Source: Escherichia phage PHB12 | DNA: 64,000 nt | Sequence record: MK524178.1 | Strand: one strand, 5' to 3' | Shown here: piece after piece, positions 1-64,000 of the stretch | Position numbering within the stretch: position 1 is the first letter of the stretch | How the letters are laid out: every line of letters begins with the position of its first letter | Notes under the pieces: generated by a model | Database searches by the model: none | The model's input: only the letters and a program-made list of their open reading frames with translations | What the model was told of the DNA's origin: nothing | Program-made: the position numbers and the translations under genes

Positions 1-622
1 AACAGAGATAAAGAGACTTCATTAAATCACGCTTGGTGTTAAACATTATTTCTTCGTACATCTCAATATCATTCTGCTGGCATGAGCCTATTGAACACTC
101 ATAATCTTCCTTAGCATTTTCCCAATGACGAGTCTTGACTAGAACATCATCGTAATATTTACCTATTGATTCAGCTCGTTTCATGATTGCTTCGTCTAAT
201 ACAATCTCATCAAATACTTTGGATGGATCGGTATAAAGATTTCGCATAATATGAGTATACGAACGAGAGTGAATAGTTTCACTGAATGTCCATGTTGCAA
301 CCCATGTATCTAATGAAGGGTCAGAAATCAGTGCCATAAGTACAGCAGATGGGGCCCTGCCTTGGATAGAATCCAATAATGATTGATACTTAAGATTGTT
401 TGTAAAGATGTCCTGTTGGAACTGAGGAAGCTTATTGAACTGCGCAGAGTCCAACATCAAGTTTACCTCTTCAGGGCGCCAGAAAAATGACAAGGATTTT
501 TCTATAAGTTCTTCAAAAACTTTATGACGCTGAATATCGTAACGTGCGAGACCAAGACCAGAACCAAAGAACATCGGTTCATTCAAAACATCGACTTGTT
601 GTGTGTTAAAAACTGTACTCAT
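1..622 (-). CDS. nrdB: Ribonucleotide reductase small subunit, N-terminal part (ORF runs off window start)
   Basis: ATG at 620-622 on minus strand; translation MSTVFNTQQVDVLNEPMFFGSGLGLARYDIQRHKVFEEL is class Ia RNR beta-like; lies directly downstream of nrdA as in T4. Not in the supplied ORF table because truncated. Confidence 0.85.
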   Translation of the reverse strand, partial: MSTVFNTQQVDVLNEPMFFGSGLGLARYDIQRHKVFEELIEKSLSFFWRPEEVNLMLDSAQFNKLPQFQQDIFTNNLKYQSLLDSIQGRAPSAVLMALISDPSLDTWVATWTFSETIHSRSYTHIMRNLYTDPSKVFDEIVLDEAIMKRAESIGKYYDDVLVKTRHWENAKEDYECSIGSCQQNDIEMYEEIMFNTKRDLMKSLYLC

Positions 623-675
623 TATATTTTCTCACTTAGTTTAACTCATCCATGAGTAAATTATAATCAAAAGTC

Positions 676-2931
676 TTAAAGCTTACAAGCAGAACAATCT
701 TCAGCTTTAGGTGTTTCTAATTCGTAGTCATCTGTACCTGACCCGTCGCGAGTGTTATGATAGTAGAGATTTTTTCCGCCAAAGTACCAGAAGTAAAGCA
801 GATCGTCAAGCATTACTGACATTGGCACTTTACCTTTCTCAAATACTGCAGGGTCATAGTAAGTATTAGCAGAAGCAGATTGGCATACCCATTTCAACAT
901 GATAGCAACTTGGGTCAAATAAGGTTTATTACCTTTCTTAGCAAGTTTCCACGCGTAGTCGTAAAGACCCATGTTATGTTCTATATTAGGAACAACCTGA
1001 CGGAAGTTGCCTTCTTTAGATTCTTTAATACTTACTGGGCCGCGTGGGGGCTCAATCCCGTTTGTAGAGTTTGATACTTGACTGCTTGACTCACAAGGCA
1101 TGAGTGCAGACAACGTTGAGTTACGAATTCCGTGTTCTTTGAGTTCAGCTCGAAGTTCTTCCCAGTCACAGACGTAGTTCGGGGCTGCAATTTGGTCAAT
1201 CTTTTTATTGTACCAGTCGATAGGTAATTCGCCTCTAGACCATTTAGTGTCTGAATAATACTCGCAACATCCTTTTTCTTTGGCGAGTTTGATTGAAGCT
1301 TTGATAAGGCCATATTGCAATCTCTCAAACAATTCATGAGTCAAATCGTTAGCGTCTTCATATGAAGCAAAGTTAGAAGCTAACCATGCAGCATAGTTCG
1401 TCACACCGACACCGAGATTTCGTCGCTTTTTAGCTTTTAAAGCTTCTGGAACCGGATAATCTTGATAGTCTAACAGGTTATCAAGTGCACGTACTTGTAC
1501 TTCAGCAAGTTCATTAATTTTATCTTGGTCTTGCCAATCAAATTTATCTAATACAAAAGCAGATAACGTGCATAAACCAATTTCAGCATCAGGACCATTC
1601 ACATCATTAGTTGGAATAGCGATTTCACAACATAAGTTACTCTGACGAATTGGAGCTTTTTCACGAATAAACGGAGTGTAGTTATTCGTGTTATCAACAA
1701 ACTGTGGATAAATTCGAGCAGTACCAGAACGTTCAGTCATGAACAATTCAAAGAGTTCTAGTGCTTTGATTCTTTTCTTTCTGATTGTTGGGTCTTTTTC
1801 AGCTTTCTCATAAAGCTCACGGAATTTATCTTGATCTTCAAAGAATGAGTAATATAGTTCGCCTGACATTTCGTGAGGGCTAAATAAAGTAATATAATCA
1901 TTTTTACCAAGGCGTTCCATCATAAGGTCATTAATCTGAATTCCGTAGTCCATATGTCGAATACGGTTTTCATCCACACCTTTGTTATTTTTCAGAACTA
2001 ATAGGTTCTCTACTTCTAAGTGCCACATCGGATAATACGCTGTAGCAGCACCACCACGAATACCGCCTTGAGAACAAGATTTTACTGCGGTTTGGAAATG
2101 TTTCCAGAATGGAATAACACCTGTATGTCGAACTTCACCCGTACCGATCTTAGAACCTTCTGCACGAAGCATACCAACGTTGATACCGATACCAGCTCGT
2201 TTAGAAATATATTCAATAATTGATGCTGAAGTTTTGTTAATAGATTTTAACGAATCACCGGCTTCAATAACTACACAACTAGAGAACTGGCGAGTTGGAG
2301 TACGAGCACCTGCCATAATTGGGGTTGGCAATGAAACTTGATGAGTAGAAACGGCATCATAAAAACGAATAATATGTTTCAAACGGTCATGAGTTTCGTC
2401 TTGGTGTAAGGCCATGCCAATAGCCATGATAGCAAACTGTGGAGTTTCATAAATCTTCCCAGTTGTTTTATCTTTAACTAGATATTTTTCTTTAAGCTGC
2501 ATAGCACCAGCATAAGTCAGGTCAAAGTCTCGTTCATGTTTAATCTGTGAATCTAGATAAATGATTTCTTCTGCCGAATATTGAGACAACAGCTCAGGGT
2601 CGTATTTGCCTTCATTAACACAGTAAGAAATATGGTCGATAAAAGCAGGCGGTTCAAACTGCCCATATACATCTTTACGAAGTGCAAACATTAGCCCTTT
2701 GGCAGCGACATACTGATAATCAGGTTCTTCGACAGAAATCAAGTTAGCTGCAACTTTAATACAAATCTTCTGAATATCTTTGGTGCTCATCCCGTCAACA
2801 AGATGGGTCTTAATTTCTTCGTACAATTCATATGGGTCAATTTGTGTTCCTTCACACTGCCAAGTTAAGACTTGAATAATTTTCTGTGCATCAAAATTTT
2901 GGGATACCCCACTGCTCTTAGTTACTTGCAT
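676..2931 (-). CDS. nrdA: Ribonucleotide reductase large subunit (class Ia)
   Basis: 751 aa; N-terminus MQVTKSSGVSQNFDAQKIIQVL and C-terminal CSACKL tail typical of NrdA; T4 synteny (td-nrdA-nrdB); SD AGAGGAC upstream. Confidence 0.95.
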   Translation of the reverse strand: MQVTKSSGVSQNFDAQKIIQVLTWQCEGTQIDPYELYEEIKTHLVDGMSTKDIQKICIKVAANLISVEEPDYQYVAAKGLMFALRKDVYGQFEPPAFIDHISYCVNEGKYDPELLSQYSAEEIIYLDSQIKHERDFDLTYAGAMQLKEKYLVKDKTTGKIYETPQFAIMAIGMALHQDETHDRLKHIIRFYDAVSTHQVSLPTPIMAGARTPTRQFSSCVVIEAGDSLKSINKTSASIIEYISKRAGIGINVGMLRAEGSKIGTGEVRHTGVIPFWKHFQTAVKSCSQGGIRGGAATAYYPMWHLEVENLLVLKNNKGVDENRIRHMDYGIQINDLMMERLGKNDYITLFSPHEMSGELYYSFFEDQDKFRELYEKAEKDPTIRKKRIKALELFELFMTERSGTARIYPQFVDNTNNYTPFIREKAPIRQSNLCCEIAIPTNDVNGPDAEIGLCTLSAFVLDKFDWQDQDKINELAEVQVRALDNLLDYQDYPVPEALKAKKRRNLGVGVTNYAAWLASNFASYEDANDLTHELFERLQYGLIKASIKLAKEKGCCEYYSDTKWSRGELPIDWYNKKIDQIAAPNYVCDWEELRAELKEHGIRNSTLSALMPCESSSQVSNSTNGIEPPRGPVSIKESKEGNFRQVVPNIEHNMGLYDYAWKLAKKGNKPYLTQVAIMLKWVCQSASANTYYDPAVFEKGKVPMSVMLDDLLYFWYFGGKNLYYHNTRDGSGTDDYELETPKAEDCSACKL

Positions 2932-3227
2932 ATGTCCTCTATATTAAATTCATCTTTAAAAAGTTTATTAACCACTAGAGCTATTATATCACCATGACAG
3001 GCTTTTGGTTTACATGTGCATCCTAATCGCATCCCACGTAAAGGTTCAAGATGAGCTTTTGTGATTTCTCCACTTCTAATTCTTTTAATAAAATCCTTTT
3101 TGAAAAGCTCAATAGCTTCTTCTCGAGAAGAGGCATCCTTGCCTACATAATTTCCCCAGAATGTGCCACGATGAATATTAACATCAAAATCTGATTTGTA
3201 TTTATTCACTACGCGGCATATTTTCAT
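2922..3227 (-). CDS. Hypothetical Cys/His-motif protein (nrdA.1 position)
   Basis: 101 aa ORF, 10-bp overlap with nrdA start; motif CTCKPKACHGD; same strand and packing as neighbours. Confidence 0.5.
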   Translation of the reverse strand: MKICRVVNKYKSDFDVNIHRGTFWGNYVGKDASSREEAIELFKKDFIKRIRSGEITKAHLEPLRGMRLGCTCKPKACHGDIIALVVNKLFKDEFNIEDICK

Positions 3228-3445
3228 GTTACGTCAACCTCAAACCAACAGTCATAAACATTATCCAAAAGATTATGCTTATTATATTCATACACCTTTG
3301 TAACAGAGAGAACTCTCTCTTCAAAGCCGTCAACATTAATTGTCTCAGTTTTAATAGGGAGCTCAAGAGGATTAGCATTATAAAGTTCAGCTAACACCTT
3401 TTTACTACCATGTCCTTTACGAACAATACGAATATTGATACCCAT
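3224..3445 (-). CDS. Hypothetical protein
   Basis: 73 aa ORF, 4-bp overlap with downstream gene; operon-like packing. Confidence 0.4.
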   Translation of the reverse strand: MGINIRIVRKGHGSKKVLAELYNANPLELPIKTETINVDGFEERVLSVTKVYEYNKHNLLDNVYDCWFEVDVT

Positions 3446-3693
3446 TAGTTACGTTCCAATTCTTCGTATTCTTTAGGTGTCAAGACTGTGATATCGAAAT
3501 AAACCAACGGTTCTTTTTCTATACCGTAACCACCACAAAATTCACGATATTCATAAATTCGTTCATGTGAATAGCAAATGAATCGTTCACCTTTAACTGT
3601 GATTTCACTATTCGGTGAAGGGATATCCAGTTCGGTAGGATTTTTCATTTCAAAAATTGTGGTGCCATATGAATTAATAAAACGTAAAATCAT
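3445..3693 (-). CDS. Hypothetical protein
   Basis: 82 aa ORF abutting td stop; overlap coupling to next ORF. Confidence 0.4.
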   Translation of the reverse strand: MILRFINSYGTTIFEMKNPTELDIPSPNSEITVKGERFICYSHERIYEYREFCGGYGIEKEPLVYFDITVLTPKEYEELERN

Positions 3694-4554
3694 TTATACC
3701 GCCATTTTAGCTTTGATAGTTGGATGAGATTCGTAATTTTTAAGAACGAAATCAGAATGTGTCATCGTTCCAGTAACCCAGTCCATTTGGATTTTTGTAG
3801 GCCAATTCTCAAAATTACTAGGCCAATTAATTTCAAGAGAACATAACTCTTTAGGTTCACGACGAAGAACTTCTTTGCATTGCTCTACATGATTGCTGTA
3901 GATATGCGTATTGCCGCCTGAGAACACTAAATCACCTGGGATAAGGTTACACATCTTCGCTACAATATGCGTCAAGGCAGCGTACGAGGCGATGTTGAAC
4001 GGCAGGCCCAAGAAAACATCTACACTGCGTTGATACCATTGTAAATCAAGATGTCCATTACGCACATTAAATTGATAGAACATATGACAAGGAGGAAGAG
4101 CCATTTGGTCAATTTCGGCAGGGTTCCATGCAGAAACTATTTGTCGACGATCATTAGGAAGAGCTTTAATACGGTCGATAGTTTTGACCAATTGGTCTAC
4201 ACCACCAAAATCACGCCATTGCTTACCATAAATAGGACCAAGTTCGCCGCTATGATATCCAAGGTCTTTTGCCTGATTTTCGTAGTTATCGTCCCAAATA
4301 GTTTTACCTTGAATAAGACTACCATGAGTACGAATACGCAAATCATTAACATTGGTAGAACCAGACATGAACCATAATAGCTCTGCAATACAAGCTTTCC
4401 ATGCTAATTTCTTAGTTGTTACTGCAGGAAATCCTTTAGTAAGGTCCCATCGCAATTTAGTTCCGAATAGAGCAATAGTGCCGGTACCTGTACGGTCGTC
4501 TGTTTCGTAGCCATTTTCTAAGATATCTTTAATCAAATCTTGATATTGTTTCAT
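3694..4554 (-). CDS. td: Thymidylate synthase (uninterrupted, no intron)
   Basis: 286 aa; MKQYQDLIKDILENGYETDDRTGTGTIALFG and catalytic PPCH motif; the same length as T4 TS as I recall it, in one continuous ORF. Confidence 0.95.
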   Translation of the reverse strand: MKQYQDLIKDILENGYETDDRTGTGTIALFGTKLRWDLTKGFPAVTTKKLAWKACIAELLWFMSGSTNVNDLRIRTHGSLIQGKTIWDDNYENQAKDLGYHSGELGPIYGKQWRDFGGVDQLVKTIDRIKALPNDRRQIVSAWNPAEIDQMALPPCHMFYQFNVRNGHLDLQWYQRSVDVFLGLPFNIASYAALTHIVAKMCNLIPGDLVFSGGNTHIYSNHVEQCKEVLRREPKELCSLEINWPSNFENWPTKIQMDWVTGTMTHSDFVLKNYESHPTIKAKMAV

Positions 4555-4569
4555 TTAACACCTATATAA

Positions 4570-4929
4570 TCAATACGGTTTAGCATCAAATTTTCTTTCG
4601 ATTTCAGGCGTGAAATATAGTTCTTTACCACGCTTAGAAAAGCGACCGATAATATGATAATTATTTTCGTCGAATGTGATATTACCGAGGTCCATAGCTT
4701 TTAACCAATCATCAATACTTCTGTGCAGTTTTATATCAAAATTCCAGTATTGAGAACTATTACCACGGATACTACAAGCAGATTCGGTAAAACAACTACT
4801 ATAAATCTTGTCTTTAGGAACTACTAATTGATAGACGCCTTTAATAAACTGAGGACCTTGCCACTTTGGCTGTTTCGCATCTTCTTCTAATAGAATAGGG
4901 TAATAATTAAAATTCATATTTTCCGCCAC
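4570..4929 (-). CDS. Hypothetical protein
   Basis: 119 aa ORF between frd and td. Confidence 0.45.
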   Translation of the reverse strand: MAENMNFNYYPILLEEDAKQPKWQGPQFIKGVYQLVVPKDKIYSSCFTESACSIRGNSSQYWNFDIKLHRSIDDWLKAMDLGNITFDENNYHIIGRFSKRGKELYFTPEIERKFDAKPY

Positions 4930-4937
4930 GTGTTATT

Positions 4938-5767
<830 letters not shown>

Positions 5768-5775
5768 ATTATCTC

Positions 5776-6111
5776 CTAATATAAAGGATCGGGAACATAT
5801 CCACTAGCTTTAATCATTTTAATTAACGTTAACATTCCTTTATTAACTGCTCGTGAGATTTCATCAAAAACTTCATCACTAAAAAGTTCTAACACACCCT
5901 TCTGAACTTTTAATTTACAACCAACAATTTCGTCATCGCCTATAGTAAATTCGTTTCCGCCAATTCCACCGAAAAACTTAATCACGCCAGTTAACTGTCT
6001 TCCACGAGAATATGGGTCGTGTGATAAAGTAATATGAGTCACCCCAGGTACAGTTTTAAATTGGCAGCGAATGTTTACTTGGGAAATTCCAGTTACATGA
6101 ATGACAGACAT
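5776..6111 (-). CDS. Hypothetical protein
   Basis: 111 aa ORF in tight minus-strand array. Confidence 0.45.
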   Translation of the reverse strand: MSVIHVTGISQVNIRCQFKTVPGVTHITLSHDPYSRGRQLTGVIKFFGGIGGNEFTIGDDEIVGCKLKVQKGVLELFSDEVFDEISRAVNKGMLTLIKMIKASGYVPDPLY

Positions 6112-6121
6112 AATATTTTCC

Positions 6122-6379
6122 TCAAACAGACTTTTTCACAATTTTCCAATCAGCTTTAAACTGTTCAACATCAGAATGGTAAATCCAGAATCCTGCGCTT
6201 TCTCCATCCTCATAAAGAGGGCATCTATCACATTCATCTTCCCATCCCATATCACGTAAAGCTTCTTCAGCTTGTTCAAGGAGTTCAGCGTCTTTACCAA
6301 CGATGTTGAAGTACCATTTACCTCTAACTTCAGAATCTTTGATGCTCTGGCGTTGCAATCTCATTTTATTCTCCTTCAC
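6122..6379 (-). CDS. Hypothetical protein
   Basis: 85 aa ORF; early promoter-like element immediately upstream (6397-6426). Confidence 0.45.
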   Translation of the reverse strand: MKENKMRLQRQSIKDSEVRGKWYFNIVGKDAELLEQAEEALRDMGWEDECDRCPLYEDGESAGFWIYHSDVEQFKADWKIVKKSV

Positions 6380-6396
6380 TTTTATTTGATAGGGCT

Positions 6397-6426
6397 ACTA
6401 TAACATAGCCCTATCTTGTTATAAAC
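6397..6426 (-). promoter_or_regulatory. Early promoter
   Basis: Minus-strand GTTTAT, 18 bp, TATAGT, embedded in a palindrome GATAGGGCTA...TAGCCCTATC. Confidence 0.5.
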
Positions 6427-6818
6427 TACTTTTTAAAAGTTTTTTGCAAAAGTTTGATGATTTCGTCGACGTTGGTTTCATCTACGATACAATGTATTTT
6501 TGTTACACCTAAAGCTATACCTTTGTTAGTAGGTTGAGACTTTACTAAATCTACCTCAGTAAAGTATTTGAACTCATCATAATAAATCTCAAAGTAAGTT
6601 TCAATTTCACCAGCGGCAGAACATACAGTACCGTCTTCCATAGTTACACTTACTACGTTTGGCGTATCGCTATCATAATCAGGTTCCATTCCGTTTACAA
6701 CAAAACTAGGCCCGTGGAGTTCAATCAATTTTAACATCTTAGCGTTATTGTGTGGTGCTTCTTGAACAAAGTCGTCTTTAAACAAAGGGTTAATGATATA
6801 AGATTTTCCGATTTCCAT
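6426..6818 (-). CDS. Hypothetical protein
   Basis: 130 aa ORF; early promoter-like element upstream (6848-6876). Confidence 0.45.
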   Translation of the reverse strand: MEIGKSYIINPLFKDDFVQEAPHNNAKMLKLIELHGPSFVVNGMEPDYDSDTPNVVSVTMEDGTVCSAAGEIETYFEIYYDEFKYFTEVDLVKSQPTNKGIALGVTKIHCIVDETNVDEIIKLLQKTFKK

Positions 6819-6847
6819 TTTGATTTCCTCATGTTGTTGATAGAACT

Positions 6848-6876
6848 ATAATATCACATCTAGAGAAGAAGTAAAC
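6848..6876 (-). promoter_or_regulatory. Early promoter
   Basis: Minus-strand GTTTAC, 17 bp, TATTAT just downstream of the gene 32 terminator. Confidence 0.6.
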
Positions 6877-6907
6877 AACTTTTTTGGCAATTTACAGATA
6901 CTCAAAA

Positions 6908-6925
6908 GGGAGACCGAAGTCTCCC
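6908..6925 (-). terminator. UUCG-tetraloop terminator after gene 32 (GGGAGAC-UUCG-GUCUCCC then UUUUG)
   Basis: Perfect 7-bp stem, UUCG loop, U-run; 7 nt after gene 32 stop. Confidence 0.7.
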
Positions 6926-6931
6926 AATTTA

Positions 6932-7831
6932 TTATAGACCAGCTAACAGGTCATCGAGGTCGCCATCGTCAGAAGACGAGGAACTCATGAAGTCATCTTC
7001 AGTTTTTGCAGAACTAAAGGCTTCCATGTCTTTATCAAAATCGTCAAGGTCAGAAGCAACTTTATCTGCAACAGAAGCTGCTGCGGCTGCTGCACCACCA
7101 AGAGCGGCAGTACCAAGAACTTGATTAAATTTAGTATTCAATTCTTCAAACGATTTGAACTTATCTTTAGAAGTCATTTCAGAAAGGTCAACCATTTGTT
7201 CGAACAATTCTTTCTGGAAAGATTCATCATCAATGTTTGGAATCGCAGATTGATTCAGGAATTTAGATTCGTCGTAGTTACTAAAACCAGAAACCTGTTT
7301 AACTTTCAGCACAAAGTTAGCACCTTCCCATGGGCAAGTTACATCAACGGGAGTTTCACCCATTTCAGTATCGACTGCAATCATTGCATTGATTTTGTCC
7401 CAAATCTTTTTACCAAAACGGTATTTGAATACTTTACCTTCATTATCTGGAGCTTGTGGGTCTTTAACAACCAGGATATTAGCCCAATAAGAAGTTTTAC
7501 GTTTCAGTTGAGAATATTCTGTTTTGTTTGTATTGTACAGATCATTTTTACTAATGTACTGACATACCGGACAAGAGTCATAATCGCCGTGTGTAGATGA
7601 ACAGGTTTCAATATACCATTTACCGTTTTTCTTGAACCCGTGGTTAACAAGAATTGCAAACGGAAGTGCGTCATCTGTTTTTGCCGGCAGGAAACGAATT
7701 ACCGCTTGACCATTACCGGATGCATCGAGTTTCAGCTTCCATTCACCTTTATCTTCTGAAGAGAAACCTTTGTTACCATTCAGTTTAGCCATCTGAGCTG
7801 CGAGGTCTGCGGTACTTTTACGTTTAAACAT
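6932..7831 (-). CDS. 32: Single-stranded DNA-binding protein gp32
   Basis: 299 aa; [36 protein letters not shown] and acidic C-terminal tail [21 protein letters not shown] match T4 gp32. Confidence 0.95.
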
Positions 7832-7905
7832 TTTATTTGCCTTTATTTAGATTATTAATTAAATTTTACAGTTGGTTGCTACGACACTTATACCTCGTAG
7901 CTGGT
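7832..7905 (-). promoter_or_regulatory. Gene 32 mRNA leader: stem-loop plus A/U-rich tract (candidate gp32 translational operator)
   Basis: Minus strand: hairpin GCUACGA-N10-UCGUAGC (7878-7901) followed by AU-rich UUAAA/UAAA repeats up to the ATG, as described for T4 gene 32 autoregulation. Confidence 0.5.
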
Positions 7906-7911
7906 ATGTTT

Positions 7912-7919
7912 TATTTATA
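7912..7919 (-). promoter_or_regulatory. T4-type late promoter (TATAAATA) upstream of gene 32
   Basis: Minus-strand TATAAATA about 80 nt upstream of gene 32 ATG. Confidence 0.55.
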
Positions 7920-7948
7920 AAGTAATTTTAACACACAAGAAATAAAGC

Positions 7949-8602
7949 TTAATACTTACATGATTTGATTGTTTCTATGAACAATTTCTTAGCAGCATTT
8001 CCATCGATTTGAAGTATTTTTCGATATGCCTTTAATTTGGTAGAATAATTTTGCCAGACTAAGTTATCGGTGAGTTCGTCGTGCTTATCTATAATATTCA
8101 AAAATGAGTCCAACAATAAGAAAGTCTCAAATGAAATTATATTGCTTTGTAGCAATTTGAATATGTAGCTCGACTGAACGTTGTTATTATAATCAAATAT
8201 CTCTTGAAGCGCACTAACTTCAACTTTCTTACTGAAATAGTAGATGTTACGTACGTCTTCAGCAAACGTCTCCTTGGCTTGTTTGAGACGTCCAATATAT
8301 TCCCTATAGAAAACTAATGCATCAGCGTCTGATATCTCACCAATCCATGCGTCTTGGTTAGCAACTAAGTTGCTTATGAATATCAAGGTGAGTTCCTTCA
8401 ATTTATATTTCTCTGCTAGTTTTTCAAAGAAATATTTATCTCGGCGTTTTTGATACGCATTATCCGAAACACGCATGCACCAGTTATATTTGATTACGTC
8501 ATACCGACCACCAAAGTGGTTTTTGCACATCAAGTATAGTTTATATACTGATTTACCGTTAATATAACGTTCTCCGTCAGGAGGCATGCGTATTTTAATC
8601 AT
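7949..8602 (-). CDS. 59: Helicase loader gp59
   Basis: 217 aa; MIKIRMPPDGERYINGKSVYKLYLM; near-identical in length and sequence pattern to T4 gp59. Confidence 0.95.
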   Translation of the reverse strand: MIKIRMPPDGERYINGKSVYKLYLMCKNHFGGRYDVIKYNWCMRVSDNAYQKRRDKYFFEKLAEKYKLKELTLIFISNLVANQDAWIGEISDADALVFYREYIGRLKQAKETFAEDVRNIYYFSKKVEVSALQEIFDYNNNVQSSYIFKLLQSNIISFETFLLLDSFLNIIDKHDELTDNLVWQNYSTKLKAYRKILQIDGNAAKKLFIETIKSCKY

Positions 8603-9278
8603 AGTTCCATCCAGGCCATTTTGAAGATTTAAGTCTATACGTAACTAGAGATGCAGAAATATTAAAAACATCCGAAACTTCTGTGCATGATGAGTATTTT
8701 ATACCATCAATAATTATAGGTTTTTGTTTTTTAATAGTTCTTTCTTTAGAATGCGGCTTTGAATTTGCTATTCTAAGAGCTTCTTTGGTTGAATCAGGCA
8801 TCGGCTTATTCGTTTTTCGCCCTTTTCGGACTTTACTCAAAGCTAATTTATGAGCTTCAGATAGTTTCTTACCCTTATTAGGGGATGGTATTTTTCTTTC
8901 TAATCTGGTTTTAGATACTTTAGCCTTAGTCTCTTCAGATCTAGGTTTACCTAATTTAGAAAGTGAAATAGCCCTTTTAGCTTCATCACTTTGTTTTTTA
9001 CCAGGGCCACCTTTACCACCGGGAACTAAGTTATAAGTATCAGTTCGCAAAACAAAATCTTCATTAACCAATTCTGCTTCTTTTTTATAGGCGTCCTTGT
9101 CATTATCATATTCATAAAGAATTTCGGTATAAAAATTTTTTAGTCCATATTTAGCTTTGGCCGCTAATATAGCGCGGCCTGATCCAATATACCAATCTTT
9201 CTCTTTATGTTTTTTGTGTACGCCTATATAAATTTTACCATTTATTTTATTGGTAGTTTTATACACAACGTATTTCAT
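8595..9278 (-). CDS. Free-standing GIY-YIG homing endonuclease (Seg-like)
   Basis: 227 aa; GIY-YIG module YVVYKTTNKINGKIYIGVH...YIGSG, Lys-rich NUMOD-like linker, C-terminal DNA-binding-like region; ATGA overlap with gene 33 stop; 8-bp overlap with gene 59. Confidence 0.8.
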   Translation of the reverse strand: MKYVVYKTTNKINGKIYIGVHKKHKEKDWYIGSGRAILAAKAKYGLKNFYTEILYEYDNDKDAYKKEAELVNEDFVLRTDTYNLVPGGKGGPGKKQSDEAKRAISLSKLGKPRSEETKAKVSKTRLERKIPSPNKGKKLSEAHKLALSKVRKGRKTNKPMPDSTKEALRIANSKPHSKERTIKKQKPIIIDGIKYSSCTEVSDVFNISASLVTYRLKSSKWPGWNYD

Positions 9279-9613
9279 AATAAGAAATCTAACGTATTAG
9301 TTTTTTCACCACGAGCAACTGATGGGCGAAGCATGTTTTCGTCAATTGCTTCGCTTGTAATTTTTTCAACAATTCCTGTAGGAATAAATTTAGCAAATTG
9401 TGTTTCTGGAATAGAATTTTCTTCCAAGAAAGCAGTTGTTGCTTCTAAATAAGACATACCAAATTGTTCAACCATGGATTCGATAATGAATCCATTTTCT
9501 TGTCGGTCAAGCAATTTAGCGATATCATCTTTATCGTGTTTTACTGCTAATTCTTGTTCAGATAAACCGGCCTCATCAACCGGTTTAATATCACTTAGTG
9601 AAAACTGTGTCAT
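9275..9613 (-). CDS. 33: Late transcription co-activator gp33
   Basis: 112 aa; MTQFSLSDIKPVDEAGLSEQELAVKHDKDDIAKLLDRQENGFIIESMVEQFGMSYLEATTAFLEEN matches T4 gp33. Confidence 0.9.
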   Translation of the reverse strand: MTQFSLSDIKPVDEAGLSEQELAVKHDKDDIAKLLDRQENGFIIESMVEQFGMSYLEATTAFLEENSIPETQFAKFIPTGIVEKITSEAIDENMLRPSVARGEKTNTLDFLL

Positions 9614-9860
9614 AAAGCTCGACTACCTCTTCGTTTTCAGCTTCAAATTGGTCACGAGCGTCTTTATGATAAAGAGCTAACAAACGATTAAACATTTTTC
9701 CATCGACGCCAAGCTCTTCTTTAGCACGAGTACGAATGTCTTTAATCAGTTCATTATAACCAGAAATTTTAAGTTTGTTATCGGAAGCTTCCTTGACTAG
9801 TTTAGCCAGTTCTTCACCATGCACATCTTGATTAAATTCAACTGCTTCTTTCTTAGCCAT
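9591..9860 (-). CDS. dsbA: dsDNA-binding protein DsbA (late transcription)
   Basis: Start at internal ATG giving MAKKEAVEFNQDVHGEELAKLVKEASDNKLKISGYNELIKDIR, 89 aa, T4 DsbA-like. Confidence 0.85.
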   Translation of the reverse strand: MAKKEAVEFNQDVHGEELAKLVKEASDNKLKISGYNELIKDIRTRAKEELGVDGKMFNRLLALYHKDARDQFEAENEEVVELYDTVFTK

Positions 9861-9867
9861 GTTTACC

Positions 9868-10785
9868 TCAGAATTCATTAATTACACTTGTTAATTTAGA
9901 AAGACCAGATTTTACAAAGTATGAATAAATCTTGCCTTTAGGTTGTGGTTGATATGAGTTATAATACTCTATAATGGTTGAAGCAATATTATCAGGGATA
10001 TAATCAAAATCAATGAGAACCAAATTTTCTTGATACCGTTTATATTCTTCTGCACTTAATAATACTTCAGCTTGAGAACGGTCATTGGCAATTGCTTCAA
10101 TAATCGTTGTTTTCATGCTTGGAGTTCGTTCGCCTTCAACTCGAGTAAACCAGAAATCACCACGAACTCGAACAGACGCAACACCGTCTTTACGGTCGCC
10201 TTTAAGAATTTTAGTCATGCAATCAATTTCGGCAGAACCATTCTTAATTTTAACCCATTTTTTCTGTGGTGGCGACCACTGTTTAACGTTAGGATATTTG
10301 TGTAATTGTGTAAAGTCACCATCTGATGCAACAATACACACCTTATGACCAGCTAATGACAAATATTTAGTTAATACACCGATATGGTCATCCGCTTCGT
10401 ACTTGTCAATATCCATTACAACGTATGGCATGTATTTCTTAATCTCATCAACAACTTGACGGAGTGCAGTAAAATATCCTTCCCAATCCCACTTTGAAGC
10501 TTCACGATCAGTTTTACGATTTTTCTTGTAATAGTAAGCAAAGTCACGACGCCAATAACCTGAAGTAGCATTATCCATACACAATACAAATTTTGTATAG
10601 CCTTGCTTACGGAACATCACTACGTTTTTACGAATTGAATTCAAGATTACATGGCGAACCATCGGAACGGTAATTTTATCACCATCTTCAAAGTTGTTTA
10701 ATGCAGCTGCCAATGCAATGTTACTAAAGTCAGCAAGCGCAATACCTTCTTTGTAATCTTCATCCAACATCATTTCTAAATCCAT
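9868..10785 (-). CDS. rnh: RNase H / 5'-3' flap exonuclease
   Basis: 305 aa; MDLEMMLDEDYKEGIALADFSNIALAAALNNF...; FEN-family acidic motifs; T4 synteny next to gene 34. Confidence 0.95.
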   Translation of the reverse strand: MDLEMMLDEDYKEGIALADFSNIALAAALNNFEDGDKITVPMVRHVILNSIRKNVVMFRKQGYTKFVLCMDNATSGYWRRDFAYYYKKNRKTDREASKWDWEGYFTALRQVVDEIKKYMPYVVMDIDKYEADDHIGVLTKYLSLAGHKVCIVASDGDFTQLHKYPNVKQWSPPQKKWVKIKNGSAEIDCMTKILKGDRKDGVASVRVRGDFWFTRVEGERTPSMKTTIIEAIANDRSQAEVLLSAEEYKRYQENLVLIDFDYIPDNIASTIIEYYNSYQPQPKGKIYSYFVKSGLSKLTSVINEF

Positions 10786-10863
10786 ATGAACCTCTTGTTC
10801 AGTTAGTCAACTTAGACCATAGTAACATACTAGTTCGAAAGCGTAAATAGTCTTTTACTCATT

Positions 10864-10871
10864 TATAAATA
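10864..10871 (+). promoter_or_regulatory. T4-type late promoter (TATAAATA) for gene 34
   Basis: Exact TATAAATA about 35 nt upstream of gene 34 ATG in the rnh/34 divergent intergenic region. Confidence 0.7.
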
Positions 10872-10905
10872 GTAAAATAGAACACATAATGATAAGAGGA
10901 CTACC

Positions 10906-13900
10906 ATGGTTGACATCAAACGTAAGTTCAGGGCCGAAGATGGTCTTGACGCAGGCGGTGATAAGATAGTTAACGTTGCGCTTGCTGACCGCACAGTTGG
11001 CACCGATGGCGTGAACGTTGACTTTTTGGTGCAAGAAAACACCGTACAGAATTATGACGAGACGCGCGCGTATACAAAAGATTTTATTGTTCTTTATGAT
11101 AATCGTTTTTATCAAGCTTTAAGCGATATTCCAGCTCCGGCAGGCCCTTTCTCTTTGGCTAAATGGAAGGCAACTCGTACAGATGCAGAATGGATTACAG
11201 TTCAAGGCGGAGATTTCCAATTATCAGTAGGTAACTCTATTGCGGTTGATACTTCAGCTGGCACTGATATTAATTTCACTTTGCCTCAAAATCCTTTAGA
11301 TGGCGATACAGTTATTTTGTCTGATATTGGCGGTAGAGTAGGCTATGTAAAAGTTCAAATTACTGCAGCGGCTCAAAGTATTGTAAACTTTAGAGGACAA
11401 CAGGTTCGTTCAGTTTTAATGACGCACCCAAAATCTAAAATGGTCTTCATTTTTAGCAACCGCCTATGGCAAATGTATGTTTCTGATTACGAACGTAATG
11501 CAGTCACAGTAACTCCTGCTGCGCCATATCAAGCGCAACCTAATGATTTTATCATTCGACGTTTTACATCAGCCGCTCCTATTAATATTACATTGCCTCG
11601 TAATGCTAATAATGGCGATATTATTAATTTAGTGGATTTGGACAAATTAAACCCATTATATCACACAATTGTCAAAACTTACGATGATACAACTTCTATA
11701 CGAGAAGCTGGTGTTCATGTAGCAGAAGGACGTAATACTGCGGAAGCATTCTTTGTTTATGATTCTGCCAATAGTTTATGGCGTGTTTGGGAAGGTGACC
11801 AGAAATCTCGTTTACGTATAGTTCGTAATGATACTGATTTACGCCCTAATGAAGAAGTTCTTGTTTTTGGAACTAATAATGATACAATCTCGACGGTAAA
11901 TCTTACTTTGCCTACAGATATTTTGTCTGGCGATACTGTTAAAATATCGTTGAATTATATGCGTAAAGGGCAAACTGTAAAAATTAAAGCTGCTGAAGGC
12001 GATACAATTGCTAGCAGTATTTCTTTATTACAGTTCCCAAAACGTTCGGAGTATCCACCTGATGCACAATGGGTTTCTGTTAGTGAGCTAGAATTTAATG
12101 GTGATACTTCGTATGTACCTGTACTTGAGTTAGCTTATATAGAAGATTATTCATCTGAAACAAAATATTGGGTAGTTCAACAAAACACCGTAACCGTCGA
12201 ACGAGTCGATGCATCGAGCAATACCACTCGAGCTCGTTTAGGTGTTATTGCTCTTGCTTCTCAAGCGCAAGCAAATGTCGATTTAGAAAATGCTCCTGGT
12301 AAAGAACTGGCTATTACTCCGGAAACATTAGCAAATCGTACAGCAACTGAAACTCGTCGTGGTATTGCTCGTATTGCAACAACTGCACAAGTTAACCAGA
12401 ATACCGATTTTGCATTCCAAGACGACTTGATTATTTCTCCTAAGAAATTGAACGAACGTACAGCAACTGAAACCCGTAGAGGTGTTGCTGAAGTTGCAAC
12501 TCAGGCTGAAACTAATGCTGGAACAGATGACACCACTATTATTACTCCTAAGAAATTGGATGGCCGTCAAGGTTCTGAAGTTTTATCTGGTATTGTAAAA
12601 TACACATCTACGACTGGTACTACAGCGGCTACTGTTCGTGGTAATGCTGGGACTAACGTTTATAACAAAGCCGTAGATAATTTAACTATTTCTCCAAAGG
12701 CTCTTGACCAGTATAAAGCTACCCCTACTCAGCAGGGTGCAGTAATTCTTGCTATTGAAAGTGAAGTTATCGCTGGCGAATCACAAGCTGGTTGGGCTAA
12801 TGCTGTAGTGACCCCTGAAACTCTGCATAAGAAAACTTCTACTGATGGACGTATTGGTTTAATTGAAATTGCTACGCAAGCAGAAACTAACACTGGAACT
12901 GATTATACTAGAGCAGTAACGCCTAAGACGTTAAATGATAGGAAAGCTACGGAAGGATTATCTGGCATAGCCGAAATTGCTACGCAAGTTGAATTTGATA
13001 CTGGAACTGATGATACTCGTATCTCGACTCCACTGAAAATTAAAACTCATTTTGATTCTTCTGACCGTACCAGTGTTAATTCTGATTCCGGACTTATTGA
13101 AGAAGGAACCTTGTGGAACCATTATACTCTTGATATTTCTAAAGCAAATGAAACACAACGTGGTACACTTCGCGTAGCTACTCAGGCAGAATCTAATGCC
13201 GGAACTTTAGATGATGTTCTTATTACTCCTAAAAAACTTTTAGGGACTAAGTCCACTGAAACGTCTGAAGGCGTGATTAAGGTTGCTACTCAGGCTGAAA
13301 CTGTAACAGGAACTTCTGCTAATACTGCTGTATCACCTAAGAATTTAAAATGGATTGTCCAGAATGAACCAACATGGGCTGCTACTACGGCAATTCGTGG
13401 ATTCGTTAAAACTTCATCTGGTTCTATTACATTCGTTGGTGACGATACTCAAGGTAGTACCCAGGACCTGAATCTTTACGAGAAAAATAGTTATGCTATT
13501 TCTCCATATGAATTAAACCGTGTACTTGCTAACTATTTGCCATTGAAAGCTAAAGCCGTAGATAGTAATCTGTTAGATGGTCTAGATTCTCTTCAGTTCA
13601 TCCGTAGAGACATCGACCAGACGGTTAATGGTTCTTTAAGTCTTACTAAACAGACCAACCTGAGTGCTCCTTTAGTATCTACAAGCACTGCTTCTTTTGG
13701 TTCCGAAGCATCTGTTACTCGTAGATTAACTCTTAATGACTCTAGTGGTTCCGAAATAGTTTTCACTAAAGGAACTCAATCTCTTAGTAATAAAGAGAAT
13801 TTCGTTGTTAGAGCATGGGGTAATAGCGCTACAGATGGTGCCCGTGATACAGTATTTGAAGCGGGTGACGAAACCGGATACCATTTCTATTCTCAGCGCG

Positions 13901-14739
13901 CTTCTGATAATAAAGTATCATTTAATATTAATGGAACACTTTATTCAACAGGCATTGTTTCTACAAATGGATTAAACGTTACAGGTTTTTCTACCTTTAC
14001 CGGGCCTATTAGTGCTACAGGCGAAATTGTTTCTAGTTCTCCTATTGCATTCAGAGCTATTAACGGTAACTATGGTGTTATGCTTTATAACGCTGGTAAC
14101 AGTTCTTATATTGCATTAACTAACTCAGGTGACCAGACCGGGACGTTTAATAACTTACGCCCGATCACGATTAACAACGCCACAGGCTTAGTTCGTCTTG
14201 ACAATGGTGTTCAAATCACAAGTGGTGCAACAATAACTACCGGTGGGTTAACTGTAAATAACAGGATTATTTCTAACGGCGTTAAAACTGCCACGGTTTA
14301 TACCGATAAACCAACAGCTTCTACTGTAGGTTTTTGGTCTATTGACATTAACGATTCTGCCGTATATAGCCAATTCCCTGGATACTGGACGCGTGATAAC
14401 AAAGGTAACCGTGACCAAGAAATTAAATATCCTGGTACTTTGACTCAATTCGGTAATAGCTTAGATTCGCTTTATCAGGATTGGATTTGTTATCCTACAG
14501 GTGCAAATGGCGGTAGTATTCGTTATACTCGTACCTGGCAGAAAAATAAAGATGCTTGGACTTCATTTGCAATGGTATTTGATAGTGGCAACCCACCTTC
14601 ACCTAGCGATGTCGGTGCTATCCCGTCTGATAATGCTGTTATTGGAAACCTTACTATTCGAGACTTCTTACAATTAGGAAATGTGAGAATTGTTCCGGAC
14701 CCGGTTAACAAAACAGTTAAATTTATATGGGTTGAATAA
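10906..14739 (+). CDS. 34: Long tail fibre proximal subunit gp34
   Basis: 1277 aa; internal repeated motifs (TATETRRGIARIATTAQV, IATQAETNTG...) typical of phage fibre repeats; position and size as T4 gp34. Confidence 0.95.
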   Translation: MVDIKRKFRAEDGLDAGGDKIVNVALADRTVGTDGVNVDFLVQENTVQNYDETRAYTKDFIVLYDNRFYQALSDIPAPAGPFSLAKWKATRTDAEWITVQGGDFQLSVGNSIAVDTSAGTDINFTLPQNPLDGDTVILSDIGGRVGYVKVQITAAAQSIVNFRGQQVRSVLMTHPKSKMVFIFSNRLWQMYVSDYERNAVTVTPAAPYQAQPNDFIIRRFTSAAPINITLPRNANNGDIINLVDLDKLNPLYHTIVKTYDDTTSIREAGVHVAEGRNTAEAFFVYDSANSLWRVWEGDQKSRLRIVRNDTDLRPNEEVLVFGTNNDTISTVNLTLPTDILSGDTVKISLNYMRKGQTVKIKAAEGDTIASSISLLQFPKRSEYPPDAQWVSVSELEFNGDTSYVPVLELAYIEDYSSETKYWVVQQNTVTVERVDASSNTTRARLGVIALASQAQANVDLENAPGKELAITPETLANRTATETRRGIARIATTAQVNQNTDFAFQDDLIISPKKLNERTATETRRGVAEVATQAETNAGTDDTTIITPKKLDGRQGSEVLSGIVKYTSTTGTTAATVRGNAGTNVYNKAVDNLTISPKALDQYKATPTQQGAVILAIESEVIAGESQAGWANAVVTPETLHKKTSTDGRIGLIEIATQAETNTGTDYTRAVTPKTLNDRKATEGLSGIAEIATQVEFDTGTDDTRISTPLKIKTHFDSSDRTSVNSDSGLIEEGTLWNHYTLDISKANETQRGTLRVATQAESNAGTLDDVLITPKKLLGTKSTETSEGVIKVATQAETVTGTSANTAVSPKNLKWIVQNEPTWAATTAIRGFVKTSSGSITFVGDDTQGSTQDLNLYEKNSYAISPYELNRVLANYLPLKAKAVDSNLLDGLDSLQFIRRDIDQTVNGSLSLTKQTNLSAPLVSTSTASFGSEASVTRRLTLNDSSGSEIVFTKGTQSLSNKENFVVRAWGNSATDGARDTVFEAGDETGYHFYSQRASDNKVSFNINGTLYSTGIVSTNGLNVTGFSTFTGPISATGEIVSSSPIAFRAINGNYGVMLYNAGNSSYIALTNSGDQTGTFNNLRPITINNATGLVRLDNGVQITSGATITTGGLTVNNRIISNGVKTATVYTDKPTASTVGFWSIDINDSAVYSQFPGYWTRDNKGNRDQEIKYPGTLTQFGNSLDSLYQDWICYPTGANGGSIRYTRTWQKNKDAWTSFAMVFDSGNPPSPSDVGAIPSDNAVIGNLTIRDFLQLGNVRIVPDPVNKTVKFIWVE

Positions 14740-14747
14740 GAGGTTAT

Positions 14748-15872
14748 ATGGAAAAATTTATGGCAAGGTTTGGACAGGGATACGTCCAAACGCCGTTTTT
14801 ATCGGAAAGCAATTCAGTTAGATTTAAGCTAAGTATAGCGGGTTCATGCCCGCTTTCAACAACTAATCCGTATATTTTGTTCCAAAACGAGCCTTTAGGG
14901 TTGCAGTCTTTTGGTATTGGGCTAAATGTTAGGGTGATAAATCCGGAAAATGGAACTATAGTTGATAGTAAATTATACAATTTTGCGCCTACAAATAATG
15001 CGACTTCAGCTGCATTTATTTCGTTTGTTAATACATACGCGGATAATTTCATTTTCGCATTTATTTCTAATAACAAATTTAATTTGCCGCCAGAAATAAT
15101 TGAATGGTTTAAAGCTGCTGGGAGTTCAGTTATACCGTCAATTGAAGTTGCTAGTCTTGTTGATATTTCATATTCAGCGTTTTATGTTTCAGGTAAAAAT
15201 ACTATTGCATTAGAACACATAAAATACAGTAATAAGAAAACAATTTCTGATTACGCAACTCCATTAGATATTGTATATGACTCTATTGCTGATATAGGTG
15301 CTACCGGCTATCCTAGACGTACATATGAAGCTCTAGAAACGTTTTTATCTCCTGTTGGAAGAACTAACAATGAAATAAAAAGGATGCCTACATCATCCCT
15401 TGTTACTCCTATCGCAAACTATGGATTAAAGCCTACTGATTTTCTTTATTTGAAATTTCAATTAATGGCTGATGAAGAATTATTAGAGGAAGGAACCACA
15501 AGACTTTCAATTCGTTTCTTTAAGTCTCCATCTAGCTCTCCTATATCATCTAAAGATATAAACTTTGATGGAACTGCCGGGGAGTGGAAGCTATATGAAG
15601 AATACGTTGAAATACCAGCTGAAGCTGATGGCTTTACAGTATATTGTTACCGTACGGCCCCAGTCGGTCAAGGTGGACTAAGAAATGTTATTTTCACTGA
15701 AGTATCATGTAACGGAAGTATAGCAAAACCCGCCGAGTTTGGTATAAACGGTATTCGTGTTAATTACATTGATGAATCATTAACAGGTAATGATATAATG
15801 GACTTGCCTACTCAGTTATCTAACGACACAGGTAAGGTATTTGGGCAGGAATTTAAAGAGTACACAGAATAA
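14748..15872 (+). CDS. 35: Long tail fibre hinge connector gp35
   Basis: 374 aa ORF immediately after gene 34; T4 synteny and size. Confidence 0.9.
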   Translation: MEKFMARFGQGYVQTPFLSESNSVRFKLSIAGSCPLSTTNPYILFQNEPLGLQSFGIGLNVRVINPENGTIVDSKLYNFAPTNNATSAAFISFVNTYADNFIFAFISNNKFNLPPEIIEWFKAAGSSVIPSIEVASLVDISYSAFYVSGKNTIALEHIKYSNKKTISDYATPLDIVYDSIADIGATGYPRRTYEALETFLSPVGRTNNEIKRMPTSSLVTPIANYGLKPTDFLYLKFQLMADEELLEEGTTRLSIRFFKSPSSSPISSKDINFDGTAGEWKLYEEYVEIPAEADGFTVYCYRTAPVGQGGLRNVIFTEVSCNGSIAKPAEFGINGIRVNYIDESLTGNDIMDLPTQLSNDTGKVFGQEFKEYTE

Positions 15873-15890
15873 AGGAGACTTCGGTCTCCT
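15873..15890 (+). terminator. UUCG-tetraloop hairpin after gene 35 (AGGAGAC-UUCG-GUCUCCU) followed by UUUUCG
   Basis: Perfect 7-bp stem with UUCG loop directly after gene 35 stop, followed by T-run. Confidence 0.55.
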
Positions 15891-15897
15891 TTTCGCG

Positions 15898-15905
15898 TAT
15901 AAATA
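15898..15905 (+). promoter_or_regulatory. T4-type late promoter (TATAAATA) for gene 36
   Basis: Exact TATAAATA 27 nt upstream of gene 36 ATG. Confidence 0.7.
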
Positions 15906-15931
15906 CTTTAATATTAATAAGGAGACACGAA

Positions 15932-16588
15932 ATGGCCGATTTAAAAGCCGGAAGTACAGTTGGTGGTTCCGTCATATGGCATCAAGGCAATTTTCCTTTA
16001 ATGCCAGCTGGCGATGACATCCTATATAAAACATTTAAATTATACACCGAATATAACAAGCCAAAAGCGGCTGATAACGATTTCGTATCTAAAGCAAATG
16101 GTGGGACATATCTCAAAAAGGTAATCTTTAACGAAGGTGTTGCAGTCAAAACAGCAGATGACCAAACGAATGGTATTTTTTCTGGTGGTGGTGACGCCGC
16201 GACATTCGACCAAACAAACATGGATATTGTTTCGTGGTATGGTATTGGGTTTAAATCATCTCAAGGTACAGGTGAAAGAACTGTTGTAATTGATACTCGC
16301 ACCGGTAATATAAGTTCTAAAGGCGTTATTGAAGCATCTCAATTCAGAGCCACAACGTTAGCACCTTTAAATAATTACGACCTTACTCGCAAAGATTATG
16401 TTGATAGTCAAATAAATACAGTTAATGCTAATGCAAACAGTCGTGTACTCCGTTCAGGAGATACGATGACCGGTGCGCTAACCGCCCCAAACTTTTTCTC
16501 ACAGAATCCTGCATCTCAACCCTCGCATGTTCCACGATTTGACCAAATTGTTATTAAGGATTCTGTTCAAGATTTCGGCTATTATTAA
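15932..16588 (+). CDS. 36: Long tail fibre distal connector gp36
   Basis: 218 aa; MADLKAGSTVGGSVIWHQGNFPLMPAGDD; synteny 35-36-37. Confidence 0.9.
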   Translation: MADLKAGSTVGGSVIWHQGNFPLMPAGDDILYKTFKLYTEYNKPKAADNDFVSKANGGTYLKKVIFNEGVAVKTADDQTNGIFSGGGDAATFDQTNMDIVSWYGIGFKSSQGTGERTVVIDTRTGNISSKGVIEASQFRATTLAPLNNYDLTRKDYVDSQINTVNANANSRVLRSGDTMTGALTAPNFFSQNPASQPSHVPRFDQIVIKDSVQDFGYY

Positions 16589-16596
16589 GAGGACTT

Positions 16597-19500
16597 ATGG
16601 CTACTTTAAAACAAATACAATTTAAAAGAAGCAAAACTGCAGGAGCACGTCCTGCCGCTTCAGTATTAGCCGAAGGTGAATTGGCTATAAATTTAAAAGA
16701 CCGCGTACTTTTTACTAAAGATGACCAAGGAAATATCATTGATCTGGGTTTTGCTAAAGGCGGTAGCATTGACGGGAATGTTATTCATATAGGAAATTAT
16801 AATCAAACTGGTGATTATACTTTAAATGGCACTTTCACTCAGACAGGTAATTTTAATTTAACTGGTATTGCTCGAGTAACTCGTGATATTATTGCCGCCG
16901 GGCAGATTATGACTGAAGGCGGTGAACTTATTACAAAAAGTTCAGGTACAGCACATGTTCGTTTTTTCGATGGCAATAGCCGCGAACGTGGCATTATCTT
17001 TTCGCCAAATAATGCTGGAGCGACCACTCAGGTAGTTAATATTCGCGTACAAGATTATGCCGCTGATAGCGAAAGCATTTATGCGTTTTCAGGCAACGGT
17101 GTATTTTCTTCACCTGAAGTATCGGCACGGAAATCTATTTCGTCTCCACAAATTCTGACCGATAAAGTTATTACAGATGGGAAGAAGACGGGCGATTATG
17201 ATATATCTTCATTATCAAATAACACTCCATTGGCAGAAAGCGAAACGGCTATTAACCACCTCCGTGTTATGCGAAATGCTGTAGGAGCAGGTATTTTCCA
17301 CGAAGTTAATGTTAATGACGGAATAACCTGGTATTCCGGAGATGGACTTGACACTTATCTTTGGTCGTTTAACTGGGCCGGTGGATTGAAAGCCGGTCAT
17401 TCTATTTCTGTAGGTCTTCCAGGCGGCCCTAAAGGATATTCTGAGTTAGGAACGGCCTCAATTGCTCTTGGTGATAATGATACCGGATTAAAATGGTATC
17501 AAGATGGTTATTTCTATGTAGTAAACAATGGTACGAGAACTTTCCTTTATAGTCCTGAATCAACCGTAAGCCTTAGAAAAATGGTTATGGGTTATTCTGT
17601 AAATGGCAATGATTTGACTACTCCTCCGACTGAAAACTATGCTTTGGCTACTGTTGTTACTTACCATGATAATAATGCGTATGGTGACGGTCAGACTCTT
17701 TTAGGATATTACCAAGGCGGTAATTATCATCACTATTTCCGTGGTAAAGGTACTACAAATATTAATACTCACGGCGGTTTATTAGTCACTCCTGGTAATA
17801 TTGACGTTATTGGTGGTTCTGTTAATATTGATGGTCGTAATAATGCTTCTACGCTGATGTTTAGAGGTAACACAACTGGTAGCAGTTCAGTTGATAATAT
17901 GACTATCAACGTTTGGGGTAACACCTTTAGTACAGTAGATGGTTTTCGTAAAAACGTGATGGAAATATCTGATGCTATTGGTTGGATGCATTATATTCAG
18001 CGCAATAAAGATAATACCATTGAGGCTGTATTAAATGGACAACAAACTATTAACGAAAATCTTGTTGTTAAAAAAGATATTTTGGTTGATAGAGCGGTCC
18101 ATACCGCAGGCGAAATTACTACAAGTGCTGTTAACGGGCTCCGCATCTGGAACAACGATTATGGCGCCATTTTTAGACGTTCGGAAGGAAGTCTTCATAT
18201 TATTCCTACTGCATTCGGTGAAGGCATGTCCGGTGATATTGGCCCACTTCGCCCGTTTAGTTTGGCTTTAGATACTGGTAAAGTTACTATTCCAGATTTA
18301 CAATCAAGTTACAATACGTTTGCTGCTAACGGTTATATTAAATTTGTTGGTCATGGAGCGGGTGCCGGTGGATATGATATTCAATATGCCCAAGCGGCTC
18401 CTATTTTCCAGGAAATTGATGATGATGCTATAAGCAAATATTATCCTATTGTTAAACAGAAGTTTTTAAACGGTAAATCCGTTTGGTCTTTAGGTACTGA
18501 AATTAATTCGGGTACATTTGTTTTACACCATATCAAAGAAGATGGATCACAAGGACATACATCTCGTTTTAATCAAGACGGTACTGTTAACTTCCCGGAT
18601 AACGTTCTGGTCGGCGGTGGCGAAGCTGCTATTGCTCGTAATGGTAATATTTTCTCGGATATCTGGAAAACGTTTACTTCAGCAGGAGACATTACAAATA
18701 TTCGCGATGCAATAGCTACTCGTGTTGCTAAAGAAGGCGATACGATGACCGGCACTCTTTGGATTAATAAAGATGCTGCTGGAATAGTTCTTAATCCTCC
18801 TTTGTCTAGTGATTCATCATTTATTCGTTCTGATACGGCCGGGGCCAATAATTGGTATATTGGTAAAGGCGGTGCCGACAATGGTCTAGGTTTTTACAGT
18901 TACATTACACAAGGCGGTGTATACATAACAAATACCGGTGAAATATCGCTTTCTCCTCAAGGACAAGGAACATTTAATTTTAATAGAGACCGCCTTTATA
19001 TAAATGCTAGTCAATGGGTTGCACATAAATCTGGCGCTTGGGGCGACCAATGGGGCTTAGAAGCTCCTATATTTGTGGATTTTGGTGGTGTCGGTAATGA
19101 TAGTTATTATCCGATTATCAAAGGAAAATCTGGTATTACCAATGAAGGATATATATCGGGTGTAGATTTCGGTATGCGTCGTATTACTAATACATGGGCC
19201 CAAGCTATTATCCGTGTTGGTAACCAGGAAAGCGAGTCGAACCCGCAAGCTATCTATGAATTCCACTCTAATGGCACTTTTTATGCTCCGAGCTTACTTA
19301 AGAGTAACAGAGTATCGGCTGGTGGTGGTGACCCAGCATGGGGCAGTCCTTGTATTGTATTAGGTGACAATGATACCGGATTTCTTTGGGAAGCAGATGG
19401 TATTTTCAACGCATATGCAAACGGCCAAGGCGTATTCAGTTTTAGAGCTGGTCTCGCACAAACGTTCGGTAACGTTAACTTCCACTGTAACGCCGGTATG

Positions 19501-19863
19501 TATGTTCGTGATAACATTGATGTTAACGATGTTTATATCCGTTCTGATATTCGTTGTAAGTCAGAAATTAAGCTTATTAAGAACGCTCAAGAGAAATCTA
19601 AACTCTTAGGCGGCTATACTTATCTGCTTAAAAACCCTGTTACAGACGAAGTTAAACCGTCTGCAGGTTTAATTGCTCAGGAAGTTCAAGAAATATTGCC
19701 TGAACTTGTTTCTGAAGATAAAGAGACCGGCTTACTTCGTTTAAACTATAACGGTATTATCGGTTTAAATACTGCTACTATCAACGAGCATACTGACGAA
19801 ATCAAGGAATTGAAATCTGAAATTGCTGAATTGAAAGCATTAATTAAATCATTGATAAAATAA
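16597..19863 (+). CDS. 37: Long tail fibre distal subunit gp37 with C-terminal intramolecular chaperone domain
   Basis: 1088 aa; C-terminus (LGGYTYLLKNP...GLIAQEVQEILPELVS...LNYNGIIGLNTATINEH) resembles the self-cleaving chaperone of T2-type fibres; followed by gp38 adhesin. Confidence 0.95.
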   Translation: MATLKQIQFKRSKTAGARPAASVLAEGELAINLKDRVLFTKDDQGNIIDLGFAKGGSIDGNVIHIGNYNQTGDYTLNGTFTQTGNFNLTGIARVTRDIIAAGQIMTEGGELITKSSGTAHVRFFDGNSRERGIIFSPNNAGATTQVVNIRVQDYAADSESIYAFSGNGVFSSPEVSARKSISSPQILTDKVITDGKKTGDYDISSLSNNTPLAESETAINHLRVMRNAVGAGIFHEVNVNDGITWYSGDGLDTYLWSFNWAGGLKAGHSISVGLPGGPKGYSELGTASIALGDNDTGLKWYQDGYFYVVNNGTRTFLYSPESTVSLRKMVMGYSVNGNDLTTPPTENYALATVVTYHDNNAYGDGQTLLGYYQGGNYHHYFRGKGTTNINTHGGLLVTPGNIDVIGGSVNIDGRNNASTLMFRGNTTGSSSVDNMTINVWGNTFSTVDGFRKNVMEISDAIGWMHYIQRNKDNTIEAVLNGQQTINENLVVKKDILVDRAVHTAGEITTSAVNGLRIWNNDYGAIFRRSEGSLHIIPTAFGEGMSGDIGPLRPFSLALDTGKVTIPDLQSSYNTFAANGYIKFVGHGAGAGGYDIQYAQAAPIFQEIDDDAISKYYPIVKQKFLNGKSVWSLGTEINSGTFVLHHIKEDGSQGHTSRFNQDGTVNFPDNVLVGGGEAAIARNGNIFSDIWKTFTSAGDITNIRDAIATRVAKEGDTMTGTLWINKDAAGIVLNPPLSSDSSFIRSDTAGANNWYIGKGGADNGLGFYSYITQGGVYITNTGEISLSPQGQGTFNFNRDRLYINASQWVAHKSGAWGDQWGLEAPIFVDFGGVGNDSYYPIIKGKSGITNEGYISGVDFGMRRITNTWAQAIIRVGNQESESNPQAIYEFHSNGTFYAPSLLKSNRVSAGGGDPAWGSPCIVLGDNDTGFLWEADGIFNAYANGQGVFSFRAGLAQTFGNVNFHCNAGMYVRDNIDVNDVYIRSDIRCKSEIKLIKNAQEKSKLLGGYTYLLKNPVTDEVKPSAGLIAQEVQEILPELVSEDKETGLLRLNYNGIIGLNTATINEHTDEIKELKSEIAELKALIKSLIK

Positions 19864-19868
19864 TAAAA

Positions 19869-19882
19869 GGGCCTTCGGGCCC
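19869..19882 (+). other. GGGCC-UUCG-GGCCC hairpin between genes 37 and 38
   Basis: Perfect 5-bp GC stem with UUCG loop; no T-run, so more likely an RNA stability or processing element than a terminator. Confidence 0.45.
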
Positions 19883-19893
19883 TGGAGGTTTAT

Positions 19894-20673
19894 ATGGCAG
19901 TAGTAGGAATCCCTGGTTGGATTGGGACCTCAGCCGTTGCTGAAACGGGTCAAAGATGGATGACGGCTGCTTCAAGGGAACTTCGTTTAGGAAACCCTTC
20001 ATGGATGTCCCAATTCGCGGGCCGTTCAAGAGAAATAATTCATACACTTGGTGCAGACCATAACTTTAACGGACAATGGTTCCGTGACCGTTGCTTTGAA
20101 GCTGGCGGCGCTCCTATAGTGTTTAATATCACCGGAAATTTGGTATCATATAGTAAAGATGTTCCATTATTCTTTATGTATGGCGATACACCAAATGAAT
20201 ATGTTACTTTGAATATTCATGGTGGAGTTCATATGTGGGGACGAGGTGGTAACGGTACTGTAAACGGAAACCCAGGCACAAATGGCGGCGATGTAATCCA
20301 AAATGATATCGGCGGAAGACTTCGTATTTGGAACTATGGCGTTATTGCATCAGGCGGTGGCGGTGGTGGTGCAGTGTCATTACAGAATAGCTGGGCGCCA
20401 AATGCTACAGCAGGTGGCGGTGGTGGTAGACCATTTGGCATCGGCGGAGGTGGCGTTAATTGGCCAGGTGGTAATGCTAGTTATGACGCCCCGGGCGGTG
20501 CCGGTTACACTTCCCAATTCGGCGGAGGCAATGGCGGTGATGCTGGCGCTTGGGGCGGAGATGGATGGGGTAATCACTTATCTAGATCTGGCGGTGGTGC
20601 TCCTGGCAGAGCAGTATTCGGAAGTTCACCGTCATGGGGTGCTACAGGCACAATCTACGGCTCCTGGATTTAA
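19894..20673 (+). CDS. 38: Receptor-recognising tail fibre adhesin gp38 (T2-type, Gly-rich loops)
   Basis: 259 aa; multiple poly-Gly segments ([31 protein letters not shown]) encoded by GGN repeats; position after gene 37. Confidence 0.9.
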
Positions 20674-20691
20674 ACGATAATACCTCTCAAT

Positions 20692-20699
20692 TATAAATA
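20692..20699 (+). promoter_or_regulatory. T4-type late promoter (TATAAATA) for holin gene t
   Basis: Exact TATAAATA about 20 nt upstream of t start, followed by SD GGGAGGT. Confidence 0.7.
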
Positions 20700-20718
20700 T
20701 TGATAAATGGGAGGTAAT

Positions 20719-21378
20719 ATGGCAGCACCAAAAGTATCATTTTCGCCTAGTGATATTTTATTTGGGTTGCTAGACCGCATTTTCAAAGATAACGCCTCTG
20801 GAAATATTCTTATTTCAAGAGTTGCTGTTGTAGTTCTTTTGTTCCTAATGGCACTAATATGGTACAAAGGGAATATTTTTATGGATTATTACGTGAGGTC
20901 GAAATATGATACTTACACAGAAGTAATTCAAAAAGAAAGAAATACACGATTTGAATCTGCGGCTTTAGAACAACTACAAATAGTCCACGTCACATCAAGG
21001 GCGGATTTTAGTTCGGTGTATTCTTTCAGACCTAAAAATCTAAATTATTTCGTCGACCTTATTGCGTATGAAGGTAAGTTACCTAGCACAGTAACTGAAA
21101 AATCTATGGGAGGATTTCCTGTTGATAAAACGACAGCAGAATATTCGGTCCATTTAAGTGGACTTCACTTTACTTCTAAAACAGATTTTGCTTTCTTACC
21201 TACCAAATCAAAAACTCCGGAACTGGCGTATATGTATAGTTGTCCTTACTTCAATTTGGATAACATATATGCTGGAACTGTTTCTATGTATTGGTATAAG
21301 GGGTCGGATGTGTTAAATGAAGAACGCTTGGCTGCAATATGCAACCAAGCAGCAAGGATATTAGGGCGGGCTAAATAA
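20719..21378 (+). CDS. t: Holin
   Basis: Start at ATG 20719 (MAAPKVSFSPSDILFGLLDRIFKDNASG...) matches T4 holin T; single N-terminal TM segment; about 219 aa. Confidence 0.9.
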   Translation: MAAPKVSFSPSDILFGLLDRIFKDNASGNILISRVAVVVLLFLMALIWYKGNIFMDYYVRSKYDTYTEVIQKERNTRFESAALEQLQIVHVTSRADFSSVYSFRPKNLNYFVDLIAYEGKLPSTVTEKSMGGFPVDKTTAEYSVHLSGLHFTSKTDFAFLPTKSKTPELAYMYSCPYFNLDNIYAGTVSMYWYKGSDVLNEERLAAICNQAARILGRAK

Positions 21379-21651
21379 TTAGTTGTTAGAATACATCGTC
21401 AAATGGCGATAAATATTTTCAAAACCTTCATTGAATTCACTAATCAGTGTTTTCTTTTCTTCGGCAGTTAAATTTGTAATTAGTTTTCTGAACGAATTCT
21501 GATTTAGCTGCCGACCATCTTTTTTAATTCCAATCTCATTCAAGAATCCGATGAAATTTGCTCGGTCTTCAACAATATCTTCCCTCGAGAATTTAATCAA
21601 AATAGAAGCAACAGTAATAATTTCACGTACAATTTCAATATCTTTATTCAT
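21379..21651 (-). CDS. asiA: Anti-sigma70 factor AsiA
   Basis: 90 aa; MNKDIEIVREIITVASILIKFSREDIVEDRANFIGFLNEIG is near-identical to T4 AsiA. Confidence 0.95.
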   Translation of the reverse strand: MNKDIEIVREIITVASILIKFSREDIVEDRANFIGFLNEIGIKKDGRQLNQNSFRKLITNLTAEEKKTLISEFNEGFENIYRHLTMYSNN

Positions 21652-21685
21652 ACCGTTTTATTCATTCCATTTGGTTGATACGAGT

Positions 21686-21715
21686 ATAGTACCATTAACA
21701 ATGTTGATTGTAAAC
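21686..21715 (-). promoter_or_regulatory. Early (sigma70-type) promoter upstream of asiA
   Basis: Minus-strand GTTTAC (-35), 18-bp spacer, TACTAT (-10); T4 early promoter architecture. Confidence 0.6.
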
Positions 21716-21859
21716 AGCTTTTTCTACACTTTTAACGTAATCAGTGTAGTCTTCCTGTTCATACGAGTGTAAGGCTAAGAACGTGGCTAATAGTTCATTA
21801 TAGACTAAAGCCTCACGCTCACGTTCGGCCTCTACTACGTTCTGAAGATTATGACTCAT
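21695..21859 (-). CDS. Hypothetical small protein
   Basis: Internal-start version of table ORF 21695..21913; overlaps the asiA promoter region; weak. Confidence 0.3.
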   Translation of the reverse strand: MSHNLQNVVEAEREREALVYNELLATFLALHSYEQEDYTDYVKSVEKAVYNQHC

Positions 21860-22148
21860 ATTGTTCCTTATAACTATCAATGTAGTCCTGTATGTCAAAG
21901 AACGACATTTCATATTCTAGGACATTAAGAGCCCGTTCTTCAGTATAGTCAGAACCAAAGACGATAGTGATTTCACCAGGCTTCATATGATTGAAATCGA
22001 CACTAAAAGGAATACGAGAACATACTTCGTCTGCCATATCTACGATAACACTACGACACACTTCTCGGTTAACCTGATAAAGCTCTGCAAGTTCTTCGCA
22101 ACGAATAACAAGTTCAGTGGCAGGATTTTCTTTGATTTTAGTAAACAT
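21849..22148 (-). CDS. Hypothetical acidic protein (possibly Arn-like, by position only)
   Basis: 99 aa, strongly acidic; sits in the asiA-motA interval where T4 encodes arn. Confidence 0.4.
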   Translation of the reverse strand: MFTKIKENPATELVIRCEELAELYQVNREVCRSVIVDMADEVCSRIPFSVDFNHMKPGEITIVFGSDYTEERALNVLEYEMSFFDIQDYIDSYKEQYES

Positions 22149-22222
22149 AGTCTTTACCCTTATGTTTTTGTTTGCGTTTAGATTGAAGTTCTGATTTCTT
22201 CTTGTCCTTATGAACAGAAGCC

Positions 22223-22450
22223 TTATTGAAATCGTGTTTTGCTACAAGATTGTTCATAATGATTTATAACCTCACTTAAACATTTATCGGTAAAAGAAAA
22301 CTTTTTAGCCACAGAACATTCGATAATGTGTTCTTTCAAATCTTTAGAGTCAGTATAACCCATCTCAGTAATAAAGTGGCGAATTAAAGCTTTATTCTTA
22401 TCATTAACAGAATTAAAATAATCTGCTTTAGAATCAATTATTCTCATCAT
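22223..22450 (-). CDS. Hypothetical protein
   Basis: 75 aa ORF in asiA-motA accessory interval. Confidence 0.4.
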   Translation of the reverse strand: MMRIIDSKADYFNSVNDKNKALIRHFITEMGYTDSKDLKEHIIECSVAKKFSFTDKCLSEVINHYEQSCSKTRFQ

Positions 22451-22715
22451 CTAATTTCCTTAATTGATATTGCAACGAGCTAATAATTTCTTCGTTCATT
22501 TTAATATACATGTCACGCAAGAAAGGTTTTAACCCATCACGAATAATTGCTAACGTATCACCTTTACATAAATTAACCAAATAAGGATGGTCTAAAGCAT
22601 CCCAACCAGGCTGATTAGCATACATACCATAGTTTTCTTCCATCATATGATTAAGGCGTTTGATATCTTGGATACGTGATTCAATAGCATCTTTCTGGAG
22701 TTGTTTAATATTCAT
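22434..22715 (-). CDS. Hypothetical protein
   Basis: 93 aa ORF, overlap coupling with neighbours. Confidence 0.45.
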   Translation of the reverse strand: MNIKQLQKDAIESRIQDIKRLNHMMEENYGMYANQPGWDALDHPYLVNLCKGDTLAIIRDGLKPFLRDMYIKMNEEIISSLQYQLRKLDDENN

Positions 22716-23176
22716 TAATAAAGGTCCTCTGAATAAAGTTCTTTCTCACTTCCGCCACGTTCAATACGTACCTGACCAGCATACGTTGCAATAACCATTG
22801 CTTCTTCACGTGTCCAGTAATTAGAGTATTGGTCAATAAAGCCTTGGTCGTCGCCACAAACTTGTTGCGAGACTAATTGAGGACCAACTATGTCAAGTAC
22901 TTCAGCCATATCTTTAGAGTAATGACGAACTCCAGGAATAACCAGAGTTCCACCACTCTTCAATTTAAACCTATTAGCTGCACATACTATAACACGTTGA
23001 ACTTTTTGGTCATTATTCCAATAGCACGTTTGCCAACAGATTTCAGGAACTTCATTCATTATATCATCAGCAGAATAATTATAACCGTAGGACTGGAATT
23101 TTTCTGCTAGACTTTCAGGAGTCTCACGAGACAAGGCCAAATCTAATAGCTCTAAACGTTCTTTAAATGATTTCAT
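22715..23176 (-). CDS. Hypothetical protein
   Basis: 153 aa; no motif I can assign with confidence. Confidence 0.5.
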
Positions 23177-23502
23177 TTAAACCATTCCTTAATACGTTGC
23201 CAAATAGATTTTTGTGCTTGTTTATTTACACCAATCGAACGAATAACCGGTTGTGACTGCTGATATTCTTTATAATCTTCTTTATAGATTTCGTAAGCTG
23301 CATCAACAAATGAACTGATCGCTGCCATGTAGTTTTTACGAAGGCCGAATGGTGCGTCATTATTTTCACGAATAATCATATATTGGCCTGCTTTAATCTT
23401 TACAATTGTCCCTAAATAAGCCCCGTGGTACCAAATATCCCATCCTTCCTGAGTAGGTTCTGCACATTTACGAAGTTCGTTAATAACATTCAGCTTATTC
23501 AT
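23173..23502 (-). CDS. Hypothetical protein
   Basis: 109 aa ORF directly downstream of motA. Confidence 0.45.
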
Positions 23503-23512
23503 TATGTATTCC

Positions 23513-24145
23513 TCACAGTACGTTAGTTACAAGGGTAATGATTTCTTTGGACACATTAGGGAAGTCAATGTAAGTATATTTACCACCGATCTTAATCTTA
23601 ACATCATTTTCAAGAGAAGTAAACAGCTTTGATTCAGTTTCTGACATGTTGTATGCAAAGATTCTAAGAGAACCATTTCGACGAATTTCGATCTGACGAA
23701 TACCTAGAACTCGTTTTGCAAATCGAACTTCCAAGTTACTACGGTTTTCACCAATTTCTTTAACTTCAACTTTATCTTTAATATTTTCAAAAACAAAGTT
23801 TGCTAGTTCATGCATTTCAGGAGTAACTCCACGTGCTTTTCTGGTGTTACGTTTCTGAAGAAGTTCTGGAGCATTTTCTTGGGCAAAGAGGTCTGCAGCT
23901 TTTTGGATAATATCCATTGCTTCGCCTGTTGCTATAAGTCCATCACCAGATTTTTCGACTAAACCTTTCTTAATCAATACACCAATGTTAGAGTTAACAA
24001 CCGATGCATTGTATTCCGCTTCCAGAGCTTCCCGGACATTGGCAGCAGTGGTGAAGTTGTTCTTAATGATATAAACCATTATTGCAGCAGTTTTTTCATT
24101 CAGAGCGTTTTCGGAAGCTTTGATGATGTAAGTAACTTTAGACAT
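23513..24145 (-). CDS. motA: Middle-transcription activator MotA
   Basis: 210 aa; size and position as T4 MotA; N-terminal MSKVTYIIKASENALNEKTAAIMVYII. Confidence 0.9.
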   Translation of the reverse strand: MSKVTYIIKASENALNEKTAAIMVYIIKNNFTTAANVREALEAEYNASVVNSNIGVLIKKGLVEKSGDGLIATGEAMDIIQKAADLFAQENAPELLQKRNTRKARGVTPEMHELANFVFENIKDKVEVKEIGENRSNLEVRFAKRVLGIRQIEIRRNGSLRIFAYNMSETESKLFTSLENDVKIKIGGKYTYIDFPNVSKEIITLVTNVL

Positions 24146-24220
24146 TTTATTTCTCCAATTTGGTTGTTTTGTTTTGATAGGTCTATAATATCATGTTTGA
24201 AGCAAAAGTAAACTTTATTT
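24137..24220 (-). repeat. Direct repeat copy A (early promoter plus 5' leader plus first codons) upstream of motA
   Basis: About 84 bp nearly identical to 24458-24540, including a 64-bp perfect core. Confidence 0.85.
24185..24213 (-). promoter_or_regulatory. Early promoter for motA
   Basis: Minus-strand GTTTAC, 17-bp spacer, TATTAT; inside repeat copy A. Confidence 0.65.
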
Positions 24221-24250
24221 TGGGCTCTTTTTCAAAAGCCCTGGTAAAAT

Positions 24251-24466
24251 TTACAAACTCATTTCTTTAATAAGGCTAATAAGTTTTGCCTTTTTAGAAC
24301 GAAGCTTTTCTAAATGATGTCCATTTGAACCGCGAACCACTAAAGAATTGATTTCAACTTCTAAGAAATTTAATTCTTCAACAAGTGCTTTACGTGGAGC
24401 ATTCATACCAGGTTTAACTTTACCGAAACGAGTAGTTGTGTTTTGGGTTAATTTCATTTTAGACAT
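24251..24466 (-). CDS. Hypothetical basic protein
   Basis: 71 aa; its own copy of the motA promoter/leader repeat upstream; starts MSK like motA. Confidence 0.5.
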   Translation of the reverse strand: MSKMKLTQNTTTRFGKVKPGMNAPRKALVEELNFLEVEINSLVVRGSNGHHLEKLRSKKAKLISLIKEMSL

Positions 24467-24540
24467 TTTATTTCTCCAATTTGGTTGTTTTGTTTTGATA
24501 GGTCTATAATATCATGTTTGAAGCACATGTAAACTGTTTT
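24458..24540 (-). repeat. Direct repeat copy B (early promoter plus 5' leader)
   Basis: Near-identical to 24137-24220. Confidence 0.85.
24506..24534 (-). promoter_or_regulatory. Early promoter for ORF 24251-24466
   Basis: GTTTAC, 17 bp, TATTAT on minus strand inside repeat copy B. Confidence 0.6.
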
Positions 24541-24559
24541 GTGAGAAAAATGCACAAAA

Positions 24560-24575
24560 GGGAGCCGAAGCTCCC
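24560..24575 (-). terminator. UUCG-tetraloop hairpin terminator after gene 52 (GGGAGC-UUCG-GCUCCC then UUUUG)
   Basis: Perfect 6-bp stem, UUCG loop, U-run on minus strand, about 77 nt after gene 52 stop. Confidence 0.6.
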
Positions 24576-24651
24576 TAATCATGTTTGTCCAACCAATACA
24601 GCCAAATCACTAGTGCAGCTATTGCACCGAGAAATCCTAAGGCTAGGGCAC

Positions 24652-25977
24652 TCAAAGTGCCTCCAAGTCTTTAGTGTACTCTGTCACAACATCAGTAGAC
24701 TTCCAATACTCATTTTCTTCTTTCTTAGCTTTAGCTTCTTCTGCTAGTTTACGTGCTTCGTCGGAAGTGATATGGAAGATGTTAAGGCCTACCAGTTTAT
24801 CGACATGTTCTTTATACATTTCGATTTGTGCTAGCTCTTCAGTCAAAGCTTTACGAGTCTTGCCCTGAATCACAATTTCACCTGTAATAACTTTTTTGAT
24901 GAAGTGTGCCTTAGCAAAAGCCAGTTTAAATGCTTTTTCAGATTCAAGGATTTTGTTGTCAATACGTTTCTGAACGTAAGTCTTACGGACTTCAACAAAA
25001 TCTTTGATTAAGTCCACTACGTTATCGTAGACAGCTAATTTACCCTTTTCATTAATCACTGTGATGTTTTGTGAACGACGTTCGATGAGACTAAAATCTT
25101 TCATGATTTTTTCATGACGTAGCTCTTCATCATCAGGAAGCGAGTACTCTTTACGGAACTTCACCTTAAACCCAAAGCCGTGTTCACCACAATCATCTTC
25201 CCATGAGATTAGACCTTTGTCTTCCAGCGGGTCAAGAACCTTACTCACATACGTTTCACGGTCAAATTTATATGGGATTTCAGTTATCTGCATTTGAGTG
25301 CGAGATGTGAACTTATATGTTCCGTGAATCTCATAACGCCCATCAACTTCATGTACTTCACCACGGAATTCCGGGAATTCAACTTTTGGCTTAGTGACAT
25401 TTTTACCTTGAAGAGCTTGTAATACAGCCTTTTTGACTGATTTAAAACTATGAGGCAGAATATTTGTTGCGTAACCGGTTGCAATACCGGAGACACCATT
25501 CAAAAGAACTGTTGGAATAATAGGAAGATAGAATTTTGGTGGAATGTGTTCTTTATCTTCATGAGCTGGAGCATATTCAGTATCTTTATATACGTTATAG
25601 AAATTTTTACTTACACGAGCAAAAATATAACGAGACGCTGCAGCTTTTTGGACTGTTCGAGAACCAAAGTTGCCTTGGCCATCTAACAGTGGATAGTTGT
25701 TGTTCCATGTGTTAGCCATCAATGCACCTGCATCTTGTGCAGAAGATTCGCCATGGTGATAACCTAAATCTGCAACACCACCTGCAATTGACGCAAGTTT
25801 ATGAAATTTTTCTTTATTACCACGAGCCAAATCTAACGCACGATGAACCACAAAACGTTGAACCGGCTTAAATCCATCAATCATGTTTGGGATTGCACGG
25901 TTTTCAACGGTGTACATCGCATATGCTAAGGCTTCGTTATCAATAATACTTTTTAGATTACGAGAATTCAATTGCAT
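24652..25977 (-). CDS. 52: DNA topoisomerase II medium subunit gp52
   Basis: 441 aa; MQLNSRNLKSIIDNEALAYAMYTVENRAIPNMIDGFKPVQRFV matches T4 gp52 (GyrA-like). Confidence 0.95.
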   Translation of the reverse strand: MQLNSRNLKSIIDNEALAYAMYTVENRAIPNMIDGFKPVQRFVVHRALDLARGNKEKFHKLASIAGGVADLGYHHGESSAQDAGALMANTWNNNYPLLDGQGNFGSRTVQKAAASRYIFARVSKNFYNVYKDTEYAPAHEDKEHIPPKFYLPIIPTVLLNGVSGIATGYATNILPHSFKSVKKAVLQALQGKNVTKPKVEFPEFRGEVHEVDGRYEIHGTYKFTSRTQMQITEIPYKFDRETYVSKVLDPLEDKGLISWEDDCGEHGFGFKVKFRKEYSLPDDEELRHEKIMKDFSLIERRSQNITVINEKGKLAVYDNVVDLIKDFVEVRKTYVQKRIDNKILESEKAFKLAFAKAHFIKKVITGEIVIQGKTRKALTEELAQIEMYKEHVDKLVGLNIFHITSDEARKLAEEAKAKKEENEYWKSTDVVTEYTKDLEAL

Positions 25978-25981
25978 ATTT

Positions 25982-26122
25982 TCACCATATTAATGAACGA
26001 ATAGCCATTATAACATCTGAAATGAAAAGCACTACTTGGATTAGTCCAAACATCACACCATAGTACAGAACCGTAAGCAACAACAAGAGCCCGAAGGCTC
26101 CTGCTAAGATTTTCTTAATCAT
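25982..26122 (-). CDS. Putative small hydrophobic protein (46 aa)
   Basis: Found by manual translation (MIKKILAGAFGLLLLLTVLYYGVMFGLIQVVLF...); TAATG overlap with upstream small ORF; below ORF-table size cut-off. Confidence 0.3.
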   Translation of the reverse strand: MIKKILAGAFGLLLLLTVLYYGVMFGLIQVVLFISDVIMAIRSLIW

Positions 26123-26268
26123 TACTCGCCTTTTAATACGTTAAGAAGAGCTAAGACCGCTAATGTACCTTGTGACACCGCCTGTTGAAATACTGTTGTT
26201 TCGCCTGTAACTAAAGTATTAATGAATAAAAACGACCAACACAATAATGCAATAATCCATGTTACCAT
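26122..26268 (-). CDS. Putative small membrane protein (48 aa; T4 ac position)
   Basis: Manual translation MVTWIIALLCWSFLFINTLVTGETTVFQQAVSQG...; SD GAGGT 7 nt upstream; between ndd and 52 where T4 has ac/stp. Confidence 0.3.
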   Translation of the reverse strand: MVTWIIALLCWSFLFINTLVTGETTVFQQAVSQGTLAVLALLNVLKGE

Positions 26269-26293
26269 TTTAATTACCTCAAAAATAAATTAA

Positions 26294-26313
26294 AGGCCTA
26301 TTAAGCTAGGCCT
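26294..26313 (-). terminator. Hairpin (AGGCCUA-N6-UAGGCCU) after ndd followed by U-rich tract
   Basis: 7-bp inverted repeat directly 3' of ndd stop on minus strand. Confidence 0.45.
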
Positions 26314-26320
26314 ATATAAA

Positions 26321-26767
26321 TTAATAACTCTGCAGAATGAATTTGAAATTATCTGCCAGAAGACGGTTCATTTCAGTGAGTGTTTGATATTCTGATGTAT
26401 GGTTGCGAGTGAATGCCAGAGCCAATTGACCTTTACCATAACCGGTGGTCAGTGGTTTCATGTTCTTAGCTGCAACAAAGATTACATCATATTCGATATT
26501 GTTAGTGCCCATTGTACGGGCTAGTTGCGAACGGCCTTGACGAATGTGAGAAAGAATTGCATCCAACCCTTGTTTAGAACGTTGGCGTCCTACAAAGAAT
26601 CGTGCTGCCACTTGACGCCAATCAGACGAACCTTTAACAAAGAAGTAAAAACCTTCACGAGAACGAAACTCTTTAGAAACTTCAGAACCGTATTCGCCAT
26701 TACGAACTACTGCAACAACTTCACCGCCAACTGCCAGAAGGTCTTTACGAGTTAAATATTTGGACAT
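26321..26767 (-). CDS. ndd: Nucleoid disruption protein Ndd
   Basis: 148 aa; ...[31 protein letters not shown]...[20 protein letters not shown]...NFKFILQSY matches T4 Ndd. Confidence 0.9.
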
Positions 26768-26843
26768 GCTAATTTCCTCAATTGATTAATGTTTTTGTAA
26801 TCCATGAGAGCATTATACTCTGCTCTCAAGAGTTTGTACAATT

Positions 26844-27044
26844 TTATTCGGTTATATCAGAACGTTCAAAAAGCTCTTCAACAGTTAAACATTCGGTGTC
26901 ATCCTCAATAAAGAATCGGGTCCAACACGTTGGGGCGATGCAGTTATGAGTTTGTCCGGCTATAGAAGCTACACGAATAAGCTGCTGGCCATTATTCAGG
27001 ACAAATTTTTCACCAATTTCAACATCTTTAAAAAGCTTAGCCAT
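26844..27044 (-). CDS. Hypothetical protein
   Basis: 66 aa ORF with early promoter-like element upstream. Confidence 0.4.
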   Translation of the reverse strand: MAKLFKDVEIGEKFVLNNGQQLIRVASIAGQTHNCIAPTCWTRFFIEDDTECLTVEELFERSDITE

Positions 27045-27291
27045 TTTGTGTTCCTCTTGTTTTGATAGGACTACTATACCATAATCCTACTGTGTTGTAA
27101 ACAATTAAATTACATTAAAATATGTTAAAGCCAACCATGTTCCAGTGAACGAACATGCGATGTAAAAACCTGTATCGCAAATTGTTCTTAGTACAATAAG
27201 TGCATTTTTCATAAGTACCTCAATACAATTGAAAATATTATACAAATCATAGGGATACTAAGCAACCATATTCCGATCCACATTTTAGAGC

Positions 27292-27591
27292 TCATATCTC
27301 AACTTCCGCGAGTTCCATATATCCTTTGTTGATAACCTCTTTAAGGTCTTTAGAAAGAATAACACCAAAATGGTCGTTCATATGCCCATTAACCAGACGA
27401 GTTATTTCGGCTTCAGATGACATATAAGGCACGTCTGAGTCCCAATGAGATAGGCCTAAATGGGTATAAATCATCCCTTCATCATCTGCGGTGTTGTACA
27501 TTGAAACAAATTCGCCTGTTACTTTATGTTTTGCGTAGAAAAATTTAAATTTCATGATGCTATCCTCTTTTAGATAGGACCACTGTATCAT
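27292..27591 (-). CDS. Hypothetical protein
   Basis: 99 aa ORF (true start may be the internal MKFKFF). Confidence 0.4.
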   Translation of the reverse strand: MIQWSYLKEDSIMKFKFFYAKHKVTGEFVSMYNTADDEGMIYTHLGLSHWDSDVPYMSSEAEITRLVNGHMNDHFGVILSKDLKEVINKGYMELAEVEI

Positions 27592-27623
27592 AGTCCTACT
27601 TAGTTGTAAACACTTTTATGAAA

Positions 27624-28100
27624 TTAAAGATGAAGATACCACCCGTTGTAGTTGCTCTTGCGGACGATTTTCTTTAGGTCTTCATGGTCTCCCACGAACT
27701 TTATAGAATAAGAGAAGACGTCAGGTGAGGTTTCTTTGACATCCAATATAATAATGCAATCTGCGACTCGATGGTTCAAGAAGGGCCCTATATTGATTCC
27801 ATTACCACCCGGATAATCACCGCTGTATCCTGTGGTAACCGAAATCCATTTAGAATCTATCTGGTGTGTCTTGACTTCTACACGAATTCCGCAATACTTG
27901 GGATGGGCTAACACGTCCCATGCATACGTGTATGGGTCTTCTACGTCTTCAATACCTTTATTAACGTATCCGTCTAGCCAATTTGCTACTACATACTCTG
28001 CAAAGACCGCAACCTTACAACGTCGAACTACATCTTCTTTGTTTTGGCCAGGATTTTGGCTCAGGGAATACCGAGCAGTGTCAGCAATCTTCACCTTCAT
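27624..28100 (-). CDS. Hypothetical protein (T4 denB position; identity not verified)
   Basis: Start set at internal ATG (MKVKIADTARY...) to avoid 128-bp overlap with upstream ORF; between rIIB and ndd where T4 has denB. Confidence 0.35.
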   Translation of the reverse strand: MKVKIADTARYSLSQNPGQNKEDVVRRCKVAVFAEYVVANWLDGYVNKGIEDVEDPYTYAWDVLAHPKYCGIRVEVKTHQIDSKWISVTTGYSGDYPGGNGINIGPFLNHRVADCIIILDVKETSPDVFSYSIKFVGDHEDLKKIVRKSNYNGWYLHL

Positions 28101-28116
28101 TTCACTAGTCAAAAAC

Positions 28117-28404
28117 TCATTCGACAGGATAAATGTCGGAAGATTCTTCAGTCTCAACAGCCCCAAGTTCGTCTTTACCATAGATACCTCTGATGTGTAG
28201 TTCACCAAAATAAATGCGGTCACCTTCTTCAAGATATTCTGCATCTACAGGCGGAATTTCAATAACAACTTCGTCGCATTCTAACCAGCCGTAGTGTGCA
28301 TCACCAGGATGTTTTACCAATTTAGCACAATAAACTGATTTACACTTATGATGACCACGAAGATTAGCAATTTTGGATTCTGATACGTCAAATGGATGAA
28401 TCAT
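28117..28404 (-). CDS. Hypothetical protein
   Basis: Start at ATG 28402-28404 (MIHPFDVSE...) preceded by SD AGGGG and the rIIB terminator hairpin. Confidence 0.4.
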   Translation of the reverse strand: MIHPFDVSESKIANLRGHHKCKSVYCAKLVKHPGDAHYGWLECDEVVIEIPPVDAEYLEEGDRIYFGELHIRGIYGKDELGAVETEESSDIYPVE

Positions 28405-28423
28405 AATTACCCCTAAAGAAAAA

Positions 28424-28439
28424 GGGGACCGAAGTCCCC
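28424..28439 (-). terminator. UUCG-tetraloop hairpin terminator after rIIB (GGGGAC-UUCG-GUCCCC then UUUUUCUUU)
   Basis: Perfect 6-bp stem with UUCG loop and U-run, immediately 3' of rIIB stop. Confidence 0.65.
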
Positions 28440-28444
28440 AATTA

Positions 28445-29380
28445 TTATTCTGCAAATAATTCAGTAACGTCTGAAATTACTTCATAACGACAAGTACGCA
28501 TCTTAGCATCACCATAGTCAACTGGGATAGATACAACATCACGTGGATGAACTTTAACCTTAACAACTTTATCTGAGCTAGAACCAAAGTAACGAATATA
28601 TGATTTAGCACAAACATGTAGACCACGGGAACAAGTTTGTGTATCATCATCGTTAACACGAGTACGAGGCATTGAAACAACTTTACCAGGCGAGTTATCA
28701 AATGTGCCACTATAACAATCTAAATAGTCTTTACGAACTACTTTCCACGCATAGAAATGCCCATCTTCAGTGATTTCAATATCGTTTGCAACCAAGAAGT
28801 CGAATAAACGTTGTACAGCTTTTTCGCTTGGGTTTTCTAACAGGTTTTCAAGGAACGGCAGATAGAATTTAAAGTCTTCGCCTTTTTCCATGGAATCAAT
28901 AATACGATTAACCAGTCCTGAACGAATTTCTATACCTTGATAAAATAAACTACCACCTTCAATAGTAACATTACCATCAACAAACTTAGTAATAGCTTTC
29001 TTGATGTTAATAAGTTCGACAGCTTTACTAAGGTTTCCTGCGACCAAATTAGCTTTAATTTCTTCAAAATTTGCATGACTCGATGGGGTCGCATTGTATG
29101 CTACGCGTCCTTCAATGATTGAAATAAATTTAGATGACGCGTTCCATACGATTTCTGGACGATGACCTGTAATAATAGGTTCATTATTTTCTGGGACCTG
29201 TTCTTCGTCTTCAAATTTAGCTGCTTTCTCTTCAGCTTTAAAATTCTTAACAATCTTACGAAGAGTATCTGTTGAAATGTCGAAGTAATTGGCAATTTCT
29301 TTACGGGTCCATTTGCCTGATTTGACCAGGTTGTAAGCTTCTAACTGTTCTTCTTGGGACAAGCATTTGATATTGTACAT
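28445..29380 (-). CDS. rIIB: rIIB protein
   Basis: 311 aa; MYNIKCLSQEEQ... and ...FLENLLENPSEKAVQRLFDFLVANDIEITEDGHFYAWKVVRKDY... match T4 rIIB. Confidence 0.95.
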   Translation of the reverse strand: MYNIKCLSQEEQLEAYNLVKSGKWTRKEIANYFDISTDTLRKIVKNFKAEEKAAKFEDEEQVPENNEPIITGHRPEIVWNASSKFISIIEGRVAYNATPSSHANFEEIKANLVAGNLSKAVELINIKKAITKFVDGNVTIEGGSLFYQGIEIRSGLVNRIIDSMEKGEDFKFYLPFLENLLENPSEKAVQRLFDFLVANDIEITEDGHFYAWKVVRKDYLDCYSGTFDNSPGKVVSMPRTRVNDDDTQTCSRGLHVCAKSYIRYFGSSSDKVVKVKVHPRDVVSIPVDYGDAKMRTCRYEVISDVTELFAE

Positions 29381-29389
29381 AATGTTTCC

Positions 29390-31603
29390 TTATTTGGCCG
29401 CTTCCACGGCCTTCATGAATTTAACGATTTGAGCGACCTGTTCTTTAGAAAGAGTACCACGTCGTCCCATGTATTCTGACACAATATGATAATTGGTTTC
29501 AAATTCAATAACCATTTTATCATCATTATCGTAAGCATTATCTTTAAGCTTATCGAAAATTTTAGCACACAATTCTAACTTCCTGTTCAGGTCTCTGTTA
29601 TCAGCACCTGCGAATCGATTCCATCCCCAACGATTATTTACTGTTGAAAGTTTTGCAAAATCTTTACTGATTTCTTTGTTCTTAGAGCTAAAATACTTAC
29701 TGAGGAAGTTAAGCTCTTCATTACGAGTAATATGATTCAAATAAGGCTGTGCTCTACGACTTGGTGATACATACTCATCATAATCCACTTTATCAATTAG
29801 CGTAATATAGTCATTAATTGATTTTTCGAACAAGCATTCTACTTCACCAAGTTTACGAACTTTCTTAGCAATCTGTGGACGGACTACAGTGAACTCTTTA
29901 ATACCTGACAAATCAGCAATACGGGTCAAGAAATTAGAATCATAGTTCAACCAACCTTTATCCGCGTCAAGACATTCAGCGTTAGAACGATTACGAATTA
30001 CAACATAACCTTGGATTTCATCAGCTTTACCGGCCGGAATAAAGAGATCTTCTGATACCCAAACATCGTTTTCATTCTTAAAGAACCGATGAGCACTTGG
30101 GGATTTAGGACGAGGCTGCGATGAACGTTCTTTAACTTCAATCCACGGTTTAACTAATGCAAGAATTTCAGAGGTCTTATAAAATTTAAGGCTATCACCA
30201 GCGAAAATAACCTTTAATCGTTCTAGAAGTTTCATTGCAACTTCATCTTCCGGATTAACGAATAATACGCTACTACCCCATCCGGAAGGAACCTTATCAA
30301 CGAGTGTTGATGCATCGGTGGAAGTCAAAGCATCGTTCAGAGCACGCATCATTGGTACACGGCCTTTCACATCGTCAATAACAATATCAATATGCTTACG
30401 ACTAATACCTAGCAGGCTATTAATTGAAATAGTTGAAGACGAGCTTCCGCTTTCACGAATACGACGAAGTCGTGGGTCTGAAACGATATCATATACAACG
30501 CCAAGGTTGCACCATTCAGGTCCCATTTTAAAACGTTTGTACAACTCAGAATAAGTTAGCTGTTCTTTAGAATATTTCAGTGATTCAATATTAGAACCAG
30601 CTTTTTCCATGTATTTACGAGCAGAGTAACCAAGAGAATCGATTTCACGGAATACATGACGTGGATATTCACAATCAATCCATTTCTTAGAATCTTCAGC
30701 AAATAATTTTGCATCGATTTCTGCAACACGTTTATGGATATTTGCTACTGTACGTTTATCAAATGACAATGCTTCACGAGACGGGGCTACATCTAGTTCA
30801 CCCATAGGGAATTTAATATAAGCTGTAGTGCATCGCGTCATCATCCATGTTTGTTCTTTAATAACACTTCCGATTGGATATACAATACCACCATAAACAG
30901 CCATGATATTACCACGTTCACCCCATGGAGCTTCCTTGGCCAAATATACATCATCGAATTCCTGGAAGTATTTGATATCTTTAACACCACGAACTTCTGC
31001 AATATCGCCGAGAGGACGCATAACATAAGCAATTTCGGATGCGAACTTTTCAAAATCTTCCGGGTTAACAGGCACAACTACTTCAACGCCGGTCCGGTCA
31101 TCAGGACCCATCTTATCTACAAAGGTTGGCTTAATCTGTGGACCTGTGTCATCTTGATAAATTACATAACCACGAACTTCACCGTTGTGATAAGACGTAA
31201 GGTTAAACGTATCGGTATATGCTAGTGGAGCTTTAGAACCGAGTCCGAATCCACCAATGAAATCGTTACTCGATGTTTTAGTTGAAGCAAAATATGAGTT
31301 ATAGATTCCTGGCTCTTCATCATTACCTCGAATGGTGAAATCACTCATACCAGGACCAAAGTCTCGAACTACAAAACGTGGGTCTAAACGACCTGGAGCC
31401 TGAACAATAAACTTATCAGTGCAACCATTAAGAATTTGTCCATCGATACAGTTTGTGATTAATTCACGTACACAAGCCAATTCTTTGTTTGTATAAAGGT
31501 CATTAGACAAAATCTTATAAACTTTGCTATTGCCTTGAATAGTAAATGCTGTGCTCTTACCGCCTGAACCAATAATCGTTTCTTTAGCCGTTTCAATAAT
31601 CAT
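29390..31603 (-). CDS. rIIA: rIIA protein (GHKL-type ATPase fold)
   Basis: 737 aa; MIIETAKETIIGSGGKSTAFTIQGNSKVYKILSNDLYTNKELACVRELITNCIDG; T4 rIIA-like. Confidence 0.95.
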   Translation of the reverse strand: MIIETAKETIIGSGGKSTAFTIQGNSKVYKILSNDLYTNKELACVRELITNCIDGQILNGCTDKFIVQAPGRLDPRFVVRDFGPGMSDFTIRGNDEEPGIYNSYFASTKTSSNDFIGGFGLGSKAPLAYTDTFNLTSYHNGEVRGYVIYQDDTGPQIKPTFVDKMGPDDRTGVEVVVPVNPEDFEKFASEIAYVMRPLGDIAEVRGVKDIKYFQEFDDVYLAKEAPWGERGNIMAVYGGIVYPIGSVIKEQTWMMTRCTTAYIKFPMGELDVAPSREALSFDKRTVANIHKRVAEIDAKLFAEDSKKWIDCEYPRHVFREIDSLGYSARKYMEKAGSNIESLKYSKEQLTYSELYKRFKMGPEWCNLGVVYDIVSDPRLRRIRESGSSSSTISINSLLGISRKHIDIVIDDVKGRVPMMRALNDALTSTDASTLVDKVPSGWGSSVLFVNPEDEVAMKLLERLKVIFAGDSLKFYKTSEILALVKPWIEVKERSSQPRPKSPSAHRFFKNENDVWVSEDLFIPAGKADEIQGYVVIRNRSNAECLDADKGWLNYDSNFLTRIADLSGIKEFTVVRPQIAKKVRKLGEVECLFEKSINDYITLIDKVDYDEYVSPSRRAQPYLNHITRNEELNFLSKYFSSKNKEISKDFAKLSTVNNRWGWNRFAGADNRDLNRKLELCAKIFDKLKDNAYDNDDKMVIEFETNYHIVSEYMGRRGTLSKEQVAQIVKFMKAVEAAK

Positions 31604-31615
31604 ATTTTTCTCTCA

Positions 31616-31816
31616 TCACAAGTTACGTTTAAAAATTTCTGCTACTTCAAGAAGTTCTTCTTTAGTAGCTGTATCGGTTTGTATTTTATATCGAATTTCC
31701 TTAAAGCGTTCTTTAAAGGCTTCAGCTGACTCGATATCAAAAAATCTTTGGATAAGCCGGAATTCCCGGAGCACCGCTTTATCAAAAAGGTCCAAGTCCA
31801 CGTTATATGTTCTCAT
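31616..31816 (-). CDS. Hypothetical protein (rIIA.1 position)
   Basis: 66 aa ORF immediately upstream of rIIA. Confidence 0.5.
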   Translation of the reverse strand: MRTYNVDLDLFDKAVLREFRLIQRFFDIESAEAFKERFKEIRYKIQTDTATKEELLEVAEIFKRNL

Positions 31817-31841
31817 AATATTCTCTTCAGTAGATTCCTAG

Positions 31842-31892
31842 GGCACTATTACTAAAGACCATATAATCTATCATCTTATGTGTAATAGTGCC
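31842..31892. repeat. Perfect 11-bp inverted repeat GGCACTATTAC / GTAATAGTGCC separated by 29 bp
   Basis: Read directly from sequence; lies in the 92-bp gap between the glycosyltransferase gene and rIIA.1. Confidence 0.8.
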
Positions 31893-31908
31893 TCAGGCGA
31901 TTCAGGAT

Positions 31909-33009
31909 TTACGCTGTGAAGATTTTATCCCACATCGCAACAACTGCATCTCGGTTATACTTCTTCCATACTGCTTCAGCACGTTTAACTCGAGCTTCGT
32001 ATGTGTCAGTGAATTCTAATACAGCTTTTGTGTAAAGCGCAACTACTTCTTTCTTAGGAGTAGAGGAATCAATTTCTACACGCACAGTATCTGGGTCGTA
32101 TTCAAATGTCGCATGAGGATAATCCTTAAAAACTAACTGGATTACAGGGACACCTTTAGAGATGGCTTCAATAGAACTATTCTCTACCGTACCTGTGTTA
32201 GGACACGTATTAATAAGTGCTTTAGCTGTTTTAAGACGTTCCATGATTTCACTGTGTGGAGCATCAATAATAACAGGATATTTAGCTGGTGGTGCCCATT
32301 TGCTTGGACAGTATCCTACACCATTTTCGCCTAGTGCTTTAATCGCTTCAAGAGCAACATCAGTACGACGCATTTTAGTGTCATAACGTTGTGCACTAAT
32401 AATCAGATCAGTCGCCGGAAGAACTTCAGGTTTCTCATTCAAACAAATAACCGGATAATCTTCGGCTTCAAACAACGGATTTGCTCGCCAATAATCATAA
32501 TCAATTTTGTCAGTCAGACCTGAAGTCATATAACAATATTTGCGTTCAAATTCACGGAAGGCTTTAGTAGGAGCATAACTCTTACCACCATTCTTATGAA
32601 TTTGAATAGTCTGGTCCCAAATTTGAACAATGCCACGAGATACAGGTTCAAATGGTGTTGCCATAAAATTCTTATGAACTTTAGAGAGACCTGCGTCTTT
32701 AATTGCCTGAACGGTTAGTTTAGTCGGTTCCATAGTAACAACAAAATCGTATTCATGGATGCCGGCTAGTTCAACAATCTTACGAGCCATAGTATAACTC
32801 ATACCTAGACTGAATTTAGTCAGATGACCAACAGGATGGTGTGTAACTTTCCAGTCACCAAACGTGTCATTATCAAAACCGATATAATCAATATCAGCAC
32901 CAATAGAAACTAAATATTTCAACACATTTAAATGTACTGCTTCAAGGCCACCTTGTACACGGTCAGGATTAAATGGGACTGCACGAGATGGGATAAACAT
33001 AACTTTCAT
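31909..33009 (-). CDS. GT-B fold glycosyltransferase (candidate DNA hmC pentosyl/arabinosyl-transferase)
   Basis: 366 aa; C-terminal ...TGTVENSSIEAISKGVPVIQ fits the GT-B E-x7-E/GxPVI donor-binding signature; occupies the slot where T4 has gene 60/mobA. Confidence 0.7.
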   Translation of the reverse strand: MKVMFIPSRAVPFNPDRVQGGLEAVHLNVLKYLVSIGADIDYIGFDNDTFGDWKVTHHPVGHLTKFSLGMSYTMARKIVELAGIHEYDFVVTMEPTKLTVQAIKDAGLSKVHKNFMATPFEPVSRGIVQIWDQTIQIHKNGGKSYAPTKAFREFERKYCYMTSGLTDKIDYDYWRANPLFEAEDYPVICLNEKPEVLPATDLIISAQRYDTKMRRTDVALEAIKALGENGVGYCPSKWAPPAKYPVIIDAPHSEIMERLKTAKALINTCPNTGTVENSSIEAISKGVPVIQLVFKDYPHATFEYDPDTVRVEIDSSTPKKEVVALYTKAVLEFTDTYEARVKRAEAVWKKYNRDAVVAMWDKIFTA

Positions 33010-33034
33010 AATTAAGCCTTATTAAATTAAAATG

Positions 33035-33052
33035 AAGCTCCCGAAGGAGCTT
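33035..33052 (-). terminator. UUCG-tetraloop hairpin overlapping gene 39 stop codon
   Basis: AAGCUCC-UUCG-GGAGCUU on minus strand followed by CAUUUUAAUUU. Confidence 0.5.
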
Positions 33053-34868
33053 AGGACATCCATTCTTTACGAAGTTCTGAATCATCACCCAACAACATTT
33101 CAAAGAGTTCTTTCCAATTTTCAGGAAGTTTAACTACGTCGTACACAGGGTTTTGAATCATTTCACGATATTCTGACTTTTCAAGGGAGCCCAATCCCTT
33201 GATGTATCGAATACTATGCTTAGGCAGTGTATCTTTAGCTTCTTCATACTCAGCTACAGTATAAAACCATTTTTGAGTTTTGCCAATTTGTGCAATAATT
33301 ACAGGCGTTTTAACAAAGCGAATACGTCCTTGTTCAAACAATTCAGGCCAATTACTAAAGAAAGCAAGCAAAGCCGGATAAATACTTCCAAGACCGTCAT
33401 GATCGGCATCGGTCATAATTGCAATATTACGATAGTTCGTATTCTCTGCCTTTTCACCAAGAATAAGACCTGTGATAGCACAGATATCAAAGAGCTCTTT
33501 GTTCTTCATCATATCAGCATATGACATACCCCAGCTATTCATTACCTTACCACGTAATGGGAACCCGCCGTGTAGTTCACGGTCACGAACATCAATGAGA
33601 TAACCAATTGCCGAATCACCTTCTGTTAAAAACAATGTCGTATCTGCATCTTTACCACATTGGTTAGCTTTAATATGCTTATGAACCTTAGCTTTAGTTG
33701 CCTTTTTAGCTGCTTTAGTTTCTGCAGCCTTTTCTGCTGCCAATTTACGAGCTAATGCTGCTTCAACAATAGGCATAATCAAGGCTTCGTTTTTAAGAAG
33801 TGCCTGAGCAATTTTCTTAGTATCTAATTGGATATGATTACGAATATCACCATACGTTGACGTTAAACGTTCTTTAGTCTGAGAATCAAAACGCATGTTG
33901 CTCATGTCTCTAATAAACATCAACATTGTGAGACATTCTTTAACACGAGCTTTAGTGACTTCAATACCCTTATATTTCTTTTTAATACCAGGCAAAAGAT
34001 GTTCGCAGATATCATCCATTACACATTCAACGTGATGACCGCCATTTTTAGTATGGATGTTATTCACATAAGTTAAATGTCGGAAGCCATCTGGTGATGT
34101 TGTGAATGCTATAGAGACTTTATCATTTTCTTGAATGATGTTATCTTCGCCAAATTGTTTAGCAAATCGTTTAAAATTACCATCAACCTTTTTACCATTA
34201 AATGTGAACTTGATATCAGGATAAACGACTGCCAATGTTTGAAGTCGGTCTAAAGTAATATCTAAATAAATTTGAGATAAATTATGCTCTTCAAATGAAG
34301 AGAAATCAGGAGTGAAGATTACTTTAGTGCCTTTACCTTTAGATTTCTTAGAAGACCATGATTTGTTTTCCATTCCGTTTGAACAGTTAACAGTGATTTC
34401 ATTTTCGCCATCTGACGTGATGCCTGTAAACAACGTAGAGAAGATATTAGTTAAACTACTCCCGACGCCGTTCATACCACCAGTCTTACGTTCAGAGTCA
34501 TCGCCAAAGTTACCACCAGCCTTTGGAATAGTCCAGGCTGCTACAGGCCCAGGAATTTGTTCACCTGTTTGGTCGGTAACTAAACCTTGAGGAATACCAC
34601 GCCCGTTATCTTCCACCGAAACTTGATTATTTTTAATTTGCACATCAATTTTATTTGCAAACTTAAATGATGTACGAATAGCTTCATCAACCGAGTTGTC
34701 AATAATCTCATCGATTAATTTAACCAGACCAGGAACATATTCAACTTGTTGATATTTACCAAACAAAAAACGCTCGTGGGCTTCTTTGGCCGAAGAACCA
34801 ATATACATGCCACTACGTTTCTTAATATGTTCTACATCTGACAATACCTTAATTTCATTTTTAATCAT
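33051..34868 (-). CDS. 39: DNA topoisomerase II large subunit (uninterrupted gene 39; no separate gene 60)
   Basis: 605 aa; GyrB-like ATPase and Toprim motifs; single ORF as in T2-type phages rather than T4 split 39/60. Confidence 0.95.
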   Translation of the reverse strand: MIKNEIKVLSDVEHIKKRSGMYIGSSAKEAHERFLFGKYQQVEYVPGLVKLIDEIIDNSVDEAIRTSFKFANKIDVQIKNNQVSVEDNGRGIPQGLVTDQTGEQIPGPVAAWTIPKAGGNFGDDSERKTGGMNGVGSSLTNIFSTLFTGITSDGENEITVNCSNGMENKSWSSKKSKGKGTKVIFTPDFSSFEEHNLSQIYLDITLDRLQTLAVVYPDIKFTFNGKKVDGNFKRFAKQFGEDNIIQENDKVSIAFTTSPDGFRHLTYVNNIHTKNGGHHVECVMDDICEHLLPGIKKKYKGIEVTKARVKECLTMLMFIRDMSNMRFDSQTKERLTSTYGDIRNHIQLDTKKIAQALLKNEALIMPIVEAALARKLAAEKAAETKAAKKATKAKVHKHIKANQCGKDADTTLFLTEGDSAIGYLIDVRDRELHGGFPLRGKVMNSWGMSYADMMKNKELFDICAITGLILGEKAENTNYRNIAIMTDADHDGLGSIYPALLAFFSNWPELFEQGRIRFVKTPVIIAQIGKTQKWFYTVAEYEEAKDTLPKHSIRYIKGLGSLEKSEYREMIQNPVYDVVKLPENWKELFEMLLGDDSELRKEWMS

Positions 34869-34917
34869 GTTGTCTCCTCGTTATGAAGGTATTCTATCAT
34901 CCGAAATCTAAAGCAAA

Positions 34918-34933
34918 AAGGGCCGAAGCCCTT
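34918..34933 (-). terminator. UUCG-tetraloop hairpin terminator (AAGGGC-UUCG-GCCCUU then UUUUUG)
   Basis: Overlaps the stop codon of ORF 34932-35357; U-run follows on minus strand. Confidence 0.55.
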
Positions 34934-35357
34934 ATTTAAATTTAATTTTCTGAAGTGCATCAATTGCAGCCAAACGCCCTTGTTCACTTTTAACTGTAAT
35001 GACCACATCACCTGATACGATCACCGAACCATCAACAAATTCTACAGAGCCTTTTTTGAAATCGACAGATGTATCTGGTTCCGGAACTTCTTCAAAGAAT
35101 TTAAATTCTGCACCATAAAGCAGAATATCACCTTGCATACTATGAATAGTTCGGCCATAATCGCCTACGGCTTCTACGGCAATAACCGAAACGCCGTAAC
35201 CAATCATCTCTTCCACAATAAAATCTTTGGACAATAAAGTAGTATGCAGATTAGTATTAAGACGTTTACCAGTCGTATTAAGAATTCTCAAGAAATTATC
35301 TTCCTGTCCTTTGATAATACGATATTTCTTACCAACTTCAAAACCTTTAAAAGCCAT
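34932..35357 (-). CDS. Hypothetical protein (T4 goF position)
   Basis: 141 aa ORF immediately upstream of gene 39. Confidence 0.4.
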   Translation of the reverse strand: MAFKGFEVGKKYRIIKGQEDNFLRILNTTGKRLNTNLHTTLLSKDFIVEEMIGYGVSVIAVEAVGDYGRTIHSMQGDILLYGAEFKFFEEVPEPDTSVDFKKGSVEFVDGSVIVSGDVVITVKSEQGRLAAIDALQKIKFK

Positions 35358-35359
35358 AA

Positions 35360-35539
35360 TTAACCCTTCTTAAGTAAGTCGTAAAAACCACCGTTCACAT
35401 GTTTAGGAGCAGAAACCCGACGAGTAGACAGACGATGACATTCAGGGCAAACATCGTTTTCTCGTTCAGAAATTCTTTTAATTTTTTCATATTCATGGCC
35501 ACAATCTTCAGATTGACATTTATAGTCGTATAACGGCAT
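35360..35539 (-). CDS. Putative zinc-ribbon protein (59 aa)
   Basis: Manual translation MPLYDYKCQSEDCGHEYEKIKRISERENDVCPECHRL...; two CxxC pairs (FmdB-like zinc ribbon). Confidence 0.45.
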   Translation of the reverse strand: MPLYDYKCQSEDCGHEYEKIKRISERENDVCPECHRLSTRRVSAPKHVNGGFYDLLKKG

Positions 35540-35541
35540 TA

Positions 35542-35952
35542 TTATTCCTTAAAATGTGCTTTCAACATTTGATACAAAGACCATGCCTGGTCGTTATTTT
35601 CGATAGTAATCGTCATCACCGGAAATTCAGACAATTCGCCAAGTTCACCAGAATCTTGCTCTTCGGACGCTTGATATGGATTTCCCACTTCATCAAAAAA
35701 CTCTGCTTCACTAGTAGAGAGCCAGATAAAGTTTTCATCAAGGATATCACCGCCTGTTGCGTATCCAACCGTGCCAGTAGATGTCACAATTTTAGTAGGA
35801 CGACCAAGATGGTCAACATCTAATACTTTAAATGGTTCCATGCCAAGACGTCGTGCATAAATCCCATTATCAGTGTGGTTTTTAATAAACTCTTTTTGGG
35901 TACGTTTATCTTTAAATTGGTACCATGAGTTAACGCGGAATTTATTAGCCAT
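35542..35952 (-). CDS. Hypothetical protein
   Basis: Start taken at internal ATG ([10 protein letters not shown]...) giving ATGA coupling with upstream ORF. Confidence 0.45.
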
Positions 35953-36179
35953 TAGTAAGTTTCCTTCCAATAAGTTGTACCGTTTTCAGTGATTTCACGG
36001 AAGATACCATAGATAGGCATTTCGTCACCGAGTTTTTCGTAAACGTAAACCACTTCGGTGTAGCATAAAAATTCGGTCCAGTTTTTCTGTACAACAACTA
36101 AATCAGGATTAAACAGAACATCTTCAAACTCATCGATGTTTGAATCAGTAGTTACGTTTTTAATGATTTGACGTTTCAT
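35952..36179 (-). CDS. Hypothetical protein
   Basis: 75 aa from ATG 36179 preceded by SD GAGGAGAA. Confidence 0.4.
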
Positions 36180-36236
36180 AATATTCTCCTCTTGTTTTGA
36201 TAGGTCTATAGTATCATAGACCATAGTTGTTGTACA

Positions 36237-36761
36237 TCATTTTAGCAAAATAAAATCAACTTGTTCTGCCAATGAACGTCTAAACATTAATTGACAACTT
36301 CCGAGGATGAAATCAGGTGCTTCATAGACCGCGATGTAGTATCCTTTAGCTTTCAAGAGTTCAACATCCACCTGGTCATCAAACCATGCATAAACCGCGT
36401 CAACACTTTCAAATCCAAAATAGAACCCTTGGGCCCAATCTTCACTCAATTCAAATGTGTGCTCAATTCTATAGTATCTTAAGATATTTTGTTCAAGGAG
36501 TTTGTCTTCATTTACTGTAGGACGATTAGGGACATTATAGTTGTCACCGTGATGGTAGAAGTTACCTGAGATTATTCCATGTTTATCAAGGAACTCCCAT
36601 GTTTCTTCAGAGTTGTCGGTGCCCGACCAACCGTATGGTGAACGAGGTTCTTTATTCCAAGAGGTTTCCCAAATTCTGACGGCTTTACCGTCTTCGATAG
36701 CAATTCCTGGTAATGATTCACGTTGAGTACAAAAACTACGTTCTACACGATAAACTAACAT
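36237..36761 (-). CDS. Hypothetical protein
   Basis: 174 aa from ATG 36761 (MLVYRVERSF...) preceded by SD GAGGAGAA and an early promoter. Confidence 0.45.
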   Translation of the reverse strand: MLVYRVERSFCTQRESLPGIAIEDGKAVRIWETSWNKEPRSPYGWSGTDNSEETWEFLDKHGIISGNFYHHGDNYNVPNRPTVNEDKLLEQNILRYYRIEHTFELSEDWAQGFYFGFESVDAVYAWFDDQVDVELLKAKGYYIAVYEAPDFILGSCQLMFRRSLAEQVDFILLK

Positions 36762-36787
36762 ATTATTCTCCTCTGGTTGATATGGGT

Positions 36788-36816
36788 ATAATATCAAAAC
36801 CAGAGGAGAAGTAAAC
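36788..36816 (-). promoter_or_regulatory. Early promoter
   Basis: Minus-strand GTTTAC, 17 bp, TATTAT, upstream of ORF 36237-36761. Confidence 0.6.
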
Positions 36817-36820
36817 AACT

Positions 36821-37240
36821 TTATGCGAAAGCAGCTGGGGTATATTTTTTAATTTGGAATTCAGGAACTACCATGAACTGACCAGCGAAAACGATGTTAT
36901 AAAGCTTAACACCATCTTCAACCCATTGGTCGCTGATAAATCCGGCGATTTGCTTAGTTTTCCACGGTGTTCCATCAGTTGCCGCAGCAATAGTGAATTC
37001 ATGGTCTTTTTCAACAGAAACTGATCTGCATAGTCCCCATTTGAACGCTTTTTCTTCTGGTTCAATGAATTGGCTTGAGACGTAGCCAATATTACCATTA
37101 GCATCACGAACTTTAACTTGGTTACGACCAAAAACCGGATCACTCACAGAAAGAACTTCAACCAACTTCCCGGCAACTTTAGAGCGAGAAGCAACAGATA
37201 CATATACGTAATCACCTGTAGAGAGATTTACAATATTCAT
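36821..37240 (-). CDS. Paralog family member 1 (DQWVEDG C-terminal motif)
   Basis: 139 aa; shares N-terminal SRSKVAGKLVEV and C-terminal GFISDQWVEDGVKLYNIVF with the next ORF. Confidence 0.5.
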   Translation of the reverse strand: MNIVNLSTGDYVYVSVASRSKVAGKLVEVLSVSDPVFGRNQVKVRDANGNIGYVSSQFIEPEEKAFKWGLCRSVSVEKDHEFTIAAATDGTPWKTKQIAGFISDQWVEDGVKLYNIVFAGQFMVVPEFQIKKYTPAAFA

Positions 37241-37249
37241 AATAATTCC

Positions 37250-37705
37250 TTAAGCTTTACGAGGAGACACATAGCGAGTGATTTCAGATTCTTTAACAAC
37301 TCGGAAGTCACCTAAGAATACGATATTGTATAACTTTTCACCATCTTCAACCCATTGGTCACTAATGAAGCCACACATAGTATCAGTTTTGCTTGGATAA
37401 CCGTATTCATCGATGAAGTCAAATTCTTTATCAGTCTGGAATTCAACGCCTTTGCAAAGGGCCCATTTGAACTGTACATTAGGTTCAGTGGAAGCAAAAT
37501 GAGCGCTCACAGGAGTTTCCAAGAATTTAGGACTTACGTAAGCGTACTGAGTATCCTGACGTCCAAAACTAGGAATGATTCGAACTTTAACTTCTTTAAT
37601 ACGTCCCATGCCATTTGTGCGAAGTCCGATAACTTCAACCAGACGACCTGCGGCTTTAGACCGGGATGCAATTGATACACGCTTAATTTCACCAATAGTA
37701 ATCAT
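37250..37705 (-). CDS. Paralog family member 2
   Basis: 151 aa; SRSKAAGRLVEV ... GFISDQWVEDGEKLYNIVF. Confidence 0.5.
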   Translation of the reverse strand: MITIGEIKRVSIASRSKAAGRLVEVIGLRTNGMGRIKEVKVRIIPSFGRQDTQYAYVSPKFLETPVSAHFASTEPNVQFKWALCKGVEFQTDKEFDFIDEYGYPSKTDTMCGFISDQWVEDGEKLYNIVFLGDFRVVKESEITRYVSPRKA

Positions 37706-37766
37706 AATTTCTCTCTCTTTGTTAAATTGAATTCACTATACTCCATCCGTCCTTGGATGTACAACA

Positions 37767-38261
37767 TTAATTAAGGATATTAACCACAGCACTACGTGGA
37801 ACTACACTAAAATCACTTGAGTGAACAACGTTCAGAAGTTCAACACCGTCTTCAATCCATTGGTCAGTTACCCATCCATTTACTGGACCAGCGAATGGGC
37901 GTCGAATTGAAACATATTTACACAATAAATCAGTAGGCTCAATAGGCTTAATCAGAGTACCGTACATACAAGCGATATCCATATCAATACAGATGTCTTT
38001 AACGGGTTCTACTTCTTCAATCAACAGTTCAAAGTCGGTGCTTGGGATGGCAGTAGTAGAAATTGTACCGTATGAATTTTTAATTTCTAAGAATAACCAA
38101 GGGCCTTCAGCTTGTTTAATGAAGTTAACAATAGTGAAACTATTACCTTGAGTGGCACCTAAAATTTCACAAAACTTTTCATAAGCTCGCACTGAAGCAC
38201 CGTACCAGTTGATTTGTTTTTCGTCTTTCAGGATGTAAGTAGCCGTAGTATTGATATTCAT
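37767..38261 (-). CDS. Paralog family member 3 (more divergent)
   Basis: 164 aa; C-terminal GWVTDQWIEDGVELLNVV aligned with members 1 and 2. Confidence 0.5.
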   Translation of the reverse strand: MNINTTATYILKDEKQINWYGASVRAYEKFCEILGATQGNSFTIVNFIKQAEGPWLFLEIKNSYGTISTTAIPSTDFELLIEEVEPVKDICIDMDIACMYGTLIKPIEPTDLLCKYVSIRRPFAGPVNGWVTDQWIEDGVELLNVVHSSDFSVVPRSAVVNILN

Positions 38262-38327
38262 AATGTTTTTCCTGTTTGGTTAAGATAGAAAGATTATACT
38301 CCAACCATCCTTGGTTGTAAACTGGTT

Positions 38328-39005
38328 TTATCGCTGTTTTACACTTAACGGGTCAGGATTCTCAGGGACATCTTCAAGGCCAAGCGCATAACGCTGAGCA
38401 TATTTTAACATCAAAATATCTTTAGCACAATCATGAATACTATCATGGGCAACGAATCCTTTTAACGTACCCATCGGTAATGGACACATACTTAATCCTC
38501 GTGTCAACGAGTAAGCTTCGATTGCCGTACGAATATCGCGTTGAGCCCAGAATTTAACTGGTTCTAAGTTATCAGTATCGATCTCTGGTTCAAGAACACC
38601 TTCATCACGATAGAGGTCACGAATCAAATCGACCAAGATCGGGAAGTCAAAGCTCATACCACGGCACCACATCTGTGATTTCCATTGGTCGACTTTATTA
38701 GCTCGGCAATAGTCTAAAAAGATTTTAATACCTTCAAGCGTAGTGACATCGTCTTCAGACGGAGCCAAGTTTTTACGTGCTTCAGCCGATTGTTCTTTCC
38801 ACCATTTCATAGTGGATTTAGCGAAAACTCGCTTCCCTTTCTGAGAAGCTAAATTAAATTTAATTCGCTTACCTCGTTGAACAAGTTCTTCAAATGATTC
38901 AACAACTTCAGGGTCGGAATTATATGCAATAACCGCAAGGTCAATAACAGCCGCTTTTGATGTATTGCCGAATGTTTCAAAATCTATAATAACATCAGTG
39001 CTCAT
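38328..39005 (-). CDS. dexA: Exonuclease A
   Basis: 225 aa; MSTDVIIDFETFGNTSKAAVIDLAVIAYN (DEDD-like); T4 synteny upstream of dda. Confidence 0.9.
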   Translation of the reverse strand: MSTDVIIDFETFGNTSKAAVIDLAVIAYNSDPEVVESFEELVQRGKRIKFNLASQKGKRVFAKSTMKWWKEQSAEARKNLAPSEDDVTTLEGIKIFLDYCRANKVDQWKSQMWCRGMSFDFPILVDLIRDLYRDEGVLEPEIDTDNLEPVKFWAQRDIRTAIEAYSLTRGLSMCPLPMGTLKGFVAHDSIHDCAKDILMLKYAQRYALGLEDVPENPDPLSVKQR

Positions 39006-39014
39006 AATTTTCTC

Positions 39015-40328
39015 TCAAATAAAATGGACGTCAAAACGACCACGAGTTGTACCGACATACAATAACTGTTTAGCTAATTCTGAATCGGCATAATGGATAC
39101 ACGGTGTATAAACAAAGGCCGTGTCAACAGACATACCCTGGGCCTTATGGAAGGTTGATACTGGTAGTGCCTTCACCTTAGTGAACATACGTTTAGCATC
39201 CCAGAATTCGCTCCATGGAGCTTTACCACCTTTATTCCAAAATTTGTATGTTTCTGCGGTCTTAGCCAAAAACAAATTGAATTTATAAAGCTCTTCTTCA
39301 GAAGAAATAACCTTTATATCTTCGCGGATGTATTCTTCATCATCCCCATATGTTTCTACTGTAAGATTCCAGTATCGTATCATATATTCGCCTGAAACAC
39401 CACGTGCTTTAACGAATGTAGACGTTTCTACAGCATCTCGAATACGAACGAATTGGCCGTTATTGAAAAGCATTTCGGTCATATTTTTACCATCTAGCTT
39501 ATATGTCTTAGTAAATGGCTCTTGTAGAACAATGACTTCGTCTTTAATAAATGGTTTTTCTGTTTCAAGAAGTTTTCGTCGAATAATTGAATTTAACTTG
39601 TCCACTGACTTATTTGTGAATGCCATCATTCGATTTTCGAAAAGGTCTTCAGGAGTTTTAACGACGTTAAAATAGTTCATCATATACGATTTAAGGTCTG
39701 TATATCCGTGAACACCGTGCCCATCAACTACTTTATCGTAAATCCATTTGCCATTACGAATATCAGTCGCAACATCAATAATTGGTGCATTGCTACGTTT
39801 AACTTCTGTAAGGTTGCATTGCACGAAGTCTTTGTGAGTGAAGAAAGGACTTAGATACGCAGTTGATTCGCCTGGGTCTACCGGACGAATCTGGCATCGG
39901 TCACCGATTCCAATTACTGTACACCATTTAGGGATACTAGCTAACATTATTTTAAACAGAGAACGGTCGCACATTGACGCTTCATCAAATAACAGTACAC
40001 GGCACAAGGCTAAGTCGGGGACCTTTTTCTGTTCAAACAATACGTTTTCTTCGTATGTAGTTGGGTTGATTTTAAGAATGCTATGAATAGTCGATGCTTC
40101 TTGACCAGCAAGTTTGCTTAGAACCTTTTTAGCAGCATGTGTAGGGGCTGCTAAAATAATACCTGATTCTCCAGAAGAAATAAGGGCTTCAACGATGAAT
40201 CTAGTAAGGGTTGTTTTACCTGTACCAGCAGGCCCATTAATAGTTACGTGATGTTTCTTTTCTTTAATAGCGTTCATAACAACGTTGAAGGCGTTTTTCT
40301 GGCCTTCAGTCAAATCATCAAATGTCAT
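39015..40328 (-). CDS. dda: Dda DNA helicase (SF1B)
   Basis: 437 aa; Walker A GPAGTGKTT; T4 Dda-like length and start MTFDDLTEGQKNAFNVV. Confidence 0.95.
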   Translation of the reverse strand: MTFDDLTEGQKNAFNVVMNAIKEKKHHVTINGPAGTGKTTLTRFIVEALISSGESGIILAAPTHAAKKVLSKLAGQEASTIHSILKINPTTYEENVLFEQKKVPDLALCRVLLFDEASMCDRSLFKIMLASIPKWCTVIGIGDRCQIRPVDPGESTAYLSPFFTHKDFVQCNLTEVKRSNAPIIDVATDIRNGKWIYDKVVDGHGVHGYTDLKSYMMNYFNVVKTPEDLFENRMMAFTNKSVDKLNSIIRRKLLETEKPFIKDEVIVLQEPFTKTYKLDGKNMTEMLFNNGQFVRIRDAVETSTFVKARGVSGEYMIRYWNLTVETYGDDEEYIREDIKVISSEEELYKFNLFLAKTAETYKFWNKGGKAPWSEFWDAKRMFTKVKALPVSTFHKAQGMSVDTAFVYTPCIHYADSELAKQLLYVGTTRGRFDVHFI

Positions 40329-40636
40329 CGTAAAGTCCCTGCAATTGGAATACTAACAATACGGCCTGTATCCAGGATTCGTTGATACAATTTTTGCGTC
40401 TCCGCATCTAGTTTAATGTGTTTCATTTCAAGCTTATTAAACCAGAACTTACGCGGAGTTTCGACCATTCTTAGAACTCCCATTTTTAAATCTGTTTTAT
40501 ATTGGGTTTTCAAAGTATCGAAAACTTTATCTGCAATATCCTTTCTAAAAAATACTGCAGGACGATGCTCATCAAGTGGAACCGGGACAGTAAATCCTTC
40601 CATATCTCGATAAACTATTGCATATACATAAACCAT
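40325..40636 (-). CDS. Hypothetical protein (dda.1 position)
   Basis: 103 aa, ATGA-type overlap with dda. Confidence 0.45.
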   Translation of the reverse strand: MVYVYAIVYRDMEGFTVPVPLDEHRPAVFFRKDIADKVFDTLKTQYKTDLKMGVLRMVETPRKFWFNKLEMKHIKLDAETQKLYQRILDTGRIVSIPIAGTLR

Positions 40637-40638
40637 AA

Positions 40639-41385
40639 TTAACCTTTAATCAGTTGGAATAATGATGCGCTAAGTGGTAAGCCACGTTTCAATTTTAATT
40701 TACCAATGAAACCGATCTTTTCAAAACGTTGCAGACCTTGGATAACTTTATCATATGTATCGAAAAGCGATTCAGCGTCAGTTAATTTAGTTTTAGTTTT
40801 CCAGTCAGAGCCTTTAAGAAGAACGTTGAGTTTAGTAAGTTCATGGCCTTCTGCTTGATGTGAGCCATTAATGCGTGCTTTCAAAGCAACAATTCTAAGT
40901 TTAGATTCGTTAGATAAAGGTTGATTTTTCATCATGTTCGCCATATGCTTAACACGATTTTCACGTTTTGCTCGGATTTTTAAAATAGTACCATAAACCT
41001 TTTTAATTTGGGCCCATTTCTTCTCGTCGAGATTAAGTTTCTCTACTTTACGGACAGAAGGATTAGCGATACGTCTTGCAATGGCATCACGTTTTTCAAT
41101 AAGTTCTTCTAATGTTAAATCAGAACGAGCCGTGTTATATTTTTTCTTAACTGGGATAACATTACCTTTAATGTAGCCTATATCATTATTAAAACGTTCT
41201 AAGGATAATTTCTCACCTTCAACAGAGTTATTGAAAGATTCACCTGAGTAAGCGCAGACCTTTTGATCAAGAATGTTTTTAAGGTAATTAAAGTCTAAGT
41301 TAAAATCCTTAGAGCGTCTCTTCGCAGAAGCTCTGGTGTGGTCAAGACGACGATTAATTTTGTTAATTTTATTATTTGATAACAT
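40639..41385 (-). CDS. Hypothetical basic protein (T4 srd position)
   Basis: 248 aa Lys/Arg-rich; size and position fit T4 Srd but sequence not verified. Confidence 0.45.
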   Translation of the reverse strand: MLSNNKINKINRRLDHTRASAKRRSKDFNLDFNYLKNILDQKVCAYSGESFNNSVEGEKLSLERFNNDIGYIKGNVIPVKKKYNTARSDLTLEELIEKRDAIARRIANPSVRKVEKLNLDEKKWAQIKKVYGTILKIRAKRENRVKHMANMMKNQPLSNESKLRIVALKARINGSHQAEGHELTKLNVLLKGSDWKTKTKLTDAESLFDTYDKVIQGLQRFEKIGFIGKLKLKRGLPLSASLFQLIKG

Positions 41386-41538
41386 AATATTTTCCTCTGT
41401 CTTACGGACGTTAGGTCATTTAGCTGATAGGTCTTATAATATCATGCCCTCAGGTAGTGTACACTCTTTTTTCGTAAAATGCTTTAATTTTTTATGTGTT
41501 ATAATGGTTCTGAGTTCCATCCGGTTATTCCAATCTAG

Positions 41539-42147
41539 TCAGTAACCGACAATAGACAGATTCCAGATTGTATAACTTCCATCTTGAATAATAGAATCTA
41601 CACGCAGTGTAGTCCCTATAGGGAGCATAAATTCACATTCGTCAGATATAAGTCTAGCATTAGACCGTCTTGTCGCTTCAGGGAAAGCTCCATTGAACTC
41701 ACAAGATGGCGCAGCCAGAATCATATTAAGCATATGTTCACGGAAGTTGAAAGCAAATGGTGCATCTTTGACGCAGAACATATTAAATGTTCCATAAAAA
41801 TTATATGAAGCGAAGTTACGTGCTACACCGAACACTGGACTAAAGCTCATTACTCTGTCAAATTTAATAATACTACCAACGCCTTTATCGTCGAGTGTGG
41901 ACATAGTTTTCTTAGAGATTCCACGATACATTGTCTCAGGAACAGAAGACGACCAATTTCTACGAACAATTGCACTTAAATCTTGTTGGATGCTGTCTGG
42001 CTTGTTTTCCATACATTGCCACAGTACACTTTGTTCAATGTCACTGAATTGCTCATCGATTTTGTACTGAAGTTCATCCTGATAGTCTGGGCATTGAGCA
42101 CGTCGAACCATTTCTTCAATTTCACACTCGTTATACGGCATAAACAT
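41539..42147 (-). CDS. ModA/ModB-like mono-ADP-ribosyltransferase
   Basis: 202 aa; R-S-ExE arrangement: YRG, SFS, DECEF; SD AGGAGAA upstream; T4 modA/modB position. Only one copy seen. Confidence 0.65.
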   Translation of the reverse strand: MFMPYNECEIEEMVRRAQCPDYQDELQYKIDEQFSDIEQSVLWQCMENKPDSIQQDLSAIVRRNWSSSVPETMYRGISKKTMSTLDDKGVGSIIKFDRVMSFSPVFGVARNFASYNFYGTFNMFCVKDAPFAFNFREHMLNMILAAPSCEFNGAFPEATRRSNARLISDECEFMLPIGTTLRVDSIIQDGSYTIWNLSIVGY

Positions 42148-42494
42148 TTAGGTTTCTCCTGTGGTTGATAAAAGTATAGTATCATCGTCGGTAGAGTTTG
42201 TACACTAAAAATTCAACATTTTCAAATGAATGTTTTTGTTAGGTATTCGCGTTCTTGAAGTTCAGATTGACATGTCATGATAGACCTCCATTTAAAGATA
42301 AGCCTATCATAACACGAGAGGAGGGAATGTAAACTACTTTTTAAGCTTTCCTACTAAAGGTCCATCAGGACCAGGTTGTTCTAACATGAATAAGGATGCT
42401 TTAAAAAGCAATGTCAACCCTTTCACCATTCGATACCATGTCTCAAAGTCTTTTTCCTTGATTTCTAGTAAGAATTTCTCTTTAAATTTCTCTT

Positions 42495-42683
42495 TCATTT
42501 CCAAGGACTCCATGGTGGAGGGTCGTCATAATAAGAGGCAAGGTCTTTCAAGGCTTCAACAGGTAAACTAAAGCCATGTCGTTGTATAATACTATCTAGT
42601 TCATCAACAAGTTCACTACGATGCACTTTAGGAGCCTCAACTTCAGGCTCATCAAACATACTCATCAAGTCCATATTATTCAC
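42495..42683 (-). CDS. Hypothetical acidic protein
   Basis: 62 aa ORF. Confidence 0.35.
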   Translation of the reverse strand: MNNMDLMSMFDEPEVEAPKVHRSELVDELDSIIQRHGFSLPVEALKDLASYYDDPPPWSPWK

Positions 42684-43140
42684 CGAGATAAAAACTAGCA
42701 GGTTCAGAGAATGTTTCTAGTGCTACACCTTTTGTCTTAAAAAATTTCCAAATAGCTCGTTGCAAATGGATTAAATCTGCTAATGATGTAATAAAGTATT
42801 TTTTGGCAAAATACTTATGGTCTCGCTTTTCAAACAAGTCTAAACGCTTTTCAGGATTCACATAAACGGCATTTTCCGTAGATTCATAACCTAAGTCCTT
42901 TATGCCTTCTTCAAGACTAAATGGAGAATTTTTAGAACGAGTAATAGCTCCAACTCGCTCTACACGAATTTTGTAACCTTTAGGAATCTGCAATTTGCAG
43001 AATTCTTCTACGATATATTGCGGATTATTTAGACTTTTGTTAATGAGAATAGCTATTTCTAGTGGAGTCTTATCTTCTACTGGTATATGTTTAAATGACT
43101 TGGCTTCAAGCAAATACATTTTAAATAACATAGCATCCAT
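42676..43140 (-). CDS. Hypothetical protein
   Basis: 154 aa ORF. Confidence 0.45.
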   Translation of the reverse strand: MDAMLFKMYLLEAKSFKHIPVEDKTPLEIAILINKSLNNPQYIVEEFCKLQIPKGYKIRVERVGAITRSKNSPFSLEEGIKDLGYESTENAVYVNPEKRLDLFEKRDHKYFAKKYFITSLADLIHLQRAIWKFFKTKGVALETFSEPASFYLGE

Positions 43141-43319
43141 TATAATTTCCTCGATGGTTCACCCATATAAAGTTTTACAATACGTTCGCCTTCATCTTCG
43201 ACGAGCTTCTCTTCATGTTTCTGGAGTTCTTTGACCATTTTCTCTTCAAAAACATCTAACCAATCTTCTGGTCCGACTCCATCATTCCAGCTTTTAAACC
43301 ATTTTACTATTCTGTTCAT
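43140..43319 (-). CDS. Hypothetical small protein (59 aa)
   Basis: Manual translation MNRIVKWFKSWNDGVGPEDW...; ATGA and TAATG coupled to both neighbours. Confidence 0.3.
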   Translation of the reverse strand: MNRIVKWFKSWNDGVGPEDWLDVFEEKMVKELQKHEEKLVEDEGERIVKLYMGEPSRKL

Positions 43320-43516
43320 TCACAGCTCCCTGAGCTTGAACCACAATCAGAATAACTTGACCCAGAATCACCAGGCCAAGACGATACGTATGAATGATTA
43401 TAACTTGAAGAGCTTGAAACATTAACCTGTTTTGTTTTTGGACGAACAACTTCTTCCATCATTCCATCACCGATATATTCCCAACTTTTTTCATGTGTAT
43501 CAGGAATAGGCATCAT
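43316..43516 (-). CDS. Hypothetical protein with Ser-rich C-terminal tail
   Basis: Start uncertain (MMPIPDTHEK... preceded by GAAGGT); tail SSSSSYNHSYVSSWPGDSGSSYSDCGSSSGSCE. Confidence 0.3.
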   Translation of the reverse strand: MMPIPDTHEKSWEYIGDGMMEEVVRPKTKQVNVSSSSSYNHSYVSSWPGDSGSSYSDCGSSSGSCE

Positions 43517-43529
43517 ACCTTCGCCTGGA

Positions 43530-43757
43530 TTAACAGCAAACAACTTCTTCAGTATCGTAAGCATTAATTGTTCCTCGAACAAAACGAACACCACCGTCAT
43601 CCCAGCGGATTTCGGCATTAAATTTGACGTCTTCACCGTCCATCATGAATGAGTGTACGACTACATCATCATAATATCCAAGACCGTATTTCAACGAAAC
43701 TTCTTGAGCAATTAAAGCACCTAATGTGTTATTAGGTTTAATCCAACGATTTAACAT
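43530..43757 (-). CDS. Hypothetical protein
   Basis: 75 aa from ATG 43757 preceded by SD AGAGGAGAA. Confidence 0.4.
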   Translation of the reverse strand: MLNRWIKPNNTLGALIAQEVSLKYGLGYYDDVVVHSFMMDGEDVKFNAEIRWDDGGVRFVRGTINAYDTEEVVCC

Positions 43758-43831
43758 ATTGTTCTCCTCTTGAGTAAGTAAGAATATCTTAACACAGTTT
43801 TTAGTGGTTGTAAACTGTAGAAACAAAAAAA

Positions 43832-43853
43832 AAGGAATCCCGAAGGATTCCTT
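43832..43853 (-). terminator. Strong UUCG-tetraloop terminator after soc (AAGGAAUCC-UUCG-GGAUUCCUU then U9)
   Basis: 9-bp stem, UUCG loop, long U-run on minus strand right after soc stop. Confidence 0.7.
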
Positions 43854-43860
43854 AAATTAT

Positions 43861-44097
43861 TTAACCACTTACTGGTGTAGGGGTAAACATTGCAGCATTC
43901 TTAGTTTTCCAAGTTGCTGCATCAGAAACTACAGTAGAATATGCTGCCTTTTCTGATGGAAAGATTTGGTAATGAGAATCTGCAATCCGATGTTCGTTTG
44001 AATAAATCTCAAACGGTACAGAAACTTCCATACCTTTAACTTCTTTACCTTCACCGGCAGGATGCGTAAAGGTTTTGATGTTTACATAACCACCCAT
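43861..44097 (-). CDS. soc: Small outer capsid protein
   Basis: 78 aa; GYVNIKTF...SHYQIFPSEKAAYSTV matches T4 Soc; late promoter upstream. Confidence 0.9.
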   Translation of the reverse strand: MGGYVNIKTFTHPAGEGKEVKGMEVSVPFEIYSNEHRIADSHYQIFPSEKAAYSTVVSDAATWKTKNAAMFTPTPVSG

Positions 44098-44128
44098 AAT
44101 TAACTCCTTTGTTGTTTAATTACAGGTG

Positions 44129-44136
44129 TATTTATA
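44129..44136 (-). promoter_or_regulatory. T4-type late promoter (TATAAATA) for soc
   Basis: Minus-strand TATAAATA about 32 nt upstream of soc ATG. Confidence 0.65.
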
Positions 44137-44142
44137 ACTTAA

Positions 44143-44664
44143 TCAGTAACCATTATCCTGGCGTTCAAAGTTGTGTTGGTTTTTCAAGTAGTAAAGTTTA
44201 AAGATTTCTTCAGCGGAAAGACCCAGACCTTGGAACATATTCAGAACGAAATGCAGAATATCAATCATCTCGAATTTAATTTCAAGCTGGTCTTCAGGAG
44301 ACAGTTCATCGATACGACGATTTCGATATTCAGCATGTTGAGCTTTCCAAGGCTTCCATACAGAGCTAGCGGCTTTTTCACCATTGCTCATACCACCAAG
44401 TGAAGTCAGCAGTTCACGGAATTCATCATCAATATAATCTTTTTGATTACGCAGCCAATCAACAACATCGCCAGCAGTGGCCAATTCATCAGGATGTTTG
44501 TTATGTTCAGGCTTGTCATTTGCCAGACGAACCTGTAAAGATTTCTGCATATCAAGCATTACCTGCAGAGGGTCTTTATCTTCGTGAATCAGAGCATTAA
44601 AATAAGCTTCTTCTGCTTTATCAACACCAGAAATAAGTTGTGAACATTCGTTAAAGTGTGCCAT
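44143..44664 (-). CDS. 56: dCTP pyrophosphatase gp56 (MazG-like)
   Basis: Start at ATG 44664 (MAHFNECSQLISG...) with SD AAAGGAAAA; T4 gp56-like; function matches hmC DNA metabolism. Confidence 0.9.
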   Translation of the reverse strand: MAHFNECSQLISGVDKAEEAYFNALIHEDKDPLQVMLDMQKSLQVRLANDKPEHNKHPDELATAGDVVDWLRNQKDYIDDEFRELLTSLGGMSNGEKAASSVWKPWKAQHAEYRNRRIDELSPEDQLEIKFEMIDILHFVLNMFQGLGLSAEEIFKLYYLKNQHNFERQDNGY

Positions 44665-44754
44665 TATTTTTCCTTTCAATTCAGTATAAGAGAAGTTAAT
44701 TCTAACATTAATTTTATAAAGCGTAATAAATAATAAGGTAACTAAGGAGATATT

Positions 44755-44952
44755 ATGTTTAAACTTCCATCGTTAATCAACGCTATTAAAGGCAATAAAA
44801 AGAAAACTGCTATCGCTGCAATAGTTGTAGGTGGCATTATTTCATGGAACTTCGGGATTGCACCATTGTTAGTTGCTAATGGTATTATAGTTCCTTCTGT
44901 TCCATTGGATACTGTAGTTGATTTGGCCTTTGCTATTATAGGGCTTGTTTAA
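44755..44952 (+). CDS. Putative small membrane protein (65 aa) on the opposite strand
   Basis: Strong SD AAGGAG 7 nt before ATG; hydrophobic AIAAIVVGGIISWNFGIAPLLVANGIIVPSV...LAFAIIGLV; overlaps 3' end of gene 61 by 4 nt. Confidence 0.45.
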   Translation: MFKLPSLINAIKGNKKKTAIAAIVVGGIISWNFGIAPLLVANGIIVPSVPLDTVVDLAFAIIGLV

Positions 44953-45971
44953 ATCTTAGAATAACGAGATAATCTCATTTTAGCATGCAACCCACTTGAA
45001 ATATTCTGTTTCATATATTCTAAAATTTCTTGTGGTGTTGCATTTTCTTTCATTACCATATCATTCACATCCTTTGATCTCCATGGAGCTCGGTCCCAGA
45101 ACATAACACGTTCGCCTGCATCAACTAATCGCTTCATGCGAGCTATAGTATCCGGATGCCTAGGTTCATTATCCATTACCCATACCCGACGTTCTTTAAA
45201 TGGTGCCACATCTAAATCTATTGAGCCGCCTGTAATAGCGATTGCATTGGGTATGAATAAACTATCAATAGGGCCTTCCATTACCCAGACGTCTCCTTCC
45301 TTAACACGTTCAACACCATAAATTTTTGTTGCAGACTCAAACGCTTTAATAGTGATATATTTCTGAGGAGCATCTTTACGAAGTGCACGTCCTTGGAATG
45401 ACTCGGCCTTCCCGTCTTTATTAAAAATAGGAATCACTAAACGTGGTTCGGGAATCTCTTTCTTATACGTACCAGGTTGAATCTTGTTGACCAATTTAGG
45501 CCATTCTAATGTGAACCATAATCTGTTCCATGATTCTTTAGGAATGCATCGAGACTTAACATATTTCACAATAGGATGCTCTTCAGGCAGCTTGTCCAGA
45601 CGAGAACAAGACGGCAAAGAATTTATAGTCTTTTTCTCTGGCTCCGGCTTAGCTTCAGGAACCTTTTCAATCTTTGGTTCCATTCTAGCTTTTTCTTTAC
45701 GAACTTCCATTAGATACTCGCGATAAAGCTCTTCATCATACTCTTTTAAGTATCCGGAAATTGTATTGTGGTATTGACAATTATAGCAATGTACATTACC
45801 AGGAGTACCACCATAATACCATCCGCGGGCTTTCATTGCATCTGTCTGAGAGTCACCACAAACTGGACATCGAAATGTTAATTTAAACGTGCTTGAATTA
45901 TTGATTTGTCTAAAACGAGGTAGGTGAGAAAACGCACGATAAGCAAATTCATTATCTATCCATTCAGCCAT
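44949..45971 (-). CDS. 61: DNA primase gp61
   Basis: 340 aa; N-terminal zinc ribbon CPVCGDS...CYNCQYH and Toprim region; T4 gp61-like. Confidence 0.95.
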   Translation of the reverse strand: MAEWIDNEFAYRAFSHLPRFRQINNSSTFKLTFRCPVCGDSQTDAMKARGWYYGGTPGNVHCYNCQYHNTISGYLKEYDEELYREYLMEVRKEKARMEPKIEKVPEAKPEPEKKTINSLPSCSRLDKLPEEHPIVKYVKSRCIPKESWNRLWFTLEWPKLVNKIQPGTYKKEIPEPRLVIPIFNKDGKAESFQGRALRKDAPQKYITIKAFESATKIYGVERVKEGDVWVMEGPIDSLFIPNAIAITGGSIDLDVAPFKERRVWVMDNEPRHPDTIARMKRLVDAGERVMFWDRAPWRSKDVNDMVMKENATPQEILEYMKQNISSGLHAKMRLSRYSKI

Positions 45972-46010
45972 AGTATTCTCCAGAGGCCTTAAATTAATAA
46001 GGCCATCATA

Positions 46011-46478
46011 TCACAACTTATTAATATTTACTTTAATTCGCTTTCTTTTCTTGGAAGGAATTTGTTCTGGACCTTTATTTACGACTGCACCTGTAGTTGT
46101 TCCTGATGCAATAGCTTGAGGACTACCGCCTGAATCACCAGCAACCATATCCTCAAATAAAGGGAGTTCTTTAAATATTTCTTTCTGTTGTTCTTCCGTA
46201 ATGTTATAGCGTGAAGCTACAGCACTCCAGGCAGACATCATTGAGGCCATTCCATTAAGACCTGGAACAGTGCTCATCATTCGCTTCATTGAACGAACTG
46301 AAGCATGAAAAGGTGTATACGCCGCTTTCTCTTCGGGAGTAGAAGGACGTTTAAGAACACTTCCACGTTCATCGATGATTTTGGCTTCGTATGCTTTCCA
46401 TTCGGTAAAAGGTTTTTGCATTAGTCGAATAAACTTATATGCATAAACAGAATCTATTGCAGTGTTAATAATACCCAT
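46011..46478 (-). CDS. Hypothetical protein (61.1 position)
   Basis: Start at ATG 46478 (MGIINTAIDSV...) preceded by SD AGGAGGTA. Confidence 0.45.
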   Translation of the reverse strand: MGIINTAIDSVYAYKFIRLMQKPFTEWKAYEAKIIDERGSVLKRPSTPEEKAAYTPFHASVRSMKRMMSTVPGLNGMASMMSAWSAVASRYNITEEQQKEIFKELPLFEDMVAGDSGGSPQAIASGTTTGAVVNKGPEQIPSKKRKRIKVNINKL

Positions 46479-46497
46479 AGGTACCTCCTGAGTATAT

Positions 46498-46695
46498 TTA
46501 ATCAATTACAAAGATTGCTTTGTCACCATTTATATCTGTGACTTCATATGTAGTGCCTTCATACTGTGGAATATTCCAAATTACACCGTCATTGGCTTTT
46601 ACGCTAATATGGTATTGGTGTTTTGAAACAACTTCATAATCTTCAAAACTTGTAAAAACACTAATTTTGGAACCAGTGCAAATTGCAGTAGTCAT
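46498..46695 (-). CDS. Hypothetical protein
   Basis: 65 aa ORF. Confidence 0.4.
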   Translation of the reverse strand: MTTAICTGSKISVFTSFEDYEVVSKHQYHISVKANDGVIWNIPQYEGTTYEVTDINGDKAIFVID

Positions 46696-46696
46696 T

Positions 46697-47356
46697 TTAA
46701 CCTCGATTCATAAATGCATTAAATATTTGGTCATCAACAGAAATTTCTAATTCGACTTCAATTGTTTCAGCCTTTTCTTCAGGTGGTAATTCGTATCCAC
46801 ACACTACAATTTTTTCATCGATATCAAAATATACAGAAGCAATACGATTAATGTTATTTTCGGTTAAGTCTAAATCAACATCAACGTCTTTTTGACCTAC
46901 ACTTAAAGGATAACTAATACGGGTTATTTTATTATCTTTAACAAAGAGTCCACCGACATACTCTGTACTACGTTTGAAGTTTACACGTTTCCGAAATGAA
47001 AGATATGATGCATCTTTACCGTGAGCTCGGCTCATAGGACATAATGAATAGCTAGAATAAGAGATGTCAAATCCTACACCTTCAATATGAGCCAACGCGT
47101 CATGATTAAACCAATTATAATCATATGCCAAATCCATTATATTGTAATATGTGAAAGGCACCGGATTAACATCGTACGTTGTACCTTTAAAATCTGCCCA
47201 GGCAACGATTTCGTTATCTTTAACAATTACAAAAATTACACCAATATGGTATCCGTTATTATTTTCATTCGGCGTTATATTATAACATTGTGCATTAGGA
47301 AATTTACCATATTTAAACGGCGCATTTTTGTGCATATAATAAATCATATTATTCAC
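46697..47356 (-). CDS. Hypothetical protein (61.2 position)
   Basis: 219 aa ORF. Confidence 0.45.
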   Translation of the reverse strand: MNNMIYYMHKNAPFKYGKFPNAQCYNITPNENNNGYHIGVIFVIVKDNEIVAWADFKGTTYDVNPVPFTYYNIMDLAYDYNWFNHDALAHIEGVGFDISYSSYSLCPMSRAHGKDASYLSFRKRVNFKRSTEYVGGLFVKDNKITRISYPLSVGQKDVDVDLDLTENNINRIASVYFDIDEKIVVCGYELPPEEKAETIEVELEISVDDQIFNAFMNRG

Positions 47357-47642
47357 CTGTGATTTCGGTTACGATATCTTTGTTATCGAAATTAGGGTCA
47401 CAATACAAAACATAATTGTACTGCATGATACCACCAGACTTAAGTTGTTCAACAACTTTATTAACCATATTAGGACGGTCTCGTTTAGTGATGTTCATGA
47501 TATCAGAGAAGATTTGTTGTTCAACATCTTCTTGATTTGCAGTCATTGACCACTCACAGAGGTCTTTATCATAACCTGCCGTAACTGGAGCTGGTGCACA
47601 TGATACTGCAAGTAAGATTGCTGCCAATGATAACTTTTTCAT
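47349..47642 (-). CDS. sp: Spackle periplasmic protein (superinfection exclusion / lysozyme inhibitor)
   Basis: 97 aa; signal peptide then AGYDKDLCEWSMTANQEDVEQQIFSDIMNITKRDRP...LKSGGIMQYNYVLYCD, matching T4 Sp. Confidence 0.85.
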   Translation of the reverse strand: MKKLSLAAILLAVSCAPAPVTAGYDKDLCEWSMTANQEDVEQQIFSDIMNITKRDRPNMVNKVVEQLKSGGIMQYNYVLYCDPNFDNKDIVTEITGE

Positions 47643-47705
47643 TTTAACTCCTTAGTTGATTTGATAGGACTACTATACTATAGTCCATCTATAATGTAAA
47701 CAAGT

Positions 47706-47954
47706 TTATTCTTTTTCGCGAATAATAATTACTTGTTGAGGCTGCTGAGCAGATTTCTTTTCGGCAACGATAGACCAAATTAAAGTTCCAATCCAACCAA
47801 TCATCGTCCAGTTAAAGAGTAAAGATACAAAGAAGATTGCTGTTGTGCTTTTTGTGCCACGAATAAGTGCGATTACCCAAGGCAACATGTAAATGATGAT
47901 TGAACCAATACCTGCGATTAAAACTGCTACTGAACTAGCTACGAATAATTCCAT
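47706..47954 (-). CDS. Small inner-membrane protein (2 predicted TM helices)
   Basis: 82 aa; two long hydrophobic segments; T4 61.4 position. Confidence 0.5.
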   Translation of the reverse strand: MELFVASSVAVLIAGIGSIIIYMLPWVIALIRGTKSTTAIFFVSLLFNWTMIGWIGTLIWSIVAEKKSAQQPQQVIIIREKE

Positions 47955-48015
47955 GTTAATTTCCTCTTGATTTGTTATGTTTATAATATCTTGTTTTAAC
48001 TTTGGTGTAAACCAA

Positions 48016-48384
48016 TTAATTAAATTTGTTTAAACGTTCAATACACTGGACGTAGTTATTCGCAATTTGTTTCTGGGTAGGCTCTTTACCAGTTGTTTCA
48101 ACATGGCGAATGAATGCGATTTCAGTAGCCTGTAGACAATGTTCTTTAACGCGTTGTTCTTTTGACAATGCTACAGTATCAGAATCACGATAACGTTGAG
48201 CATGAGCATCAGCTTGAATCATTCGATTGCCTACAGTAACCGGGTCTTCCACTTCAACTTTAGGTTGGTCGTACTGTTTAACATTCGGATTGTAAATCAG
48301 TTGGCCAACGTTATTAGGGATAAAGCCATGGGCACCACATCCAGTTAATCCAAATATCATTGTTAAAGCGATTAATTTTTTCAT
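48016..48384 (-). CDS. Putative lipoprotein
   Basis: 122 aa; signal peptide with lipobox LTGC (MKKLIALTMIFGLTGCGAHG). Confidence 0.55.
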   Translation of the reverse strand: MKKLIALTMIFGLTGCGAHGFIPNNVGQLIYNPNVKQYDQPKVEVEDPVTVGNRMIQADAHAQRYRDSDTVALSKEQRVKEHCLQATEIAFIRHVETTGKEPTQKQIANNYVQCIERLNKFN

Positions 48385-48412
48385 TTTAATTTCCTCTGTA
48401 GTTGATAAAAAG

Positions 48413-48442
48413 ATAGTAACACAGTATGTGGTGCTTGTAAAC
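48413..48442 (-). promoter_or_regulatory. Early promoter
   Basis: Minus-strand GTTTAC, 18 bp, TACTAT upstream of lipoprotein gene. Confidence 0.55.
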
Positions 48443-48454
48443 AGTTATTTAAAA

Positions 48455-48643
48455 TTATCGAAAATCTGCTTCGAAAACTTTCTCGTCATTAACAAATGCT
48501 TTAACTAATGCGTTGTTCACTTCAGCAAGTTGTACCGCAACCCACTCGATTTCTTCGCGATCACCTGATAACATGATATCTTTAGTGAACATCTCACCGC
48601 TTTTAAACCAACCAATAAAAGTAACTTTAGTTAATTTGCTCAT
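48455..48643 (-). CDS. Small protein, possibly Dmd-like
   Basis: 62 aa from ATG 48643 (MSKLTKVTFIGWFKSGEMFTKDI...); ATGA coupled to upstream ORF; size and region fit T4 dmd, identity from memory only. Confidence 0.35.
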   Translation of the reverse strand: MSKLTKVTFIGWFKSGEMFTKDIMLSGDREEIEWVAVQLAEVNNALVKAFVNDEKVFEADFR

Positions 48644-48957
48644 ATTTCCTCGCAAAATGCCCATTCAGCGTGATAAACTGTGGCGCCTTTAGTATTATTC
48701 ATTTGAACTACGTCTACCGGAGAAATTACTCGATAGAGACGTGGTTCACCTCCATAAGAGCGTGCTGCTCGTCCTGCATAAATCTTTGCTAAACCGATAT
48801 CTTCAGTAAAGAATACACGATCCAAGTTTTTCTTACGTCCAGTTTCAGACAGAACTCCTGTTTCCTCAGGAGGACAAAGCATGTTTTCGATGTTAGCTGA
48901 ACTACTTGAACCGTGATAAAAAATCTTAAATTCTGCTTTACAATCGATGGTTTTCAT
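48640..48957 (-). CDS. Hypothetical protein with HGS motif
   Basis: 105 aa; FYHGSSSS...AKIYAGRAA...YHAE. Confidence 0.45.
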   Translation of the reverse strand: MKTIDCKAEFKIFYHGSSSSANIENMLCPPEETGVLSETGRKKNLDRVFFTEDIGLAKIYAGRAARSYGGEPRLYRVISPVDVVQMNNTKGATVYHAEWAFCEEI

Positions 48958-48983
48958 TTTGTTCTCCAGTAGTTGATAGGTCT

Positions 48984-49012
48984 ATAATAACACAACTACT
49001 GGAGAAGTAAAC
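48984..49012 (-). promoter_or_regulatory. Early promoter
   Basis: Minus-strand GTTTAC, 17 bp, TATTAT upstream of ORF 48640-48957. Confidence 0.6.
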
Positions 49013-49387
49013 TTAAAAATGTAATTTAGATATATCTGCGTTGATTTCGTTTTGGTTTGCGTCATATGCAATTAAACGAACCGCTTTAGATGGGTCATTC
49101 AATGCATAGAAATGATGGAACATTGCTCGAACGATATCACCATTTACGAGTTTTACCTGGATAGGAGAACCTTTTTCGAGTTGGAAATGTTCATAAGCTT
49201 TGATGGTTCGCAGATAATCAAGTTTTTGATTTCCGGCTCCAACAATTTGTACGATACGTTTGCCCATGTTTTCCATACGAGATACAATAGTTTTAGGAGC
49301 AAGAATAACATAGGTTGCCAGCGGAGAATCTACTTCAACAGTTGTGTTTTCGGTGATTGCAGTAAAAATTGCTTGAGACATATTCAT
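49013..49387 (-). CDS. Hypothetical protein
   Basis: 124 aa ORF with SD AGAGGAAAA; between gene 41 and the 61.x cluster. Confidence 0.45.
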   Translation of the reverse strand: MNMSQAIFTAITENTTVEVDSPLATYVILAPKTIVSRMENMGKRIVQIVGAGNQKLDYLRTIKAYEHFQLEKGSPIQVKLVNGDIVRAMFHHFYALNDPSKAVRLIAYDANQNEINADISKLHF

Positions 49388-49416
49388 AGTGTTTTCCTCT
49401 TGGTTGGTGTAAGTAC

Positions 49417-49446
49417 ATCATATCATGCCTAGAGGAAGATGTAAAC
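49417..49446 (-). promoter_or_regulatory. Early promoter
   Basis: Minus-strand GTTTAC, 18 bp, TATGAT immediately after the gene 41 terminator hairpin. Confidence 0.55.
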
Positions 49447-49452
49447 CCCGAA

Positions 49453-49470
49453 AGGAGACCGAAGTCTCCT
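49453..49470 (-). terminator. UUCG-tetraloop hairpin after gene 41 (AGGAGAC-UUCG-GUCUCCU)
   Basis: Same stem sequence as hairpins at 6908 and 15873; flanked by A/T runs on both strands, so possibly bidirectional. Confidence 0.55.
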
Positions 49471-49475
49471 TTTTA

Positions 49476-50918
49476 TTAAAATTTTAACTCATTGGCTAAG
49501 CTATCTAGGTCAGCACGTGTTGTTTTGGCTTTACCTACGCGTTCCGTACGATTCACCTCTGCCTGACGCATCTGAGCACCTGCGTTTTCATTTACTGTGT
49601 TAGGTGTGTTCATGCCTTCTTGCTCAATCTCAATCCATTTCTGGTTGCCTTTACGTACACCCATCAGGAATTTATTCCACTTATTCTTATCACCATATCG
49701 TGATTTGATTTGTTTGATAAGTTGTTGTTCAGCTTGTGCAAGTTCTTCGGTTTCAATTACGGCCAACATGAAATCTGCCGTTGCTGGTAAACCTGCTGAT
49801 TCTGCAATATCGCGCATGTTCATATCCGAAGCATCCCATGCTGCACGTCCTACTTGAGCTGCAGTCCATAGAACTGTTTCAGATTCTACTGCTAATGCAC
49901 GAAGTTCTTCTGCGATAGCTTTAACTAATGTGTAGCTATTTTCAGTGTAAACTCTGATACGACAAGACCCACAAATACCTAAGTAATCAACCATGATTAC
50001 AGATGGCACAAAGTTCTTCTTAAGTTTTAACTCATTAAGCAATGCACGGAATGTATTAGCATTAGCTCCGCCAGTAGGATACTGTTTAACTACTAAACGT
50101 CCTAATGTGGATTTTGAACGCCATTTTTCCATCTTGGCTTTATATTCAGCATAAGATACGTTACCATCATCAATATCATCAAGTGATACGTCAAGCATGT
50201 TTGCATCTATACGCTTAGCGCAAACTTCTTCAGCCATTTCCATGGAAATATAAAGAACATTATGACCTGTTTGAAGATAATCTGCAGCAAGTGAACAAAG
50301 GCCTAAAGATTTACCAACGTTAACACCGGCCATTAAAACATTCAGTGTACCGGTTTCAGCACCACCTTTAGTGATTTTATTCAGAATGTTTAATTTGAAC
50401 GGGACCTTACGTGCTTTGTTCAGATAAGAAAGCCAGCGTGCTTCATAGTCTTCCATCCAGTCATGCCCAACATAACTATCAAACGAAATTGAAAGTGCTT
50501 GACGCATAATATCAGGAATAGCTCCTACGTCAGGCATTTTCTTGTTACGTTGTTCTGGAGGTAGTTCAGCATTAGATTGAATCTCAATGATTTTAGATGT
50601 AGCATTATACATCGCTTTTTGCTGGACATATTTCTCAGTTTCTTTAACCAACCATTCGTGGTCTTCAGGAGTATCAGCCAATTTTTCAATTAGGTCTGAA
50701 GTTCCTTTATATTCGGCTTCAGTTAAAGAACTGTTATCTAAAGCCACCTTTAACGCATTGATAGATGGCATTGCATTATATTCGTTAACGTGGCTCTTTA
50801 TAATTTTAAAGACGTTTTTTGCCGGTCCACGCTCAAAATACTCAGAATCCATATAAGGCCAGACCTTAGAAAAATAAGCCTGGTCATATACTAGATGAGA
50901 CAAAATAATTTCTACCAC
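49476..50918 (-). CDS. 41: Replicative DNA helicase gp41 (DnaB-like)
   Basis: 480 aa; Walker A AGVNVGKS; T4 gp41-like N-terminus MVEIILSHLVYDQAYFSKVWPYMDSEYF. Confidence 0.95.
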   Translation of the reverse strand: MVEIILSHLVYDQAYFSKVWPYMDSEYFERGPAKNVFKIIKSHVNEYNAMPSINALKVALDNSSLTEAEYKGTSDLIEKLADTPEDHEWLVKETEKYVQQKAMYNATSKIIEIQSNAELPPEQRNKKMPDVGAIPDIMRQALSISFDSYVGHDWMEDYEARWLSYLNKARKVPFKLNILNKITKGGAETGTLNVLMAGVNVGKSLGLCSLAADYLQTGHNVLYISMEMAEEVCAKRIDANMLDVSLDDIDDGNVSYAEYKAKMEKWRSKSTLGRLVVKQYPTGGANANTFRALLNELKLKKNFVPSVIMVDYLGICGSCRIRVYTENSYTLVKAIAEELRALAVESETVLWTAAQVGRAAWDASDMNMRDIAESAGLPATADFMLAVIETEELAQAEQQLIKQIKSRYGDKNKWNKFLMGVRKGNQKWIEIEQEGMNTPNTVNENAGAQMRQAEVNRTERVGKAKTTRADLDSLANELKF

Positions 50919-50927
50919 GATAACTCC

Positions 50928-51269
50928 TTAAAAGAATTTAAATTTTTTCTTGGTCCGTTCATTAAAAGCTTGTTGTACTTGCATTGTAACACATTTTTCA
51001 ACATGTGGTGCAAGTTCTGCTTTTCTGTCCTGGTCAAGAACTGCAAAGTCCATTACGATTTTACCATCAACCCAGTCTAGTTTTGTAATATAGACTATAT
51101 GATGAGAACCATCTTCAAGTGTAATCAGAATCTCTTGAATGACATTTTCCATTGCTGAACGGATAATTTTAAGAGATTCATTAAACACTCGTTCTTTGCG
51201 AATGTCTTCCCCTTCCGAAGAAGGGGATTCATCAACGATTTCTAGATTTAAATCATCGAGATTATTCAT
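50928..51269 (-). CDS. 40: gp40 (head vertex assembly chaperone position)
   Basis: About 113 aa between uvsX and 41 as in T4; start set at internal ATG to limit overlap with uvsX. Confidence 0.55.
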   Translation of the reverse strand: MNNLDDLNLEIVDESPSSEGEDIRKERVFNESLKIIRSAMENVIQEILITLEDGSHHIVYITKLDWVDGKIVMDFAVLDQDRKAELAPHVEKCVTMQVQQAFNERTKKKFKFF

Positions 51270-52434
51270 CGAAATCTTCCATTTCGTCAAGGTCGTTTTC
51301 TATATCTGCTGCAGACGGAGCATCAGAAGTTTTAACTGGAACTTTAGTTGTTGCTTTGCAATTAATAAGGTCGTTAACAGCGTCATCAACTTCTTTAATA
51401 GAAGAGATAGCACCTAGTTTATATTTAGTTTCAATTGCATCTCGGAAAGGTTTGTGTTTAAACAAAGGTCCCCAGAATTCTACACAATCAGTAGCTTTAG
51501 CACGCCATGATTTCTCTTCACGAATCATTTCGCCTGTTTCTTCGTCAAGGAATTCTCGAGCATACCACCCGGCTTTAGGCTTAACTACAAAACCAATTTC
51601 AGTTGCCATTTCTAACAAGCCACTGAATGGGTCAATACCACCATCAAAATTAACCGTGATCGGGAAAGTAGATTTTTCTTTAACGGTTCGAGATTTTTCT
51701 GCTTTCAACGTGAAGTCATAACCGGTCAATTCTGTGCCTTCTTTAACCTGACGTTTAGAGATAAAGAATACAGTGTTAGCAGAGTAAAGAATACCTGTAC
51801 CACCACCCATAATCTCTTTAGGATATAGACCGCCGATTTCCATTGCTGTATGGTTGATTGCAACACATGGAATATCTTTAATAGTCAGATAAGGAGTCAC
51901 AATGCGGAACAGAGATTTAAGTGCCTTAGCACGAGACATATCACCTACGACTTTCTCGTTCAATGCATCTTCGGTTTCTTTCTTAGATGCAGTATTACCA
52001 ATCGAGTCAATAAAGATAATAACTTTATCACCACGTTCAATCGCGTCAAGCTGATTAGTCATATCAACTTTAAGTTGTTCGACAGATTGAATCGGAGTAT
52101 GAACTACACGGTCTAAATCAACACCCATTGAACGAAAATAAGATTCTGAAGCACCAAATTCTGAATCATAGAACAAACAAATTGCATCTTTATATTTCTT
52201 CATATATGCTGCAACCATGGTCAGTCCAAACAACGTTTTAAAGTGTTTAGAAGGAGCAGCAAAAATAGTTAAGCCTGATTGCAACCCAGCATTCAGTGCA
52301 CCACCTAATGCAATATTCAACATCGGAATACGAGTAGGGACTTCATCGCGATTATTAAACAACTTAGACTTAGTCAAGTCTGCAGTCATTTTAGAAGTAG
52401 AAGCTTTAATCAGACGAGATTTTAAATCAGACAT
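51262..52434 (-). CDS. uvsX: UvsX recombinase (RecA-like)
   Basis: 390 aa; MSDLKSRLIKASTSKMTADLTKSKLFNNRDEVPTRIPMLNIALGGALNAGL matches T4 UvsX. Confidence 0.95.
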   Translation of the reverse strand: MSDLKSRLIKASTSKMTADLTKSKLFNNRDEVPTRIPMLNIALGGALNAGLQSGLTIFAAPSKHFKTLFGLTMVAAYMKKYKDAICLFYDSEFGASESYFRSMGVDLDRVVHTPIQSVEQLKVDMTNQLDAIERGDKVIIFIDSIGNTASKKETEDALNEKVVGDMSRAKALKSLFRIVTPYLTIKDIPCVAINHTAMEIGGLYPKEIMGGGTGILYSANTVFFISKRQVKEGTELTGYDFTLKAEKSRTVKEKSTFPITVNFDGGIDPFSGLLEMATEIGFVVKPKAGWYAREFLDEETGEMIREEKSWRAKATDCVEFWGPLFKHKPFRDAIETKYKLGAISSIKEVDDAVNDLINCKATTKVPVKTSDAPSAADIENDLDEMEDFDE

Positions 52435-52533
52435 TGTATTTTTCCATAGGCATCATTATATTTTACTCATGTTTAAAAGATAAGACGATTATATACTAAG
52501 GGTTATACAGCATTTAAAACTTTAAACAGGCTC

Positions 52534-53082
52534 TTAACGAGCCCATTTGATAATTTCTGTAATCAAATTATTACGTTCGCTTGCATTAAATCCTATAACT
52601 TTGTTAGCACCATCATGATTAAGTAATTGATACGTTTGGATTTTGTTATGAATTGCAAACTCTTCAAAATATGAAATGACTGTATTAAAACCAAATGAAG
52701 ACAAAGTAATAAGGTCGTCTTCAAAACTTTCAGTCATTTCGTTACGTGTTAAAATAATTGTGAACACATCATGGTTTTGGCAAAGACGAACATAATCCTG
52801 TTCATAAACGTCAAGAACCGAGTCCACATCTTGTCGAATACGTCCATAAACCCAGTTACTAATATATCCACGGTCTAACAGATAAATCTTAGTAGGGTCT
52901 AAATAATTCAACATCGTTTCGAAACAGCCAACTTCATTTCGAGACTTAACATCGAAACGTCCATCAACTGTTCGTTTAGGGAAATCAATCTTTACATATC
53001 TTTCACTAATTTCCATTATGTCATTAATGAAAGTTGTTTTACCAGCATTATCCGGGCCATCTACTAAAATAATTTTAGCCAT
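52534..53082 (-). CDS. Thymidylate-kinase-like P-loop nucleotide kinase
   Basis: 182 aa; Walker A ILVDGPDNAGKTT and DR(Y)-like LLDRGYISNWVYG as in dTMP/dNMP kinases. Confidence 0.6.
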   Translation of the reverse strand: MAKIILVDGPDNAGKTTFINDIMEISERYVKIDFPKRTVDGRFDVKSRNEVGCFETMLNYLDPTKIYLLDRGYISNWVYGRIRQDVDSVLDVYEQDYVRLCQNHDVFTIILTRNEMTESFEDDLITLSSFGFNTVISYFEEFAIHNKIQTYQLLNHDGANKVIGFNASERNNLITEIIKWAR

Positions 53083-53083
53083 T

Positions 53084-53983
53084 TTATTCCTCGATTATGA
53101 CATCTTCGTATTTAGGTATATTATACGGTGAAGAAATTAAAGCATTAAAGTAGATGAACTCACCAAGACCTGGATGGAATACTTCTTCAGGATTTTCGAA
53201 ATATTGAATCTTCGGCCGTCCTTTAAGAATTTGATAGTACTCAGTTTTAGTTGGTTTAAAAATTCGAATCAGTGCTTCTTCAGGATACTTATTTCTGTCG
53301 AAGCTATTATTTGGATCGGTTATATAAAGCGGTTGACCTAATTGAATTGCACATTCAACCACTTGTTCAAAACGATAACACGGGTCACTAATTCGAAATG
53401 GATGAAAAATACCATCTAGATGAATAGGAGCCAAATCACCTACAAGACGCTGCATGATGGAAGGACGTATAACTTTCTGCGTTACGATAATCTTATTACC
53501 ATCTGCACCTGCGTTAACCAGCACTTCTTTTTGACGTTCATTCAACACAGTAGTTTGAAGTGAACGATTAACAGACAACATGTCGGTTTTTAAGAATTCG
53601 TCAATATAAAAACGTGGTTTATTAGAGTCTGCAGTAATATTGAAATTGAATTCTACGTCAAAAGTGCCGTCATATCCAGTGATATCTGTGATTAGAAAAT
53701 CACAATCATAATAATCAATTAATGAATCAACCACAAATTCATTTTCAGACCAGAAATATTTACGAGTGTTATATGCGTTATCTTTATACCATAATGGAAC
53801 AAACTTAAATTCTGGGAAAAGACGTTCACATTCTTTAATATCAGATGCATTACGTGGATATGTAATTACATCACCCGGATTAGCACGGTGCAAATGAAGT
53901 TGGAAGTTGCCATCCTTAAGGATAGCATACTGTCCAGTTTCATAAGACCGCATACTCAAGATAGGTACGCGGAAAATAGCCAT
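53084..53983 (-). CDS. Hypothetical protein in the T4 beta-gt slot
   Basis: 299 aa; no motif assigned; sits between uvsX and gene 42 where T4 encodes beta-glucosyltransferase. Confidence 0.5.
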   Translation of the reverse strand: MAIFRVPILSMRSYETGQYAILKDGNFQLHLHRANPGDVITYPRNASDIKECERLFPEFKFVPLWYKDNAYNTRKYFWSENEFVVDSLIDYYDCDFLITDITGYDGTFDVEFNFNITADSNKPRFYIDEFLKTDMLSVNRSLQTTVLNERQKEVLVNAGADGNKIIVTQKVIRPSIMQRLVGDLAPIHLDGIFHPFRISDPCYRFEQVVECAIQLGQPLYITDPNNSFDRNKYPEEALIRIFKPTKTEYYQILKGRPKIQYFENPEEVFHPGLGEFIYFNALISSPYNIPKYEDVIIEE

Positions 53984-54699
53984 TAGTCAAGGAATCCTTT
54001 AACATAATCAAAATCACGTTCAAACACATGGGCACTTACCATGGTATGAGTATAATCACCAACTTCTACACCACATTCGTTAGCGATATAATGAAGTAAT
54101 TTTCCTTGGAGATAAAAATCCAACTGCATAACAACAGCACAGTTCTGAGAACGCATATGACAGTGGGTATAAAGCTTACCATCACGAATATAATAAGTCA
54201 CTGAGTCAGTACATGGATATTCAAGTGTTTCATCCGAATCAAGCAAAGCCTGATCTGAACTTTCAAGAATTTGAAACACAACTCTTCGTGAATTAGGTTT
54301 CTCTTTAAGTTCTTTTAGAAGAGTTGGTAACTGGGCCGCAATGCGAGGACCATAGAAAGTGTTGAAGTTCGCAGGCAAAGCATCTGATTTTGGTTTAGAA
54401 ATAAATTTAGCGACGTTAGGATATGCCTTAAATGCTTCTTCTGCATCAGTACCACCAGAAATCATAAATTTCCAGAAATCTTCAGCATATTCATAAGAGA
54501 TGCGATTAATACGTGGGTCGGTCATTTTGAATGATGAAGGGGTATCAACAACTACTGTCATAGACCCAATTTCATTACAACGTCCAATACGAGAGTCAGT
54601 AACGAACTGTGGATTTTCTAAAATTTCACGATTGACAGCTTTAAATGCGGATTGAAAATCTGCGGCTTTAATATATTTCATTGTGTTATGTTTTCCCAT
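53983..54699 (-). CDS. 42: dCMP hydroxymethylase homolog (thymidylate-synthase family), divergent
   Basis: 238 aa; catalytic YPCTDSV, PNSRRVVFQ, and HMRSQNCAVVMQLDFY with Asp at the position aligning to T4 D179 (cytosine specificity); I estimate about 30-35% identity to T4 gp42 by eye. Confidence 0.8.
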   Translation of the reverse strand: MGKHNTMKYIKAADFQSAFKAVNREILENPQFVTDSRIGRCNEIGSMTVVVDTPSSFKMTDPRINRISYEYAEDFWKFMISGGTDAEEAFKAYPNVAKFISKPKSDALPANFNTFYGPRIAAQLPTLLKELKEKPNSRRVVFQILESSDQALLDSDETLEYPCTDSVTYYIRDGKLYTHCHMRSQNCAVVMQLDFYLQGKLLHYIANECGVEVGDYTHTMVSAHVFERDFDYVKGFLD

Positions 54700-54978
54700 G
54701 TTTACCTCAATACAGTTATTATATACTCAATTCATAAAAGCTTATTTGAATTTCTTAGCGATGTTGATATAACGTAAAGCTTCAGCATCGATACTTCCAA
54801 GAACACTATGAAGAAATGCATCAGCGTAGTATTCTAGTTGAACAGGTTTCTTTAATCACTTTAGCCGCTTTAGTTTCAAACAGGCCCATAAGGGCCTTTT
54901 TAAGAATTTGTTCGTTGCTGTTAATTTTCATAGTCAAAATCTCTTCATTAAGTTGGTGGTTAAAAGTTTTTCTAGAAA

Positions 54979-56139
54979 TCATTCCGGGTACCTCAAAGCG
55001 TCATCAGAGTTAGTTATATCAATAATAGATATAGAGTTTTCTGCTAACCCATTTTTAGATAACTGACGTTTATAATATCTTTCACAATATGTACACGTCG
55101 TCCCGCAGATTTCATTAGCACAATCGAAATCTGGATGTCTGAACCACCTTTTTTCTAAAAAGCCATCTAACAAAGAGGTTTCAATATTTACTGTATGTGA
55201 AAACTCGGTTTCGTTTTCAAGAGTGAAAATAGTCTCTAAAGGCTTCCACAATTCCAACAAATTACCTTCAAATTTTTCAGAAGCATAAGCTTCAAGAACT
55301 TTCAAAATGTAGTCTGTGCTACCTGTACGTCCTGAAACTTTGAATTGAGTGATACCAATATCATTATAAAGTTTCAAATCTTGAGGACGAACAAAACGAG
55401 TTCTCAACCAGTTAAATGGGTCTGTATCACGAGCTTTAATACAGTGTTGCATTGGATATCCATTTAAGGATTTGGCATCATCTACTGTAACGTCGGTGCT
55501 ATGGAAAATATAGCAAGAGTCACGATAGCTACAATGTGTTGTATACCCTTTACCAGCATTAGAACAGAACTCATTTACAAGAACTTCAAATATTATATTG
55601 TTCTTATTACAAAACTCTGCTGCGCGTTTCAGGAAAGAAACTGAACGGTTCTTATGAATTCCACAGCAGACCTTTTTGATATTATATTGGTCATGCAAAT
55701 ATTTGATTTGAGTTACAGCATCAACATGTAGAATTGTTGAAACTTCAATCTCAATGTCTTTATTGACTTCACGAACAATTTCCATAACAACAGGGTTAGC
55801 GATAGTAATACGCCATACGCCTATTGACCAAAGATACTGAACATAATCCTGAATAGCTTTCTTCTTCCACTCAACTAGTTCTCTTTTTGAACCAGGATTT
55901 ATCGTGTTGAGTGTATAGTTAAAGCAAATACCTAATTCGTTACAACGTTTAACATAATCTTCTAACATCTTTTTGTCAACGTCAGGAAGCCTAAAATCAG
56001 GTCTGGCTGCTACAAAAGCCATTTCTCTTGTAGAGCCGTATACTTCGTTTATCAAGCTATTAGGATAAGTTTTATTGAGCTCTACGATTTTATCAAGAAG
56101 AGCTAAATCAAAATTCGTTCCGATTTTAAAGGTATTCAT
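54979..56139 (-). CDS. Peptidase-U32-family-like protein with Cys clusters
   Basis: 386 aa; FEVLVNEFCSNAGKGYTTHCSY resembles the U32 signature (E-[IV]-F-V-x-G-A-L-C...G-x-C); C-terminal CANEICGTTCTYC; assignment from motif recollection only. Confidence 0.45.
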   Translation of the reverse strand: MNTFKIGTNFDLALLDKIVELNKTYPNSLINEVYGSTREMAFVAARPDFRLPDVDKKMLEDYVKRCNELGICFNYTLNTINPGSKRELVEWKKKAIQDYVQYLWSIGVWRITIANPVVMEIVREVNKDIEIEVSTILHVDAVTQIKYLHDQYNIKKVCCGIHKNRSVSFLKRAAEFCNKNNIIFEVLVNEFCSNAGKGYTTHCSYRDSCYIFHSTDVTVDDAKSLNGYPMQHCIKARDTDPFNWLRTRFVRPQDLKLYNDIGITQFKVSGRTGSTDYILKVLEAYASEKFEGNLLELWKPLETIFTLENETEFSHTVNIETSLLDGFLEKRWFRHPDFDCANEICGTTCTYCERYYKRQLSKNGLAENSISIIDITNSDDALRYPE

Positions 56140-56193
56140 TTTTGCATCTCGCGTTAATTGTTGCGATGGTTTTTGCAGGTCTTACTTAAATTA

Positions 56194-56580
56194 TTATAGA
56201 TTCGGTTTATATGATTTAAATGTTTCGAATTCGCCTTTATTCATAAGAGCTTTGAATTCGTCAGGACGCATAGCTTTGTCGTCGATAATCCAATCATATA
56301 CTGGTTTATGTGTTAGCAAATTATGGTACTTCAATCCAATGTTTGCCAAGTTCTGAATCAGACTTGGGAGAATGTCAATTGCTATACGACCAGGACCGAC
56401 TGACTTCATACCGCGAGCAGTGTAAAGAGTTATTGTATGCCCTGCATCATACAGGGCATTAATGGCAGACACCATTTCGACGTCTGGTTTGAAGTTCACG
56501 TAATCACGATTGTTATTCCACTCTGTTATACAATCATCGACATCAAAACAAAGATTAAGCATGTTTTCTACACGGTGCAT
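56194..56580 (-). CDS. Small HAD-like phosphatase (candidate sugar-phosphate phosphatase)
   Basis: About 128 aa from ATG 56580 (TAATG coupling); HAD-like motif I FDVDDCIT, motif II ITLYTARG, motif IV WIIDDK. Confidence 0.5.
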   Translation of the reverse strand: MHRVENMLNLCFDVDDCITEWNNNRDYVNFKPDVEMVSAINALYDAGHTITLYTARGMKSVGPGRIAIDILPSLIQNLANIGLKYHNLLTHKPVYDWIIDDKAMRPDEFKALMNKGEFETFKSYKPNL

Positions 56581-58265
56581 TAGATTCGTTCCCATTGATG
56601 AGTGATATCGCCACCGATTGGACGATAGGAAACACCAGTTTCTTTATCAGTTAGTACCCATTTACCAGGATTTTTTGTAATCAGAGTAGCCGTTACAGGT
56701 TCTGCTACGTCATAACTAATAGAGCCGTCTTGAAGTACACGGCCCATGTTACGTAATTGCTTAGTCAGAAGTTCCATACCTTTATAATATGCGGCTACCG
56801 CTTTAAGTGGATTATTCTTGAAATAACCACCTAATGCAATCCAGATAATTGCTACAGCCAAATGATGATATTCATTAAACGAACTCATCTTTCCATATTT
56901 GTAAACTAATGGATTGATGTTAATAGTCACATTACAAGTTGTTTCATCAATAGTAAACTGTCCCCAGGTCGGATTAGCGTTGAATTCATCATAACCTGAA
57001 ACAGCATAAAGCACTTTAGCTTCATCGTACAATTTTGGCCCATAAATCTTGGTTTCGCCAAAATATCCACGAGGGTCGATAAACTTAACTTCGCCGTTAT
57101 CAGTAATCATAGTATTACTGAAGTTCGGGTCACCATGAATAACAGAGTACTGTCCCTGAGAACGATTATGATAACGAATAAGGTGTTCTAAAGCTTGTTT
57201 CAGCATTGGCTTCAGACGTCCAATCTTAGTGTAGTTCACATGTGTGATTTTACCAAATGAATCAATCAATGGTTGAATGCTTTCACAACGATCAATAACT
57301 TTCGTATAGAATTCTTTAGTGAAATCACGACGAACAGTTTCAGGACTTACAAAATAAGTGTCTGTGCTGAATTTCAGTGCATCTAAAATTGCATCAACAA
57401 TTTGTGGACGAGCAAGACTCGATTTGGATTTAATATATTCAAATGCCGGCTTACCTTTAATGCGTTCCATTTCAAAGTTATTTTCATTAACAGAAACTAA
57501 CTGAGGAACTGAATCTGATTTCACTTTAAGATACCATGAAATCTCATCTTTCTGAAGAGCTCGGCCCTGTTCGGTTAATGCGAATTTAGTTACAGTTTCT
57601 TCACCAATTTCAACTGCATTAAAACTACGATTAAGTTCACGAACTTCATGAGCTTTTTCAAGTTTAGGCATATCACCTAAATCAATTAGATTCATAAGCT
57701 CTGATTTATTGAATGCGCTGCCGTAAAGGAATTCTACGAAATCACGTCCTTTGCAGTATTCATGAATTTCCTCATCAGTAGAACCCATATAGAATTCCCA
57801 GTCTTTGAACTGATAAATTCCTACAACATTACCACCTGTTGAACCTACGTTAGTGATATTTTCACCGTCGAAATTATATCGACATTCGTCACCCTTAACA
57901 TAGATTGCGTTAACATTCCAAGACCATGAGCCAAAATCAGGAATAATATCACACCAGTTAACAATTACATTATGGCCGTCTAAATCTTTGTGTAATTTAG
58001 CAAGAGCATAAGCAGAACCATACGCTTCATCAACTGTACGAATAGTCACATTGAACCCTTCTTGCTCACAATAAGCTCGAACAGTTTCAGCAAATTTTGA
58101 ATGAACTACTACAATAATTTCATCTGCGCCAAGGTCAGAATAAATTGTATACAAATTGCTCAGAATAGTGTCTTGTTTATAGTTAACAAGCACCTTAGGA
58201 ATATGATGCGTTATTGGATACAAACGAGTTGCCAGTCCAGCACCAAGAATAACAGCTTTTTTCAT
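56580..58265 (-). CDS. Bifunctional sugar-1-phosphate nucleotidyltransferase / APH-ChoK-like sugar kinase
   Basis: 561 aa; N-terminal KAVILGAGLATRLYPIT (NTP-transferase G-x-G-T-R), C-terminal VIHGDPNFSNTMI...KFIDPRG (Brenner H-G-D-x4-N and D-x-E kinase motifs). Confidence 0.75.
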   Translation of the reverse strand: MKKAVILGAGLATRLYPITHHIPKVLVNYKQDTILSNLYTIYSDLGADEIIVVVHSKFAETVRAYCEQEGFNVTIRTVDEAYGSAYALAKLHKDLDGHNVIVNWCDIIPDFGSWSWNVNAIYVKGDECRYNFDGENITNVGSTGGNVVGIYQFKDWEFYMGSTDEEIHEYCKGRDFVEFLYGSAFNKSELMNLIDLGDMPKLEKAHEVRELNRSFNAVEIGEETVTKFALTEQGRALQKDEISWYLKVKSDSVPQLVSVNENNFEMERIKGKPAFEYIKSKSSLARPQIVDAILDALKFSTDTYFVSPETVRRDFTKEFYTKVIDRCESIQPLIDSFGKITHVNYTKIGRLKPMLKQALEHLIRYHNRSQGQYSVIHGDPNFSNTMITDNGEVKFIDPRGYFGETKIYGPKLYDEAKVLYAVSGYDEFNANPTWGQFTIDETTCNVTININPLVYKYGKMSSFNEYHHLAVAIIWIALGGYFKNNPLKAVAAYYKGMELLTKQLRNMGRVLQDGSISYDVAEPVTATLITKNPGKWVLTDKETGVSYRPIGGDITHQWERI

Positions 58266-58306
58266 GTTGTGGTCCTCATTGGTAAGTAGGAGTATTGTAC
58301 ACTATT

Positions 58307-58450
58307 CTAGTTAAAGCATTCATACTTTGCTTGTAGTCCAATCATAATCCATCCGATTATAAGAGTCGGAATCATTACTGGAGCCGTTAAGCTCCAGTAG
58401 ATAGTCATGACAAGCATCAATAGTAAAAGTCCTATTGTTATTGCTTTCAT
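58307..58450 (-). CDS. Putative small membrane protein (47 aa)
   Basis: Manual translation MKAITIGLLLLMLVMTIYWSLTAPVMIPTLIIGWIMIGLQ...; ATGA coupled to SIS gene stop. Confidence 0.3.
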   Translation of the reverse strand: MKAITIGLLLLMLVMTIYWSLTAPVMIPTLIIGWIMIGLQAKYECFN

Positions 58451-59082
58451 TGTTCGCCTCGTAACATGGCACCTAGTGCACCGCCAGGGTGGAACTTAAG
58501 GAAGTCATTAGAGGTAAATCCACGTTCAGACGAAAGGTTGATAGCAAACGTATCGATAAGCGCTAACAACAATGTAGTGGACATGGTCGGAGCCAGAGAA
58601 TTCTCATCGACCTCTACTGCGATGCCTGTACAGAACGTATAATCAAAAAGAGCTTCGTATTCTTGTGGAATGTCTGGGTTACAATGCAACAGAATCTGTT
58701 TGACGTTCGGACGAATCATTTTAAGATGCTTAGCCACGCCTATCATTTCTTCAGTTTTACCGGAACGACTAATATGAATCAACACATCATTAGGCGCAAT
58801 GAATCCTGCATCACCGTGAGAATAATGCCCAGTGTTCAAGTACATACTCGGGATACCGAGTGAAGCAAATGTCTCAGAAGCTTTAGTTGCAATATTAGCA
58901 TTCTTACCAACACCTGTAATAATTACTCGGCTTTCATAATTACTAAGTCCAGGGCGTCGAAGAGTTTCTAGAATAGCATTATAACGAGCAGGGTTTTGAC
59001 TAATTACTTTGGCCATAGCGGCCAAAGAAGAAGCTTGTTTTATGATTGCGTCAATAGCGATAGTAATAGGAGTAGTTTTCAT
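58447..59082 (-). CDS. SIS-domain sugar-phosphate isomerase (KdsD/GutQ-like; candidate arabinose-5-phosphate isomerase)
   Basis: 211 aa; ITGVGKNANIATKASETFASLGIPS and C-terminal HPGGALG are SIS-domain hallmarks. Confidence 0.75.
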   Translation of the reverse strand: MKTTPITIAIDAIIKQASSLAAMAKVISQNPARYNAILETLRRPGLSNYESRVIITGVGKNANIATKASETFASLGIPSMYLNTGHYSHGDAGFIAPNDVLIHISRSGKTEEMIGVAKHLKMIRPNVKQILLHCNPDIPQEYEALFDYTFCTGIAVEVDENSLAPTMSTTLLLALIDTFAINLSSERGFTSNDFLKFHPGGALGAMLRGEQ

Positions 59083-59122
59083 ATTTCTCTCATTTAATTA
59101 GTTTGCCGTCAATGTCATTATA

Positions 59123-61834
59123 TCAAAAATCGAACATATCGAACAGAGATGCTTTCTTCTCGTAATCGAGTTTCGCTGCTGATGTGAATCCTTCAAGTGG
59201 TTTAATAAATGTCTTCTCAAGGAGAACAGTGTAGTCCATCCAATGAAGTACGTCGTCTTTAATTAAATCTGTGATTTCAGTGCCAGAAGGCCATGCGATA
59301 CATTTATCACCGAATGGGTTTCCTTCACGTAAAGGCAGAACATATACTTTTTCACCTTCTACAACTTGTGGTGCATCGATATTACCTTTGATAGCCCGGT
59401 TATACGTCAGAATTCCACGAATATGGAATGGGCATTTGGGACCAGGGAATCCACCTACGTCATATTTAGCAATGTTATTCGCAGAAGATACCGACGCGAT
59501 GCTAATATAATTCAATTGACGGAATTCTTTTTCAAACTCTTTAAAATATTCTTGTAATGATTCTTCACCTTCTTGAAGCATACGACGAATACATTCTTTA
59601 AGAGCTTTCTGTACTGCTTTAGGAGTCGAAGATTTCTGAGTCTCTAGACCCATGATTTTGAGTTTAGGCTCAGCGTAACGAGTACCTTCCATATCCCACA
59701 CGTTTAATGCATAACGTTTCTTACCAGTCCAGAATCCACCAATACCTTTAGAACCTAATGGAGGCCCAGCGATAGCTTCTCGGTCCATGAACATTAAGTG
59801 TTGTTTATTGTTCATGTATTCACACATTTCACGGAAACCTCTATCAATAGCTGGTTCCATACGTTCACGTGCAAACTTATCTAAGAAGTCTACCCAATGG
59901 TTGGTATCACGGAATTTAGATTCACCAACCTTATCGATAATTTTATCAGCAGATACGTAAATAGAGTCTGTATCACCATAAAGAACGAAAGCTTCACCTT
60001 CTGTACCACAAACTTCATTCAGATATTCATTAACTTTACGTTCAATCCACTGTAAAGCCATTTGACCAAATGTTGTGATTGCAGTAGCATTACGCAAATC
60101 ATAATAACGGAACCAAACGTTTCCAAGTGCACCATAAAGTGAGTTGATAAGCAATTTACGGTTAATTTGAGCAGTCATACCTGCAACTTCAGTACGTTGA
60201 GCTCTAAACAACATTTCATTAAGAGATTTAGCAGACAACTTTTTAATCTTTTCTTTAATCTCATCACTGAAGTCGAAACGATAATCAACATCTAATGGTT
60301 CGTCAACAGAAAGATTAGGATTATGCAATGCCTCTTTAATTATTTCACCATTACGTTGAGCTGCAAGCATGTAACCTTTATGTTCTTTACGTTGATTAAA
60401 GACCTTAGTGATTTCAGTTGGAACTACACCATCACGGTCTTTATAATACATCATGCCGTTAGGAGAGCAACTGTACACATCTGAAGGACGTTCAGCAACA
60501 GCGTTAATATAATCATGCAATGGAGCTACTTTAAACGTTCCTGCTATTGTTTCTGGGCTAATATTCACTTGGCGAATAATACTTGGATACAGAGATGTAA
60601 GGTCGAAACTCATTACATATTTGTATCGATTCGGAATAGGTTCCTTAACAAAAGCGCCGGGATAAGGTTGAACCGGGTGAGAACGACCTTGTGGAATCAC
60701 CTTGTTCTGCTCTTTAAGGCTATTAAAAATAATAGCATCCCATGTTTTAATTGGACTAAACACAGATTGAATCTGTATCTTAGCATAATAACCCATGTCC
60801 AAACTCAAGTTGATGAACTGACGCTTAGCATCAATTTGCAATACACGGTACACGTCGATAATGTTATAAGAAATATATCGTTGGTGATTGCTTTCACGAA
60901 GCTTAGAAATAGGGCCGTCATATTTCAGTTTACCAACGTTCAATTCAAATTCTGAAATGTAATCCAGAGAATATGATGGTTGATTGGTAAAAGAGAATTT
61001 TTTGTAAAGGTCAATGTAATCAAGAACAGAGATACCGAACAATGTAATGATTTCACGAGAACCATACATGTTTTCGATAACTTTAACACGAGTTTTACGA
61101 TGTGGTGATAAACGTTTCGCAGTAGATTCGCCAAAAATATTCTTGATTCGGTTATACACATACGGAATATCAAATGACTCAACGTTCCATCCAGTCAAAA
61201 TGACAGGAGTTTTCTGTTGCCAGAAGTTGAGATATTCCATCAACAATTCTTTTTCGTTATCGAACGGCATATAAATGATTTTATCGATAATTTCAGATGG
61301 AACTTCATCACCACCTTGTTCTTGAAGCTTAGCAGCGATTTCAATAGACCATTCTTCTACATTACCATATGGAGAATTCAATAGATCAAATACATAGAAC
61401 CTGTCGTCAATTGAGTCATAATGGGTGATAGCATCAATCGGATGTTTTGCTTGTGACGGCTCAGGGAACCCATCCGGAGATGTTACTTCGATGTCGAAGT
61501 TAGCCACACGAATTTTTGTATGGTCATATTTGATTTCATAGTTATAAGTGTCAGACAAATACGCCAATTTGAAATCGTCCATGCCAAGTGCTTCAAGTCC
61601 GATATCTTCCATGCGTTTAATCCATTGGGAGGCATCACGCATATTGGCGAACAACTTACGAGTACACGGCTTACCGTAGATATCGAAATATTTCGTAGCC
61701 TGACTTTCTGGGCAATGAGCAAACAGTGATGGTTTATATTCTACTTCACGAGTACGTTCACGGCCATTAGAATCGATGTAACGTTCAAAAATTGAATCAC
61801 CAATCTGTTCAACCGTTAAGTAAAATTCTTTCAT
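59123..61834 (-). CDS. 43: DNA polymerase gp43 (family B)
   Basis: 903 aa; exo motif FDIEV, pol motifs SLYPSI, YGDTDS; N-terminus matches my recollection of RB69 gp43 (903 aa). Confidence 0.97.
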   Translation of the reverse strand: MKEFYLTVEQIGDSIFERYIDSNGRERTREVEYKPSLFAHCPESQATKYFDIYGKPCTRKLFANMRDASQWIKRMEDIGLEALGMDDFKLAYLSDTYNYEIKYDHTKIRVANFDIEVTSPDGFPEPSQAKHPIDAITHYDSIDDRFYVFDLLNSPYGNVEEWSIEIAAKLQEQGGDEVPSEIIDKIIYMPFDNEKELLMEYLNFWQQKTPVILTGWNVESFDIPYVYNRIKNIFGESTAKRLSPHRKTRVKVIENMYGSREIITLFGISVLDYIDLYKKFSFTNQPSYSLDYISEFELNVGKLKYDGPISKLRESNHQRYISYNIIDVYRVLQIDAKRQFINLSLDMGYYAKIQIQSVFSPIKTWDAIIFNSLKEQNKVIPQGRSHPVQPYPGAFVKEPIPNRYKYVMSFDLTSLYPSIIRQVNISPETIAGTFKVAPLHDYINAVAERPSDVYSCSPNGMMYYKDRDGVVPTEITKVFNQRKEHKGYMLAAQRNGEIIKEALHNPNLSVDEPLDVDYRFDFSDEIKEKIKKLSAKSLNEMLFRAQRTEVAGMTAQINRKLLINSLYGALGNVWFRYYDLRNATAITTFGQMALQWIERKVNEYLNEVCGTEGEAFVLYGDTDSIYVSADKIIDKVGESKFRDTNHWVDFLDKFARERMEPAIDRGFREMCEYMNNKQHLMFMDREAIAGPPLGSKGIGGFWTGKKRYALNVWDMEGTRYAEPKLKIMGLETQKSSTPKAVQKALKECIRRMLQEGEESLQEYFKEFEKEFRQLNYISIASVSSANNIAKYDVGGFPGPKCPFHIRGILTYNRAIKGNIDAPQVVEGEKVYVLPLREGNPFGDKCIAWPSGTEITDLIKDDVLHWMDYTVLLEKTFIKPLEGFTSAAKLDYEKKASLFDMFDF

Positions 61835-61894
61835 TTAATTTCCTTTAGACGAGTTATTGTCTTTTGTTTGTTGATGAACTTATTATACTCCAAA

Positions 61895-61910
61895 TGGGAC
61901 CGAAGTCCCA
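61895..61910 (-). terminator. UUCG-tetraloop hairpin after regA (UGGGAC-UUCG-GUCCCA then UUUGG)
   Basis: Perfect 6-bp stem with UUCG loop between regA stop and the gene 43 leader. Confidence 0.5.
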
Positions 61911-61915
61911 TTGCT

Positions 61916-62284
61916 TTAATTACCAATTGTATATTTTGCTTTCAAAGTCCAGTCATCTTTCTGTTTAAAAGAGATAACACGGAAGTTATTAGTCAGGCCA
62001 AACAGATCTTCACGAGCAGAGTCTTCAATAACAATCAATCCCCAGTCTTCAAGCAACTGAGCAATCGAATCACGTCGCTGATAGTCTTCACCATCAATAT
62101 CAACCTGACGTCCGTCCATACGCAGCATTTCTTTAAAGTGGACGATGTAATATTTACCTTGCTTTTGGAGGATATGACAAGACTGGTAAAGGACTTTATC
62201 CTTGTTATTAGCGATGCCCATACGGGTCAGAGTCTCTTTGACTTTCAGAAAATCTTCAGGGTTCTTCAATTTAATTTCAATCAT
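61916..62284 (-). CDS. regA: Translational repressor RegA
   Basis: Start at internal ATG (MIEIKLKNPEDFLKVKETLTRMGIANNKDKVLYQSCHILQK...) near-identical to T4 RegA. Confidence 0.9.
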   Translation of the reverse strand: MIEIKLKNPEDFLKVKETLTRMGIANNKDKVLYQSCHILQKQGKYYIVHFKEMLRMDGRQVDIDGEDYQRRDSIAQLLEDWGLIVIEDSAREDLFGLTNNFRVISFKQKDDWTLKAKYTIGN

Positions 62285-62286
62285 TT

Positions 62287-62850
62287 TTACCATTCCAATG
62301 CTAATTTTTTAAATTGTTTTTGTTCTTTCACGTTTTTGGTAACTTCTTTGAGAAATTCATCAGTGACCATGGCCTTCAGTTCTTTAAGGACTATCGGCAA
62401 CTTGTTATTTTTTTCAAGGAGCCGCTTATACTCAGTAGCATCGTTCATGTTGATTGTGTAATGTTTCATCAACAGTTTGATAACTAGTAACTCTGAAGTG
62501 TCTTCTACTAGTTTAGCCCATTTAGAGAATCGACGACCACGCGGAATTGCCGCCATCATATAGTTGAAGTGCGCTTCATCACTTAATTCAGAACCGACTA
62601 AGTTCATCATGTAAACAGCTGGCATACATTCTGGGAACTGGGATAATGAGTTCTCAACCATAAATTTTGAGTAGTCGACCTGAGCAATTGACATAGATTT
62701 CTTTTCATTAATAGCATTAATGATTTTAAAGAATTCATTCTCAGGTTTTTCTTTAAACATATCAGCACATTTTTGAATCGCATCAGTGTCATTAGACTTC
62801 CATGCAATTTGGTGCTCGTTAAGCCGGACGTCATCATCGAATAAGTTCAT
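62287..62850 (-). CDS. 62: Clamp loader small subunit gp62
   Basis: About 187 aa from [17 protein letters not shown]; ...[42 protein letters not shown] matches T4 gp62. Confidence 0.9.
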
Positions 62851-62851
62851 A

Positions 62852-63814
62852 TTATTTCCAAGTAAGTTCACAGGTCAGTTGAAGAAGCATATACATAACA
62901 TGTAATTCAATATTACTTGCTAATCCATGAAACTTATTGTTTTCGCCTGCAATTTCATAAAGCGAAATAATACTTTTACCAGGTGCAACTTGGTCATAAC
63001 ATTCTGAAACTAATTTATCGATGAACCATGAATAATCTGCGGCATATTTTGGAGCTAATGCACGAAGCTGTTTGATATCTTTGTTCTTCATTGCTTCAAT
63101 AACATCAGAGACTGTGCCACGGTCATTAGTTACGATAGACAAAATACCTGCATCAAGAACACCTTTAGACGAGTACTGGTCTAATTGACCAATTGTGCGA
63201 CGAAAGTCTGGGAAGTTCTTTTTAACCAGAGCTGCAACAACTTTCATATCAGCGATTTCGATATTTTCGTTCTTACAGATTTCAACCATACGATGAATCA
63301 TTTTCTTCATCATCGAGATTTTATCTTCTTCGGTTGGACGTCCGAATTCGATAACTCGACAACGACTACGTAATGGTTCAATAATTCCATCGATGTTGTT
63401 AGCAGTAATAACAATAGAGCAGTTACTAGAGAATTCTTCCATAAACGTACGAAGGTGACGTTGTGATTCGGCGAGGCCACTACGGTCAAATTCATCAATA
63501 ACAATAACTTTAGGCTTGCCTTCCATTGAGACTGAACGAGCGAATGCGGTTAACGGACCCCGCACAAAATCAATCTTACAATCAGAACCGTTGACAAACA
63601 TCATTTCGGCATTGATATCATTGCATAATGCTTTTGCCACGGTTGTTTTACCTGTACCAGGAGAAGGAGAGTGCAAAATAATATGAGGAAGTTTTCCTTT
63701 AGATACTAAAGACTTGAATGTTTCATGGTCATACGCAGGCAGAATACATTCGTCAATGGAAGAAGGACGATATTTCTGTTCTAGAATGTGTTCTTTGGAA
63801 TTGATAGTAATCAT
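62852..63814 (-). CDS. 44: Clamp loader large subunit gp44 (AAA+)
   Basis: 320 aa; Walker [11 protein letters not shown], Walker [12 protein letters not shown] motif; T4 gp44-like. Confidence 0.95.
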
Positions 63815-63840
63815 GTAATTTTCCTCATTATCATTAAACT

Positions 63841-63856
63841 GGAGGATTTCTCCTCC
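63841..63856 (-). promoter_or_regulatory. GGAGGA-N4-UCCUCC hairpin in the 45-44 intergenic leader
   Basis: Perfect 6-bp inverted repeat upstream of gene 44 SD; could be a RegA or translational control site. Confidence 0.35.
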
Positions 63857-63889
63857 ATAATCGTATCACAATAAACGTAAAGCTTTGAC

Positions 63890-64000
63890 TTAGAAGTCGT
63901 GAGTAGAATCGGCTTCCATCGCAATAACATAACTTACTTGAGAGCTTTCAAACTTGGCTGCAACTTTATCACCAGCTCCCCACAACATTACTTTATAGTT
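63890..64000 (-). CDS. 45: Sliding clamp gp45, C-terminal part (ORF runs off window end)
   Basis: Minus-strand translation ends ...AMEADSTHDF*, which I recall as the T4 gp45 C-terminus; stop at 63890-63892. Confidence 0.8.
   Translation of the reverse strand, partial: NYKVMLWGAGDKVAAKFESSQVSYVIAMEADSTHDF

Follow-up and report, generated by a model that had tools for sequence, protein, structure and literature searches.

The ORF found between gene 33 and gene 59 of Escherichia phage PHB12 is in all likelihood a Seg-type GIY-YIG homing endonuclease gene (HEG). It lies in a stretch of 64,000 nucleotides (sequence record MK524178.1), here called the window, and the phage from which the window comes is a Mosigvirus (RB69-like). 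Our overall explanation, to which we give a probability of about 0.7, is that of a free-standing Seg-type HEG of Mosigvirus which homes by means of a cut in the 5' end of gene 59. Identical proteins are already entered in GenBank as 'homing endonuclease' or 'Seg-like', and the gene call itself therefore adds little. What is new here is a clustering of HEG-linked substitutions that recurs in three genera, confined to nt 15-92 of gene 59 and leaving gene 33 free. In the literature searched, we found no paper characterising the HEG and no biochemical or genetic cleavage or homing tests of its protein or of the orthologues.

The open reading frame and its junctions

The HEG is co-oriented with rnh-dsbA-33-59-32 (Table 1), and the profile search also placed the DsbA gene among its neighbours. 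The original prediction stated that the HEG ATG overlaps the stop codon of gene 33 (ATGA) and that its 3' end overlaps the gene 59 start by 8 bp, and both overlaps can be read in the sequence. In TTATTATGAAATAC the ATG shares bases with the TGA that ends the upstream ORF, while in GGAACTATGATTAAAATA the HEG stop codon TAA lies inside codons 2-3 of the gene 59 ORF, the stop codon being thus provided by host gene 59 sequence. The identical four bases (ATGA) link gene 33 to gene 59, both of them essential, in the phages with an empty site, and it is exactly into this stop/start overlap that the cassette is inserted. T4-like genera show strong conservation of the junction (...ACTAATACNTTAGATTTCTTNTT / ATGATTAAAATNCGCATGCC...). 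The description of the gene as a free-standing insertion between 33 and 59 also holds, as the empty-site relatives differ by exactly 676 bp and there is no intron; the entire insert is ORF, sited between two genes. No Rfam family was matched at E <= 1 in positions 7700-10000. An intron-encoded endonuclease, the label used in several GenBank records, is ruled out by the lack of an Rfam match and by the insert being pure ORF between genes.

Table 1. Features around the HEG, in positions of the window.
Feature	Position	Strand	Remarks
Gene 59 (helicase loader)	7949..8602	-	Downstream neighbour and probable target gene; T4_Gp59_N 1.9e-49, T4_Gp59_C 6.3e-44
HEG-linked patch in gene 59	8511..8543	-	nt 60-92, codons 20-31; candidate target or immunity tract
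8-nt overlap ATGATTAA	8595..8602	-	Gene 59 start codon and HEG stop codon; sequence GGAACTATGATTAAAATA
HEG ORF	8595..9278	-	ATG start, 227 aa; start and stop codons included; from the six-frame list
I-TevI-type helix-turn-helix DNA-binding domain (C-terminal)	8598..8732	-	Residues 183-227
676-bp segment missing from empty-site relatives	8603..9278	-	Ends ambiguous by a 5-bp direct repeat, TATGA
Lys/Ser-rich linker	8733..9002	-	Residues 93-182; four short NUMOD3-type helices, pattern S-x-E-x-K-x-x-I/V-S
GIY-YIG catalytic domain	9003..9278	-	Residues 1-92; Y6, Y17, G19, Y30, G32, E67, N83, G87/G88 invariant in the family
ATGA overlap	9275..9278	-	HEG start codon over gene 33 stop codon; sequence TTATTATGAAATAC
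Gene 33 (late-transcription co-activator)	9275..9613	-	Upstream neighbour; Pfam Trans_coact 3.5e-26

No Shine-Dalgarno (SD) sequence was found upstream of the HEG start. The last HEG codons, GGATGGAAC, form a purine-rich, SD-like stretch just upstream of the gene 59 start. The nearby TATAAATA sites are found upstream of genes 32 and 34 only, and a late or middle promoter belonging to the HEG was rejected, there being no HEG-specific TATAAATA or strong sigma-70-like site. The HEG is a cassette with no promoter, RBS or stop codon of its own, and in lacking a promoter it agrees with the T4 HEGs that have been classed as 'promoter-less' cassettes (PMC2988022). We infer that its translation is coupled to that of gene 33, which fits an ATGA overlap without an SD sequence. 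For filled as well as empty sites an RNA hairpin is predicted that would sequester the AUG of the HEG or that of gene 59, but it does not stand out from shuffled sequences (z -1.34 and -0.49). As the hairpin is not significant (z = -1.34), it is the overlap that carries the case for translational coupling. Similarly, the start codon of T4 MobE shares bases with the stop codon of the essential gene before it, which has been interpreted as a coupling of translation that restricts the dose of endonuclease (PMC2988022). The overlap is UAAUGA in MobE (nrdA/nrdB) and UUAUGA in the HEG. MobE, however, is of the HNH and not the GIY-YIG family, and does not supply the start context of the downstream gene.

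Protein architecture and known relatives

The protein is 100% identical to that of Shigella phage phi25-307, and the ORF is far beyond chance given its profile matches, 28 near-identical copies in the records of other phages and a dN/dS of 0.11. At the domain level, the N-terminus had been described as canonical GIY-YIG, which is true of the second motif (I-Y-I-G), whereas the first reads V-V-Y and not G-I-Y. The NUMOD-like linker and the C-terminal DNA-binding region proposed at the same time are borne out by Pfam, with a marginal pass for NUMOD3 (3.8e-4, 20.8 bits against a cut-off of 20.4) and a match to I-TevI_DNA-bd (PF20987, 5.7e-11). There was no match to the Pfam GIY-YIG model PF01541, and SegE_GIY-YIG (PF19835) was matched below its cut-off of 25 (2e-4, 22 bits), so membership in the GIY-YIG family rests on profile, structure and TIGR01453 evidence. 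The NCBIfam model TIGR01453 'group I intron endonuclease' gave 75 bits (cut-off 56.05), HEG residues 4-224 aligning to positions 3-210 of 215, and PHROG 314 'homing endonuclease' was matched at 1.2e-55. The AlphaFold2 model (pLDDT 92) has the alpha/beta GIY-YIG fold and was matched by Foldseek to 1MK0 (probability 1.00, TM 0.65), while 1I3J and 1T2T, the DNA-binding domain of I-TevI, are matched in both sequence and fold.

The GIY/YIG tyrosines Y6 and Y17 are on strands E2-10 and E16-23 of the model. Together with G19, E67 and N83 they are invariant in an alignment of 71 homologues. E67 and N83, the equivalents of the metal-binding glutamate and the structural asparagine, are also conserved when the orthologues of four genera are aligned. 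The catalytic residues that the family conserves have thus not been lost; they are present and common to T4 SegE, which is listed as experimentally active (PMC2988022).

Selection appears to have kept the protein. A dN/dS of 0.11, at a pS of 0.10 similar to that of the flanking genes, indicates a maintained protein under purifying selection. Among nine copies only 4 of the 92 residues of the catalytic domain vary, none of them in a motif. One copy, that of AV116, has decayed and is frameshifted, and in four genera the ORF is found intact, with purifying selection acting on it.

The best-known enzyme with the same three-part architecture, also described by TIGR01453, is I-TevI of the T4 td intron (PDB 1LN0 and 1MK0 for the catalytic, 1I3J and 1T2T for the DNA-binding domain). 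Its Y6, Y17, E75 and N90 correspond to Y6, Y17, E67 and N83 of the HEG, and the C-terminal helix-turn-helix (HTH) is alike in sequence (...ISxxLVTYRxKSxKW...). Overall identity, however, is only about 25%, in an alignment for which the full-length I-TevI query was approximate in the middle, the N- and C-terminal parts agreeing with the PDB alignments. I-TevI is intron-encoded and the HEG free-standing between two genes, and unlike I-TevI the HEG has no late promoter of its own. The zinc finger of the I-TevI linker, its distance determinant, is absent from the HEG translation, which contains a single cysteine (C198) and no CxC...CxxC. Also missing are I-TevI residues 27-32, a 6-residue segment including R27, which HMM and MAFFT alignments place outside the HEG, SegD and SegE alike. 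R27 is essential in I-TevI, being the conserved GIY-YIG arginine after the second strand. Basic residue 35 at the start of the first helix (consensus K, here R) is a candidate substitute for it, judging from the alignments.

SegD and SegE are the closest T4 paralogues. SegD (between 23 and 24) is 36% identical over the full length, NUMOD3 repeats included (E 3e-39), and SegE (between inh and uvsW) is 45% identical over a catalytic domain of 91 residues (E 2e-22). All three share the subfamily motif VY..TN.INGK.YIG.H....D.Y.GSG....A..KYG..NF.... SegD and SegE are likewise free-standing and sporadically distributed, the activity of SegD not having been determined (PMC2988022). The HEG differs from both in its insertion site, 33/59, and its target is therefore presumably different. 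In addition, SegE is without the I-TevI-type C-terminal HTH, the HTH of SegD is much weaker than that of the HEG, and SegD is transcribed opposite to its neighbours while the HEG runs in the same direction as 33 and 59.

The T4 enzyme closest in genomic neighbourhood is SegG, at the other junction (59/32). SegG, likewise a free-standing GIY-YIG cassette without a promoter, cleaves its essential neighbour, gene 32, at a distance, co-converts flanking markers and causes marker exclusion of T2 gene 32 (PMC2988022). It had been claimed that T4 carries its nearest Seg endonuclease at another junction, and this is correct, as SegG occupies the space between 59 and 32, and T4 genes 33 and 59 meet in an ATGA overlap with nothing inserted. 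The HEG as a SegG paralogue moved to a new site is ruled out, since BLASTP revealed no similarity (best E 9.7).

Distribution and the linked patch in gene 59

In GenBank phage records the HEG was found in 28 of 170 matching records, which corresponds to 28 of 147-152 Mosigvirus-level records or about one in five; IMG/VR yielded only one close relative. The gene is thus far from universal at 33/59, and 20 of the 22 T4-like loci in IMG/VR are empty at this junction. HEG+ and HEG- states are both found within one species, Mosigvirus mar005p1. Intact orthologues (approximately 57-62% amino acid identity) occupy 33/59 in Dhakavirus (57%), Winklervirus and Karamvirus (phage KMB20, 199 aa), and the orthologues of the four genera share the insertion point and the 4-nt upstream overlap. 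HEG+ Mosigvirus genomes are without SegG, having a 59-32 spacer of only 117 bp, while Dhakavirus IME540 carries both the HEG and a SegG orthologue (58% amino acid identity), the latter at a distance of only about 660 bp, beyond gene 59.

Positions 8543, 8521, 8519, 8512 and 8511 read T, A, C, G and G (gp59 KNHFGG) in all sampled HEG+ genomes, and C, C, A, A and A (KQHFNG, T4-like) in 88 of 119 HEG- records, JS09 and HX01 being examples of this type; the KQHFNG haplotype occurs in none of the 28 HEG+ Mosigvirus records, the records in these counts not being phylogenetically independent. About 31 HEG- Mosigvirus records share the patch of the HEG+ phages, so the patch alone fails to separate HEG+ from HEG-. 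One of these, the HEG- phage G53, shows no difference from the window between -215 and +104 relative to the junction, the insert aside. The Mosigvirus sites closest to the junction (8576, 8558, 8555 and 8549) have no association with the HEG, and those 60-92 nt away are associated. Immunity through a fixed substitution in the flanks was rejected for Mosigvirus, no site with disjoint alleles having been found in 7700-10000 between 10 HEG+ and 9 HEG- genomes.

The two other genera, although the samples are small, show the same side of the junction to be affected. All nine fixed HEG+/HEG- differences of Dhakavirus (two against four genomes) fall at gene 59 nt 15-78, and 22 of the 25 polymorphic gene 59 sites of Winklervirus (two against three genomes) are at nt 28-78, all 22 being fixed between HEG+ and HEG-. 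Gene 33 showed no HEG-linked differences in the Mosigvirus, Dhakavirus and Winklervirus genomes compared, the upstream comparison in the latter two genera covering, without gaps, the last 70-80 nt before the junction, which were inspected directly. The restriction of HEG-linked substitutions, in all three genera, to gene 59 nt 15-92 points to a target or a co-conversion tract there, and a one-sided tract of this kind would be the population-level counterpart of SegG behaviour.

Proposed homing mechanism, alternatives and significance

The mechanism we propose starts with co-transcription of the HEG with rnh-dsbA-33-59 from upstream promoters. Ribosomes terminating at the stop codon of gene 33 would reinitiate on the HEG and make a low level of its product, and gene 59 may in turn be re-initiated from the HEG stop region or from the SD-like GGAUGGAA in the last HEG codons. 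These phages modify the cytosine of their DNA. In a mixed infection the enzyme would cut HEG-less genomes, most probably in the first ~100 bp of gene 59 and approximately 30-90 bp downstream of the HEG insertion point. Recombination with a HEG+ genome would repair the break and copy both the HEG and the 5' stretch of gene 59 up to the cut, a co-conversion that would be seen as localized marker exclusion, and the recoded stretch of the HEG+ allele would guard against re-cleavage. For the marker exclusion foreseen in the original prediction, the HEG-linked tract in gene 59 gives indirect support. As to its parts, it seems somewhat more probable than otherwise that the HEG is active and that it targets the 5' end of gene 59. 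We also lean, if only slightly, towards reading the HEG as a Seg lineage that has yet to be characterised and has a specificity of its own that is new. Its target would be in the first ~100 bp of gene 59, and the lineage would have kept to one junction in at least four Tevenvirinae genera, in each of them carrying along or maintaining a recoded gene 59 allele.

An active enzyme might instead recognize a site spanning the 33/59 junction, in which case the insertion alone would give immunity and the divergence at the 5' end of gene 59 would be donor sequence passively co-converted. The site of I-TevI spans the intron insertion site, and the C-terminal domain of the HEG is I-TevI-like. The conservation of the junction across T4-like genera is typical of a homing site, orthologues in four genera hold exactly the same point, and both G53 and the lack of fixed HEG+/HEG- substitutions in Mosigvirus agree with such a site. 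A break at the junction should, however, co-convert both flanks, and in all three genera the divergence is confined to the gene 59 flank. Moreover, linkage at 60-92 nt and not at the nearest sites in Mosigvirus is the opposite of distance-dependent hitchhiking from a junction break, and we regard a junction-spanning site as possible though rather unlikely.

It is improbable that the HEG is a catalytically dead or domesticated relic, kept because an imprecise deletion would ruin the initiation context of the essential gene 59, or because its DNA-binding domain has taken on a regulatory role. In favour of a relic are the lack of an aligned R27 equivalent, the fact that the HEG provides what directly precedes the gene 59 AUG, and the double role of I-TevI as a transcriptional autorepressor (PDB 1T2T, 'operator site'). 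The HEG is also as diverse as its flanks in pS, which makes it an old resident and not a recent invader. These points are countered by the protein-wide dN/dS and the nearly invariant catalytic domain with its untouched motifs, and by the subfamily motifs, all of which are common to active SegE. Approximately 120 related phages have a perfect ATGA junction and no HEG, which is therefore dispensable, and the recoding of gene 59 on one side only, in each of three genera, is difficult to account for without nuclease activity. Even less probable is passive movement of the cassette, by homologous recombination between co-infecting phages or through breaks made in trans by another endonuclease. Trans-homing is reportedly documented in T4 (PMC2790892). 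The mobilisation of the defunct I-TevIII by MobE is one precedent, and a SegG-type enzyme cutting nearby offers a second model, for which IME540 with its SegG orthologue beyond gene 59 would be suitable. Very high recombination rates of T4-like phages, with which the reticulate pattern of nearby SNPs agrees, point the same way. The HEG+ Mosigvirus genomes, however, contain no SegG, and a passenger would have no need of an ORF kept intact by purifying selection in four genera.

Homing by a cut in the 5' end of gene 59 would add a further Seg insertion site (33/59) and a probable target, gene 59, to the best-studied model of intronless homing. The one-sided gene 59 tract of three genera leads to a concrete prediction of the cut position and of resistant natural alleles, and, if the reading is true, natural genome collections show the co-conversion or immunity footprint of a free-standing HEG without any cross. 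The protein would then also be a compact I-TevI-type nuclease without a zinc finger, usable as a new modular scaffold. The HEG is an extreme case of host integration, taking its start from the upstream stop codon and its stop from downstream codons and rebuilding the downstream initiation region, and it offers a clean system for studying the restraint of endonuclease dosage by translational coupling. Phage-therapy genomics gains from it an explanation of why otherwise near-identical Mosigviruses repeatedly differ in the presence of this gene and in a hypervariable patch of gp59.

Location and expression of the homing endonuclease gene

The homing endonuclease gene (HEG) of the Mosigvirus PHB12 has the gene order rnh-dsbA-33-(HEG)-59-32 around it, with gene 34 divergent, which is the T4 arrangement; DsbA was recognized upstream of gp33 with Pfam. 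The original prediction of a free-standing GIY-YIG HEG stands, and its ORF coordinates and both overlaps proved exact against the ORF list and on sequence inspection. The 5' end reads ...GATTTCTTATTATGAAATAC..., so that the HEG ATG and the gene 33 stop have ATGA in common. The 3' end reads ...TGGAACTATGATTAAAATACGC..., and the HEG TAA thus lies within codons 2-3 of gene 59, with an overlap of 8 nt.

In G53, a HEG-less Mosigvirus used as the empty-site reference, genes 33 and 59 overlap through ATGA, and the sole difference between this junction and that of the window is a precise insert of 676 bp bounded by the direct repeat TATGA. The cassette contains no non-coding bases. The ATGA start context of gene 59 at empty sites now serves the HEG, and the HEG stop codon is provided by gene 59 sequence. 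The final HEG codons (...TGG CCT GGA TGG AAC T) put the purine-rich GGAUGGAA 5-12 nt ahead of the gene 59 AUG. In Dhaka-, Winkler- and Karamviruses the HEG starts with ATGATTAA(A/G), which matches gene 59 over its initial 8-9 nt, and a 9-bp direct repeat therefore flanks the cassette; the Mosigvirus HEG is without the ATT codon (ATGAAATAC) and the repeat is only TATGA.

No Shine-Dalgarno sequence was found before the HEG AUG, and neither a HEG-specific T4-type late promoter nor a convincing sigma-70-like site was detected, the closest TATAAATA boxes belonging to genes 32 and 34. The HEG falls in the "promoter-less cassette with overlapping start" class known for several T4 HEGs, like mobE, which is a precedent for inferred translational coupling (PMC2988022). 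Since the cassette is of this class, the HEG would be transcribed from upstream promoters and translated by termination-reinitiation. In addition, the end of gene 33 (CUCGUGGUGA) is predicted to pair with UUAUUAUGA, downstream AUG included, and this stem is not better than shuffled controls (z -1.3 and -0.5).

Coordinates of the HEG, its neighbors and related features (positions without a locus label are those of the window)
Feature	Position	Strand	Basis or remark
HEG ORF, 227 aa, ATG start	8595..9278	-	Six-frame ORF list
gp33, 112-aa ORF, upstream in transcription direction	9275..9613	-	Pfam Trans_coact, 3.5e-26
gp59, 217-aa ORF, downstream of HEG	7949..8602	-	Pfam, both domains, 1.9e-49 and 6.3e-44
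299-aa ORF, next after gp59	6932..7831		Six-frame ORF list
Extra segment, one more NUMOD3-like helix/repeat	8733-8831 (residues ~150-182)		Orthologue alignment
HEG start repeat	9270-9278; L003:2498-2506 (IME540); L015:1918-1926; L052:898-906 (KMB20)
Predicted stem	9240-9320 and L001:2165-2245	-	Both filled and empty sites
KMB20 orthologue, intact 199-aa ORF	L052:898-1497		ATGA (4-nt) overlap with gene 33, 8-nt overlap with gene 59
AV116 decaying copy, single-T insertion (+1 frameshift) near nt 308	L030:2196-2880		Frame broken
IME540 SegG orthologue	L003:3845-4462

Protein family and catalytic residues

Pfam matches to the HEG protein comprise the I-TevI DNA-binding domain at residues 183-226 (5.7e-11), a NUMOD3 motif barely above the cut-off at residues 93-122 and a SegE-type GIY-YIG match below threshold at residues 5-81. 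NCBIfam TIGR01453 covers the protein end to end (75 bits, cut-off 56), and PHROG 314 matches it at 1.2e-55. A profile made from the 71-sequence family alignment retrieved the I-TevI catalytic domain from PDB (1LN0/1MK0, E about 2e-3), and the AlphaFold2 model has high confidence (pLDDT 92.3). Residues Y6, Y17, G19, Y30, G32, F49, E67, Y82, N83, G87 and G88 are invariant in the alignment. A loss of catalytic residues would have spoken against the original prediction; Y6, Y17, E67 and N83, the counterparts of I-TevI Y6, Y17, E75 and N90, are all kept. The tyrosines, Glu, Asn and fold of a GIY-YIG nuclease are hence present.

The sole hallmark without an aligned counterpart is I-TevI R27, the position of which falls in a six-residue segment missing from the whole subfamily. 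This deletion is also found in T4 SegE, together with all subfamily motifs, and a review of T4 counts SegE among the active homing endonucleases (PMC2988022); the missing R27 therefore appears to be a subfamily trait, not decay. SegE is 45% identical to the HEG protein over the catalytic domain, SegD is its closest full-length T4 relative (36%), and no similarity was detected to SegG, the endonuclease that T4 has in this region. Judged by sequence, the HEG belongs to the SegD/SegE subfamily, not with SegG. The linker consists of four short helices with the pattern S-x-E-x-K-x-x-[IV]-S. I-TevI is located in an intron and has a zinc finger, whereas the HEG has neither: no zinc finger was found in the linker (the entire protein has one Cys), and no group I intron was found at the HEG (no Rfam match). 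By function and structure, it can be classed as an I-TevI-type nuclease with the free-standing lifestyle of the T4 Seg HEGs.

According to the alignment of orthologues, Mosigvirus and Dhakavirus proteins have approximately 33 extra residues compared to those of Winklervirus and Karamvirus, a segment that could alter the spacing between binding and cleavage sites.

Distribution and maintenance

When window 7900-9700 was used as megablast query, matches were found in Shigella phage phi25-307 (99.4%) and many other Mosigvirus (RB69-like Tevenvirinae) genomes. The full query was covered in 28 of the 170 matching records; in the remaining Mosigvirus-level records the alignment takes in 63% of the query, as two pieces that together span 1125 bp, and the HEG is thus missing. 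T4 has an empty 33/59 junction and SegG between genes 59 and 32, in agreement with the original prediction that its Seg gene occupies a different junction. Among 22 IMG/VR T4-like loci retrieved through gp59, the junction is empty in 20, one (a CHI14-like Winklervirus genome) carries the HEG, and in one distant locus no gp33 or HEG match was found. Universal presence at this junction, the other possible objection to a distinct insertion, is refuted by the megablast and IMG/VR counts.

In tblastn the HEG forms a discrete orthologous group, always adjoining gene 33: 28 Mosigvirus records (protein identity 96.5-100%), Dhakavirus IME540, AnYang and LQ5 (57%), Winklervirus CHI14, CBH8, Kc304 and LC53 (50-52%; 62% over shared alignment columns) and Karamvirus KMB20 (47%; 57% in the orthologue alignment). 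Only the C-terminal 132 aa (1099-1497) of the KMB20 copy are annotated in GenBank, as "hypothetical protein". Empty junctions prevail among the relatives in each HEG-bearing genus, with counts of about 45 of 49 (Dhakavirus) and 5 of 10 (Winklervirus) for close records. The next relatives, at 38% or less, are SegD-like genes adjoining capsid genes of other phages. IME540 also has a SegG orthologue between genes 59 and 32 (58% amino acid identity to T4 SegG), which places a different HEG on each side of its gene 59.

The dN/dS calculated from nine intact Mosigvirus copies is 0.11 (pS 0.10), and the corresponding values of gene 59, gene 33 and rnh are 0.04, 0.07 and 0.03 (pS 0.04-0.12); the HEG protein is thus subject to purifying selection, though of a somewhat relaxed kind. 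Its divergence, about equal to that of the neighboring genes, marks the HEG as a long-standing resident of the genus and not as the product of a recent sweep. Variation in the catalytic domain is confined to 4 of its 92 residues, none of them in the motifs. The frameshift of the AV116 copy is in line with the decay that a homing cycle predicts; the 27 other tblastn matches are full length and unbroken.

The 28 copies are named "homing endonuclease", "putative Seg-like homing DNA endonuclease", "group I intron endonuclease", "SegH" or "hypothetical protein" in GenBank. The SegH label derives from 34% similarity to RB3 segH (Shf125875, L034:2196-2879, and other records); this and the intron-encoded label are wrong for the HEG.

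Gene 59 footprint and candidate target

In HEG-carrying Mosigviruses window positions 8543, 8521, 8519, 8512 and 8511 (gene 59 nt 60-92) are invariant, and gp59 reads ...KNHFGG...; the KQHFNG haplotype is the T4-like state. A 123-bp KQHFNG probe matched 88 of 149 records at 99% or more, and a chimeric probe of the HEG 3' end and this haplotype reached at best 95.2% among the 28 HEG-carrying records. The haplotype is present in 0/28 HEG-carrying vs. 88/119 HEG-less records, which are not independent and include RefSeq and GenBank duplicates.

One explanation is a recognition site spanning the junction and disrupted by the insertion itself. It agrees with the absence of any substitution fixed between 10 HEG-carrying and 9 HEG-less Mosigvirus flanks (7700-10000), and with the identical sequence of G53 and the window over 215 bp on the upstream side of the junction and 104 bp on its downstream side. 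However, synonymous sites nearer the junction (8576, 8558, 8555 and 8549) segregate freely among HEG-carrying genomes, which plain hitchhiking from a junction break would not produce. We regard a junction-spanning site as the less likely explanation.

The gene 59 pattern recurs independently in two other genera, both represented by small samples. In Dhakavirus (2 HEG-carrying, 4 HEG-less) all nine fixed differences across genes 33 and 59 lie at gene 59 nt 15-78 and include M25Q. In Winklervirus (2 and 3) the interval nt 28-78 holds 22 of the 25 polymorphic gene 59 sites, each of these 22 being fixed between the two groups, which gives 43% divergence over 51 nt vs. 2 differences in the other 576 nt. 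No HEG-linked change was found at the end of gene 33 in the samples of the three genera.

These comparisons are best read as pointing to the SegF/SegG mode, with a candidate target in the first ~100 bp of gene 59. The enzyme would recognize or cut the HEG-less allele there, the stretch from break to HEG would be obligatorily co-converted, and the recoded 5' stretch of gene 59 in the HEG-carrying allele would be resistant. Roughly 31 HEG-less Mosigvirus records with the HEG-type patch may then be resistant empties, arising by HEG loss or by co-conversion stopping short of the HEG.

Further downstream, the 5' end of gene 32 has two well-separated haplotypes with about 11 linked SNPs (7718-7816). 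They are equally common to HEG-carrying and HEG-less genomes; HEG linkage is therefore already lost ~800 bp away. The 59-32 spacer (7833-7867), directly upstream of gene 32, is indel-rich among Mosigviruses, with an insertion of ~18 nt in 2-3 genomes and small indels. The gene 32 translational operator diverges between T4 and RB69.

No description of an endonuclease at the 33/59 junction was found in a literature search, and the T4 table of a 2010 review lists none there (PMC2988022). The homing-endonuclease identity is already in public records, and the HEG is an uncharacterized gene of a well-known kind, to which population frequencies, orthology across four genera, evidence of selection and the gene 59 footprint are added here beyond the original prediction.

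Follow-up and report, generated by a model that had tools for sequence, protein, structure and literature searches.

The genes at positions 16597 to 20673 of the analysed window, a stretch of 64,000 nucleotides of DNA from Escherichia phage PHB12 (MK524178.1), very probably encode the distal part of the long tail fibre, with which a Mosigvirus-type T-even phage recognises its host; it would be composed of a gp37 predicted to cleave itself and a gp38 adhesin whose receptor is most probably OmpF. This reading rests on the gene order, the domain membership of both proteins, the conservation of their motifs, the near-identity of gp38 to adhesins of known receptor and the lack of both a tip and a chaperone of the T4 type. 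The module is an ordinary, well-studied T-even long-tail-fibre host-recognition end of textbook type, and both proteins have already been deposited for Escherichia phage PHB12 (gp37 exact match, QBP05601.1). Both open reading frames lie where an earlier note on this DNA had placed them, within the following locus:

15898-15905, plus strand: T4-type late promoter TATAAATA, 27 nt upstream of gp36 (exact-motif scan)
15932-16588, plus strand: gp36, distal hinge connector and assembly base for gp37 (Pfam Phage_T4_gp36, E=1.3e-29)
16597-19863, plus strand: gp37, 1088 aa
19868-19883, plus strand: hairpin AGGGCC-UUCG-GGCCCU in the gap that separates genes 37 and 38 (from the sequence; folding energy -12.3 kcal/mol)
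19894-20673, plus strand: gp38, 259 aa
20692-20699, plus strand: late promoter TATAAATA for holin gene t, delimiting the 36-37-38 unit on its 3' side (exact-motif scan)

The gene order gp34-gp35-gp36-gp37-gp38-t is canonical, with gp38 located between gene 37 (stop 19863), which it directly follows, and the holin gene t (start 20719). Sliding-window comparison revealed 99-100% nucleotide identity of gp36 to Bas47, RB69 and NHEP11. The motif TATAAATA, which we take to be a late promoter from what is known of T4 late promoters, is not more frequent in the whole window than expected by chance, and the promoter call upstream of gene 36 is positional. Because the exact-motif scan found no further late promoter between the sites at 15898 and 20692, genes 36, 37 and 38 are read as a single late transcription unit. 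Within it, the Shine-Dalgarno sequence GGAGG of gp38 (19884-19888) follows directly 3' of the hairpin between genes 37 and 38, the position of which is kept in T2, T6, T4, RB69 and S16 with compensatory changes in the stem; the hairpin may act as an mRNA stabiliser or as an antisense terminator.

The comparison with protein families identified gp37 as the distal subunit of a T2/RB69-type long tail fibre (full-length match to phrog_1699, 1283 bits), its closest protein in the database being 88.7% identical. The following regions were delimited in its gene:

16700-19335, plus strand: mosaic shaft (sliding-window identities and segment searches)
19336-19542, plus strand: distal tip, aa 914-982, ending in DVYIR (phmmer against PDB 6F45_A)
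19540-19545, plus strand: putative autocleavage site R982/S983 (by homology, SDIRCK aligned with the S16 site)
19543-19863, plus strand: intramolecular chaperone (Peptidase_S74), aa 983-1088, 106 aa (Pfam PF13884)

The shaft shows 54-99% identity to any single comparator, and the best relative changes from segment to segment; the segment at about 17880-18150 reaches only about 55-70% identity against nine comparators and at best 92%, against IME540. A match to Pfam Gp34_trimer was found at aa 451-554. The distal part of the protein (aa 914-1088) corresponds to the crystallised gp37 tip of S16 (PDB 6F45_A, phmmer E=4.5e-30), and the DVYIR end of the tip is predicted to form the docking face for gp38.

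The Peptidase_S74 domain ('chaperone of endosialidase') was recognised at gp37 aa 983-1038 (E=1.9e-11; 44.5 bits, cutoff 22), the match covering profile positions 1-57 of 58 in a protein that ends at aa 1088. The domain carries the dyad S983/K988 together with a heptad-like C-terminal helix, EIKELKSEIAELKALIKSLIK. Serine and lysine are established as the catalytic dyad of S74 domains by work on endosialidases. In alignment with T2, T6, RB69, S16 and Bas47, the S, D, R and K of the SDxRxK motif are invariant, and in every T2-type gp37 compared 99-113 aa separate the motif from the C-terminus. The stretch S983-D-I-R-C-K988 aligns with the S16 site DLNVS^SDRRIKK, which predicts cleavage at R982|S983 and the release of 106 aa; the cleavage site of S16 gp37 has been described previously, and a DVYIR^SD site has been discussed (PMC7917993). 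This DVYIR^SD context is common to T2, T6 and the fPS phages, and the chaperone domain as a whole shows 93-99% nucleotide identity to relatives. T4 gp37 has neither the S74 domain nor the SDxRxK motif. The C-terminal domain is of the self-cleaving type, as the earlier note had claimed, with the same elements as in T2, T6, RB69 and S16.

In gp38, searches of profile and structure databases point consistently to a monomeric adhesin of the tail-fibre tip, whose location in the virion and binding role are assigned by homology. The protein matches Pfam GP38 (PF05268) at aa 47-259 over the complete profile (positions 1-218 of 218; E=7e-83, 278.2 bits, cutoff 25), Gp38_N (PF21721) at aa 1-42 (E=8e-21, 74.2 bits, cutoff 25) and phrog_2056 'host specificity' (E=3.8e-109), and among solved structures PP01 gp38 (9V85, E=7.5e-73) and S16 gp38 (6F45_D, E=1e-48). 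It aligns with the adhesins of T2, T6 and RB69 at 52%, 67% and 90% identity with invariant Gly motifs, which supports the T2-type adhesin proposed earlier. Its parts are listed below, loops A-E having been placed by mapping from the PP01 loops (9V85):

19894-20028, plus strand: N-terminal attachment domain, aa 1-45, T2/T6-like subtype (Gp38_N; W9, W22, W37)
20239-20607, plus strand: array of Gly-rich motifs and hypervariable segments, aa 116-238 (invariant Gly columns)
20257-20274, plus strand: predicted receptor loop A, aa 122-127, TVNGNP (PP01 loop A, W119-I124)
20380-20409, plus strand: predicted receptor loop B, aa 163-172 (PP01 loop B, Q161-V170)
20449-20463, plus strand: predicted receptor loop C, aa 186-190, GGVNW (PP01 loop C)
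20506-20520, plus strand: predicted receptor loop D, aa 205-209, YTSQF (mapping and comparison with RB51)
20560-20586, plus strand: predicted receptor loop E, aa 223-231, DGWGNHLSR (PP01 loop E)

The Trp 'prongs' W9, W22 and W37 of the attachment domain are invariant in six aligned adhesins (including T2, T6, RB69, S16 and Bas47); in the S16 structure such prongs plug into the tip of the gp37 trimer (PMC6851490). Glycine makes up 24.7% of gp38 and 34% of aa 111-259, compared with 7-12% of gp34, gp36 and gp37, and the local GC content at the gene is 0.51 versus about 0.38 around it. The invariant glycines, G116-G121, G128, G131-132, G154-159, G174-178, G182, G185, G201, G212-215, G218, G221 and G234-238, form columns shared by six to seven adhesins, and the segments between them vary in sequence and length. 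Runs of six (aa 154-159, nt 20353-20370), five (174-178), four (184-187) and, in two cases, three glycines (210-212 and 233-235) are encoded exclusively by GGT, GGC or GGA. The description of poly-Gly tracts of GGN codons flanking variable segments was accordingly found to be correct, the flanked segments differing between phages. Given about 65-70% identity to 9V85, homology to 6F45_D and the retention of all Gly motifs, gp38 is predicted to fold as a beta-helix with a polyglycine-II sandwich formed by the array.

The course of events that we infer for cleavage, docking, folding and receptor binding would begin with the late transcription of genes 36, 37 and 38 as a single unit. gp37 would trimerise into a beta-helical fibre, the folding of which would be nucleated by its own C-terminal 106-aa chaperone; after folding, S983, assisted by K988, would cut the R982-S983 bond in each chain. 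Departure of the chaperone would expose a flat hydrophobic gp37 tip ending in DVYIR, on which a single gp38 monomer would dock by inserting W9, W22 and W37. The remainder of gp38 would form the beta-helix bearing the polyglycine-II sandwich, which the conserved Gly motifs would make up, and the five variable loops between these motifs, at aa 122-127, 163-172, 186-190, 205-209 and 223-231 would project distally towards the outer-membrane receptor, most probably OmpF.

Among known systems, phage AlbertHofmann (BASEL Bas47, Mosigvirus) shares the genus-level backbone (about 95% nucleotide identity over 25 kb) as well as the same gp37 tip, SDIRCK site, 106-aa chaperone and intergenic hairpin; its gp37 is only 86% identical because its shaft is a different mosaic, and its gp38 differs by three substitutions, A54T, I183L and A219G (98.8% identity). 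The OmpF dependence of Bas47 has been demonstrated by knockout and complementation (PMC8594841). The gp38 proteins of the OmpF class from RB69, RB51 and RB68 are nearly identical in the binding part, where PHB12 keeps the Q at the switch position and RB68 is a Q206L variant using OmpW; RB69 differs from PHB12 in the subtype of the attachment domain and also in the gp37 tip and chaperone (48-79% nucleotide identity). The gp37(3)-gp38 complex of S16 (6F45) has the same architecture of autocleaving chaperone, three Trp prongs and beta-helix, and its Gly-motif array forms a polyglycine-II sandwich from which five loops extend distally, as predicted here by homology. It differs in the cleavage context (S^S versus R^S in PHB12) and in its gp38, which is 50% identical with other loops; S16 is reported to recognise Salmonella OmpC. 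The best match among solved structures is the receptor-binding domain of PP01 gp38 (9V85), in which beta-helix and Gly motifs are colinear with those of PHB12, so that loops A-E could be mapped onto PHB12 gp38. All five PP01 loops differ in sequence and some in length, and PP01 binds OmpC of E. coli O157, as opposed to the likely OmpF for PHB12. In bov9_1 and KMB39, a PP01-like binding domain is carried on a PHB12-type attachment domain, with a similar gp37. T2 has the same SDxRxK and Gly motifs and a similar loop B, the PHB12 loop resembling the T2 segment LKNSYPTNGS; however, T2 gp38 is only 52% identical, and T2 gp37 has 1341 aa and an unrelated shaft. In T2, gp37 is processed at its C-terminus and bears the gp38 adhesin as its cap (PMC3157838), and the phage depends on FadL according to BASEL (PMC8594841). 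T4 has the same gene order and a homologous N-terminal two-thirds of gp37 (34% identity over PHB12 aa 1-685), but its gp37 binds the receptor through a needle (aa 785-1026) and lacks an S74 domain, and its gp38 is unrelated.

The loops and their surroundings bear on the choice of receptor. In each of the five predicted loops gp38 has the same sequence as RB69 and RB51, and over about aa 47-259 it has five differences from RB51, none of them in the mapped loops; identity to fPS-2, fPS-90 and FL33 is 92-94%. Residue Q208 in loop D (CAA, 20515-20517) corresponds, in the same flanking context, to RB51 Q206, the substitution of which by leucine changes the receptor from OmpF to OmpW (bioRxiv 10.64898/2026.04.02.716166). 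OmpF is required by RB69 and RB51 (PMC3157838), is used together with LPS by fPS-2 and fPS-90, and is used by FL31 and FL33, with a minor TolC effect in FL phages. Since gp38 is nearly identical to the adhesins of OmpF phages (Bas47, RB51) and keeps Q208, OmpF is its likely primary receptor. RB69-type phages have also been reported to require FhuA and a full LPS core (PMC3157838), and in view of these and the TolC reports 'OmpF alone' may be too simple. The earlier note had named no receptor; the evidence points to OmpF.

A T2-type adhesin directed primarily at another receptor, such as OmpW, OmpC, Tsx, FadL or OmpA, is improbable but deserves the most weight among the alternatives. The call on OmpF is less than certain because a single loop substitution switches the receptor in this subtype, as Q206L does in RB51, and gp38 departs from RB51 at two neighbouring positions: A219 is G in Bas47, RB51 and RB69, and W220 is R in RB51. 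These positions lie, however, in the stretch that separates predicted loop D from loop E, and W220 is shared with the OmpF-dependent Bas47; the loops themselves match RB69 and RB51, although Q208 is the sole position tied experimentally to receptor choice. The loops of adhesins directed at Tsx, OmpA, OmpC or FadL are, moreover, quite different (T6 67%, PP01-like about 65-70% and T2 52% identity).

The other two readings concern the architecture and appear less probable. That the S74-like domain of gp37 might be a degenerate, uncleaved remnant, with gp38 binding elsewhere or the domain staying on the fibre, draws on the prediction of cleavage from homology rather than its observation and on the Arg that precedes the Ser in gp37, where S16 has Ser; it is nevertheless very unlikely, given a Pfam match that begins at profile position 1 and lies far over the cutoff, Ser and Lys residues invariant in six phages including T2 and T6 with reported processing, the DVYIR^SD context of T2, T6 and the fPS phages, and clear conservation of the domain at the nucleotide level. 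Slightly less probable still is a T4-like gp38 that serves only the assembly of gp37, as a chaperone or 'catalyst', and is no part of the virion, with receptor recognition by the gp37 tip. Several GenBank records name a near-identical gene 'long tail fiber assembly chaperone' or 'distal long tail fiber assembly catalyst', but these names are a legacy carried over from T4 gene 38. Alignment with the T4 gp38 chaperone, tried as a refuting test, gave no similarity (best BLASTP E=2.1 over 14 residues), in contrast to the strong membership of gp38 in the adhesin family and its matches to solved adhesin structures. Similarity of gp37 to T4 gp37 in BLASTP ends at aa 685, equivalent to T4 aa 788, the start of the receptor-binding needle; past this point BLASTP found nothing significant as a counterpart of the T4 needle (aa 785-1026), and the PDB search returned only 6F45_A. 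With the T4 needle/tip domain missing from gp37, the gp38-adhesin mode of recognition is favoured over the T4-type gp37 tip, as had been proposed.

The gp37-gp38 locus is, as judged by sequence comparison, a recombinational mosaic, in which gp38 joins a T2/T6-like attachment domain to an RB69-type binding domain. GGN repeats have been held to promote recombination (Tetart 1998; Trojet 2011, PMC3157838), and the earlier note had stated this for T2-like phages. No breakpoints are visible in GGN tracts at the locus or in the relatives compared; those seen fall within the initial ~100 nt of gp37 and, in the N-terminal third of gp38, which is conserved, at aa ~46-80, which qualifies this part of the claim. 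The sole local support for it is that the longest stretches shared letter for letter with T2 gene 38, 14-15 nt in length, are located in the Gly motifs.

The ORF map of the PHB12 tail fibre region placed the distal fibre subunit gp37 and the tip adhesin gp38 at exactly the positions that the earlier note had given for them, in the following order.

10864, + strand: late promoter TATAAATA, upstream of gene 34
10906-14739, + strand: gp34 (ORF map)
14748-15872, + strand: gp35, proximal hinge connector (ORF map)
15898, + strand: late promoter TATAAATA, upstream of gene 36
15932-16588, + strand: gp36 (ORF map)
16597-19863, + strand: gp37, 1088 aa (ORF map)
19894-20673, + strand: gp38, 259 aa (ORF map)
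20692, + strand: late promoter TATAAATA, upstream of gene t
after gp38, + strand: holin gene t (ORF map)

Only five exact TATAAATA motifs occur in the 64-kb window, no more than expected by chance. All three + strand copies lie directly upstream of genes 34, 36 and t, an arrangement that points to genes 36-37-38 as one unit, which would be transcribed late. Sigma-70-like sites were about as frequent as chance predicts (21 against 17.5 expected), terminator-like sites were few, and gene 38 is taken to lack an internal promoter.

Database comparison revealed that gp38 belongs with the adhesins of T2-like phages. It was matched by the Pfam families GP38 (E=7e-83) and Gp38_N (E=8e-21), by a PHROG labelled 'tail fiber protein; host specificity' and, among solved structures, by the adhesins of PP01 (9V85, E=7.5e-73) and S16 (6F45_D, E=1e-48). 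Alignment with reference adhesins gave identities of 99% to Bas47 (AlbertHofmann, a Mosigvirus), 90% to RB69, 67% to T6, 52% to T2 and 50% to S16, with W9, W22, W37 and every glycine-motif column invariant. The competing possibility, that gp38 is an assembly chaperone of the T4 type, was named in the earlier note as the outcome that would overturn its adhesin reading; it was rejected, the best BLASTP match to T4 gp38 reaching only E=2.1. The predicted attachment through a gp38 adhesin, without a T4-type gp37 tip, was likewise supported by gp37 itself, whose similarity to T4 gp37 ends at aa 685 (T4 aa 788), at the start of the T4 receptor-binding needle, and whose PDB search did not recover the T4 tip structure. 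In many deposited genomes the adhesin gene is annotated as 'long tail fiber assembly chaperone' or 'catalyst', a label inherited from T4 gp38, to which it is unrelated.

Glycine makes up 24.7% of gp38 and 34% of aa 111-259, as against 7-12% of the neighbouring fibre proteins, with runs of six (aa 154-159), five (174-178), four (184-187) and, twice, three residues. All codons of these runs are GGT, GGC or GGA, which raises the local GC content to 0.51 from about 0.38. The description of gp38 as Gly-rich is thus accurate, and a chance feature is excluded. At ~65-70% identity to a crystal structure, the fold is predicted with confidence: the glycine motifs would build a polyglycine-II lattice of the kind described for S16 and PP01 gp38 (S16: PMC6851490), and the variable segments would form five distal loops, which were placed by mapping from PP01.

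aa 122-127 (TVNGNP), + strand: predicted loop A
aa 163-172 (window 20380-20409), + strand: predicted loop B
aa 186-190 (GGVNW), + strand: predicted loop C
aa 205-209 (YTSQF), + strand: predicted loop D
aa 223-231 (DGWGNHLSR), + strand: predicted loop E

The prediction of a self-cleaving C-terminal domain in gp37 was supported by a Pfam match at aa 983-1038 to Peptidase_S74 ('chaperone of endosialidase'; E=1.9e-11) and by an S-D-x-R-x-K motif. A single copy of this motif lies 99-113 residues from the C-terminus of gp37 in PHB12, Bas47, OLB35, RB69, T2, T6 and S16; it is absent from T4 gp37. Over its full length gp37 matched a PHROG of distal subunits of the long tail fibre, and the S16 gp37 tip (6F45_A) matched its last 175 residues (E=4.5e-30, PDB search). 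The motif reads S983-DIRC-K988 in PHB12 and follows DVNDVYIR. Processing of T2 gp37 was reportedly described by Drexler, Riede and Henning in 1986; it is also stated by Trojet 2011 (PMC3157838). In S16, autocleavage between the serines of DLNVS^SDRRIKK removes the last 113 residues of gp37 and uncovers the docking face for gp38, and the DVYIR^SD context of the fPS phages has been predicted to act like the S16 site (PMC7917993). Because of the motif homology and the S16 precedent, cleavage of PHB12 gp37 is predicted at R982|S983, with release of a 106-aa fragment. Once gp37 had trimerised and the chaperone had departed, a gp38 monomer would dock by three tryptophan prongs.

As judged from near-identity to the adhesins of OmpF phages and from the retention of the glutamine at the switch position, the primary receptor of the phage is very probably OmpF. 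Its gp38 shares 98.8% identity with the protein of Bas47, for which ompF dependence has been shown and complemented (PMC8594841), and from aa 47 onwards only five differences separate RB51 gp38 from it (I48V, G72S, N82D, A219G, W220R). RB69 and RB51 need OmpF, with FhuA and a full LPS core reported as needed too (PMC3157838); the receptor of fPS-2 and fPS-90, whose gp38 proteins are 92-94% identical to that of PHB12, is OmpF plus LPS (PMC7917993), and that of FL31 and FL33 is OmpF. For RB51 gp38, the Q206L substitution is by itself enough to change receptor use from OmpF to OmpW (2026 preprint, bioRxiv 10.64898/2026.04.02.716166). The equivalent residue in PHB12 is still a glutamine, Q208 (codon CAA, 20515-20517), with identical surrounding residues. 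The main caveat on the OmpF assignment is the uncommon A219 variant. T2 gp38, only 52% identical overall and different in its remaining loops, carries a segment (SLKNSYPTNGS) with clear likeness to loop B. T2 accepts OmpF in addition to FadL as a receptor, and since its loop B resembles that of PHB12, loop B may contribute to OmpF recognition. A PHB12-like Mosigvirus is thus predicted to use its gp38 adhesin to dock on OmpF of E. coli. Resistant hosts would be expected to carry alterations of ompF, ompR or the LPS core, and one nucleotide substitution, A to T at 20516 (Q208L), might be enough to make OmpW the receptor instead. These predictions could serve phage cocktail design and host-range engineering, although conceptually they hold nothing new.

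Fibre mosaicism is neatly illustrated by the locus as well. The window belongs to a Mosigvirus and shares ~95% identity across 25 kb with OLB35, Bas47 and Shf125875. Sliding-window comparison with Mosigvirus relatives gave 99-100% identity for gp36 and again for the receptor-binding part of gp38 and the holin, whereas none of the comparators follows the window throughout between ~16700 and ~20060, where identity ranges from 54% to 99%; at ~17880-18150 the best match, IME540, reaches only 92%. RB69 has the same binding domain but a different attachment domain and gp37 tip, while bov9_1 and KMB39 share the attachment domain, have a similar gp37 and carry a PP01-like binding domain. Bas38 (AugustSocin), a Tequatrovirus, is 97-100% identical in gp38 and holin (19832-21378) but only ~75% in gp36, which indicates a recent transfer of the adhesin-holin block between the two genera. 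These three comparisons show modular exchange, which fits the 'lock-and-key' matching between subtypes of the gp37 tip and of the gp38 N-domain (Trojet 2011, PMC3157838).

The suggestion that the GGN repeats promote this recombination was sustained in part. Glycine motifs as crossover sites are experimentally grounded in other phages (Trojet 2011, PMC3157838). Local support is limited to the fact that exact identity with T2 gene 38 runs longest (14-15 nt) in glycine motifs, and to an exact direct-repeat pair of 14-15 nt, GGTGGCGGTGGTGG(T), at 20356-20370 and 20413-20427. The two copies, 57 nt (19 codons) apart, bracket the loop-B segment, which would be lost or doubled in frame if the repeats slipped or recombined unequally. 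As recombination junctions of this locus the GGN tracts were rejected, for the sliding-window comparison puts the visible junctions elsewhere, in the conserved gp37 start and gp38 aa ~46-80.

Gp37 and gp38 are residue-for-residue the PHB12 GenBank entries QBP05601.1 and QBP05602.1, both labelled 'tail fibers protein', and the gp38 cluster has 123 members; a literature search for PHB12 yielded nothing but unrelated occurrences of that string. Publications already cover the architecture, the structures, the processing and the receptor class, and the finding, which the earlier note observed and interpreted correctly overall, is ordinary and already known. Measured against the phage collection searched, novelty is confined to the gp37 mosaic itself, whose best match among other records reaches 88.7% identity, as is expected for this gene. 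The allele combination, comprising a T2/T6-like attachment domain with matching gp37 tip, an RB69-type OmpF-binding domain with A219 and the gp37 shaft, has no whole match in that collection. It is unlikely that this combination confers a host range or co-receptor need unlike that of Bas47 or RB69 or, as a related idea, that the GGTGGCGGTGGTGG(T) repeats act as a rapid loop-B host-range switch.

Several minor features were also noted. The ORFs at 20303-20680 (+, 125 aa), 18573-18881 (-), 19364-19609 (+) and 19281-19517 (-) had no PHROG match and were rejected as genes, the first being best explained as a by-product of the stop-poor GGN repeats. Across the whole 64-kb window, neither a tRNA gene nor an Rfam hit reaching the gathering threshold was found. 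Two C(UUCG)G-type tetraloop hairpins lie in the 35/36 (15871-15892) and 37/38 (19868-19883) intergenic regions; the latter is retained in the same place in T2, T6, T4, RB69 and S16 via compensatory stem changes, and with the T-run behind it on the minus strand it could act as an antisense terminator as well. Within gp37, aa 451-554 (17947-18258) match Pfam Gp34_trimer (E=2.6e-06, 28.3 bits; cutoff 27 bits), overlapping the stretch most divergent from all comparators (~17880-18150). In gp35, aa 58-131 match Pfam ILEI (eukaryotic interleukin-like EMT inducer / FAM3; E=6.4e-07) at 30.2 bits, just over the 27-bit cutoff. The mechanical ORF start of holin t, ATG 20707, overlaps the GGAGG Shine-Dalgarno sequence of a second ATG at 20719, which is likely the true start because the holin then has 219 aa (660 nt), as in the Bas47 and OLB35 annotations.

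Follow-up and report, generated by a model that had tools for sequence, protein, structure and literature searches.

A probable, strongly diverged Arn homolog in the motA-asiA interval of the RB69-like Escherichia phage PHB12

Results

The motA-asiA interval of PHB12 is a T-even arn cluster

The window analyzed here is a stretch of 64,000 nucleotides from Escherichia phage PHB12 (MK524178.1), a Mosigvirus (RB69-like) with 97-98% nucleotide identity to RB69-like phages. An interval between asiA and motA (21695-23502) had originally been predicted to hold six small ORFs of unknown function. All six ORFs are present on the minus strand with the predicted limits, and Pfam searches confirmed both flanking genes (Table 1). 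The count, however, has to be raised to seven, since a conserved, basic 39-aa ORF of the DUF7230 family had been overlooked. From motA toward asiA the order is arn.4, arn.3, arn.2, arn.1, the DUF7230 ORF, the Arn slot and an AsiA.1-like ORF. This order is collinear with the arn operon of T4 and T2 and with the annotation of RB69 and T4. The Arn.1 to Arn.4 proteins show 41-79% identity to their T4 counterparts with the order kept, which identifies a T-even arn operon; the proposed equivalence with the Arn/arn.x interval of T4 therefore holds. Likewise, the ORFs are conserved, as syntenic orthologs were found across genera (T4, RB69, VR25 and IMG/VR loci were compared) and the location between motA and asiA is the same in all genera examined. 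Each ORF is preceded by a Shine-Dalgarno-like sequence, and adjacent ORFs share 1-35 nt in the manner of T4 translational coupling. Because of these signals and overlaps, together with the syntenic orthologs, we judge the ORFs to be more than chance reading frames. In this interval, PHB12 has the Mosigvirus (RB69-type) form of the known T-even arn cluster of small early genes. This kind of locus is already known; it holds one probable new family member (the diverged Arn described below) and gives one lead, a possible link between Arn.3 and CmdA.

Table 1. Genes and candidate regulatory features in and around the motA-asiA interval of PHB12, in the direction of transcription
Feature	Position	Strand	Remarks
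Sigma-70/T4-early-like promoter match upstream of motA	24185..24212	-	TTTACT-16-TATTAT with TG; consensus scan
motA (flank)	23513..24145	-	Pfam MotA_activ (E 1e-39) and MotCF; 10-nt gap to arn.4
arn.4 ortholog, 109 aa	23173..23502	-	First gene after motA
arn.3 ortholog, 153 aa	22715..23176	-	Pfam PF26092 T4_Y16D
arn.2 ortholog, 93 aa	22434..22715	-	phrog_1844
arn.1 ortholog, long form, 75 aa	22223..22450	-	phrog_4452
DUF7230 ORF, 39 aa, lysine-rich	22138..22257	-	Pfam PF23876, phrog_1359
Arn-slot protein, RB69ORF259c type, 99 aa	21849..22148	-	phrog_8202
AsiA.1-like ORF, RB69ORF258c, 54 aa	21695..21859	-	phrog_5245
Promoter-like site at 3' end of 54-aa ORF, upstream of asiA	21686..21714	-	TTTACA-17-TACTAT with TG; consensus match
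asiA (flank), last gene	21379..21651	-	Pfam AsiA (E 3e-33); 75% identity to T4 AsiA
Terminator-like hairpin downstream of asiA	21325..21351	-	12-bp stem, 6 GC pairs, T-rich tail

Transcription signals and the ArcZ site

We consider motA to be probably the first gene of the transcription unit that includes the arn genes. Two promoter-like sites and a terminator-like hairpin were recorded (Table 1); in the consensus scan such promoter-like sites were no commoner than in shuffled sequence. No canonical MotA-box middle promoter was detected in 21300-24700, and no known RNA family was found. In T2, the arn genes form a single transcript, and the middle transcript of the T2/T4 operon (arn.4-arn.3-arn.2-arn.1-arn) is stabilized by the host sRNA ArcZ (bioRxiv 10.64898/2026.06.19.733364). 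The best ArcZ duplex in T4 lies at the 3' end of arn.2 (-25.6 kcal/mol). Unlike T2 and T4, PHB12 shows no site for pairing with ArcZ where arn.2 ends or at the arn.2-arn.1 junction. Where the T2/T4 operon has a 70-nt intergenic region, arn.2 here runs 17 nt into arn.1. The ArcZ-complementary CCAGGGAAAU of T2/T4 is reduced to UUAAGGAAAU, which is the arn.1 ribosome-binding site, and the GCAUU RNase E motif before arn.1 is changed to CCACU via synonymous codon changes. The best ArcZ duplexes in PHB12 (-22 kcal/mol), one inside arn.3 and one inside the Arn-like gene, are interrupted and away from the T2/T4 position, and were given no interpretation.

Conserved accessory genes and a fast-evolving neighbor

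The arn.4 ortholog is basic (pI 9.2) and matches phrog_1594 (E 2e-52). Compared with annotated T4 Arn.4 it shows 76% identity over its C-terminal 68 aa, and compared with VR25 Arn.4 it shows 74% identity over the full length with a dN/dS of 0.09. The arn.2 ortholog is 41% identical to T4 Arn.2 and 62% to the VR25 protein (dN/dS 0.19). The C-terminal part of the arn.1 ortholog is 79% identical to the annotated 43-aa T4 Arn.1, and the whole protein can be aligned to a 72-aa ORF of T4 that starts with TTG (51/72 identical, dN/dS 0.10); judged from this alignment, T4 arn.1 is annotated in truncated form. Arn.1, Arn.2 and Arn.4 gave no significant match in PDB, Pfam or NCBIfam, and PADLOC matches of this group to "Hp1" (E 0.002) and "REase_II" (E 0.002) were disregarded as short and weak.

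The overlooked DUF7230 ORF is very basic (pI 10.1; PF23876, E 5e-13), with a dN/dS of 0.11-0.14. Four T-even genera have it conserved at this position, and so does T4, where it is not annotated; in phage SF it is annotated. Just upstream of the Arn slot, it recurs in Tequatro-, Mosig- and Gaprivervirus-type loci and in other IMG/VR loci. A likeness to the ribosome-rescue factor ArfA, seen by eye, was dropped, since a 7-sequence DUF7230 profile found no PDB match at E<=10 and Pfam returned only DUF7230. At the other end of the interval, the 54-aa ORF is a 72-aa reading frame when called mechanically. Its internal ATG start is backed by phrog_5245, which matches residues 19-71 of the longer frame (E 5e-31), and by the RB69 and SF annotation. 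The product is acidic (pI 4.7), evolves fast (dN 0.7-0.8) and is weakly similar to T4 AsiA.1 and VR25 gp175, with the N-terminus MSHNL in common.

Taken together, purifying selection acts strongly on arn.1 to arn.4 and the DUF7230 ORF (dN/dS 0.09-0.22), while Arn and AsiA.1 diverge rapidly (dN 0.7-0.9). This pattern fits an arms-race gene beside conserved genes.

Arn.3 has an N-terminal module that matches a CmdA profile

The 153-aa protein had been described as lacking any assignable motif. It turned out to be the ortholog of T4 Arn.3 (76% identity) and a member of PF26092; for this family, as for PF23876, no function is known, and membership adds no mechanism. Arn.3 consists of an N-terminal two-helix module (residues 1-30; helices 4-16 and 20-29 in the AF2 model) and a conserved core, about residues 45-153, that the model folds with confidence (pLDDT >90) and that ends in SEDLY. 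The confident model had no fold match in the PDB, and the predicted fold is apparently new. The core domain was also seen inside large polyvalent proteins.

Residues 1-30 match positions 1-30 of the 77-position PADLOC profile PD-T4-9_B with E 1.9e-7, which points to a candidate relationship. The profile matches 13 of 71 Arn.3 homologs (best E 2.5e-10), among them every variant that bears the module, always from Met1 and in register. T4 Arn.3 gives the weakest match (16 bits versus 28-36 bits), and many homologs are missing the module. PD-T4-9 is CmdTAC, an anti-T4 defence system whose middle gene product, the antitoxin CmdA, has an N-terminal helix pair followed by a disordered degron tail. 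The helix pair, described for CmdA and predicted for Arn.3, is common to both; in Arn.3 a globular core of 110 residues follows, and it has no disordered chaperone-addiction tail and no LAA degron, unlike CmdA. A CmdA-type antitoxin, with a ClpXP degron at the end of its tail, lies between genes for an ART toxin and a SecB-like chaperone; the neighbors of arn.3 are arn.4 and arn.2, and no CmdT or SecB-like partner was found nearby. Searches for the CmdA sequence by word index, by tblastn of phages and plasmids, by blastn of E. coli genomes and by scans of IMG/VR and GTDB returned only T4-like Arn.3 or nothing. An exhaustive phmmer search of 1.8 billion proteins added only a spurious repeat protein (P0130).

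The Arn-slot protein is most likely a diverged Arn

The 99-aa protein had been singled out as strongly acidic, and the charge analysis bore this out (pI 4.29, net charge -12, 21 D/E versus 9 K/R). Its gene lies between arn.1 and asiA.1/asiA, as arn does in T4. All four sequence types found in the Arn slot have a net charge of -9 to -15 and a length of 86-99 aa, T4 Arn itself being at -9. The 99-aa protein differs from T4 Arn (3WX4, phrog_3151) in that it falls into another PHROG, phrog_8202, which has no function label, and in having eight extra C-terminal residues. BLAST found no match between the two proteins, which are only 14-16% identical, and the 99-aa sequence alone did not match phrog_3151 at E<=1.

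Similarity was recovered at the level of profiles. A profile of the 99-aa and VR25 types, which contained no T4-type sequence, retrieved 3WX4 as the top match among 177,635 PDB sequences (E 0.0061), and the alignment was collinear (13-92 versus 11-93). When the Arn-slot profile included a bridging sequence (L015_86), 3WX4 was found with E 3.6e-5. The bridging protein is a member of the Arn PHROG (4.5e-32) and 23% identical to the 99-aa type. Furthermore, the VR25 slot protein (VR25_174) matches phrog_3151 at 2e-4, T4 Arn matches phrog_8202 at 5e-3, and hhalign gave 75% probability for the 99-aa type against Arn. In AF2 models, the 99-aa protein has the 3WX4 fold; the input alignment was shallow (7 sequences) and the five models ranged in pLDDT from 68 to 85.5. 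A match to PP7 coat protein was rejected as chance, as the tandem dimer (E 5e-4) merely doubles the score of the duplicated chain and a single-copy chain gave E 0.8. A search of the phage collection found the T4-type Arn sequence only in records of at least 88% identity. We conclude that T4 Arn most likely has a very diverged homolog in the 99-aa protein, which was overlooked by routine annotation and by a published survey.

Discussion

T4 Arn inhibits the type IV restriction enzyme McrBC; it also binds H-NS and may affect transcription. In addition, T4 Arn inhibits PUA-Cal-HAD, and a single N70S change abolishes this inhibition. In T2, deletion of mcrC suppresses the replication defect caused by poor expression of the arn operon. 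By analogy, the 99-aa protein would be a small, negatively charged DNA mimic, presumably dimeric, that would occupy the DNA-binding surface of host DNA-sensing or DNA-binding proteins and shield phage DNA in which glycosylation of hydroxymethylcytosine is still to come. Upstream, five conserved accessory genes would be co-expressed with the Arn-like gene. We consider this combined reading, a Mosigvirus arn operon with a diverged, DNA-mimicking Arn and co-expressed upstream genes, reasonably probable. Since RB69-type DNA carries arabosyl-hmC, with arabinose, instead of glucosyl-hmC, a host nuclease other than McrBC may be the one that matters. T4 Arn N70 is aligned with Thr69 of the 99-aa protein, and given this residue the target spectrum may differ from that of T4 Arn.

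The original prediction regarded all ORFs of the interval as plausible anti-defence candidates. For the Arn-slot protein this agrees with its probable homology to Arn; for the other ORFs we found no sign of such a role, here or in the searched literature, and arn.1 to arn.4 were still described as of unknown function in two 2026 preprints. The database label "anti-restriction nuclease" on homologs of arn.1 and arn.3 looks more like a propagated gene name than like evidence.

Alternatively, the cluster could mainly serve host takeover and transcription, with its products, including the Arn-like protein via H-NS, remodeling the host nucleoid and gene expression. The location between the genes for the middle-transcription factors MotA and AsiA in every genus examined, the binding of H-NS by T4 Arn and the strong purifying selection on arn.1 to arn.4 and DUF7230, which is unlike typical fast-evolving anti-defence genes, would agree with such a module, and Arn.1 appears, from an alignment read by eye, to be a small helical domain. 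However, we regard this as rather unlikely: T4 Arn has genetic activity against both McrBC and PUA-Cal-HAD, the T2 defect is relieved by loss of mcrC, the Arn.3 module resembles the antitoxin of an anti-T4 defence system, and none of the ORFs matched a DNA-binding or RNAP-binding family.

We attach distinctly less weight to the idea that Arn.3 is the functional center of the cluster, its module, as a degron-free version of the toxin-binding part of CmdA, neutralizing CmdT-like mRNA ADP-ribosyltransferase toxins and its core providing a second activity or a scaffold. The profile match, stronger still in variants, and the predicted helix pair would be in line with this, as would the weakest match belonging to CmdTAC-sensitive T4. 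On the contrary, the match spans only 30 residues, T4 is restricted despite carrying Arn.3, many homologs do without the module, and the neighborhood offers no CmdT- or SecB-like gene. Equally speculative is a two-part counter-defence protein in which a degron-free CmdA-type hairpin captures CmdT-like toxins released from TAC abortive-infection systems, joined to a phage-specific domain of a fold without a PDB counterpart, with hairpin differences explaining which T-even phages CmdTAC restricts. Arn.3 nevertheless stands out by its conservation, its apparently new predicted fold and a possible, unexpected link to CmdTAC. It is likewise improbable that the 99-aa protein is unrelated to Arn, having replaced it by cassette exchange in a hypervariable slot and being similar only in a generic two-layer alpha/beta fold and acidity; any function would then be conceivable for it.

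Returning to the diverged Arn, the assignment would widen the Arn family to RB69-like phages (178 phage records) and some Gaprivervirus, whose slot Arn is 14-16% identical, and would correct a published presence/absence table that scores these phages as lacking Arn. T4 Arn is one of few characterized DNA-mimic anti-defence proteins, and 2026 work showed that exchanging one residue changes the host system it blocks; natural Arn variants could be used to map target specificity. The RB69-type Arn may be tuned to other type IV or DNA-sensing defences, given the arabinose on the hmC of these phages. The annotation errors noted here (the arn.1/arn.3 label, the missing 39-aa gene and the truncated T4 arn.1) could mislead anti-defence gene mining.

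Among known systems, Ocr (T7 gp0.3) and ArdA have unrelated folds, belong to families that are not homologous to Arn, and were absent among the structural matches of the 99-aa protein. They are likewise small, very acidic and early-expressed proteins, of phages or plasmids, and they block DNA-binding defence enzymes.

Gene content and order of the motA-asiA interval

Window region 21300-24200 shares 97-98% nucleotide identity with RB69-like phages (genus Mosigvirus). The T4 gene set at this locus is asiA.1, arn, arn.1, arn.2, arn.3 and arn.4, and the same ORFs are named RB69ORF258c, ORF259c, arn.1, arn.2, arn.3 and arn.4 in RB69. All six ORFs of the original prediction are present between motA and asiA; the total is seven, since a 39-aa DUF7230 ORF had been overlooked. 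Adjacent ORFs overlap by 1-35 nt, each is preceded by a Shine-Dalgarno-like sequence, and the spacing is 10 nt between motA and the first ORF and 43 nt between the last ORF and asiA. For the leftmost ORF, the internal start is backed by phrog_5245 and by the RB69 and phage SF annotations.

Features of the locus in the window and, where located, in the T4 locus L003 (NC_000866)
Feature	Window position	Strand	T4 position (minus strand)	Identity to T4 (BLASTP)	Remarks
Promoter-like match	24533-24506				Best of region (10/12, with TG); precedes 71-aa ORF
71-aa basic ORF	24251-24466	minus			Between motA and gene 52
T4-early-like promoter before motA	24212-24185	minus			Consensus scan, pattern match only
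motA	23513-24145	minus			Pfam-confirmed
Arn.4		minus		76%
Arn.3 (153 aa)	22715-23176	minus		76%	Pfam PF26092 T4_Y16D
Arn.2		minus		41%
Arn.1	22223-22450	minus	2175-2393	79%, across annotated T4 part
DUF7230 ORF (39 aa)	22138-22257	minus	2081-2200		Pfam DUF7230 E 5e-13; pI 10.1
Acidic ORF (99 aa)	21849-22148	minus
Leftmost ORF		minus			72 aa as mechanical ORF, 54 aa from internal start
T4-early-like promoter before asiA	21714-21686	minus			Consensus scan, pattern match only
asiA	21379-21651	minus			Pfam-confirmed
Hairpin terminator after asiA	21351-21325	minus			Pattern match only
Glycine-rich protein (259 aa)	19894-20673	plus			RB69 'tail fiber protein; host specificity', gp38-type adhesin

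Judged by sequence, Arn.1 to Arn.4 are clear orthologs of the T4 proteins. The 54-aa ORF is weakly similar to T4 AsiA.1 in BLASTP, the MSHNL start being common to both, and the 99-aa ORF has no BLASTP similarity to T4 Arn. The RefSeq records of T4 and RB69 contain the DUF7230 ORF, with the conserved sequence MNNLVAKH(D/N)FNK...KQKHKGK, but leave it unannotated. Residues 1-22 of the ORF additionally match phrog_5724, 4586, 15229 and 31895, whose C-termini differ. Outside the interval, local GC spikes to 0.59 (surroundings 0.31-0.42) because of the glycine-rich ORF.

The wider comparison covered 14 IMG/VR loci anchored on arn.3 and the genome of VR25, a Gaprivervirus-type phage. Several T-even lineages have the common order arn.4, arn.3, arn.2, arn.1, 39-aa DUF7230, acidic 86-99-aa ORF, MSHNL-type ORF and asiA, and the acidic ORF is missing from some of the compared loci. 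The five genes upstream of the Arn slot have dN/dS values of 0.09-0.22, whereas the divergence of Arn and AsiA.1 is near saturation (dN 0.7-0.9), a contrast that fits an effector evolving fast inside a conserved cluster. In one T4-like lineage (IMG/VR contigs L011 and L015, around 1131-2636) the cluster is rearranged, with arn.1 upstream of arn.3, arn.2 absent and a 101-aa ORF in place of the MSHNL-type ORF; L015 has an Arn that is 86 aa long and intermediate in sequence (L015_86), and L011 has none.

The acidic 99-aa protein as a probable diverged Arn

The acidic ORF occurs in four sequence types, namely T4 Arn, the window type, the Gaprivervirus type (VR25 gp174, 32% identical to the window protein) and L015_86. 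The acidity originally noted for the 99-aa ORF extends to all four, which have net charges of -9 to -15 and share the C-terminus (D/E)(L/I)(E/Q)DY(F/I). T4-type Arn was found in 485 phage records, each at 88% identity or more. The window type was found in 178, most of them Mosigvirus, and a further 13 records are about 31% identical; it forms only six 90% clusters in a 5.8-billion-protein collection.

A profile of the window and VR25 types, without T4-type sequence, had the T4 Arn structure 3WX4 as its top match (E 0.0061 among 177,635 PDB sequences). The match is collinear (13-92 against 11-93), the runner-up PDB entry had E 0.21, and addition of L015_86 improved the value to 3.6e-5. VR25 gp174, which like the window protein belongs to phrog_8202, matches the Arn PHROG (phrog_3151) at 2.2e-4, and reciprocally T4 Arn matches phrog_8202 at 5.4e-3. 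L015_86 is a member of the Arn PHROG (4.5e-32) and matches phrog_8202 at 0.023, while hhalign between two pairs of types gave 75% probability and E 2.6e-5. This evidence is independent of the predicted structure model, and we consider the 99-aa protein very probably a diverged Arn homolog. A weak resemblance of residues 22-76 to the PP7 ssRNA-phage coat protein was judged to be chance: the E of 5e-4 arises because the matched PDB entry is a tandem dimer, and the single-chain E is 0.8.

In a published survey of modification-related genes in Tevenvirinae (PMC8056088, Supplementary Table 3) the Arn column is blank for RB69, other Mosigviruses and VR25, therefore the homology is not generally recognised. 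The label 'anti-restriction nuclease' is carried by Arn.1 (phrog_4452, RefSeq) and many Arn.3 homologs (RefSeq/UniRef); it seems to have been taken over from the name of the gene, and only Arn appears to have such activity. The probable Arn homolog itself is labelled 'hypothetical protein' in these phages.

Arn.3 and the other small proteins

Searches with Arn.1, Arn.2 and Arn.4 (Pfam, NCBIfam, PADLOC and PDB profile searches) turned up nothing significant, and the functions of these proteins are given as unknown wherever they are mentioned in the literature searched. Arn.3 is the most conserved of the arn.1-arn.4 products (126 clusters), with invariant polar residues R84, H85, Q111, D115, R123 and Q135, a conserved C-terminal LxSExLY and an apparently new fold in the predicted model. 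Residues 1-30, predicted to form two helices, match positions 1-30 of the PADLOC model PD-T4-9_B (E 1.9e-7). PD-T4-9 is the anti-T-even system CmdTAC; the antitoxin CmdA is the product of its middle gene and has been described as an N-terminal helix pair with a disordered degron tail. The match occurs in 13 of 71 Arn.3 homologs (best E 2.5e-10), and many homologs are missing the two-helix module. It is weakest in T4, which CmdTAC restricts (16 bits versus 28-36 bits in other lineages). The possible link to CmdA, which comes from profile scores, is best taken as a lead.

Promoters and ArcZ control

No MotA box was found in window 21300-24700 and no Rfam family in the locus. The 71-aa ORF, annotated as hypothetical in phage SF, occupies the position of T4 motA.1.

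For duplex prediction we used what we take to be the sequence of the host sRNA ArcZ, found under or next to arcB at 95-100% identity in 5,417 of 5,426 E. coli genomes (5,396 of them at 99% or more). Its best predicted duplex within the T4 arn operon is the reported site at the arn.2 3' end (-25.6 kcal/mol). In T4, the 70-nt 'intergenic region' that separates arn.2 from arn.1 shares the arn.1 reading frame; the extension begins at TTG after the Shine-Dalgarno GAAGGTG and encodes the same residues as the window Arn.1 N-terminus (dN/dS 0.13 over 29 codons). These features suggest that T4 Arn.1 is probably 72 aa long rather than the annotated 43, with ArcZ pairing over its start codon; the reported pairing site CCAGGGAAAU (bioRxiv 10.64898/2026.06.19.733364) covers this TTG. 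The arn.2 and arn.1 genes of the window overlap; of the ArcZ-complementary sequence only the arn.1 ribosome-binding site is left, and synonymous substitutions have altered the RNase E motif. ArcZ/RNase E control of the T2/T4 type is therefore probably absent from this phage.

Comparison with T4 Arn

In T4, Arn blocks the restriction of non-glucosylated hmC DNA by McrBC; modelling presents it as a DNA mimic that binds McrB, and H-NS is another of its binding partners (PMC12707154). From its homology, its charge and the position of its gene, the window protein would most likely act similarly, as a competitor of DNA for some defence or nucleoid protein that binds DNA. RB69-type DNA carries arabinosyl-hmC (PMC6024577), and N70 of T4 Arn, which decides inhibition of the PUA-Cal-HAD system, aligns with Thr69 of the window protein. 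The anti-restriction or anti-defence reading of the interval was right in kind and is specifically supported for one ORF only. New here are a probable cryptic family of Arn proteins carried by Mosigvirus and Gaprivervirus phages, several annotation corrections, and for Arn.3 a tentative connection to the CmdA antitoxin and an apparently new fold; the motA-asiA interval itself is a known kind of system.

Follow-up and report, generated by a model that had tools for sequence, protein, structure and literature searches.

Organization of the locus between gene 52 and motA

The locus described here lies within a 64,000-nucleotide stretch of the Escherichia phage PHB12 record MK524178.1, hereafter termed the window. 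Its upstream boundary is gene 52 (minus strand, 24652–25977), which encodes the medium subunit of topoisomerase II, and the gene 52 stop codon is overlapped by a hydrophobic ORF of 26 codons with a TTG start (minus strand, 24575–24655). These are followed on the same strand by an ORF of 71 aa (24251–24466), termed ORF71, and by motA (23513–24145), the activator of middle-mode transcription. The first-pass annotation of the window had named the latter gene and had described the former as small and basic. Both descriptions hold, as the motA product matches two Pfam domains (MotA_activ, 1.1e-39; MotCF, 4.6e-09) and ORF71 has a net charge of approximately +8. Beyond motA, positions 23173–23502 encode an orthologue (95% identity) of Gp94, or "Emp", of the Mosigvirus AV110, which is encoded just downstream of motA in that phage and, according to a 2026 preprint, inhibits the MreBCD elongasome. 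Annotation pipelines are inconsistent in this region and frequently overlook both ORF71 and the tiny membrane ORF.

The starts of ORF71 and motA are embedded in a direct repeat of 86 nt, the two copies of which are 94% identical and separated by a start-to-start distance of 321 nt. Copy B (minus strand, 24458–24543) contains a predicted promoter, P_B, and the start of ORF71, while copy A (minus strand, 24137–24222) contains P_A and the start of motA. An exact search further delimited a perfect core of 68 nt (24137–24204, identical to 24458–24525), for which 100 dinucleotide-preserving shuffles yielded an expectation of 0 matches. The first-pass annotation had reported a near-identical direct repeat of about 84 bp with a perfect core of 64 bp, and realignment upholds both, the latter being contained within a perfect core that is 4 nt longer. 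When the whole 64-kb window was compared with itself by BLAST, this pair was the top off-diagonal match (133 bits), followed at a distance by a 57-nt match at 81% identity within coding sequence (54.5 bits) and by pairs involving other promoters (47–52 bits, 48–58 nt, 78–83% identity). The homology extends three codons deep into both coding sequences. Outside of the 86 nt, the same whole-window comparison detected no duplication, and the flanking sequences are unrelated.

Each copy is part of a composite with the same order of elements: a stem-loop, an A-rich tract, GTTTAC separated by a 17-bp spacer from a TGn-extended TATTAT, a 33-nt leader, GGAG, 7 nt and ATG-TCT-AAA. At copy B, the -35 element lies at 24529–24534, the TGn and -10 at 24506–24514 (TATTAT itself at 24506–24511), the predicted transcript start near 24499 and GGAG at 24474–24477, followed by the first codons of ORF71. 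The corresponding positions at copy A are 24208–24213, 24185–24193 (TATTAT at 24185–24190), near 24178 and 24153–24156, followed by the first codons of motA. The -35 context is GTTTACA in one copy and GTTTACT in the other, and the A-rich tract 5' of it reads AAAATAAA at copy A and TTTTGTGCATTTTTCTCACAAAACA at copy B. Thus, the promoter elements, GGAG and common start codons initially assigned to the perfect core are indeed all present in both copies, except that GTTTAC falls outside of the perfect core and inside the longer 86-nt repeat.

P_A and P_B are predicted early promoters with a very strong match to the consensus. Both exhibit the features of T4-type early promoters, namely GTTTAC, an A-rich UP-like tract, TGn, TAnnAT, C-rich positions -3 to -1 and the appropriate orientation. 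Early promoters of T4 have been classified as "UP/-35/TGn/-10" type (PMC2988021), and those of RB69 contain GTTTAC at -36 to -31, an A-rich segment at -40 to -44 and a C-rich segment at -3 to -1 (PMC1524935). Within the window, GTTTAC-N17-TAnnAT occurs at 6 sites versus 0.4 expected, all 6 of them on the minus strand, and the looser pattern TTTAC-N17-19-TAnnAT occurs at at least 14 sites 5' of minus-strand ORFs, several with a GC hairpin plus T-run ahead of them. Presumably, P_A and P_B, both of the sigma-70 type, would fire right after infection using the unmodified host RNA polymerase.

The stem-loops of both copies end 5–30 nt upstream of the -35 element. That of copy B (minus strand, 24559–24576) is an AGGGAGC-UUCG-GCUCCCU hairpin followed by UUUUGUGCAUUUUU, which resembles an intrinsic terminator and probably closes the unit formed by gene 52 and the small ORF; it is annotated as a terminator in the SA79RD and ATK47 records. 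The stem-loop of copy A, GGGCUUUU-GAAA-AAGAGCCC (minus strand, 24222–24241), is located between ORF71 and P_A, has a predicted folding energy of -12.3 kcal/mol (z = -3.7) and carries a WebGeSTer terminator annotation in the SA79RD record. However, what follows this hairpin on its sense strand is a run of A instead of U residues, which makes an attenuator or barrier more probable than a full terminator. Consequently, ORF71 transcripts starting at P_B would probably continue past this U-less hairpin into motA, while P_A would yield a motA transcript. If so, motA is probably served by two promoters in two-copy phages.

We also considered whether the leader might be a structured cis-regulatory RNA, such as a riboswitch, attenuator or translational operator. 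This candidate was rejected, as the leader, either alone or together with either coding start, folds no better than its shuffles (MFE of -1.7 to -2.4 kcal/mol; z between +0.4 and +1.2), and a search of Rfam at E <= 1 found nothing for it.

In T4, the locus consists of gene 52, motA.1, a terminator, one early promoter and motA, and it lacks ORF71. The likeness to the window includes the gene order (52, a small membrane ORF, terminator, early promoter, motA) as well as the GTTTAC -35 element, a GGAG with an A-rich tract and a protein start of MSKVTY, whereas the T4 gene differs in having a single promoter and another leader sequence (ACGGAGATTAGAAAATG). The T4 motA mRNA is a classic target of RegB. 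In the window, GGAGAAATAAA matches the consensus of strong RegB sites, GGAGRAYARAA (PMC3014915), at 9 of 11 positions and its GGAG is predicted by folding to be unpaired. Because of this match, RegB-type inactivation may be common to the ORF71 and motA mRNAs, although the RegB of RB69-type phages has been reported to be divergent. For the leader and early promoter of T4 motA, the source is Uzan, Brody and Favre (1990), as cited in PMC3014915.

ORF71 and its distribution among relatives

ORF71 is a real gene under purifying selection. Between Mosigvirus and Dhakavirus, its dS is approximately 1.0–1.1 with a dN/dS of 0.22–0.26, and its length is always 71 aa among homologues. It is confined to these two genera, with 76 Mosigvirus-type and 17 Dhakavirus-type GenBank records. 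A large protein database contains 8 homologues or clusters, all unnamed, and a scan of IMG/VR with ORF71 yielded two Dhakavirus-like loci only. The sole family match is phrog_6200, which is of unknown function, and there is no match in Pfam. The AlphaFold model (mean pLDDT 76) consists of a disordered basic tail (residues 1–22) and a helical hairpin (23–44 and 50–70), for which a Foldseek search of the PDB returned only generic or designed helical hairpins at E > 0.8. The 2026 preprint mentioned above screened AV110 early proteins chosen by their homology to T4, and ORF71 was outside of that selection because it has no T4 homologue.

The 1.3-kb region of the locus is matched by 155 GenBank phage records at >=95% identity, the best being NHEP10 (99.2%), and those for which the taxonomy was read are mostly Mosigvirus, i.e. 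RB69-like T-even phages. The window itself derives from a Mosigvirus. ORF71 is present in 76 of these approximately 155 Mosigvirus-type records and, by subtraction, about half lack it, RB69 included. All such database counts include duplicate or near-identical records, and some of the identity bands include phages other than Mosigvirus. We also read 14 two-copy and 5 single-copy loci base by base. The comparison of related phages for one versus two copies, which had been proposed from the first inspection of the sequence, thus revealed both states, as exemplified by RB69 with one copy and SA79RD with two.

Dhakavirus (CLB_P2 and two IMG/VR contigs) exhibits the same two-promoter layout of 52, ORF71 and motA. 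However, the identity between its copies A and B is limited to 34–41 nt of the promoter core, its two leaders are unrelated and its ORF71 starts with ATGAATAAG (MNK). Based on these comparisons, the two-promoter arrangement with ORF71 predates the split between Mosigvirus and Dhakavirus. It was initially suggested that the repeat might be a recent duplication. As the arrangement is old, being shared with Dhakavirus at an ORF71 dS of about 1, and as the sequence outside of the repeat is unrelated, we reject this suggestion.

Leader alleles and probable loss of the ORF71 cassette

Within Mosigvirus, the middle of the leader is bimodal, occurring as either allele X (CAAAACAAAACAACCAAATTGGAG) or allele Y (CAAAACAAATACTAATTTGGAG). 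From the loci read base by base, the combination at the ORF71 and motA copies is X/Y in SA79RD, G53, ATK47, Mizar and AV110, X/X in the window, NHEP10 and UGJNEcP2, and Y/Y in ST2 and phiEC1. Database-wide, the leader 5' of ORF71 is Y in 4 records versus X in about 72, as counted by the identity band of a Y-leader query, while X and Y are each found 5' of motA in roughly 90 records, some non-Mosigvirus phages included. Among the 60 best records with X ahead of motA, only NHEP10 and NHEP11 possess a second X leader. Given these allele counts, X/Y is the usual state and the perfect 68-nt X/X configuration of the window is rare and derived. Both the population frequencies and a weak similarity to outgroup leaders suggest that X is native to ORF71 and Y to motA.

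Several observations indicate that the two copies have exchanged sequence. The longest perfect stretch between A and B is 68 nt in the window, 65–66 nt in the Y/Y phages and 51 nt in NHEP10, versus 23–41 nt in X/Y Mosigvirus and in Dhakavirus, with AV110 at 37 nt. Genus-specific variants are common to both copies, with GCTTC/TATTAT in Mosigvirus and GCTTT/TACTAT in Dhakavirus, and over a 42-nt core the mean distance between A and B within a genome is 1.7–2.8, compared with 3.2–5.8 between orthologues. Furthermore, a spacer marker just 3' of the -35 element, ACATGT-type for B and TTTT for A, has traded places in SA79RD and UGJNEcP2. GGAGAAATAAAATGTCTAAA precedes both genes in 11 of 11 two-copy Mosigvirus read, with one change in Mizar. 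An MSK start is found for motA in T4, in Dhakavirus and in the Klebsiella phage compared, and since ORF71 carries the motA-type GGAGAAATAAAATGTCTAAA, an older transfer from motA to ORF71 is indicated. Such a transfer would have fixed GGAGAAATAAAATGTCTAAA ahead of ORF71 in all Mosigvirus, while a later one would have placed the ORF71-type leader X ahead of motA in the lineage of the window. The flanking SNP haplotypes are too mosaic to identify a donor of the X leader at motA.

A complementary line of evidence comes from phages with a single copy. In comparison with the window, RB69, ECO111_5P, JQD51 and JK45 each exhibit a single gap of exactly one 321-bp period (locus length of 980 versus 1301 nt) and retain one cassette, in which the B-type upstream flank is fused to motA. 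The leader Y of RB69 places its crossover within the promoter core, while the leader X of the remaining three places theirs in the segment from GGAG to ATGTCTAAA, or anywhere if the parent was X/X. In the Dhakavirus PSD9, the ORF71 leader is joined to motA at a 6-nt AAAATG. Collectively, these junctions point to at least three independent crossover positions. Presumably, unequal crossing-over or excision removes one 321-bp period, comprising ORF71, a stem-loop and one promoter, to leave a single chimeric cassette. The reverse event could also reinsert the cassette, and in any given case both deletion and insertion are possible. The allele states together with the 321-bp variants lead us to conclude that the copies are homogenised by gene conversion or recombination and that they serve as substrates for the loss and gain of ORF71. 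Both gene conversion and a role as recombination substrates had been raised as possibilities on first inspection, and they are well supported by the swapping of X and Y between positions among Mosigvirus genomes and by natural variants that lack exactly 321 bp.

Deletions between short direct repeats were reportedly described in T4 by Singer et al. in 1982 and Mosig et al. in 1998, with recombination said to depend upon the length of homology. The likeness to the present locus is that non-essential early ORFs are lost via repeats of promoters and ribosome binding sites, with the difference that the T4 deletions were lab-selected and ours are deduced from natural isolates. In T4, considerably more efficient recombination is expected of repeats exceeding roughly 50 bp. 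Given such a length dependence, loss of the cassette is predicted to be easier in the window phage, with its 68 perfect nt, than in most of its relatives with 23–41 nt, and stocks of this phage are predicted to segregate 321-bp deletion variants lacking ORF71.

Probable recombination between promoter cassettes

The architecture of the locus is highly reminiscent of the promoter-early stem-loop (PeSL) elements of T4-like phages, which combine a stem-loop, an AT-rich tract, an early promoter, an SD and a start codon, and which flank ORFans (PMC2839356). The T-even PeSL consensus is TTTACW...TAYWAT with a stem-loop just upstream (PMC4122927). Recombination between two PeSLs deletes the intervening ORFan, leaves one chimeric PeSL and forms mini-circles, and the interval from the -10 to the SD is one of the places where crossovers have been located (PMC2839356). 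In RB49, ORFan192 lies between two PeSLs, whereas only one PeSL occurs in phi1 (Arbiol, Comeau and Krisch 2010, PMC2839356; Comeau, Arbiol and Krisch 2014, PMC4122927). As a stem-loop precedes each of its copies, the repeat pair of the window fits the PeSL cassette, and all of the sequence features of these elements are found, including a promoter with a spacer of about 17 bp, a stem-loop, an AT-rich tract, an SD with a start codon and a flanked ORF that is variably present. The tandem arrangement around a small ORF of unknown function and the existence of relatives with one chimeric element are likewise shared, as are crossovers that fall between the -10 and the SD or at other points within the element. 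There are differences as well. Here, the pair is situated between the conserved genes 52 and motA, and one of the cassettes drives an essential regulator instead of a second ORFan. The homology also includes three codons, and the population-scale swapping of X and Y reveals gene conversion in addition to deletion. Neither RB69 nor motA is mentioned in PMC2839356 or PMC4122927, and no earlier account of a duplicated motA promoter in RB69-like phages came up in a literature search.

Based upon these parallels, we consider it probable (roughly 0.8) that tandem PeSL-type cassettes bracket a dispensable early gene, ORF71, upstream of motA, and that both the identity of the copies and the loss of ORF71 are due to recombination between them. 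Accordingly, we attribute the 68-nt identity to recombinational homogenisation, as opposed to functional design or a fresh duplication. The partner in the most recent exchange could have been another genome. The X/X state may have arisen during co-infection, through a cross between an X/Y two-copy phage and a single-copy phage with X ahead of motA, with the crossover in the promoter core of copy A. Single-copy genomes of this type are abundant, as 58 of the 60 best X-motA records lack a second X leader and ECO111_5P, JQD51 and JK45 are verified examples, and this part of T-even genomes shows evident mosaicism. However, the flanking SNPs point to no donor, and the single-copy X form must itself have been made earlier by an exchange between A and B. 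We regard such a cross as a realistic option, though at somewhat less than even odds, and in any event it would be a sub-variant of homogenisation between cassettes, involving the same substrate with another partner.

Explanations that dispense with recombination as the principal cause are less convincing. Selection could in theory be the main force maintaining identity, by favouring the same promoter strength, initiation region and RegB-type site so that both genes are turned on and off jointly. The near-invariance of GGAGAAATAAAATGTCTAAA ahead of both genes in the two-copy Mosigvirus and the RegB-like context of GGAGAAATAAA in unstructured RNA are both compatible with this idea. Nonetheless, the mid-leaders differ (X/Y) in most two-copy genomes, the ORF71 and motA of Dhakavirus have entirely different leaders and start codons, and about half of the Mosigvirus records lack ORF71 altogether, so identical signals are evidently not required. 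Selection would also not be expected to yield bimodal alleles that swap positions. As the main explanation it is therefore improbable, although a selective advantage of having a common leader could account for part of the identity of A and B. A related and even less probable scenario, which we would consider a long shot, is that ORF71 acts together with the MotA/AsiA middle-transcription switch or modulates it, and that the two start regions are kept identical to ensure in-step synthesis and a RegB-type shut-off at GGAG. If this were true, phages lacking ORF71 should differ measurably in their early-to-middle transition. If the motA promoter, leader and start had recently been duplicated in tandem to create the start of a new upstream gene, this would readily account for repeats that are direct, close (321 bp) and near-identical. 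Such a duplication is nevertheless very hard to reconcile with an intervening ORF71 that is under purifying selection and present in another genus at a dS of about 1, with Dhakavirus copies that share the promoter core alone and with the lack of any duplication beyond the 86 nt, and we assign it almost no weight. Even more negligible is an assembly artefact or a chance likeness within a promoter family. T-even early promoters do resemble each other, but the other promoter pairs of the window reach only 48–58 nt at 78–83% identity compared with 86 nt at 94%, no match is expected in shuffles, and the two-copy layout recurs in the 76 Mosigvirus-type and 17 Dhakavirus-type records, which were independently sequenced.

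Homogenisation between tandem cassettes, then, is a process already known for T4-like phages in the form of PeSL recombination, and the locus does not represent a new mechanism. Rather, it provides a clean natural case of how recombination at promoter cassettes lets T4-like phages acquire, shed and rewire small early genes, with the intermediates, including the two leader alleles in all four combinations and deletion products with at least three crossover points, documented across approximately 155 sequenced relatives.

Leader variants in relatives and their database records

In Shigella phage PSD9, a Dhakavirus, only one cassette is found, in which an ORF71-type leader is joined to the motA coding sequence (sense-strand position ~656-760 of its locus, L017) at a 6-nt microhomology, AAAATG. 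The ORF71 cassette has here been lost independently, in a second genus. The copy A leader preceding motA in phage G53 (locus L009) reads CTATCAAAAAAAAAAATACTAATTT and carries a longer A-run than allele Y, one of the two mid-leader forms in Mosigvirus, which suggests slippage within the A-rich leader. GenBank taxonomy lists ST2 (OM982647.1) under Guernseyvirinae/Kagunavirus and JK45 (MK962757.1) under Tequatrovirus; at the motA locus, both are 97-98% identical to Mosigvirus, so that, as far as this region goes, they seem to be misfiled. In the JQD51 record, product names are displaced by one gene.

Other early promoters and repeats in the window

Two further minus-strand early promoters, at 36760-36816 (arms CTCCTCTGGTT...AACCAGAGGAG) and 48955-49012 (arms CTCCAGTAGTT...AACTACTGGAG), each have the -10 box between the two arms of a perfect 11-bp inverted repeat, and in both the 3' arm contains a GGAG Shine-Dalgarno. 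The ribosome-binding site would be sequestered in transcripts reading through from upstream and free in those initiated at the promoter itself. Unlike the motA pair, these two represent a different subclass of the promoter-early stem-loop (PeSL) cassette. Repeats also occur within coding sequence. A 57-nt repeat of 81% identity (36887-36943 and 37316-37372, minus strand) lies in two adjacent small genes and encodes a shared C-terminal motif, SDQWVEDG.KLYNI.F.G.F.VV; these genes are therefore tandem paralogues. On the plus strand, a cluster of 44-66-nt repeats (12337-13236; 76-84% identity) encodes recurring ATETRRG.A..ATQAE.N.GTDD..I.PKKL-type motifs inside a 1277-aa ORF (10906-14739) that looks like gp34, the long-tail-fibre proximal subunit.

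Genes flanking the repeated promoters

Immediately after gene 52, a hydrophobic ORF of 26 codons (24575-24655, minus strand; peptide LSALALGFLGAIAALVIWLYWLDKHD, then a stop) is preceded by GGAGG; its TTG start shares bases with the stop codon of gene 52 (cTTTGA), and its own stop codon overlaps the terminator stem. In T4 the corresponding position is taken by motA.1, whose 49-aa product is predicted to be periplasmic or in the membrane, and in Dhakavirus CLB_P2 by a 34-aa ORF. The 26-codon ORF is unannotated in RB69 and most Mosigvirus records.

Directly 3' of motA lies a 109-aa gene (23173-23502, minus strand; phrog_1594), a homologue of arn.4/motA.-1. Many records mislabel its homologues as 'anti-restriction nuclease'. 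Its product is 95% identical to Gp94 of the Mosigvirus AV110, named Emp and reported to inhibit E. coli growth via MreB/C/D (2026 bioRxiv preprint). The transcription unit of the repeated promoters would include this gene.
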